Positions 1 to 25,874 of a stretch of DNA of 25,874 bases are shown one piece after another. Under the pieces are notes generated by a model. The model saw nothing but the letters and a program-made list of their open reading frames with translations, had not been told where the DNA came from and did no database searches. Position 1 is the first letter of the stretch, and each line of letters starts with the position of its first letter. The DNA is from Promethearchaeota archaeon (GTDB lineage Archaea; Asgardarchaeota; Lokiarchaeia; Sigyniarchaeales; SOKP01), in assembly GCA_048938895.1 (NCBI GenBank), contig JBHLLU010000053.1, positions 1,563 through 27,436 on the forward strand, in the 5' to 3' direction. Made by a program: the position numbers and the translations under genes.

Positions 1-240
1 AAAATAGAAAGACCAGAGAAATATGGTGGAAATATAGAATATAACTCTTATGAAGAACTTGAAAAAGATTATAAAGCTGGGAAATTGAATCCTCCAGATT
101 TAAAACCCGCAGTAATAAAATATTTGAATTTACTTTTGGCACCTGTAATCGAACATTTCGAAAAAGATGAGAAAGCTAGACAATTATATAAATTTGTACA
201 GAAGGAATATAAAAAATATAAAACTGACCAAACTAATTAG
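1..240 (+). CDS. tyrS: Tyrosine--tRNA ligase, archaeal/eukaryotic type (C-terminal fragment, 5'-truncated)
   Basis: Not in the ORF track. Frame +1 reads KIERPEKYGGNIEYNSYEELEKDYKAGKLNPPDLKPAVIKYLNLLLAPVIEHF... to TAG at 238-240. This matches the archaeal TyrRS anticodon-binding region (IxRPEKxGG...YEELExDx...LHPxDLK). Confidence 0.9.
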   Translation, partial: KIERPEKYGGNIEYNSYEELEKDYKAGKLNPPDLKPAVIKYLNLLLAPVIEHFEKDEKARQLYKFVQKEYKKYKTDQTN

Positions 241-243
241 AGG

Positions 244-1716
244 ATGATTACGTTGTTAGATAATCATGTAGTTGATATTTTTTTAAATCCAAAAACTGTA
301 GCAGTAATAGGAGCCTCTAAAAACCCAACAAAAGGGGGATATCGTATCTTAACCAATTTAATAAACAATAATTACAAAGGTAAAATCTTTGCTATAAATC
401 CAAATTCAGATGGTGAAGTTTTTGGGTTAAAATTTAATAAATCTGTATTAGCTATTAAAGAAGAAATAGATTTAGCAATTTTCTATACCCCAAGTAAAGT
501 AATACCAGACATTTTAAAAGATTGTATCAAGAAAAAGGTTAAAGGTGCTCTCATTGAGACAGCAGGTTTTGAAGAAGTTGGTGAAAGGGGTCTTGAACTC
601 AGAGATAAAATACTCGAAGTCACAGACCACTTTTCTAAGATACGGATTGTAGGCCCAAATTGCATGGGACTTACAAGAATAGACGGTGATAGCGATAGCG
701 AAAAGAGAGGTGGATTTTTTTCTGGTTTTGGCGTTTTTGAGAATTACCGACGTGGAAATATAGCAATTATCACTCAATCGGGAATGTTGAACGGAGGTTA
801 TCTAATGAATTTGATGGAAAATTATCCTGAAATGGGATTTAGATACTCTTTGTCGATTGGTAATAAAATGGATCTAAGTGAGATTGAATTTTTAGAATAT
901 TGTATCAATGATCCTAGTGTAAATGTTATTGTTTTGTATTTAGAGTCTTTTAAAGATCCAAGAAAATTTATAAAATTATGTAAACAAGTTAAAACAATCC
1001 CAAATAAAACGATAATTTTATTAAAAGGAGGGAGAACCGCTTTAGGACAAAAAGCATCTTCAAGTCATACTGGTGCTTTAGCAGAAAGCAGCTTGCTAAC
1101 CCAAGCGATAATTAAACAAGCAGGAATAATACAAGCAGAGAATTTACATGATTTATTTCAATTTGCTAGAACATTTTCAATGATTTATAGTTCTGGAAAA
1201 AAATTACCTAAATATGGTAATGTATCAATGATGGCTGGATCTGGTGGAGCTGGAACTATTACTGCTGACTTAACAATGAAATATGGATTAACCTTTCCAA
1301 TTATGGAGGATAAAACATATCTAGTTCTAAAAGAGCTCTATCCCGATTGGATGCCGCCAAATCGATTTGCACTTCTAGATTTATTTCCTACATTTGAAAA
1401 AGCTAGGATGAATAATGTAAATCGCAAAGATGTTATGACAAGACTTTGGAAAGCAGTTCTAGATGATTCTCATGTTGAAGGCGTTTTCAATATGATGCAT
1501 GTATCAAACCGATTTAATGATCGGTATGACTTTGATGAAATGGCGCATTATAAAACAGATAAAATTATTTTTATGTGGATGGTGGGGGATACAGATGGGG
1601 TTCTTCGTACATCGAGATTATTCAACAAAAATCATATTCCAACATTTACATCTATAGAAGAGATGATAAAAAATTTTTCAATCTTAGTGCAAGAATCTAA
1701 AAGTAAACTTATTTAA
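244..1716 (+). CDS. acdA: ADP-forming acetate/acyl-CoA ligase, alpha subunit (CoA-binding + ligase domains)
   Basis: N-terminal NPKTVAVIGASKNPTKGG CoA-binding motif, RIVGPNCMG, TQSG, SIGNKMDL, YLESFKD and the phospho-His motif ASSSHTGALA. There is no ATP-grasp (beta) domain. Confidence 0.85.
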   Translation: MITLLDNHVVDIFLNPKTVAVIGASKNPTKGGYRILTNLINNNYKGKIFAINPNSDGEVFGLKFNKSVLAIKEEIDLAIFYTPSKVIPDILKDCIKKKVKGALIETAGFEEVGERGLELRDKILEVTDHFSKIRIVGPNCMGLTRIDGDSDSEKRGGFFSGFGVFENYRRGNIAIITQSGMLNGGYLMNLMENYPEMGFRYSLSIGNKMDLSEIEFLEYCINDPSVNVIVLYLESFKDPRKFIKLCKQVKTIPNKTIILLKGGRTALGQKASSSHTGALAESSLLTQAIIKQAGIIQAENLHDLFQFARTFSMIYSSGKKLPKYGNVSMMAGSGGAGTITADLTMKYGLTFPIMEDKTYLVLKELYPDWMPPNRFALLDLFPTFEKARMNNVNRKDVMTRLWKAVLDDSHVEGVFNMMHVSNRFNDRYDFDEMAHYKTDKIIFMWMVGDTDGVLRTSRLFNKNHIPTFTSIEEMIKNFSILVQESKSKLI

Positions 1717-1731
1717 TAATTTGGATGTATT

Positions 1732-2364
1732 ATGGTTCGTATATTATGTATTGGGGATTCACATGTCCCTAAAAGAGCCAAGGAACTCTCTGAAAAAATA
1801 TATGACAAACTGAATAAAATGACGGAATTAGACCTTTTTGACTACACATTCTTCACAGGGGATGAAATAGACTTCCCAAAATTAATGAAATATTTGGATT
1901 TAAAAACAAAAAATGAATTATTTGTAGTTATGGGAAATATGGATTATTACTATGGTAATCGAAACGCCCCATTGCACCAAAAACTTGATATAATTTTTAA
2001 GAATAATGAGAAGATAACTATAGGCTTAAATCACGGAGCGCAAATTAGTCCGCGAGGAGATCATGATCAATTAGAAAATTTGGCTATTGAGATGAAATAT
2101 AATATTTTAGTCTCAGGTCACACCCATAAAGAAGAAGTACACCTTACTAAAAATGGGATTTTATTGTTAAATCCCGGAAGTGTGACAGGAGCATGGTCCT
2201 TTGTAGCAAGTCTTATCCCTTCATTTATAGAACTGGATATTGATGAGAACACAAAAGAAATTATAGTAGATCTTTTTCAAATTGACAAACAATCAAGAGA
2301 AATTAGAGTTTTTAAAACTAGATATCAATTTAAAGATGAGCGAATTAAAGATCTACTAATCTAA
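1732..2364 (+). CDS. Vps29/MJ0936 (YfcE) family metallophosphoesterase
   Basis: Motifs GDSH, TGD, GNMD, NHG, GHTH, NPGSVTGA and PSFIELDI, all in the order and spacing seen in Vps29-family proteins. Confidence 0.88.
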   Translation: MVRILCIGDSHVPKRAKELSEKIYDKLNKMTELDLFDYTFFTGDEIDFPKLMKYLDLKTKNELFVVMGNMDYYYGNRNAPLHQKLDIIFKNNEKITIGLNHGAQISPRGDHDQLENLAIEMKYNILVSGHTHKEEVHLTKNGILLLNPGSVTGAWSFVASLIPSFIELDIDENTKEIIVDLFQIDKQSREIRVFKTRYQFKDERIKDLLI

Positions 2365-2772
2365 AACAAGGATCTTAGAGAGTTTTAATAGAATTCCTAA
2401 ATTTCTTTTTCCATTTGAGCTTTTAGAAAAGGTTAATTTCCTCTTTCCAAAACGATTTTTTTTCATCATCATATTGAGTGTTGAATTCTCTCCATTTGAG
2501 AAAAATAACAAATCTTCTGGACTTGCCTTTAATTCTAAATCATATTCTTCTAACTTACCTCTATTTAGTGAGAAATCTCCCTCGTTCCCTATTAAATTTA
2601 CCCAAAAATAATCATTATCTTCAATTTGAAGTCCCAGATTTATCTTTGCATGAAAATTTTTTAGTATTTTTTCATTTTTGGGATTCTTCTTTTTGTCAAT
2701 GATTATACTCTCAATAGTTTGTTGAAATGTTATAAAAAGATTTTCCTTTTCTTCCTCTTTCATTCCGTCCAA
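2356..2772 (-). CDS. SCP2 (sterol carrier protein 2)-like lipid-binding domain protein
   Basis: 138 aa. The pattern 'FSLNRGKLEEYDLELKASPEDLLFFSNGENSTLNMMM...KLTF...GNLGILLKL' resembles the SCP2 fold. The TTG start has an AGGAG SD-like element about 8 nt upstream on the minus strand. Confidence 0.62.
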   Translation of the reverse strand: MDGMKEEEKENLFITFQQTIESIIIDKKKNPKNEKILKNFHAKINLGLQIEDNDYFWVNLIGNEGDFSLNRGKLEEYDLELKASPEDLLFFSNGENSTLNMMMKKNRFGKRKLTFSKSSNGKRNLGILLKLSKILVLD

Positions 2773-2842
2773 TTATCTAATCTCCTAATTTTAATTTTAA
2801 GAAAAATATTATAATATACTTTTTGATTTATGCCTTTATTAA

Positions 2843-2926
2843 TTTATTAAATTTAATAAAAATAAAATCACTAATATGAAATTAACGAAGGATTTCTAAA
2901 TCCTCAAATTTAATAAGTAAATTTGA
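2843..2926. promoter_or_regulatory. Cluster of palindromes/inverted repeats in the divergent SCP2/ADH intergenic region
   Basis: Perfect 18-bp palindrome TTTATTAAATTTAATAAA (2843-2860); AGGATTT-ct-AAATCCT (2889-2904); TCAAATTTA-ataag-TAAATTTGA (2904-2926). A GGTGA SD-like element follows at 2928-2932. Confidence 0.4.
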
Positions 2927-2941
2927 AGGTGAAAAACAAAG

Positions 2942-4141
2942 ATGTGGCATTTTTATAGTCCAAACATAATATATGGAGAAGATGCAATAAATTTTATAGA
3001 ACATTTAAAAGGTAAAAGATGTTTTATTGTCACTGATAAAATTATTGAAGAATTGAGCTATTTGAAAATTTTAACTGATAAGCTTAATAAATTTGGAAAA
3101 GATTACTCTGTATTTACGGATGTCGTACCTGATCCGCACGAAGCAGATGTAATGAAAGGAAAAAACCAGTGTATTGAATATAAACCTGATTTAATTATTG
3201 CACTAGGCGGAGGTTCTGTTATAGACACAGCTAAAGGAATATGGGCAATGTATGAATACCCAGATTACAACCTCGATGATATTAGTCCCTTTAATGATGA
3301 ACTATATGATTTTGCTAATAAAGCAAAATTAATAGCAATACCTACAACTTCAGGTACGGGTTCTGAGGTAACCTGGGCAGCAATTATTTCTAGATTTCAA
3401 GATAATGCATGGAGAAAGATGTCATTGCCCCATATGTCATTAGTGCCTACATTTGCAATCCTGGACCCCATCTTCCCAACAGGGATGCCTCCAAAACTAA
3501 CAGTGAATACAGCTTTCGATTCGTTGTCTCATGCTTTTGAAGGGTATATATCTAGTTGGAGAAATGAATTTTCAAATGCTTTAGCATTAAAGGCTATTGA
3601 ACTTATTTTTAAATTTTTGCCGATTACGTATAAAGATGGAACTAACAAGGAAGGAAGAGATTTATTACATCAGGCCTCTACTATGGCAGGTTTAGCGTTT
3701 AGCAACTCACAAGTGCATATAGGACATGCCATGGCCCATAGTTTTGCCGCGATTTTTCCTAAACCTCATGGTGAATTAGTAGGTCTTTTTCTTAAATATG
3801 TGACTCAATATCTAATCAATAATCCTAATGAACCAAATGAAACCATAGAAATATATTCGAACATCGCCAAAAAGTTAGGCTGGGCAAATTGGAGTGATGA
3901 AGCAAAAAAAGCAGCTTATATTATAGTTGATAAAATCACTGAACTCCAGGAAAAAGTAGATTTCAAATCAAATCTGAGAGATATTGGAATAAATAGAGAG
4001 GATTTTGAAGCAAATCTAGATAAGTTAATTGGTTTATGTTATCAAGATCCTAGTAGCGTTATGGCTCCAAGAACACCGAATAAGGAGGAGTTCAAAAAAT
4101 TATATACATATGCCTTTGAAGGGAAAGATATAGATTTCTAA
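2942..4141 (+). CDS. Iron-containing (type III) alcohol dehydrogenase
   Basis: ALGGGSVIDTAK, AIPTTSGTGSE, AILDP, D-S-L-S-H metal ligands, and HIGHAMAH...PHG. Confidence 0.93.
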   Translation: MWHFYSPNIIYGEDAINFIEHLKGKRCFIVTDKIIEELSYLKILTDKLNKFGKDYSVFTDVVPDPHEADVMKGKNQCIEYKPDLIIALGGGSVIDTAKGIWAMYEYPDYNLDDISPFNDELYDFANKAKLIAIPTTSGTGSEVTWAAIISRFQDNAWRKMSLPHMSLVPTFAILDPIFPTGMPPKLTVNTAFDSLSHAFEGYISSWRNEFSNALALKAIELIFKFLPITYKDGTNKEGRDLLHQASTMAGLAFSNSQVHIGHAMAHSFAAIFPKPHGELVGLFLKYVTQYLINNPNEPNETIEIYSNIAKKLGWANWSDEAKKAAYIIVDKITELQEKVDFKSNLRDIGINREDFEANLDKLIGLCYQDPSSVMAPRTPNKEEFKKLYTYAFEGKDIDF

Positions 4142-4142
4142 A

Positions 4143-4168
4143 TTTTATTTTTTATTTTTATTATTTTT
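4143..4168 (+). terminator. Putative archaeal U-tract intrinsic terminator after the ADH gene
   Basis: A long T-rich tract (ttttatttttttatttttattattttt-like) directly follows the stop codon. Confidence 0.45.
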
Positions 4169-4283
4169 AGCATACCATTCAGAGTATGTTTTCTGATAAA
4201 AATAAATATACTGTCTTGATATTATCTCTTTAAGTGATTGTAATAATAATAGGAAATTGAAAATTTTTTGGACGAATAATAAA

Positions 4284-6017
4284 ATGAACATTCCTGAGAA
4301 AGAAAGAGAAGCATTGGAGCAAGTAGAAACACAGATTGAAGGATCTATTCCAGAGATTTCGGAGCTAGAGCGCTATAAACTTGGTTATTGTGTAAAAGAA
4401 GGGCATATTTCTGGATTAAGTCTGTTTTCCTGCGGATTACAAACCATTCCAGTCATAATTGGTACATTAAGTCATCTTAAAGCAGTCTATTTAAGGGGTA
4501 ATAATCTAAGTTTAATTCCAGATGAACTATGTTATCTCCGCAATTTAGAAATCCTTGATTTAAGCGATAATAGCTTAATAAAATTACCAGAGATAATTAA
4601 TTCACTTTCACAACTTAGAGAATTACATTTAGAATCAAATCATCTCGATGTTCTACCAGAATCCATTGGAAATCTTTCCTCCTTACAAGTTTTAGATTTA
4701 AGTGAAAATAATTTAATAAATCTCCCTCAATCCTTAGGGGATTTAAACAAACTAAAAACTCTAGATCTAAGTAATAATGAAATAATAAAATTACCAGATT
4801 CTATAACACAATTAAAGGCATTAAAAATCCTATATTTAGGCAATAATAAATTAAATGCTTTACCAGAACAAATTGGTTCCTTGGCTTCATTAAAAAGGAT
4901 GAATTTGAGAAATAATAGCTTAACAAGTTTACCAGAAACAATTGGAGATTTAATATCTCTTACCTCTTTATTTTTAAAAGGAAACTCTTTGCGAACTTTA
5001 CCTAGTTCAATTGGGAAGTTAACAAAATTAATTTATCTAGGGTTGTCATCAAATCAATTAAATTCTCTCCCTAAGGACATAGGAACCCTTTCTGCATTAG
5101 AAAACTTAAGTATTTCATCAAATGAATTACTTGAACTTCCTACCACAATTGGAGATATTAAAAGCCTAATAAGGCTTGAGTTATCTGAAAATCGCCTAAA
5201 GCTATTACCAGAGGCGATTGGGGATTTATCTTCTCTTAGCATATTAAGGTGTGATCGTAATCAATTGATAGAACTCCCAGAATCTATAGGACATTTAAAT
5301 TCGATTATGGTATTAAAAATCGATAATAATAAGTTAAAGGTTATACCAGAATCTATTGGACAGTTAAAAAAATTAAAAGAATTGAGTGCCTACGATAACA
5401 AAATTAACCATCTTCCCGATATTCTTGGCGAATTATCTTCATTAGAAATATTAGATTTAAGTAAGAATGAGCTAGAAAGACTTCCCGAATCAATTGGAGC
5501 TCTAGATTCACTCTTGGAATTAGATGTATCTACAAATAAATTAACATATATCCCTCCATCAATTGGTGCCCTATATTCCATAAAAAGTTTGATATTAGGA
5601 TTCAATCGGTTAATAGATGTCCCAAAATCAATAGGGTTTCTTACTACTTTGGAAATTTTAGATTTAGGAAAAAATCGTTTGAGCCTTATTCCTGAAACAT
5701 TAGGATCTTTAACTTCTCTTAAACATTTATATCTATACTATAATGAATTAAGCAGTTTACCTGAATCAATTGGATCTTTACATTCATTAAAATATCTATA
5801 TTTAGGAAATAATAAACTAACAAAACTACCAGAATCAGTAGGAAGACTTAAATCGTTAAAATATTTATTTCTTCGCGATAATTTTCTGACTGACTTACCT
5901 AAATCATTAGAAACTTTGCCAGCCCTCAAATATTTGAATATTGAAAAAAATAACCTAAAAGGATATCTTGATTTTTTACACAAATTAGAACTTCGTGGAA
6001 TTAAAATCTTAAATTAA
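4284..6017 (+). CDS. Leucine-rich repeat protein (about 23 tandem 23-aa LRRs)
   Basis: Repeat consensus LxxLxLxxNxLxxLPxxIGxLxx, with a short N-cap (IPEKEREAL...GYCVKEGHISGLSL) and a C-cap. ATG at 4284 is preferred over the TTG at 4257 used by the ORF track. Confidence 0.93.
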   Translation: MNIPEKEREALEQVETQIEGSIPEISELERYKLGYCVKEGHISGLSLFSCGLQTIPVIIGTLSHLKAVYLRGNNLSLIPDELCYLRNLEILDLSDNSLIKLPEIINSLSQLRELHLESNHLDVLPESIGNLSSLQVLDLSENNLINLPQSLGDLNKLKTLDLSNNEIIKLPDSITQLKALKILYLGNNKLNALPEQIGSLASLKRMNLRNNSLTSLPETIGDLISLTSLFLKGNSLRTLPSSIGKLTKLIYLGLSSNQLNSLPKDIGTLSALENLSISSNELLELPTTIGDIKSLIRLELSENRLKLLPEAIGDLSSLSILRCDRNQLIELPESIGHLNSIMVLKIDNNKLKVIPESIGQLKKLKELSAYDNKINHLPDILGELSSLEILDLSKNELERLPESIGALDSLLELDVSTNKLTYIPPSIGALYSIKSLILGFNRLIDVPKSIGFLTTLEILDLGKNRLSLIPETLGSLTSLKHLYLYYNELSSLPESIGSLHSLKYLYLGNNKLTKLPESVGRLKSLKYLFLRDNFLTDLPKSLETLPALKYLNIEKNNLKGYLDFLHKLELRGIKILN

Positions 6018-6128
6018 AATAAAAAGATATACTAGAACTAGGGTTATTTAAGTGACAAAATCCTTAACTTTAGTGGTGTAAGCTAAAAAATAATATAGTT
6101 TAAATATTAATAGCAGTTAGTTAAAACT

Positions 6129-8156
6129 ATGGATATCTCAAAAGCGATGAGTATTAAATTACCTGATAAACTCCCACCATATCCTAAATTTGTTGAGGAA
6201 ATAAGAAGAGCACCATCAAGGGGTTATTCTCTTAATCCTACTCAAACTAAAATATCTTTAAAGAATGCGTTAAGATATATTCCTATAGCTTTACATGAAA
6301 AATTAGGACCTGAATTCTTAGAAGAACTAAGAACTAAAGGTAGGATTTATGGTTATAGATTTAGACCAGAAGGGTCTATAAAAGCAAAGCCAGTTAACGA
6401 GTATAAAGGAAATACAATTGAAGGAAGAGCACTACAAGTTATGATTGATAATAATCTAGATTTTGATGTAGCACTCTATCCATATGAGCTGGTGACCTAT
6501 GGTGAATCTGGGCAAGTATTTCAAAATTGGATGCAATATAGATTGGTGAAAAAATTTTTGGAGGTAATGAATGAAAATCAAACTTTAGTTATCTCCTCAG
6601 GACATCCAGTCGGACTTTTCCCCACATCCTCTAATGCTCCTAGGGTGATTTCATCAAATGGTATTATGGTTGGAATGTTTGATAACCCAGAAGACTTTAA
6701 TGTAGCTGCAGCAATGGGAGTAGCCAATTACGGTCAAATGACTGCTGGTGGATGGATGTATATTGGTCCTCAAGGAATAGTGCATGGTACATATATTACC
6801 TTGTTAAATGCAGGACGTTTGTACTTACACATACCACAAAATGAAGATCTGAAAGGTAGATTGTATATTTCATCTGGATTAGGTGGGATGAGTGGTGCAC
6901 AGGCAAAAGCGATTGAAATCGCTGGTGGGATCGGTGTCATCGCTGAAGTTGATGAGTCGAGGATAAAAACTAGGTATGAACAAGGTTGGGTCTCTAAAAT
7001 TTCAGATGATTTTGATGAAATTTTTGAATGGGTTCGAGATGCTAGAATATCTGGAATCCCTTTATCAATAGCATATCATGGAAATGTAGTAGATCTCTGG
7101 AAATATGTAGTTGAGAACAATATTAAAGTAGACCTTGCATCTGACCAAACCTCATGTCACGCGGTTTATGAAGGAGGCTATACTCCTTTTCAAATTAGTT
7201 TTAAAGAAGGTAGAGAATTAATTAAAAGTCAAAATGAACGCTTCAGGGCATTAATAGATGAATCACTCAAGAAGCAGTATCGTCTTATTAAAATTATGAA
7301 AAATCGTGGTACTTATTTTTGGGATTATGGAAATTCATTTTTAAAAGCAGTTTTTGATGCTGGTGTTAAAGAAGTAGCAAAGAATCCATTTGATATTTCG
7401 GACGGATTTGTTTTACCTTCATATGTAGAAGACATTATGGGACCTATTTGTTTTGATTATGGTTATGGCCCATTTAGATGGGTATGTCTTTCTGGAAAAC
7501 AAGAAGATTTAGATAAAACCGATCAAACTGCTATGAATTCTATCAACCCAGAAAGGAGAGCTCAAGATAGAGATAATTATATCTGGATTAGAGATGCTAA
7601 AAAAAATAACCTGGTTGTTGGTACAAAAGCCCGAATATTATATGCTGATGCAGATGAGAGAATAAATATCGCTTTAAGATTTAATGAGTTAGTAAGAAAA
7701 GGCAATATAGGACCTATAATGCTTGGTAGAGATCATCATGATGTCTCAGGTACAGATTCACCTTTTAGAGAAACATCAAATATTAAAGATGGAAGTAATG
7801 TGATGGCAGAAATGGCTCTTCATTGTTTTGCTGGAAATGCTGTTAGAGGTATGACATATGTTGTCCTTTCAAATGGCGGTGGAGTAGGAATAGGAAAATG
7901 CTTTAACGGGGGATTTGGGTTGGTTTTGGATGGTTCTGAAAAAGTAAATGATATTATTCGAAATGCCATTGAATGGGATGTTATGGGGGGAATTGCCAGG
8001 AGAAGTTGGGCTAGGAATCCTCATGCTTTTGAGACCGCGAATAATTGGAATAAAGAAAATAAAGATAGAGGGCATATTACTCTTCCCTTCATCGCAGAAA
8101 ATTCGTTTTTAGATCAAATAGTAGAAGATTTTATTAAAAAGAAAGTTAAAAGATAA
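6129..8156 (+). CDS. hutU: Urocanate hydratase (long, about 675-aa form)
   Basis: YPYELVTYG, GQMTAGGWMYIGPQGIVHGT, SGLGGMSGAQ, SDQTSCH, FWDYGN, GPFRWVCLSG, GRDHHD and NGGGVGIG. Confidence 0.97.
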   Translation: MDISKAMSIKLPDKLPPYPKFVEEIRRAPSRGYSLNPTQTKISLKNALRYIPIALHEKLGPEFLEELRTKGRIYGYRFRPEGSIKAKPVNEYKGNTIEGRALQVMIDNNLDFDVALYPYELVTYGESGQVFQNWMQYRLVKKFLEVMNENQTLVISSGHPVGLFPTSSNAPRVISSNGIMVGMFDNPEDFNVAAAMGVANYGQMTAGGWMYIGPQGIVHGTYITLLNAGRLYLHIPQNEDLKGRLYISSGLGGMSGAQAKAIEIAGGIGVIAEVDESRIKTRYEQGWVSKISDDFDEIFEWVRDARISGIPLSIAYHGNVVDLWKYVVENNIKVDLASDQTSCHAVYEGGYTPFQISFKEGRELIKSQNERFRALIDESLKKQYRLIKIMKNRGTYFWDYGNSFLKAVFDAGVKEVAKNPFDISDGFVLPSYVEDIMGPICFDYGYGPFRWVCLSGKQEDLDKTDQTAMNSINPERRAQDRDNYIWIRDAKKNNLVVGTKARILYADADERINIALRFNELVRKGNIGPIMLGRDHHDVSGTDSPFRETSNIKDGSNVMAEMALHCFAGNAVRGMTYVVLSNGGGVGIGKCFNGGFGLVLDGSEKVNDIIRNAIEWDVMGGIARRSWARNPHAFETANNWNKENKDRGHITLPFIAENSFLDQIVEDFIKKKVKR

Positions 8157-8179
8157 AGGTTAGAATTTAGAAAAAAGGA

Positions 8180-9703
8180 GTGCTTTTCTCTATTATGAAT
8201 AATTTTAGATACGGTTTTGACCAACTAACAGTAAAATTAGCATTGAAATTGGCTCGAGATCAAGTAAAAGGGATTATAACAGAAGAAGTAAAATCAAAAA
8301 TCGAGAAGAACTTTAGAGCTGTGCAATCAATAGTCAAGGGAGATCAATTAGTATATAGTATTAACACAGGGTTTGGATCTTTGTGTAGGACTCGAATTAC
8401 GCCAGAAGAAACGGGAAAATTACAGGAAAATCTTCTGAAAAGTCATAGTGTAGGGATAGGGTCCCCGATAGATCACGAGATTTCTAAGTTAATGTTAATT
8501 TTGAAATTACAGACTTTATCTAAAGGTTATTCAGGAATCTCAGTACAAGTAATAGAAAGGATTTGTTGGCATATAGATAATAATTATATTCCTTTGGTGC
8601 CTGAACAAGGTTCCGTTGGAGCCTCAGGAGATTTAGCACCATTAGCACATCTATTCCTCCCACTAATTGGATTGGGTTTTTTAAGCAGAGATGGAATAAA
8701 TTATACTGAAACAAAGAAGGTTTTAGAGGAATATAGCTTAAGTCCTTTAAGATTACATGCAAAAGAAGGACTAGCTTTAATTAATGGGACTCAATTTATG
8801 ACAGCTTATGCTGTTAAAATCGTGGAATTATTTTCAAGAGCTCTTGATCATGCTGATCTTATTAGTGCAATATCTCTTGAGGGATACCTTGCATCTCCAC
8901 AACCTTTCTCTAAAAAATTAATCGAACTTAGACCTCATAAAGGTAGTATAGAAGTTGCAGAAACAATTAGGGAGTATTTAAAAAATTCTCAACTAGTAGA
9001 ATCTCATAAAGATTGTGGGAGAGTACAAGATCCTTATTCCATGAGGTGTATTCCTCAAGTGCATGGAGCATCTAGAGATGCATTTTATCATCTAATTGAA
9101 AAAGTTGAGTGTGAATTGAATTCAATAACAGATAATCCTATTATTGTAAATGAGAAAGAAACCTATAGTGGAGGTAATTTTCATGGACAACCAGTTGCGC
9201 TCCCCTTAGATTATGTTGGTTTAGCGGCATCAGAAATAGGTAACATTTCTGATCGACGAATATTTTTATTATTGGAGGGAAAATGGGGATTACCTTTATA
9301 CTTAATTGAAGATGCTGGACTTAATTCCGGCTTTATGATTACTCAATACACTTCAGCTGCACTAGTTAGTGAAAATAAATCTCTCTGCTTTCCTGCAAGT
9401 GCTGATAGTATTCCTACCGGAGGAGGACAAGAAGATCATGTAAGTATGGGTCCAATTAGTGCAAGGAAAACACTTAAAATTATTCAAAACCTTGAAAAAA
9501 TTTTAGCTATTGAACTTCTTTGCGCAGCACAGGCATTTGATTTTAGAAGACCCTTAAAATCTGGAAATATTATTGAAGAATGTCATTATTATATTCGCAA
9601 TAAAATCCCTCATATTTATGAGGATACAATTTTATCTAAATATATTGATATTGCCTTAGGAATTATAAAAAGTAATGAGTTACTAAAAATTGCCCAAAAA
9701 TAA
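8180..9703 (+). CDS. hutH: Histidine ammonia-lyase
   Basis: INTGFG, LQENLLKSH, the MIO-forming GSVGASGDLAPLAH, KEGLALING, QDPYSMRC, GGNFHG and QEDHVSMG. An alternative start is the ATG at 8195. Confidence 0.97.
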   Translation: MLFSIMNNFRYGFDQLTVKLALKLARDQVKGIITEEVKSKIEKNFRAVQSIVKGDQLVYSINTGFGSLCRTRITPEETGKLQENLLKSHSVGIGSPIDHEISKLMLILKLQTLSKGYSGISVQVIERICWHIDNNYIPLVPEQGSVGASGDLAPLAHLFLPLIGLGFLSRDGINYTETKKVLEEYSLSPLRLHAKEGLALINGTQFMTAYAVKIVELFSRALDHADLISAISLEGYLASPQPFSKKLIELRPHKGSIEVAETIREYLKNSQLVESHKDCGRVQDPYSMRCIPQVHGASRDAFYHLIEKVECELNSITDNPIIVNEKETYSGGNFHGQPVALPLDYVGLAASEIGNISDRRIFLLLEGKWGLPLYLIEDAGLNSGFMITQYTSAALVSENKSLCFPASADSIPTGGGQEDHVSMGPISARKTLKIIQNLEKILAIELLCAAQAFDFRRPLKSGNIIEECHYYIRNKIPHIYEDTILSKYIDIALGIIKSNELLKIAQK

Positions 9704-9719
9704 TTAGAGTTGTATAATC

Positions 9720-11027
9720 TTGTTTGTGGCATCAACTTATGGGAAGAAAGAAATGTTTTCAGAGCAAGAACCAGATCTCGTAATTATCCATGCTAATGAA
9801 CTAGTAACAATGAATGCTACTTATGGTGCTCCGAGAAGGGGTGAACAAATGTCAGAACTAGCTATAATTAATGATGGAAGTGTCGCTGTTAAGGATGACA
9901 GAATTACTTTTGTAGGAAGTACTGAAGAATTAGAGTCGAAATATCAATTGGGAAAAATCCCCAGAAAGATTGATGCTTCAAATAAATTAGTCACACCTGG
10001 ATTTGTTGATCCTCATACTCACATCATATTTGATGGGACGAGAGAAGATGAGTTATTCATGAAACTCAAGGGAAAATCATATCTCGAAATCCTTAATGAA
10101 GGTGGAGGTATATTAAAAACCGTTCGAGAAACAAGGAACGCTTCATTAGAAAAGTTAGTCCAAAACGGGATAAGAATATTAAATCAAATGATGTTGCATG
10201 GAACAACTACCCTTGAAACGAAATCTGGATATGGCTTAACTACTGAAAGCGAAATGAAAATGCTTAGAGCCATAAAACTTCTTAACAAACAACATCCGAT
10301 AGATCTTGTTTCAACTTTTATGGGTGCTCATGCAATACCCCCTGAATTTGGTAGAAGAACAGATGAGTATGTTGATCTTATTATTTCAGAAATGATCCCA
10401 AATGTAGTTAAAAAAAACCTAGCAGAATTCTGTGATGTTTTTTGTGAAGAAGGGATTTTTTCAATAAAACAAACAAAGAAGATATTAAATACAGCTAAAA
10501 GATATGGATTGAAACCTCAAATTCATATCGATGAGATTGTAGATACAAATGGAGCTGCGTTAGCAGCAGAAATTAAAGCGATTCAAGTAGGACATTTATT
10601 AAAATCAAATTTAGAAGGATTAAAAGCGTTATCTGCATCAAATATTATCGCGACATTATTACCCGGAACTCCATTCTGTTTGATGTCGGATGATTATGCT
10701 CCTGCAAGAACAATGATAGATCTCGAAATCCCCATAGCTCTAGCAACAGATCTAAATCCTAATTGCTGGATTGAATCGATGCAAATGATTATCGCTCTTG
10801 CTTGTTATCGAATGCATCTTACACCAGCTGAAGCCTTAACAGCTTCGACAATAAACAGTGCGAGTGCTCTTCTAAGACAGGATGAAATTGGAAGTATAGA
10901 GGTTGGTAAAAAAGCAGATTTGGTTATTTTTAACGTTCCTAATCATAATTTTCTTTCATATAGACTTGGTATAAATTTAGTATCTAATGTAGTAAAAAAT
11001 GGTGAGATCGTGATTAATAACGATTAA
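9720..11027 (+). CDS. hutI: Imidazolonepropionase
   Basis: PGFVDPHTH, GGGILKTV, ETKSGYGL, TFMGAH, CDVFCEEG, HIDE and ALATDLNP. It follows hutUH. The real start may be the ATG at 9753. Confidence 0.95.
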   Translation: MFVASTYGKKEMFSEQEPDLVIIHANELVTMNATYGAPRRGEQMSELAIINDGSVAVKDDRITFVGSTEELESKYQLGKIPRKIDASNKLVTPGFVDPHTHIIFDGTREDELFMKLKGKSYLEILNEGGGILKTVRETRNASLEKLVQNGIRILNQMMLHGTTTLETKSGYGLTTESEMKMLRAIKLLNKQHPIDLVSTFMGAHAIPPEFGRRTDEYVDLIISEMIPNVVKKNLAEFCDVFCEEGIFSIKQTKKILNTAKRYGLKPQIHIDEIVDTNGAALAAEIKAIQVGHLLKSNLEGLKALSASNIIATLLPGTPFCLMSDDYAPARTMIDLEIPIALATDLNPNCWIESMQMIIALACYRMHLTPAEALTASTINSASALLRQDEIGSIEVGKKADLVIFNVPNHNFLSYRLGINLVSNVVKNGEIVINND

Positions 11028-11034
11028 AAATCTT

Positions 11035-11949
11035 TTAGAAATCGAAGTAATGTTCTAAAAGGTGTTTTTCTTCTAATTTTTGAGGATTTTCAAGTTGCAA
11101 ATAATATTCTAAAGAATTTAAAACCGCATCTAAAGGTAAAACGCCTACTAATTCTGTACCAATTATTGGTGCACCATACCGTGCAGCTTCAATTCTCACA
11201 AGTTCTACTTGTCTATATAAAGGAGTCTTCATGAAATTAATATTACTGATTCCTACTTGAACATAATCTTTATTAGCTAATTCTGTTCCCATAGCTTTTA
11301 TATTAACTAAACCACCGGAACGTAAATGGATAGCTTTTGCAACCTTTCTAGCTATATTTATATCTTTTGTCCCCAAATTGATATTAAAACTAATTAAGGG
11401 AGGTCTGGCACCCGTAATCATAGCACCCGCTGTTGGGTGAAGTTTAGATGGTCCAAAATCAGGCTTCCGTTCAGGATCACTCAATATCGCTTTTTTTAAT
11501 CCTTCAAACTCTCCTTTTCGAATATTATCAATATTTTTTCTTTCAAGATTTTTTGCAGATTCTTCATAGAGATATACTGGAATACCTTCTTGGGCTATAG
11601 TTTCTGCAAACTTGATAGATAATTCAATACATTCCTCCATAGAGACATTCTGAGCCGGAACGAAAGGTACGACATCTATTGCACCAATCCGTGGGTGCTG
11701 ACCTTTATGTTTATTCATATCTATTAAACTAATTGCTTTCTTTGCAGCAGCTACATTTGCTTTTAATACAGCATCAGGTGTGCCTACAAAGGTAATAACT
11801 GCCCTATTATAGTCAGAATCATACTGAATATCCACAATTCTAGTATTGGGTGTACCTTTTATCTCGGCAACTATTTCCTCTATTTTTTGTCCATCTCTTC
11901 CTTCAGAATAATTAGGAACAGACTCAATAATCTTCTTTCCTTTTCCCAT
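11035..11949 (-). CDS. ftcd: Glutamate formiminotransferase (stand-alone FT domain, no cyclodeaminase)
   Basis: IIESVPNYSEGRD, HKGQHPRIGAIDVVPFVP, PVYLYE, IRKGEFEGL, PDFGP, HPTAGA and GARPPLISFNINL. Confidence 0.95.
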   Translation of the reverse strand: MGKGKKIIESVPNYSEGRDGQKIEEIVAEIKGTPNTRIVDIQYDSDYNRAVITFVGTPDAVLKANVAAAKKAISLIDMNKHKGQHPRIGAIDVVPFVPAQNVSMEECIELSIKFAETIAQEGIPVYLYEESAKNLERKNIDNIRKGEFEGLKKAILSDPERKPDFGPSKLHPTAGAMITGARPPLISFNINLGTKDINIARKVAKAIHLRSGGLVNIKAMGTELANKDYVQVGISNINFMKTPLYRQVELVRIEAARYGAPIIGTELVGVLPLDAVLNSLEYYLQLENPQKLEEKHLLEHYFDF

Positions 11950-12016
11950 AAGAACATTCTACCTTAAAAAACAAGAGTTAATATTATATTTATGTAAAAC
12001 TACAATTAAATTTTAT

Positions 12017-13279
12017 CTATAAAGAGTAGACTTGTCTATCATAGGTTCTGTCAGTGAAAACATATATTTTATCTTTACCATTCCCAATGGCAACTTCATC
12101 CATTTTTAAGTCAATTTTAACTTTTTTTTCCCTTGTTCCTCGAGGAGTTTTTTTTACAAATTTATTATGATATTTGATTTCTAGTGCCTTTTGGTGTATA
12201 TAGGTGTCGGTTTTTTTTCCTATGATAATAATATCATCGTCTTTTGTAAGGTAACCATTATCTAAGGAGATAGAAGCGTATTTGGTATCTGGGTTATACT
12301 TATCTATTTGTCCGATTTTTATATAACGAAAATGAGATAAATTACTTGGAGATTTATGCTGATGATCTTCTTCTGTCATTCTTTTAAAATAAAAACCTGT
12401 TGTAAATCCTCTATTATAAACTCGTTTTAGTTCAGTTACCCACCAGCCTACTTTCTTTTTTGAAAATGTTCCATTATAATAAGCTTCAATTGCCTCCCGA
12501 TAAATTTTTGTTACAATCTCAACATAATGAGGATGTCTCATTCGTCCTTCAATCTTAAATGCATCAGCATTTGATTCAATTAGTTCTGGAATATAAGCTA
12601 TCGTGCATAAATCTCTTGAATTCATAAACCTCACTCCATCATAGATGTATTCATTGCCAGATTCCTCTCGGACCCACCATTTCCTCCTGCAAGGTTGCTC
12701 ACAATTACCTCTATTCGCTGATTTCTCTTCAGTTCCGCAAATATCTTGAGAAAAATAACATCTTCCACTAACAGATGTACACATTGCTCCATGAATAAAA
12801 ATTTCGATTTCAGTTGTTGTTAGATTGCGTTTAATTTCTTTAATTCTTTCCAGTGATAATTCTCTTGCTAATATGATACGTTCTGCTCCTAACCTTTCAT
12901 AAAATCTCGCTGATAAAGAATTCGAAACATTACATTGAGTTGATATATGGAATGGAATTTTATATTCCTTTGCTATTTCAATTGCAGCCAAATCATGAAC
13001 AATTAAAGCATCTACACTAGAATCTTTGCCTTCTTCTATGATCCTGCGTAAAAGATTCAGTTCATTATCGTATACTAAAATATTAGTTGTTAAATACGCT
13101 TTTAGACCTTTTTTATGACAAAAATCAACTATTTCATGAAGATTTTCTAAAGCAATATTTTCTGAACGCATTCTCATATTAAATTTTTTAATCCCAAAAT
13201 ATACTGAGTCGGCATACTTAGCAGCTGCTTTTATTGCTTTAAGATTTTTTGCTGGAGCTAGCAATTCTACTTTATCCAT
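12017..13279 (-). CDS. Peptidase U32 family Fe-S protein (TrhP/RlhA-like RNA hydroxylation factor)
   Basis: ELLAPA, ADSVYFG, HISTQ, ILAREL, the four-Cys motif HGAMC-x6-C...NRGNCEQPCR, and FKIEGRM. Confidence 0.9.
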   Translation of the reverse strand: MDKVELLAPAKNLKAIKAAAKYADSVYFGIKKFNMRMRSENIALENLHEIVDFCHKKGLKAYLTTNILVYDNELNLLRRIIEEGKDSSVDALIVHDLAAIEIAKEYKIPFHISTQCNVSNSLSARFYERLGAERIILARELSLERIKEIKRNLTTTEIEIFIHGAMCTSVSGRCYFSQDICGTEEKSANRGNCEQPCRRKWWVREESGNEYIYDGVRFMNSRDLCTIAYIPELIESNADAFKIEGRMRHPHYVEIVTKIYREAIEAYYNGTFSKKKVGWWVTELKRVYNRGFTTGFYFKRMTEEDHQHKSPSNLSHFRYIKIGQIDKYNPDTKYASISLDNGYLTKDDDIIIIGKKTDTYIHQKALEIKYHNKFVKKTPRGTREKKVKIDLKMDEVAIGNGKDKIYVFTDRTYDRQVYSL

Positions 13280-13429
13280 TATTCATTCACGTGTTTATAT
13301 TTTGATGCATTTCTAAGTAATCTATATTATATTAACAAATATATTCAAATTTCTACTTTTCTCTAAAAATTATTCATTAAGTCATTTTAAAAAGATTTAA
13401 GAAAAAGAAATAATTTTGAATTTTAATTT

Positions 13430-14482
13430 ATGAATGAAGTAGAGTCAAATAAGCTAGTTTTATTTCTAAAAAGAAGAAAACGTATTATAATTGGACTTGC
13501 TACGATTTTATTAATCATAATAATGATTTTTCTTGTTGATTTTAATGAAGTCTTCCAAAAAGTAAGATTAATTGGTTTTGTAGGTATGCTCCTATTTATA
13601 ATTAGTTATTCAATCGCATTTCTGTTTAGAAGTCTAAAATTAAAAATAATTTTTAAAGGAATAGATAAAGAAATAAAGTTTAGTACATCTTATTTCTCTA
13701 TTGGTGCCAGCTTTGTAATAAATGACTTTACACCGGGGAAATTAGGGGATGTAGCTAAAATTTTTATAATTAAAGATCAAGAAAAACTACTTTTAAGTGA
13801 TTCTGTTGCTGGAATTGCAATTGAGAGGATATTAGATCTAATTTTTCTATTTGTTATTAGTTTTGGTTCTTTAATTTTTCTTTATATAGGTAGTTTTGGG
13901 GGAACAGAAAATGTAGAGATTTTAGGACAGGATATTCAAATATATTTAATATTAGGCTCCATTATATTAGCGGGATTTTTAATAATTTTAATTCTTGCGT
14001 TATATAAAACAGAGAGTATCTTAAAAATTATTAATAGAATATCTTCAAAATTGGGAAATTATGCAGAAAGATTTTTATTAAATTTCAAAAGAGGTATGAG
14101 AAATTTTAGAAATCATAAAAGAGAGTTTTTCTATGTGATCATTTTAGGATTCCCTACTTGGATTTTTGATGCTTTAATTATTTCAATTTTTTTCTATATA
14201 TTAGATTATAATCTAAATGTATTCATATTGCTCCTAGCGATGATATTATTGTTTTTTAGTAAAACATTTCCCATAACACCTGGAGGATGGGGTATTTCTG
14301 AAAATATAGGAGCATTATTTGTTTTCATATTTTATCCAACAATCCCATATGCTGATATCTTATCAATTTTTATTATTGAACATGTGTTTAGAAGTTTATA
14401 TCTATTTTTTTATGGTGGATTTTCAATAATTCATTATAATGTTAAGATACAACATCCGAAATTAATTCAAGAAGAATTATAG
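13430..14482 (+). CDS. Lysylphosphatidylglycerol-synthase TM domain / UPF0104 flippase-like membrane protein
   Basis: Multiple TM helices with the family motifs NDFTPGKLGDVAK, ERILD and PITPGGWGISE. Confidence 0.88.
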   Translation: MNEVESNKLVLFLKRRKRIIIGLATILLIIIMIFLVDFNEVFQKVRLIGFVGMLLFIISYSIAFLFRSLKLKIIFKGIDKEIKFSTSYFSIGASFVINDFTPGKLGDVAKIFIIKDQEKLLLSDSVAGIAIERILDLIFLFVISFGSLIFLYIGSFGGTENVEILGQDIQIYLILGSIILAGFLIILILALYKTESILKIINRISSKLGNYAERFLLNFKRGMRNFRNHKREFFYVIILGFPTWIFDALIISIFFYILDYNLNVFILLLAMILLFFSKTFPITPGGWGISENIGALFVFIFYPTIPYADILSIFIIEHVFRSLYLFFYGGFSIIHYNVKIQHPKLIQEEL

Positions 14483-14521
14483 ATGGAAAAATTTATAAAA
14501 CTATTATTATGAGTTATAGTT

Positions 14522-15568
14522 ATGGCAGAAATAGAACTTAACAATAAAAGAACTTTCTTAGAGAGAGTTTTAAACAAAAAAGCGTTAATCTTGATATTTT
14601 TAGGTATTTTAATTCGAGTTGTTATGCTTATTTATTACTATTATACTCATATAATATATGCTAGTCGTTCATGGGGAGATGTAGGTTTAAATTTTAATCA
14701 GAGTATATATTATCCTCCTTTGGGGACATTCATACTTGATATATTTAGATTATTATCTTTTGAATCTATTGAAATATTTGCTTTTTGGGCATTTCTATGG
14801 GATTTAGGAGTTACTCTCATGTTCTATTATGTGTTAAAAAGTTTCAATATAAAAAATATTGAATATGCTTTTGGATTATTTTTAGTTAATCCATTCTTTT
14901 TTCTAAATAACTCTTTTAGTTTAGAAAATTGTGGTTATCATATAACAGACATGTTCTTTTTCTTTTTCTTGTTCATGGCATTGATATATTACCCGAAAGA
15001 AAAGAATTATGCAAAATATCTCTTTTATATCTTTTTAGGTTTATCAATGTGTACTAAATACTATACCTTACCCGTATTAGGTTTCTTATTTTTAAAATTA
15101 CTTTATGAAAAAGATTGGGAAGAAATGAAAGTGTTTTTTTTCGTGTTAGCAATCGTGTTATTGGTATTTTTGATTGTTCCGATGTTTGTTTTTGACCGAT
15201 ATTTAACAGAACTACTTGATTGGTATAATATTGGTGAAAAGTACCCTCTCTATATTAGAATTATACCATTTGCACTTATTGCTGTTTTATTTATTATTTT
15301 TAGATTAAAAGATACTAATACATTTGAGATAATTATCATATCTATCATAGCAATGGCCTCATTTATGTTTTTTAGCTACCCCTATCTTAGATGGTTTCAA
15401 TCTATCATATTTTATGGTATTCTAATAGAAAGAGATTTCTTTTCCTTTAACCTGAATTTAGGTATTATTGAGAGAGAAATTAAGATAAATAACCATACAA
15501 TTACTTTTTATTTATCATTTGTCGGAGTAATTTTAGCTTTTGGGTTTATCTTGTTAGGAATCGTTTGA
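14522..15568 (+). CDS. Polytopic GT-C fold glycosyltransferase-like protein (GT87/PIG-M-like)
   Basis: About 9-10 TM helices, an acidic loop motif (WGD) after TM1, then YPPL, WDL, LVNPF and GLSMCTKYY. It is flanked by flippase-like and GT2 genes. Confidence 0.6.
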   Translation: MAEIELNNKRTFLERVLNKKALILIFLGILIRVVMLIYYYYTHIIYASRSWGDVGLNFNQSIYYPPLGTFILDIFRLLSFESIEIFAFWAFLWDLGVTLMFYYVLKSFNIKNIEYAFGLFLVNPFFFLNNSFSLENCGYHITDMFFFFFLFMALIYYPKEKNYAKYLFYIFLGLSMCTKYYTLPVLGFLFLKLLYEKDWEEMKVFFFVLAIVLLVFLIVPMFVFDRYLTELLDWYNIGEKYPLYIRIIPFALIAVLFIIFRLKDTNTFEIIIISIIAMASFMFFSYPYLRWFQSIIFYGILIERDFFSFNLNLGIIEREIKINNHTITFYLSFVGVILAFGFILLGIV

Positions 15569-15579
15569 AACTATTGTCC

Positions 15580-16350
15580 TTACAAATTCAATCTTTTTAA
15601 TATAATCTTAAAAATTTTCTTAAAATGAAATTTATATACATTAAGAAGAAAGTCATACAATTTTGAATCAACAAAGAATCTATATTTCAGTAACACAAGG
15701 ACTCCTTCAATTCCATCTAATATGTTTATCTTTGCATAACCGAATTCACGGATATGATACATTATTGGTAATTCCTTGATTTGAAAACCGTTTAGAATAA
15801 TTTGAGCAGAAATTTCTGGCTCAAACTCAAATTCTCTAGCGGTGAGTCTCAATTTTTCTAAAATTTTCTTCGAAAAAACTTTATAACCTGTTTCCATGTC
15901 AGTTAATTGAACATTATAAATTAAATTAGTAAGTTTTGTTAAAAATCGATTGCCAATATAGTGTAATCTTGACATATTTTTCGGTTTGGTATAGAACCTA
16001 GAACCATATACTACATTTGCTTCATTTTTCAGTATAGGCTCAATTAGTTTTGGAATATCTGAAGGAGAATACTCAAGATCTGCATCCTGTATAATAAATA
16101 TATCCCCATCAGCATATTTTAATCCAATCCGAATTGCTACTCCCTTACCTTGATTCTTAGGTAATCTTATAAATTTTATCCTTTTGTTAATTATTTCATT
16201 AAAAATAATCTCTTTATGATTTTTTTTTGAACCATCATCAACTACAATAATTTCTCTGTCAATTGGAAAATTAACCTCAAAAAGCTTTTGAAGTAATAGC
16301 TTTATAGTATCTTCTTCGTTATAACAGGGAACAATTATGCTTAATTTCAA
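15580..16350 (-). CDS. Glycosyltransferase family 2 (polyprenol/dolichol-phosphate hexose synthase, DPM1-like)
   Basis: LSIIVPCYNEE, IIVVDDGS, NQGKGVA, IQDADLEY, VVYGSRF, TDMETGYK and FEFEPEI. Confidence 0.9.
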   Translation of the reverse strand: MKLSIIVPCYNEEDTIKLLLQKLFEVNFPIDREIIVVDDGSKKNHKEIIFNEIINKRIKFIRLPKNQGKGVAIRIGLKYADGDIFIIQDADLEYSPSDIPKLIEPILKNEANVVYGSRFYTKPKNMSRLHYIGNRFLTKLTNLIYNVQLTDMETGYKVFSKKILEKLRLTAREFEFEPEISAQIILNGFQIKELPIMYHIREFGYAKINILDGIEGVLVLLKYRFFVDSKLYDFLLNVYKFHFKKIFKIILKRLNL

Positions 16351-16469
16351 GATATTTCAAGTGAGTAACTTGTCTATAAATTTAGATAAGGTGTATAATA
16401 TTCTATTCTATTTATTGAGATATATTTTAAAAAAATTTAATCAATTTATTCTGCTTGTACTATTTTAAA

Positions 16470-17702
16470 TTACCCTCGTTTTGCTAGTTGAATACTACTC
16501 GGAATTATTAATGCATTAAGAGAATCACCAAATTTCTCTTGCAATTCTATAATTAGATCTTCCCAGTTGTTAAAGAGTTTTACTGATTTTGGAAACAAAT
16601 GATTTTTGTCATATTCATTGACATTCGGAGAAAAAAGGTACACTTTTCTTGGTTGGATGAAATACTCCCAAAATTTACTATCTCCTAGATTGTGATGCAA
16701 TTTTGATCCCGTTTCAGACACAAGACTGTGAAATCCTCTTCCTTCATAGGAAGAACTCATTATTACTATTGCACCATTTTTTTCCACAAGATCAGAGGGT
16801 GCAGTCCATAATATATTGAATGCTTTATATTGAGCTTGTTCTAACTCTGAATCTTCTGGAAAAGTATTGAAAAAACTAATCTGGTTGTTTTTAGTAACTT
16901 CTGTAGAATAAAATTGTAATCCAAATTTCATAGCTTCTCGATGAGCTTCAATAAAATGACCAGAGAATATCTTTGCTATTTTCCCTGTATCAGTAAAAAT
17001 AACATTAATAGAAAAATCTAAACCAACCTTAGCGGCTATATCTTCAATATCCCGTCTTGCATCAGTAATTATTCCAATTCCCCCTGTTCGACCTCTATGA
17101 TTCGCTTCGAGTGTTTCTATACCACATACACCGGGTAAGACAATTTTAGCACCCCCACCAAATCCTGCTAATGAATGTGGAATTACTCCCCCAATAGCTA
17201 TCTTTAAATCAGCATCTAGATAGGTTTTATTTACATATATTGGTGTCCCAATTTCTGATTTTCCAAGAAATTCCAAATTTATGAAGGGATGATGATTCTC
17301 AATTCTATATGTATTAACAATATTAACTCCCAATTTTAAAATGCAATCTTGTCTATTCATAGGTCTATGTGCTCCAAGAGCTAATAAAATTGTAATTTGA
17401 TCTTTTTTGATACCAGCTTTTTCTAATTCTTCAAGAACATCTGGTAAAATTTTTGAAATTCTTGTGGGTCTTGTCATATCATCAATAACAATAACTACTT
17501 TTTCTTTTCCTTTAGCTAAATCTACCAATTTTGAAGAACCAATAGGATTCAAAATTGAATCCTTAATTTCGCTTGCAGATAATTCATTTGCTTCAGCTCC
17601 ATTCATTTTGCATAATGTAATATTCCAAGTATCTGGGAATTCTAATTCAATAAATTCTGGTTCTCTCCATGCTGCCCAAGGAATTTTAAATATATTTGCC
17701 AT
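16470..17702 (-). CDS. larA: LarA-family nickel-pincer-dependent racemase/epimerase (substrate uncertain)
   Basis: IDDMTRPT, ALGAHR, PHSLAGFGGGAKIVLPG, NH and a later QYKA. The catalytic His/Lys positions of the family appear to be retained. Confidence 0.82.
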   Translation of the reverse strand: MANIFKIPWAAWREPEFIELEFPDTWNITLCKMNGAEANELSASEIKDSILNPIGSSKLVDLAKGKEKVVIVIDDMTRPTRISKILPDVLEELEKAGIKKDQITILLALGAHRPMNRQDCILKLGVNIVNTYRIENHHPFINLEFLGKSEIGTPIYVNKTYLDADLKIAIGGVIPHSLAGFGGGAKIVLPGVCGIETLEANHRGRTGGIGIITDARRDIEDIAAKVGLDFSINVIFTDTGKIAKIFSGHFIEAHREAMKFGLQFYSTEVTKNNQISFFNTFPEDSELEQAQYKAFNILWTAPSDLVEKNGAIVIMSSSYEGRGFHSLVSETGSKLHHNLGDSKFWEYFIQPRKVYLFSPNVNEYDKNHLFPKSVKLFNNWEDLIIELQEKFGDSLNALIIPSSIQLAKRG

Positions 17703-17822
17703 AATAACTCACTTTTGTTTGAGAAAACATGATAATATAAATCGATTGTGGTTTTTAATTAATATTTAAGTTTAGTATTATCTTTTTATCTATAAAAAGA
17801 ATAATTTTTAAAAAGAGAGTAC

Positions 17823-19268
17823 TTGGTGATTAATTTAATTAAAAATAAAACTACCTTTATAATTATGAAATTTGGGGGCTCATGCCTGCAAGATACTAAA
17901 TCTTTTACTCAAACTGCAGAAATAATAAAGAAATATATAGAGAAGACAAGAATTATCGTTGTAGTTTCAGCAATGAAAGGTATAACAGATGAATTAATCA
18001 ATTTCTATAAAAAATCCTGCAAGGAGGATGTAGATTGCGAAGCGATACTCGAAAATATTAGCTTTATTCACAGGAATGTAATTGATAAAATATTTGATTC
18101 TAAAAATATTTATTATGAAAAAGCAATAGAATTTTTGAAAGAAAATATTGAAGAATTGACTCAATTGGGACGTCTTATACGACTTCTAAGACCAAGTGAT
18201 GATATTCAAGATCTCATCATTTCATATGGAGAAAAACTTAGTACATATGTTCTAACCCAATTTCTTAACAAGAACGGGATAAATTCAAAATATTTCGCAT
18301 CTAATGAATTGATTCTTACAGATGATAACTTCGGTAGTGCATTACCCCTATTAGATGACACAGAAGTACTTATAAATGAGAAGTTAGTACCCCTCCTAAA
18401 TTCTGAACCTGGTTTAACTGTGTGCATAACTGGATTTTTTGCTGCTACCAAAGAGGATAGGAAAATCACCACACTGGGAAGAGGCGGAACAGATCTCACA
18501 GCAGCGATCATTGCTTATTCTTTAAGGAACATATATAATATGAAAATAATTTATTGGAAAGATGTCAAAGGTTTATTAGACGCAGATCCTAGAATCGCAG
18601 AGAACACTTCACTTCTAAAAACAATATCATATGTAGAAGCAAAAGAATTAGCTTTCTTTGGTACTAAAGTTTTGCATCCTTTGTGCCTTGATGTTAACGA
18701 GAAAGGAAATGTTCCTTCTGAAATTAGATCTTTTAATGAACCTGATTCAGATGATTTCACAACAATTACTAAAGAAATATCTGATGATGGAAAGGTTATC
18801 AAAGCTATTACTTCATTATACGAACTCTCAATGGTTACAATTGAAGGTGATACGATGGTTCCTCTTTCCGGAACAGCATCCAAACTTTTTTCTCTATTAG
18901 GAGATAATAATGTGGATGTTGTGTTTATATCACAGAGTTCTTCAGAAAATAATATTACATTTGGCATTAATTATGAAGATTCAAAAAAAGTAAGTTTCCT
19001 ATTAAGAAATTCAAAACTTTTCGGTAGAAATTGGTTTCGTATTAAAATTAATAATGATATTTCTCTGGTCGCCGTTATTGGTTTAGGAGTACTCCATACA
19101 CCGGGTATAGCAGGTAGGGTTTTTACTACTTTAGGCGATAATAATATAAATATCCTAGCTATTGCTCAAGGATCTTCTGAACTAAATTTTACTGCTATTA
19201 TTGAGAGGAGAAATTGTAAAAAAGCAATCAACATTTTATATAAAGCGTTTATCAATCAAAACAGATAG
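17823..19268 (+). CDS. lysC: Aspartate kinase with two ACT domains
   Basis: MKFGGS, VVSAM, SYGEKLS, TTLGRGGTDLTA, ADPR, GTKVLHP, and the ACT motifs ISQSSSE and IAQGSSE. The start may be the GTG at 17826. Confidence 0.93.
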   Translation: MVINLIKNKTTFIIMKFGGSCLQDTKSFTQTAEIIKKYIEKTRIIVVVSAMKGITDELINFYKKSCKEDVDCEAILENISFIHRNVIDKIFDSKNIYYEKAIEFLKENIEELTQLGRLIRLLRPSDDIQDLIISYGEKLSTYVLTQFLNKNGINSKYFASNELILTDDNFGSALPLLDDTEVLINEKLVPLLNSEPGLTVCITGFFAATKEDRKITTLGRGGTDLTAAIIAYSLRNIYNMKIIYWKDVKGLLDADPRIAENTSLLKTISYVEAKELAFFGTKVLHPLCLDVNEKGNVPSEIRSFNEPDSDDFTTITKEISDDGKVIKAITSLYELSMVTIEGDTMVPLSGTASKLFSLLGDNNVDVVFISQSSSENNITFGINYEDSKKVSFLLRNSKLFGRNWFRIKINNDISLVAVIGLGVLHTPGIAGRVFTTLGDNNINILAIAQGSSELNFTAIIERRNCKKAINILYKAFINQNR

Positions 19269-19274
19269 AAACTA

Positions 19275-20510
19275 TTAAAAGAAATTTTTGAACTTCTTAA
19301 GAGCAATACTTTTTCTCATTTCTTCTCTAACTTCAGAATTAATATTATCCTTAAGTGCTTGATTACAAATTTCTTTTCCAATTATAACTTTGGGATTATT
19401 CCCCCAATTTACATCCAATAGCAAACAAAGATAATATACTGTTGATAAAATAAAGGCAATAAGGGTGCCCATATTCTTTTCCATAGTATTTTCAATCGTT
19501 ATTTTAGTACTAGGAACACCTTGTTGAATTAATGCCTGAAAAGTTGCATCTGCTTGATAATTAACAATAGTTTGGGCGGTTTTTCCGTTTACATATTCAA
19601 TAGAGGATTCCAATGTTAAATCAGGTGTTTCATGCTCCACAGTCCATATAATCGGTGTTACAATTCCTTTTGTTCCTCCTAATAAATATTCTAAGACAGA
19701 ATGCTGGCATATTGGGGCACTTTGATAGGTTCCAATCAAGCCTTTTTCATTTTTTCCTGTACTTTCAGAAATACATTGAACCCATAATCCTGTACTTCCC
19801 TCCAAATTTTTAGAATATGGCATTGAAAATATATTCTTATACCCTTTTTTATAAATCTTGAATAGAAAAGCCGCAAATTCTAACGCCAAATTATTCTCAA
19901 AATTAGAAAATGAATTATAACCATACTCTAAACCCTTAATAAATTCTCCAACGTTAATATCTAGAATAGAAGCTGGGACAATGCCTACATTAGTATTCGA
20001 TCCTGCATAACGTCCGGAAAGATTAGGAACGTCTAAAATAGGACATCCAATTCTTTGTAGTATTTTATTCAGAGTTCCCATAGATGATAAACCTAGAAAC
20101 TTATATCCCTCCTTTAGGAAACTCCCAATTGTTGAGTTTACATCTAAAGTTTCTCCCCCTCTTGAGATTGGAATTACAATTGAATCCTCTGGAGAGGTTT
20201 TATCAAAACAACCCTTCAATTCCACAGCTCTAGAGCTTGTGATGGGGAAAAACTTTTTTTGTGATAAATGTTTTAAAGCTAATAATGTTTGAATTGATCC
20301 ACCAGTTCCGATAACAATTATATTCTTGGTTTTATCTGATAATACGGAGTTGGAAACAATTTTAATTTGATTCAAATCTAAATAAGATTTTATATCAAAG
20401 AAAAAAGGTGGATCCCACTTTTCTTTATTCTCTTTAATAATATCTACTGATTTTTGTATTATTGTGTTAGGTAGTTTTGGATAATATTCTAATTTTAATC
20501 CTTTTATCAT
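19275..20510 (-). CDS. pgi: Glucose-6-phosphate isomerase-family (SIS) protein, divergent
   Basis: IGTGGS, ISRGGETL, SGRY, WVQCISESTGK, QHS and a C-terminal NPKVIIGK align with the PGI catalytic motifs. Confidence 0.78.
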   Translation of the reverse strand: MIKGLKLEYYPKLPNTIIQKSVDIIKENKEKWDPPFFFDIKSYLDLNQIKIVSNSVLSDKTKNIIVIGTGGSIQTLLALKHLSQKKFFPITSSRAVELKGCFDKTSPEDSIVIPISRGGETLDVNSTIGSFLKEGYKFLGLSSMGTLNKILQRIGCPILDVPNLSGRYAGSNTNVGIVPASILDINVGEFIKGLEYGYNSFSNFENNLALEFAAFLFKIYKKGYKNIFSMPYSKNLEGSTGLWVQCISESTGKNEKGLIGTYQSAPICQHSVLEYLLGGTKGIVTPIIWTVEHETPDLTLESSIEYVNGKTAQTIVNYQADATFQALIQQGVPSTKITIENTMEKNMGTLIAFILSTVYYLCLLLDVNWGNNPKVIIGKEICNQALKDNINSEVREEMRKSIALKKFKNFF

Positions 20511-20732
20511 AAATTACTCACTAGCTTGTTAATATAATTTAATAATTCTAGTTTATTTTTATTGTTTTATTAAGAATTTTTTTGCAATAAATATTGTTGT
20601 TTGTGATTAGGAAATTAACAAAGTAAATCTAAAAATCAGAACTCTATTTTTATTAAAATAAATAATACAACATCTATTCATTAGGAGATTAAAGTATAAA
20701 AAATACTCCAAAAATATAATATGTGATAAAAA

Positions 20733-21974
20733 GTGGCTAAGGCTGTAGATGTAAAAATTAAAAATGGTTTTGCCGAGGGTGAAGCTTACTACTGCCCAGA
20801 GTGCAAAAGAACACACACTAAAGGAAAGATTTATAAAGAGCATTTAAAATATGCCCAAATAGAAGAAAGTGGAGTGGAAAGCGAAAATGATGATTATGAT
20901 GACGAAAGTGAATTAATTGAAGCTTTTAATGAATTAGAAAACGAAGATATAATTGATGAGATAGAAGATGAGTCAACATCAGATGAACTCGAACCTGATA
21001 GCATTGAAGATATCGCAATTTCTACTACTGAGGAATGTGTTCAAGCTGTAAAAAATCTACCTGGAGTTGGTGAGGCAACCCTTAATAAACTCATTAAGGC
21101 AGGATTCAATAGTCTTGAATCAATAGCTTATACTCCACCCTCAATAATAAGGGAAGAAAGTGGTCTCGGAGATAAAACTACTGAAAAATTGATAAAAGCA
21201 TCAATGGAACAATTAAATATAGGATTTAAAAGTGCGGATGCTATCTGGGAGCATAGAAAGAATATTGCGCGAATTACAACTTCTAGTCAGGAGTTAGATG
21301 ACTTATTAGGTGGGGGAGCAGAGACAGGAAGTGTACTTGAGTTTTTTGGAGAATTCAGGACTGGAAAAACACAGATTATGCATCAATTGTGTGTGAATGT
21401 ACAACTTCCAAAAGAGAAAGGAGGACTTGAAGGAAGAGCATTATATATTGATACAGAAGGAACGTTTAGACCAGAAAGAATTATTCAAATGGCCGAAGGT
21501 CTCGATTTAGATTACAATGATGTATTGAAAAACATTGTTTTTGGAAGAGCATATAATTCTGATCATCAGATTCTTTTAATTAAAGAAGCTACGCAGATAA
21601 TAAAAGAAAAAAATATAAAATTAATTGTAATAGATTCTCTTATTGGGCATTTTAGAAGTGAATACATAGGTAGAGGTACATTGGCAAACCGACAACAAAC
21701 AATTAACTCTCATCTACACGATTTGCTAAGATTATGCGATATTTATCCCGATTTAGCAATTGTATTAACAAATCAGGTCCAAGCAAAACCTGATGTTTTC
21801 TATGGGAATCCCTTGCAAGCTGCAGGAGGAAATGTTGTAGCTCATGGGTCAACTATCAGAGTATATCTAAGAAAAGGTAAGGGAGAACAAAGAATTGCAA
21901 AAATTGTTGATGCTCCTCATTTACCAGAAGGTGAAGCCATTTTTAGTATTACAGAAAGTGGGATATCTGATTAA
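20733..21974 (+). CDS. radA: DNA repair/recombination protein RadA with an N-terminal Zn-finger and acidic extension
   Basis: HhH N-domain (LPGVGEAT...AGF), FKSA polymerisation motif, Walker [22 protein letters not shown], Walker [16 protein letters not shown] and TNQV. Confidence 0.96.
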
Positions 21975-21988
21975 AAAACCCGAGAGAA

Positions 21989-22507
21989 TTAAATTTTAAT
22001 TTTCCATCCTTCTTTTTGCGTAAATTCTATCGTTCCCATCTTATTCATTTGATTTATTATTAAGTTAATTACTTTTTCAGAAACTGTAATTCTTTGGTTT
22101 GCAGCATATTCTAAAACCTTATCAGTTAATAATTTTAAGGTTTCAATCGATTTTTCTTCGTATAAAATTTTTAAAACAATTTTTTCTATCTGATTTTTTA
22201 TCTTTACTGGAATTAGGAATGATTCCTTTCTGGATCGATCTCCGCTAAACGCACTTTCTTCCCTATTTAGATCAGGTTGTTCGATTATAATTGCTTTAAA
22301 TTTAACCTTTTTATGTTCTTCTTTTTTTAATCCTATCTCTTCACCATTTTCATCTTTTTCTTGCTCTTTTTTTTTATTTCTTTCTCTAATATCAGCCTTT
22401 TTTCTGAAGAAAGAAAAAATAGTAAAGATTAATAGAAACATTAGGGAGATCGAAGTTGAAATCAGCATTACTATTTTAAACCTGACGACATTATTGAATG
22501 GATACAT
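21989..22507 (-). CDS. Membrane-anchored hypothetical protein with a C-terminal winged-helix-like domain
   Basis: N-terminal hydrophobic helix (IVMLISTSISLMFLLIFTIFSFF) followed by RKK, a charged linker, and a helix-helix-helix-hairpin pattern (IEKIVLKIL...VSEKVINLIINQMNKMGTIEF...GWKI). Confidence 0.65.
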   Translation of the reverse strand: MYPFNNVVRFKIVMLISTSISLMFLLIFTIFSFFRKKADIRERNKKKEQEKDENGEEIGLKKEEHKKVKFKAIIIEQPDLNREESAFSGDRSRKESFLIPVKIKNQIEKIVLKILYEEKSIETLKLLTDKVLEYAANQRITVSEKVINLIINQMNKMGTIEFTQKEGWKIKI

Positions 22508-22639
22508 AATAAGATAAATTAGATGGAAATCTGTTAATAATTACTAAAGCTTAATAATAATAAAAAGGTTTTCTCACTTTATAATTACTTTCATTACACT
22601 TAAAGTAGATTTTAAGGAACTTTAACATTATAATATTAA

Positions 22640-22670
22640 AATATAAAATAAAAAATAAGAAAAAATGAAA
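22640..22670 (-). terminator. Putative U-tract terminator after the large membrane protein gene
   Basis: An A-rich tract on + (T-rich on -) lies immediately after the stop codon at 22671. Confidence 0.4.
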
Positions 22671-25600
22671 TTATATAAGTTTCTCATACTCTTTAGATTT
22701 ATTTGAAAGTCTCTTAACTTCTTTTGTCATTTCAGTTCCACCTAACTTGAATATTTCAGAAGCTATTTTGGAAGACATTTTATATTTTTGAGCAGCCTCG
22801 TTATAATTTTTTTCTTTAGCCGCCAATTTTGCTTCTTTTTCAAGATTTTTCATCTTAATACCCAGATCTTCTATTTTGGTTGAACGTATGAATTCATTTA
22901 GTGGTTCTACTTCTCCTATTAACTCCCAGGTCGTTGCTATATTTATTGCATTTTGGCAAATATTAATCGTTCTGGTATAATCCTTCTCTTTTCTAGCATT
23001 TTTTGCAATCTTCTTCAAGTTTTTAATCTCTTTCTTTGCTACTTTGATATTATCTATCAATGTGGTTCCTGGTTTTTCCTCAATTGGCGCAGATATGATT
23101 TCATGCTGTTCCGATAAGCTTACAAAGTATGCTTCTCTTTCAGCGGGTCCCATTTGAGCAAGATCATTTGCTAATTTCTGTTTTTCTTCTTGAGATAAGT
23201 TTACTAATTGATTTATTTTTTGATTAATAAGGTTTAACTCTTGTTGAGAAATGGGTTGAGCTTCAATAGCTCCTATTTCTATTGGTATCAACATTTTCTT
23301 ATCTCTTAGCTCTTTGATTCCCATAAAAATTTCTGCTGTGTCTTTATTGGTTTTTTCAGATGCCTCTTTTAGAAGTGTTGCGATAAAAAAGAAATTTCTT
23401 TCTGATTCTTTCATCATGTTATTCGCAACTTTTAATACATCTTTTGAGTGAGGATTCTTTAAAGCTTTAACATTTGAGTAGTCATATGTAATTTCATGAG
23501 GTAAAATTATCGAAGTGCTTAATAATTCATCAATCATAGTTCCTGAATCTCTGAATATATTAAGTTGTCCTCTCCAATTTGGGAGATCACCAGAATATGC
23601 TTTCTCAAAGCTATCTATAAATTCCATTAAATTTTTGCGTAATATAATTGAGGCTTTTTTAGATAACACTAAAGCAACCCTTATGAATTCTCCATCTGAC
23701 AGTAATAACATTTTATCCCCATAATTAATTTCGTTCAATTCTTCCTGACACACTAGATCTTTTCCAAAAGAACAAATAGCTGATATAAAACCACTAATTA
23801 ATTCTGGATCAATACCTTCTGAACCAAAGGATTTAAAGTAAATACATGTGCCTGTCGCTTTATACAACACTAGAATATGTTCTAAATTAATTGCATCGTC
23901 AAATATTGTTTTTACTTCTTTTAAAACTCTTGATTTCTCCCGTTTCTTTGGAACTATAACACCACGATACACAGCAATAGAACCACCAGCAACAGCTAAG
24001 GCAATCCCAGCAATAATTATATAAGGCATAAGATCTTCTAGATTTAAACCTGAAGGCAATGGATTAACATCAATGTCGGAAATCATTGAATTATAACTAT
24101 AGTGATAATACTCTTCTTGAAGTTCAATGCTGACATTCATATTTTTTGCATCACTTCTTACAGTTATTTGAAATGATACTCCTCCAGTGGCATTTGTACT
24201 TTTGGTCTGAATTTCTGTCGATGCTAATCCATTGAAATATGGTGTAATTTGAATGTTAGTTCCTGAAAGAGGAAGCCAAACTGTTCCATTGAAATACTCG
24301 GCGTTAAGAATTATAGTTATTGAATCCCCTGCGTCAACTTCTGTTGGATTTTGAATATTTACTCGTACCTGATATTTTTCTATTACTGTCAAATTAAATG
24401 CAAAAAATGTAGATTCATAGTTTGTCTTAGTTAACGTTATGTTTACTAGATAATTACCAGGGGTTAAGGCAGTGTTTGAAGTAGTTATTTGTCCCATATG
24501 TGTTCCATAGGATACATTTTGATAGACAAAATGCAGAGTATTCAACAGAGATCCAGTATCTGGTGTGAAATAACTATAATACCATACATTATATGAATTC
24601 GCACCACCTAAAACCATAGCCTCCCCAAATTCCAGATCAGTTAAGTTAAACTCAATGTTAATATCACTTCCTTCAAAAATTGTAAAATTGTAGTTTGCAC
24701 TTTCAGAGATTAATATACCACTAGGATCAGACATTGAAATCAAATGGATTTTAGTATAATTCCCTCGTAGATAAAATTGAACATAAACTATATCCCAATT
24801 GTAATTAGGGAATTTGGAAACATTAACCTGTAAAGTGTAAAATCCTGAAGTAGCGCCAATTGTACTTATATTTAATTTATAATTTCCGTCTCCTGGGCGA
24901 TCAAATAATTCAAAACCCGGACTCCATACAATACCGCTAATATTATTTTTAACTTTTATATCGCTATCTGTTATGTCTGTAATTGGTTGGTTATTTGTCG
25001 TATCATTGAAATAGAAATCAATAGAGATATTAAACCTTGTACTTCGTGCAAAATCATCAAATTCATTCCATGATTGAATACTAATTTTTGTCTCGATTAT
25101 GGTTACTAAAATTGTAAAGGAGATTTCTTGTGGTTGATTACCGAATTTATATATTGTAAAATTGATAACATAAGCAACTTCAGATACAATTACATTAGTA
25201 GTGTTCAACTCTAATGTGTAATTTCCTCCTCCTTCATTTACAAGACTCCATTGAAATCTTTGTAAATTTGAGGAATTCTGGAATGTGTCATATGTGTCGA
25301 TAGGGGTTCCCAATCTGTCTGAATAGTTAAATTCATAGAATACACTATTACCTCTAATCACTTGAATTAAAGAAGGGGGATTTGGTGGAGTAAGTTGCGT
25401 TAATATCCGTCTCTCAAAATTAAGAGTTCTTGTGAGATTAATAAATTTAGATTTGTTTGCTCTTATGATTACATTAACACTTCCAAAATTTAAACCAAAA
25501 TCACTATCATTAGCATTTATAGTTATATTATAAGTACCATCATAGTTATCTAAAACATTATCACTTCTATAACCTGTACCATTGAGTGTGTAAGTAATAT

Positions 25601-25874
25601 TGGCATCAACAATCCCTGCGGATTGAGTATGGTCCATATATTCAATTTGAATATCAAATGTTTCACCTTCTACATATGAAATTATTCCAGTAGGTTCAAG
25701 AATCGTAAGTGTCGTATTTCCGATTACTAATTCTTCTAAAATATAATCAGCTAGATAATAGTTGGATTTAGTTACATTAATTTTGATATTATATTTTCCA
25801 TAATTACTAAATATTGAATCACTACAGTCTATTGTAAAATTATAATATCCTATTCCAAAAGGAATGATCGTAGT
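22671..25874 (-). CDS. Large single-pass surface protein (5'-truncated): Ig-like beta-sandwich repeats, TM, longin-like domain, winged-helix-like domain, MIT/TPR-like helical bundles
   Basis: The frame stays open for 79 codons upstream of the ORF-track Met, up to the window edge. It has beta-rich repeats of about 100-110 aa with many N-x-S/T sequons, a TM helix at about 23952-24023 followed by PKKREK, and a cytoplasmic LEHILVLYKATGTCIYFKSF...DPELISGFISAICSFGKDL segment. Confidence 0.8.
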   Translation of the reverse strand, partial: TTIIPFGIGYYNFTIDCSDSIFSNYGKYNIKINVTKSNYYLADYILEELVIGNTTLTILEPTGIISYVEGETFDIQIEYMDHTQSAGIVDANITYTLNGTGYRSDNVLDNYDGTYNITINANDSDFGLNFGSVNVIIRANKSKFINLTRTLNFERRILTQLTPPNPPSLIQVIRGNSVFYEFNYSDRLGTPIDTYDTFQNSSNLQRFQWSLVNEGGGNYTLELNTTNVIVSEVAYVINFTIYKFGNQPQEISFTILVTIIETKISIQSWNEFDDFARSTRFNISIDFYFNDTTNNQPITDITDSDIKVKNNISGIVWSPGFELFDRPGDGNYKLNISTIGATSGFYTLQVNVSKFPNYNWDIVYVQFYLRGNYTKIHLISMSDPSGILISESANYNFTIFEGSDINIEFNLTDLEFGEAMVLGGANSYNVWYYSYFTPDTGSLLNTLHFVYQNVSYGTHMGQITTSNTALTPGNYLVNITLTKTNYESTFFAFNLTVIEKYQVRVNIQNPTEVDAGDSITIILNAEYFNGTVWLPLSGTNIQITPYFNGLASTEIQTKSTNATGGVSFQITVRSDAKNMNVSIELQEEYYHYSYNSMISDIDVNPLPSGLNLEDLMPYIIIAGIALAVAGGSIAVYRGVIVPKKREKSRVLKEVKTIFDDAINLEHILVLYKATGTCIYFKSFGSEGIDPELISGFISAICSFGKDLVCQEELNEINYGDKMLLLSDGEFIRVALVLSKKASIILRKNLMEFIDSFEKAYSGDLPNWRGQLNIFRDSGTMIDELLSTSIILPHEITYDYSNVKALKNPHSKDVLKVANNMMKESERNFFFIATLLKEASEKTNKDTAEIFMGIKELRDKKMLIPIEIGAIEAQPISQQELNLINQKINQLVNLSQEEKQKLANDLAQMGPAEREAYFVSLSEQHEIISAPIEEKPGTTLIDNIKVAKKEIKNLKKIAKNARKEKDYTRTINICQNAINIATTWELIGEVEPLNEFIRSTKIEDLGIKMKNLEKEAKLAAKEKNYNEAAQKYKMSSKIASEIFKLGGTEMTKEVKRLSNKSKEYEKLI

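What the first reader, a model, noticed from the sequence alone, without database searches (positions are those of the whole stretch)
22671..25874. Receptor-like surface protein coupling Ig-like repeats to a cytoplasmic longin + winged-helix + tandem MIT-like tail
Seen: an N-terminal beta-rich repeated region, one TM helix (about 23952-24023) with a positive-inside KKREK, and about 420 aa of cytoplasmic tail. The tail has a beta-beta-alpha-beta-beta-beta-alpha segment (about 23515-23885, including DPELISGFISAICSFGKDL), a winged-helix-like segment (about 23280-23460, AEIFMGIKELRDKKMLIPI), a short helical module, and two helical bundles. Known: longin domains act as GTPase/GEF and trafficking-adaptor modules in eukaryotes and are expanded in Asgard archaea. 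Inference: this could be a surface sensor or adhesin that links an extracellular ligand or partner cell to small-GTPase or membrane-remodelling machinery, as a proto cargo receptor. It is the best candidate for an undescribed system in this window, although related proteins may already be catalogued in Lokiarchaeia.
Basis: partly seen in the sequence, partly recalled or inferred. Interest (0 to 1): 0.78.

Follow-up and report, generated by a model that had tools for sequence, protein, structure and literature searches.

The report
Asgard surface glycoprotein with longin–MIT-like tail
This gene encodes a giant, probably sugar-coated surface protein of a Lokiarchaeia-type Asgard archaeon whose strongly conserved inner tail combines folds that eukaryotes use in vesicle traffic and membrane remodelling, but what the tail binds is still unknown.

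Summary
Window 22671-25874 (minus strand) is the C-terminal 1,067 residues of a type I membrane protein. Its N-terminus lies on another contig, giving about 1,885 aa in all. It has a repeat-rich, sequon-dense ectodomain, one TM helix with a positive-inside flank, and a 426-aa cytoplasmic tail.

An AlphaFold2 model of the tail (pLDDT 89) shows, in order:
- a juxtamembrane helix
- a longin fold (Sec22b, Z 11.7)
- a winged-helix-like domain (Z 6-8)
- a small three-helix module
- two duplicated three-helix bundles; the last one superposes on Vps4/CdvC MIT domains (rmsd 1.3-1.6 Å)

Pfam and NCBIfam name nothing in the tail.

The gene is a syntenic single-copy orthologue in its family (next to radA). 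The tail is 50-89% identical among orthologues, the ectodomain mostly 30-60%. The TM-longin-winged-helix cassette alone occurs in 182 of 201 sampled Asgard genomes and in at least 14 membrane proteins of this genome.

Function is inferred, not shown. I read the tail as a membrane-tethered docking platform, possibly for ESCRT-III tails. Against that, MIT membership fails at sequence level, small GTPase genes are not enriched nearby, and the complex prediction could not be run.

Earlier notes of this scan flagged the same family on other genomes. My nine literature searches found no description of this architecture.

The parts
22671..25874 (-). C-terminal 1,067 codons plus stop of the surface-protein gene. 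The 5' end runs off the contig; the first 843 codons are on contig C35 (L003:3-2531, minus), with a 25-codon overlap.
24030..25874 (-). Ectodomain, window part (P0001 residues 1-615): beta-rich units of about 100 aa with 28 N-glycosylation sequons. The fold is probably Ig-like/beta-sandwich, not tested by structure.
23952..24029 (-). Single transmembrane helix (P0001 residues 616-641), followed by a K/R-rich flank.
23886..23951 (-). Juxtamembrane helix (tail residues 1-22). It is the most conserved segment (mean pairwise identity 0.85 among 28 orthologues).
23502..23885 (-). Longin-fold domain (tail residues 23-150).
   Evidence: Sec22b 1ifq_B: Z 11.7, rmsd 3.1 Å, 126 of 128 residues aligned. 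Lokiarchaeota Roadblock-Longin protein 8yqg_B: Z 10.9, rmsd 3.5 Å, 131 aligned.
23262..23501 (-). Winged-helix-like domain (tail residues 151-230).
   Evidence: TbtB RRE 6ec8_A: Z 8.2, rmsd 2.3 Å, 77 aligned. Cdc6 WH 1fnn_B: Z 7.8, rmsd 2.6 Å, 71 aligned. Foldseek gave nothing with E<=0.001.
23109..23246 (-). Small module of three short helices (tail residues 236-281). No fold assignment. In this genome its profile matches only this gene.
22872..23048 (-). First three-helix bundle (tail residues 302-360), with a TPR/MIT-like hairpin signature.
22674..22871 (-). Second three-helix bundle (tail residues 361-426), MIT-like. It shares the long helix 345-379 with the first bundle.
   Evidence: Sulfolobus CdvC MIT 2w2u_B: Z 10.2, rmsd 1.3 Å, 69 aligned. 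VPS4A MIT 2jq9: Z 10.2, rmsd 1.6 Å, 64 aligned.
21989..22507 (-). Downstream co-directional ORF of 172 aa: an N-terminal TM segment, a charged linker and a small C-terminal domain. It is conserved at this position in 19 of 28 related loci. A link to the main gene is not shown.

Best explanation
Shown. The gene encodes a single-pass (type I) surface protein of about 1,885 residues, probably heavily N-glycosylated, from a Lokiarchaeia-type Asgard archaeon. The ectodomain is repeat-rich and evolves fast. The 426-residue cytoplasmic tail is strongly conserved. It consists of a juxtamembrane helix, a longin fold, a winged-helix-like domain, a small helical module and a duplicated pair of MIT/TPR-like three-helix bundles.

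Inferred. The tail is a docking platform held at the inner face of the membrane.
- The longin-winged-helix cassette sits directly under a TM helix in nearly all relatives. It provides a flat docking or dimerisation surface, as longin and roadblock domains do elsewhere.
- The terminal bundles capture a short helical peptide of a cytoplasmic partner.
- The most specific candidate partner is the C-terminal tail of ESCRT-III, which is invariant in this lineage.

The protein would thereby couple the surface coat, or what it touches, to membrane remodelling or to sorting and turnover of the coat.

My odds: architecture about 0.9; tail as a partner-recruiting platform about 0.6; ESCRT-III as the partner about 0.25.
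For: Architecture and topology.

Longin fold. The rows that Foldseek lists are chains of longin or roadblock proteins and complexes, best E 4.6e-4. VIA gives Sec22b Z 11.7, rmsd 3.1 Å, 126 of 128 aligned, and an Asgard longin structure (8yqg_B) Z 10.9.

Winged helix. All top VIA rows are WH domains, Z 6-8.2.

Terminal bundles.
- They superpose on whole MIT domains at rmsd 1.3-1.6 Å.
- The two bundles are an internal duplication (hhalign 89.8%, E 1.8e-6).
- Two paralogues with the same tail but no ectodomain (L067, L068) match the bundle profile (E 3e-10 and 1.3e-13). They also hit Pfam MIT below the cut-off at the corresponding place (E 5.8e-5 and 0.0058).
- 18 of the 120 listed homologues of L067 carry a precomputed PF04212 hit.

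Selection.
- The tail is 50-89% identical among 28 loci. The ectodomain's best segment is 30-60% identical in 25 of the 26 loci with a hit.
- By domain, mean pairwise identity is 0.85 (juxtamembrane helix), 0.80 (longin), 0.75 (WH) and 0.72 (last bundle).
- The gene sits next to radA in 25 of 28 loci.

Cassette under a TM helix. In 211 of 216 relatives with a complete cassette and upstream sequence, a TM-like segment lies within 45 aa upstream.

Candidate partner. The genome has Vps4 and an ESCRT-III whose last residues (E207, K210, L211, K213, E214, L215) are invariant in 18 orthologues.
Against: - No partner was shown.
- Pfam's MIT model does not match the window's tail even at E<=10 or in the six-frame search of the genome.
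- hhalign of the bundles against the genome's own Vps4 MIT gives only 8-41% probability.
- Designed helical bundles and TPR proteins score as high as MIT domains (Z 10-11). The tool warns that Z below about 13 for helical bundles may reflect only a common arrangement.
- The strongest sequence matches are to consensus TPR designs, not MIT.
- Two families have ESCRT-III in every genome but little or none of the cassette: f22 (cassette 0 of 7, Snf7 7 of 7) and f16 (2 of 7, 7 of 7). Presence of the two is therefore not tightly coupled.
- The gene is not in an ESCRT locus; its neighbours are radA, a PGI-like gene and aspartokinase.
- No sequencing run recorded as RNA holds the stretch, so expression is unknown.
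Confidence: 0.4

Rival explanations
1. Structural coat protein. The gene encodes the main surface (glycocalyx or S-layer-like) protein of the cell. The tail only anchors and spaces it, for instance by self-association of the longin-WH cassette under the membrane or by tethering to the cytoskeleton. It does no signalling or sorting.
For: - The gene is single-copy and syntenic: a match spanning at least 400 of 426 tail residues in 32 of the family's 41 sampled genomes, and radA adjacent in 25 of 28 loci.
- It is very long, sequon-dense and repeat-rich, with a fast-evolving ectodomain. This is the pattern expected of a dominant surface protein.
- Longin and roadblock domains commonly dimerise; the Lokiarchaeal longin structure 8yqg is titled as a dimer.
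Against: - A 426-aa tail of five modules, kept at 50-89% identity, is far more than a membrane anchor needs.
- The same complete tail exists as a soluble protein without ectodomain or TM (L067 and L068), which argues that it has a function of its own.
- The longin domain also follows the last TM segment of five multi-pass membrane proteins.
- Abundance and lattice formation were not tested.
Confidence: 0.3
2. Receptor-coupled GTPase platform. The juxtamembrane longin domain, alone or dimerised on clustering of the ectodomain, recruits or regulates one of the genome's many small GTPases, as longin and roadblock platforms do in TRAPP, Ragulator, Mon1-Ccz1 and the SRalpha-SRbeta pair. The helical bundles are a generic TPR-like scaffold.
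For: - The fold matches include GTPase-platform longins: synbindin, sedlin, TRAPP subunits, Fuzzy, and the SRX domain of SRalpha (Z 9.6-10.8).
- The genome has 96 Ras-family matches.
- At least one longin of the same profile family is fused to a GTPase (C53:57529-58416).
- Published work reports longin-GTPase fusions in Lokiarchaeia (PMC10933270 and PMC4917890, passages read).
Against: - There is no neighbourhood signal: 5 of 42 longin-family ORFs lie within 2 kb of a GTPase gene against 4.7 expected from 500 randomisations, and 8 of 42 within 5 kb against 8.5. For the 14 membrane-bound members the figures are 1 and 2 against 1.7 and 2.8.
- There is no GTPase gene on the window's contig.
- No sequence-level membership in any GTPase-regulating longin family was found.
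- The fold alone does not imply GTPase binding: the longin domains of SNAREs and sigma-adaptins bind other things.
Confidence: 0.2
3. Not a real feature. The ORF is an assembly chimera or a decaying gene, and the domain resemblances are chance.
For: The gene is split over two contigs inside a repeat region.
Against: - Seven full-length orthologues align colinearly across the joint.
- There are 163 homologues with E<=0.001 in one search and 1,119 representative clusters in the other.
- The AF2 model is high-confidence.
- Synteny is conserved.
Confidence: 0.02

Closest known systems
Eukaryotic longin domains (Sec22b, VAMP7, Ykt6, sigma-adaptins, zeta-COP, TRAPPC1/C4/sedlin, SRX of SRalpha)
   Same: The fold and topology are the same (beta-beta-alpha-beta-beta-beta-alpha-alpha), and the whole domain superposes: Z 9.6-11.7, rmsd 2.8-3.5 Å over 117-126 residues.
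   Different: - There is no detectable sequence-family membership.
- The domain follows a TM helix at the membrane instead of preceding a SNARE motif or sitting in a soluble coat or GEF complex.
- There is no SNARE coiled coil.
- The partner is unknown.
Lokiarchaeota Roadblock-Longin protein, longin domain (PDB 8yqg)
   Same: It is an Asgard longin domain with equal structural similarity: Z 10.9, rmsd 3.5 Å, 131 aligned.
   Different: Judging by its title, that protein is a roadblock-longin fusion with no ectodomain, TM, WH or helical bundles. Sequence identity in the structural alignment is 11%. I found no paper on it in the library.
MIT domains of Vps4/CdvC, MITD1 and katanin p60, and the tandem MITs of LIP5/Vta1 and calpain-7
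   Same: - The three-helix bundle is the same size: rmsd 1.3-1.6 Å over 64-69 residues for the last bundle.
- It is duplicated in tandem.
- Paralogues hit Pfam MIT below the cut-off, and 18 of the 120 listed homologues of one paralogue carry PF04212.
   Different: - The window's own tail does not reach any Pfam MIT score.
- The two bundles share one long helix, five helices in all.
- There is no AAA ATPase or protease attached.
- MIM binding is untested.
Asgard ESCRT-related multidomain proteins described by Makarova et al. 2024 (mBio, PMC10936438): Vps28-C with adaptin appendage, longin, TPR, IG-like and HTH/PCI domains
   Same: The lineage is the same, and the domain vocabulary overlaps: longin, IG-like, HTH, TPR (section 6 read).
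   Different: - Those proteins are defined by a Vps28-C or steadiness-box domain. Pfam VPS28 matches two other genes of this genome, not this one.
- The passages I read do not mention a TM-tethered longin.
- I did not see the paper's figures or supplementary tables, so overlap with one of their asCOGs cannot be excluded.
Archaeal surface (S-layer-type) glycoproteins with a C-terminal TM anchor
   Same: Both have a signal/anchor, a long beta-rich repeated ectodomain, many sequons and a single C-terminal TM helix.
   Different: To my knowledge (recalled, not tested here) such proteins end a few residues after the TM helix. This one carries a conserved 426-aa multi-domain cytoplasmic tail.

Membership tests
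Longin domain (fold class) | beta-beta-alpha-beta-beta-beta-alpha-alpha topology of about 120-130 residues | tested here: met
   In the AF2 model the elements are E23-30, E35-41, H49-61, E72-77, E80-86, E90-96, H102-118 and H136-149, with pLDDT mostly above 85.
Longin domain (fold class) | Whole-domain superposition on solved longin domains, well above background | tested here: met
   1ifq_B: Z 11.7, rmsd 3.1 Å, 126 of 128 aligned. 8yqg_B: Z 10.9. AP sigma, zeta-COP, TRAPP and SRX chains: Z 9.6-11. The rows Foldseek lists are longin or roadblock chains.
Longin domain (fold class) | Match to a curated longin or roadblock sequence family | tested here: not met
   No Pfam or NCBIfam family was found for the tail. 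Among 44 family members scanned, only one weak hit to a roadblock family appeared (MAPKK1_Int, E 0.0028) and none to a longin family.
Longin domain (fold class) | Binds a GTPase, coat or SNARE partner | not testable with these tools
   There is no neighbourhood enrichment of GTPase genes. No binding test was run.
Longin SNAREs (VAMP7/Sec22/Ykt6) | N-terminal longin, then a SNARE coiled coil, then a C-terminal anchor | tested here: not met
   The order here is ectodomain, TM, longin, WH, helical bundles. The TM helix precedes the longin domain and no SNARE motif is present.
MIT domain (Pfam PF04212) | Three-helix bundle of about 70 residues that superposes on solved MIT domains | tested here: met
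   2w2u_B: Z 10.2, rmsd 1.3 Å, 69 aligned. 2jq9: Z 10.2, rmsd 1.6 Å, 64 aligned. 4a5x_B: Z 10.0, rmsd 1.5 Å, 66 aligned. Unrelated helical bundles score alike, so this shows the fold only.
MIT domain (Pfam PF04212) | Profile match at the curated cut-off (30 bits) | tested here: not met
   - Window tail: no hit at E<=10 and none in the six-frame search of the genome.
- Paralogues L067 and L068: 23.5 and 17.1 bits.
- 1 of 44 relatives: E 0.0036.
- 18 of the 120 listed homologues of L067 carry a precomputed PF04212 hit.
- hhalign against the genome's own Vps4 MIT: 8-41% probability.
MIT domain (Pfam PF04212) | Binds an ESCRT-III MIM peptide | not tested
   The complex-prediction job (tail residues 296-426 with ESCRT-III residues 160-217) was never accepted by the tool.
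TPR repeats | Tandem helix-hairpin repeats of about 34 residues with the TPR sequence signature | tested here: inconclusive
   - The profile of the bundles hits consensus-TPR designs, E 1.9e-10 overall but about 0.2 per repeat.
- Pfam TPR_2 matches 3 of 44 relatives.
- TPR domains align over 111-124 residues only at rmsd 5.6-9 Å.
Winged-helix domain | Three helices plus a beta-hairpin wing that superposes on solved WH domains | tested here: met
   The separate model (pLDDT 85) gave VIA rows that are nearly all WH domains: Z 5.7-8.2, rmsd 2.2-3 Å over 57-77 residues. The support is moderate, because Foldseek's best E was 0.59.
Asgard Vps28-C multidomain ESCRT-related proteins (Makarova 2024) | Presence of a Vps28 C-terminal domain or steadiness box | tested here: not met
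   Pfam VPS28 matches C51:114718-115284 and C85:63152-63421 in this genome, not the window gene. The steadiness box was not tested.
Archaeal surface glycoprotein (type I, C-terminal anchor) | N-terminal signal/anchor, a repeat-rich ectodomain rich in sequons, and a single C-terminal TM helix | tested here: met
   Glycosylation itself and surface exposure were not tested.

The most novel reading that the evidence does not exclude
Asgard archaea have a phylum-wide class of membrane proteins, both single-pass surface glycoproteins and multi-pass transporter-like proteins, that all signal or are sorted through one juxtamembrane longin-winged-helix cassette. In the Lokiarchaeial flagship member, the added tandem MIT domains recruit ESCRT-III directly to the surface coat. 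That would be a prokaryotic forerunner of cargo-receptor/adaptor coupling: surface cargo physically wired to trafficking-type and membrane-remodelling modules before endomembranes existed.
Probability: 0.15. Interest if true: 0.9.

Novelty: new variant of a known kind. Interest (0 to 1): 0.66.

Why it matters
Longin domains, small GTPases and ESCRT are the main arguments that the archaeal ancestor of eukaryotes already had parts of the trafficking toolkit. What these parts do in cells without endomembranes is an open question.

Here a longin fold is fixed directly under the plasma membrane, on the tail of a conserved giant surface protein. The same cassette occurs in most sampled Asgard genomes (182 of 201). 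That gives a concrete, testable place where 'trafficking' folds meet the cell surface. It also gives defined constructs for binding screens: the longin-WH cassette, the tandem bundles and the soluble paralogues.

If the bundles bind ESCRT-III, that would link the surface coat to membrane remodelling, protrusions or vesicle release in Asgard archaea. If they do not, the protein is still probably a major surface component of uncultured Lokiarchaeia and a useful marker for cryo-ET and proteomics.

Tried and rejected
- **Complex prediction.** It was never queued: the queue was full and then the machine gave an error. There is no result, so this says nothing for or against binding.
- **GATOR1 Nprl2/3-like architecture.** Foldseek gave long, poor alignments to GATOR1 chains (TM about 0.2, rmsd 18-24 Å). 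They are not among the 50 rows that VIA's second look lists. Dropped.
- **Vps28-C in the tail.** No match.
- **Gene neighbourhood with small GTPases.** No enrichment.
- **Co-occurrence with ESCRT-III across 201 Asgard genomes.** Not tight.
- **RNA evidence.** No RNA holder is listed among the 15 runs.
- **Family libraries.** Pfam and NCBIfam gave nothing above cut-off on the tail, the ectodomain, the 172-aa neighbour or the multi-pass paralogues.
- **ESM Atlas on the tail.** Only unnamed Promethearchaeota clusters.
- **Middle model.** Foldseek found no match with E<=0.001. The three-helix module (tail 236-281) has no fold assignment; it was barely covered by the VIA rows, so this does not show a new fold.
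- **Literature.** Nine searches found no paper describing a TM-tethered longin tail. Supplements and figures of PMC10936438, and the asCOG tables it cites, were not seen and may list the family.


Full report
**The gene**

The window's last 3.2 kb is one open frame on the minus strand. It ends at a stop at 22671-22673 and runs off the window's end (1,067 codons). The window ends where its contig ends. A 3.2-kb contig of the same assembly (C35) shares its first 77 bases with the window's last 77. It carries the missing 5' part: 843 codons from an ATG, beginning with a basic stretch and a hydrophobic segment.

Seven orthologues of 1,840-1,914 aa align end to end with the C35 piece over their first 800-860 residues, and with the window piece from about residue 781-838 onward. 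The joint is therefore real and the protein has about 1,885 residues.

**Topology**

- The only strongly hydrophobic segment of the window part is P0001 616-641, window 23952-24029.
- The 15 residues after it contain 7 K/R; the 15 before it contain none.
- 28 of 30 NxS/T sequons lie on the N-terminal side and 2 in the tail. The C35 piece adds 33.
- This fits an extracellular, N-glycosylated N-terminal part and a 426-residue cytoplasmic tail.

**Ectodomain**

It contains tandem units of about 100 aa. A profile built from one unit finds five full or nearly full copies with i-E between 1e-25 and 3e-36, plus a partial copy. BLASTP between the two pieces gives 28% identity over 238 aa, E 1.7e-21.

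Pfam and NCBIfam find nothing significant. The Ig-like label is supported only indirectly: ESM-Atlas neighbours are archaeal Big_3_5/MG4/Big_1 clusters (score 0.90-0.91), and a few relatives have weak MG4, Big_3_5 or Big_1 hits.

**The tail**

AlphaFold2 with a 44-sequence alignment gave mean pLDDT 89.1 and pTM 0.73.

*Longin domain.* After a helix that continues from the membrane (tail 2-22) comes a beta-beta-alpha-beta-beta-beta-alpha-alpha domain (23-150).
- Foldseek's listed rows are chains of longin or roadblock proteins and complexes: COPI zeta, AP sigma, VAMP7, Sec22b, LAMTOR, Mon1-Ccz1, Fuzzy, TRAPP. The best E is 4.6e-4.
- VIA-align gives Sec22b (1ifq_B) Z 11.7, rmsd 3.1 Å, 126 of 128 residues.
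- It gives the longin domain of a Lokiarchaeal Roadblock-Longin protein (8yqg_B) Z 10.9, rmsd 3.5 Å, 131 residues.

*Winged helix.* A separate model of tail 125-300 (pLDDT 85) matches winged-helix domains over tail 146-229.
- Examples are TbtB RRE (Z 8.2), Cdc6/ORC WH (Z 7.2-7.8) and MCM WH (Z 7.0), with rmsd 2.2-3 Å.
- Foldseek gives nothing with E<=0.001 there, so this call is moderate.

*Small helical module.* Three short helices (236-281) have no assignment.

*Terminal bundles.* After a flexible linker, five helices (302-425) form two three-helix bundles that share the long helix 345-379.
- The last bundle superposes on whole MIT domains: Sulfolobus CdvC 2w2u_B (Z 10.2, rmsd 1.3 Å, 69 residues), VPS4A 2jq9 (Z 10.2, rmsd 1.6 Å, 64), and also MITD1, katanin p60, SKD1 and LIP5.
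- Designed bundles and TPR proteins score equally, and the tool warns that Z below about 13 is not diagnostic for helical bundles.

**Are the bundles MIT domains?**

For:
- The two bundles are homologous to each other (hhalign 89.8%, E 1.8e-6, 41% identity over 32 columns).
- Two 457-aa paralogues (L067, L068) have the same tail but no ectodomain. Their C-terminal part matches the profile of the window's bundles (E 3e-10 and 1.3e-13).
- The same paralogues hit Pfam MIT at the corresponding place, below the cut-off (23.5 and 17.1 bits against 30).
- 18 of the 120 listed homologues of L067 carry a precomputed PF04212 hit, and five are named TPR repeat protein by one source.
- A profile of the bundles finds the Sulfolobus CdvC MIT at E 0.028.

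Against:
- The window's own tail gets no MIT score at all.
- hhalign to the genome's own Vps4 MIT gives 8-41% probability.
- The best sequence matches are to consensus TPR designs through the shared hairpin signature.

I therefore call them MIT/TPR-like. They work-alike candidates for peptide binding, but are not shown to be members of the MIT family.

**Distribution**

- The tail has 163 homologues with E<=0.001 in the word-indexed search. All are unnamed or 'hypothetical', and their ectodomains vary, including caspase/CHAT heads.
- The exhaustive search finds 1,119 representative clusters.
- In 28 loci from public Promethearchaeota MAGs, the gene lies next to radA in 25. These are all the loci with any DNA downstream of the gene; the other three end within 422 bases of it.
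- A PGI-like gene is present in 24 of the 28 loci and the 172-aa ORF in 19.
- Tail identity is 50-89%. The ectodomain's best segment is 30-60% in 25 of 26 loci and 85% in one.
- By domain, the juxtamembrane helix (0.85) and the longin domain (0.80) are the most conserved, and the first bundle (0.60) the least.
- In 201 sampled Asgard genomes, 182 have a match (84 of 85 high-quality ones). Matches spanning at least 400 of the 426 residues occur in 32 of 41 genomes of the own family and 2 of 3 of a sister family.
- In the rows listed, all other lineages match only residues 1 to about 230, apart from three rows that reach residues 312-325. That is the longin-WH cassette, at the C-terminal end of ORFs of about 700-2,000 aa.
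- Among 249 retrieved homologues, 223 have a complete cassette. Of the 216 with upstream sequence, 211 have a TM-like segment within 45 residues upstream.

**Paralogues in this genome**

A profile of the cassette finds 42 ORFs:
- nine single-pass proteins built like this one;
- five multi-pass proteins with a longin domain after the last TM segment (one weakly MFS-like);
- the two soluble paralogues with the whole tail, in which a Cys-rich N-terminal motif replaces the ectodomain and TM;
- one longin-GTPase fusion;
- many small soluble longins.

**Mechanism**

What is shown is the architecture, the topology, the strong constraint on the tail, and the rule 'TM helix, then the longin-WH cassette'. 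The rest is inference.

The tail as a whole also exists as a soluble protein. The longin domain also follows five multi-pass membrane proteins, and the longin-WH cassette sits under eight other single-pass proteins with unrelated ectodomains. The tail therefore most likely has a function of its own, and I read it as a docking platform.

The most specific candidate partner for the terminal bundles is ESCRT-III. The genome encodes Vps4 and an ESCRT-III whose last residues are invariant in 18 orthologues. MIT-type bundles bind such tails in Vps4 (established knowledge).

Against this:
- The gene is not in an ESCRT locus.
- Families f22 and f16 have ESCRT-III in all sampled genomes but little or none of the cassette.
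- The only in-silico binding test could not be run.

The alternative is that the longin domain is a small-GTPase platform. It has fold-level precedent and one fusion in the genome, but no neighbourhood support (5 of 42 within 2 kb against 4.7 expected). A purely structural role as the cell's coat protein also remains plausible.

**Novelty**

The four folds are known, and Asgard longin domains have been counted and partly solved.
- PMC10933270 and PMC4917890: passages read.
- Makarova et al. 2024 (PMC10936438): passages and section 6 read. They describe Asgard multidomain proteins that combine longin, IG-like, HTH and TPR with Vps28-C. This gene lacks a Vps28 match, and the text read does not mention a membrane-tethered longin.
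- A 2026 preprint on structural clusters (10.64898/2026.10.28.762692): passages read. It does not mention it either.
- Nine full-text searches found no description. Figures and supplements were not seen.
- Four earlier notes of this scan flagged the same family on other genomes and also found it undescribed.

I rate it a new variant of a known kind: a membrane-tethered longin-WH cassette, here extended by a tandem MIT-like module.

Noticed in passing
window 21989-22507 (-): A 172-aa ORF lies directly downstream on the same strand. It has an N-terminal TM segment, a very charged linker and a small C-terminal domain. It is found at this position in 19 of 28 related loci and has no family match.
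   Followed up: partly
G000 C44:22431-24638, C53:77192-78811, C95:7258-8748, C33:96318-97424, C33:97518-98612: Five multi-pass (about 6-7 TM) membrane proteins end in the same longin-type domain right after the last TM segment. One has a weak MFS_1 hit (E 1.7e-6, below cut-off). This recalls transporter-to-longin/roadblock signalling in eukaryotes.
   Followed up: partly
G000 C118:3331-4701 (L067) and C95:14014-15384 (L068): Two 457-aa soluble paralogues carry the whole tail (longin, WH, tandem MIT-like bundles) behind a Cys-rich N-terminal motif instead of an ectodomain and TM. L068 lies about 12.5 kb from vps4 on the same contig. A 127-aa stand-alone longin-like ORF lies about 400 bases from L067.
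   Followed up: partly
G000 C51:109521-110420 (L080): A 300-aa protein's C-terminal half matches the window's bundle profile (E 1.2e-10). It lies about 4.3 kb upstream of the genome's Vps28 gene (C51:114718-115284).
   Followed up: no
proteins P0107, P0117 and one member of A1: Some relatives carry the same tail behind a caspase (Peptidase_C14) or CHAT domain instead of Ig-like repeats.
   Followed up: no
protein P0056 (1,865 aa): This variant has the tail at residues 1124-1543, followed by an extra stretch and a second copy of the terminal bundles (residues 1725-1865).
   Followed up: no
G000 C95:248-1453 and C75:89133-89783: vps4 sits at the very start of its contig. Only one Snf7-family gene was found in this genome, whereas most genomes of the family have two. 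The second copy is probably lost at a contig break.
   Followed up: no
window 20733-21974 (+): The RadA/Rad51 gene has an N-terminal extension of about 100 aa: an acidic stretch and a possible small zinc-finger motif (zf-met, E 0.2), ahead of the HhH and ATPase domains.
   Followed up: no
G000, whole genome: The 4.65-Mb genome has 96 matches to the Ras family, in line with the known expansion of small GTPases in Lokiarchaeia.
   Followed up: partly
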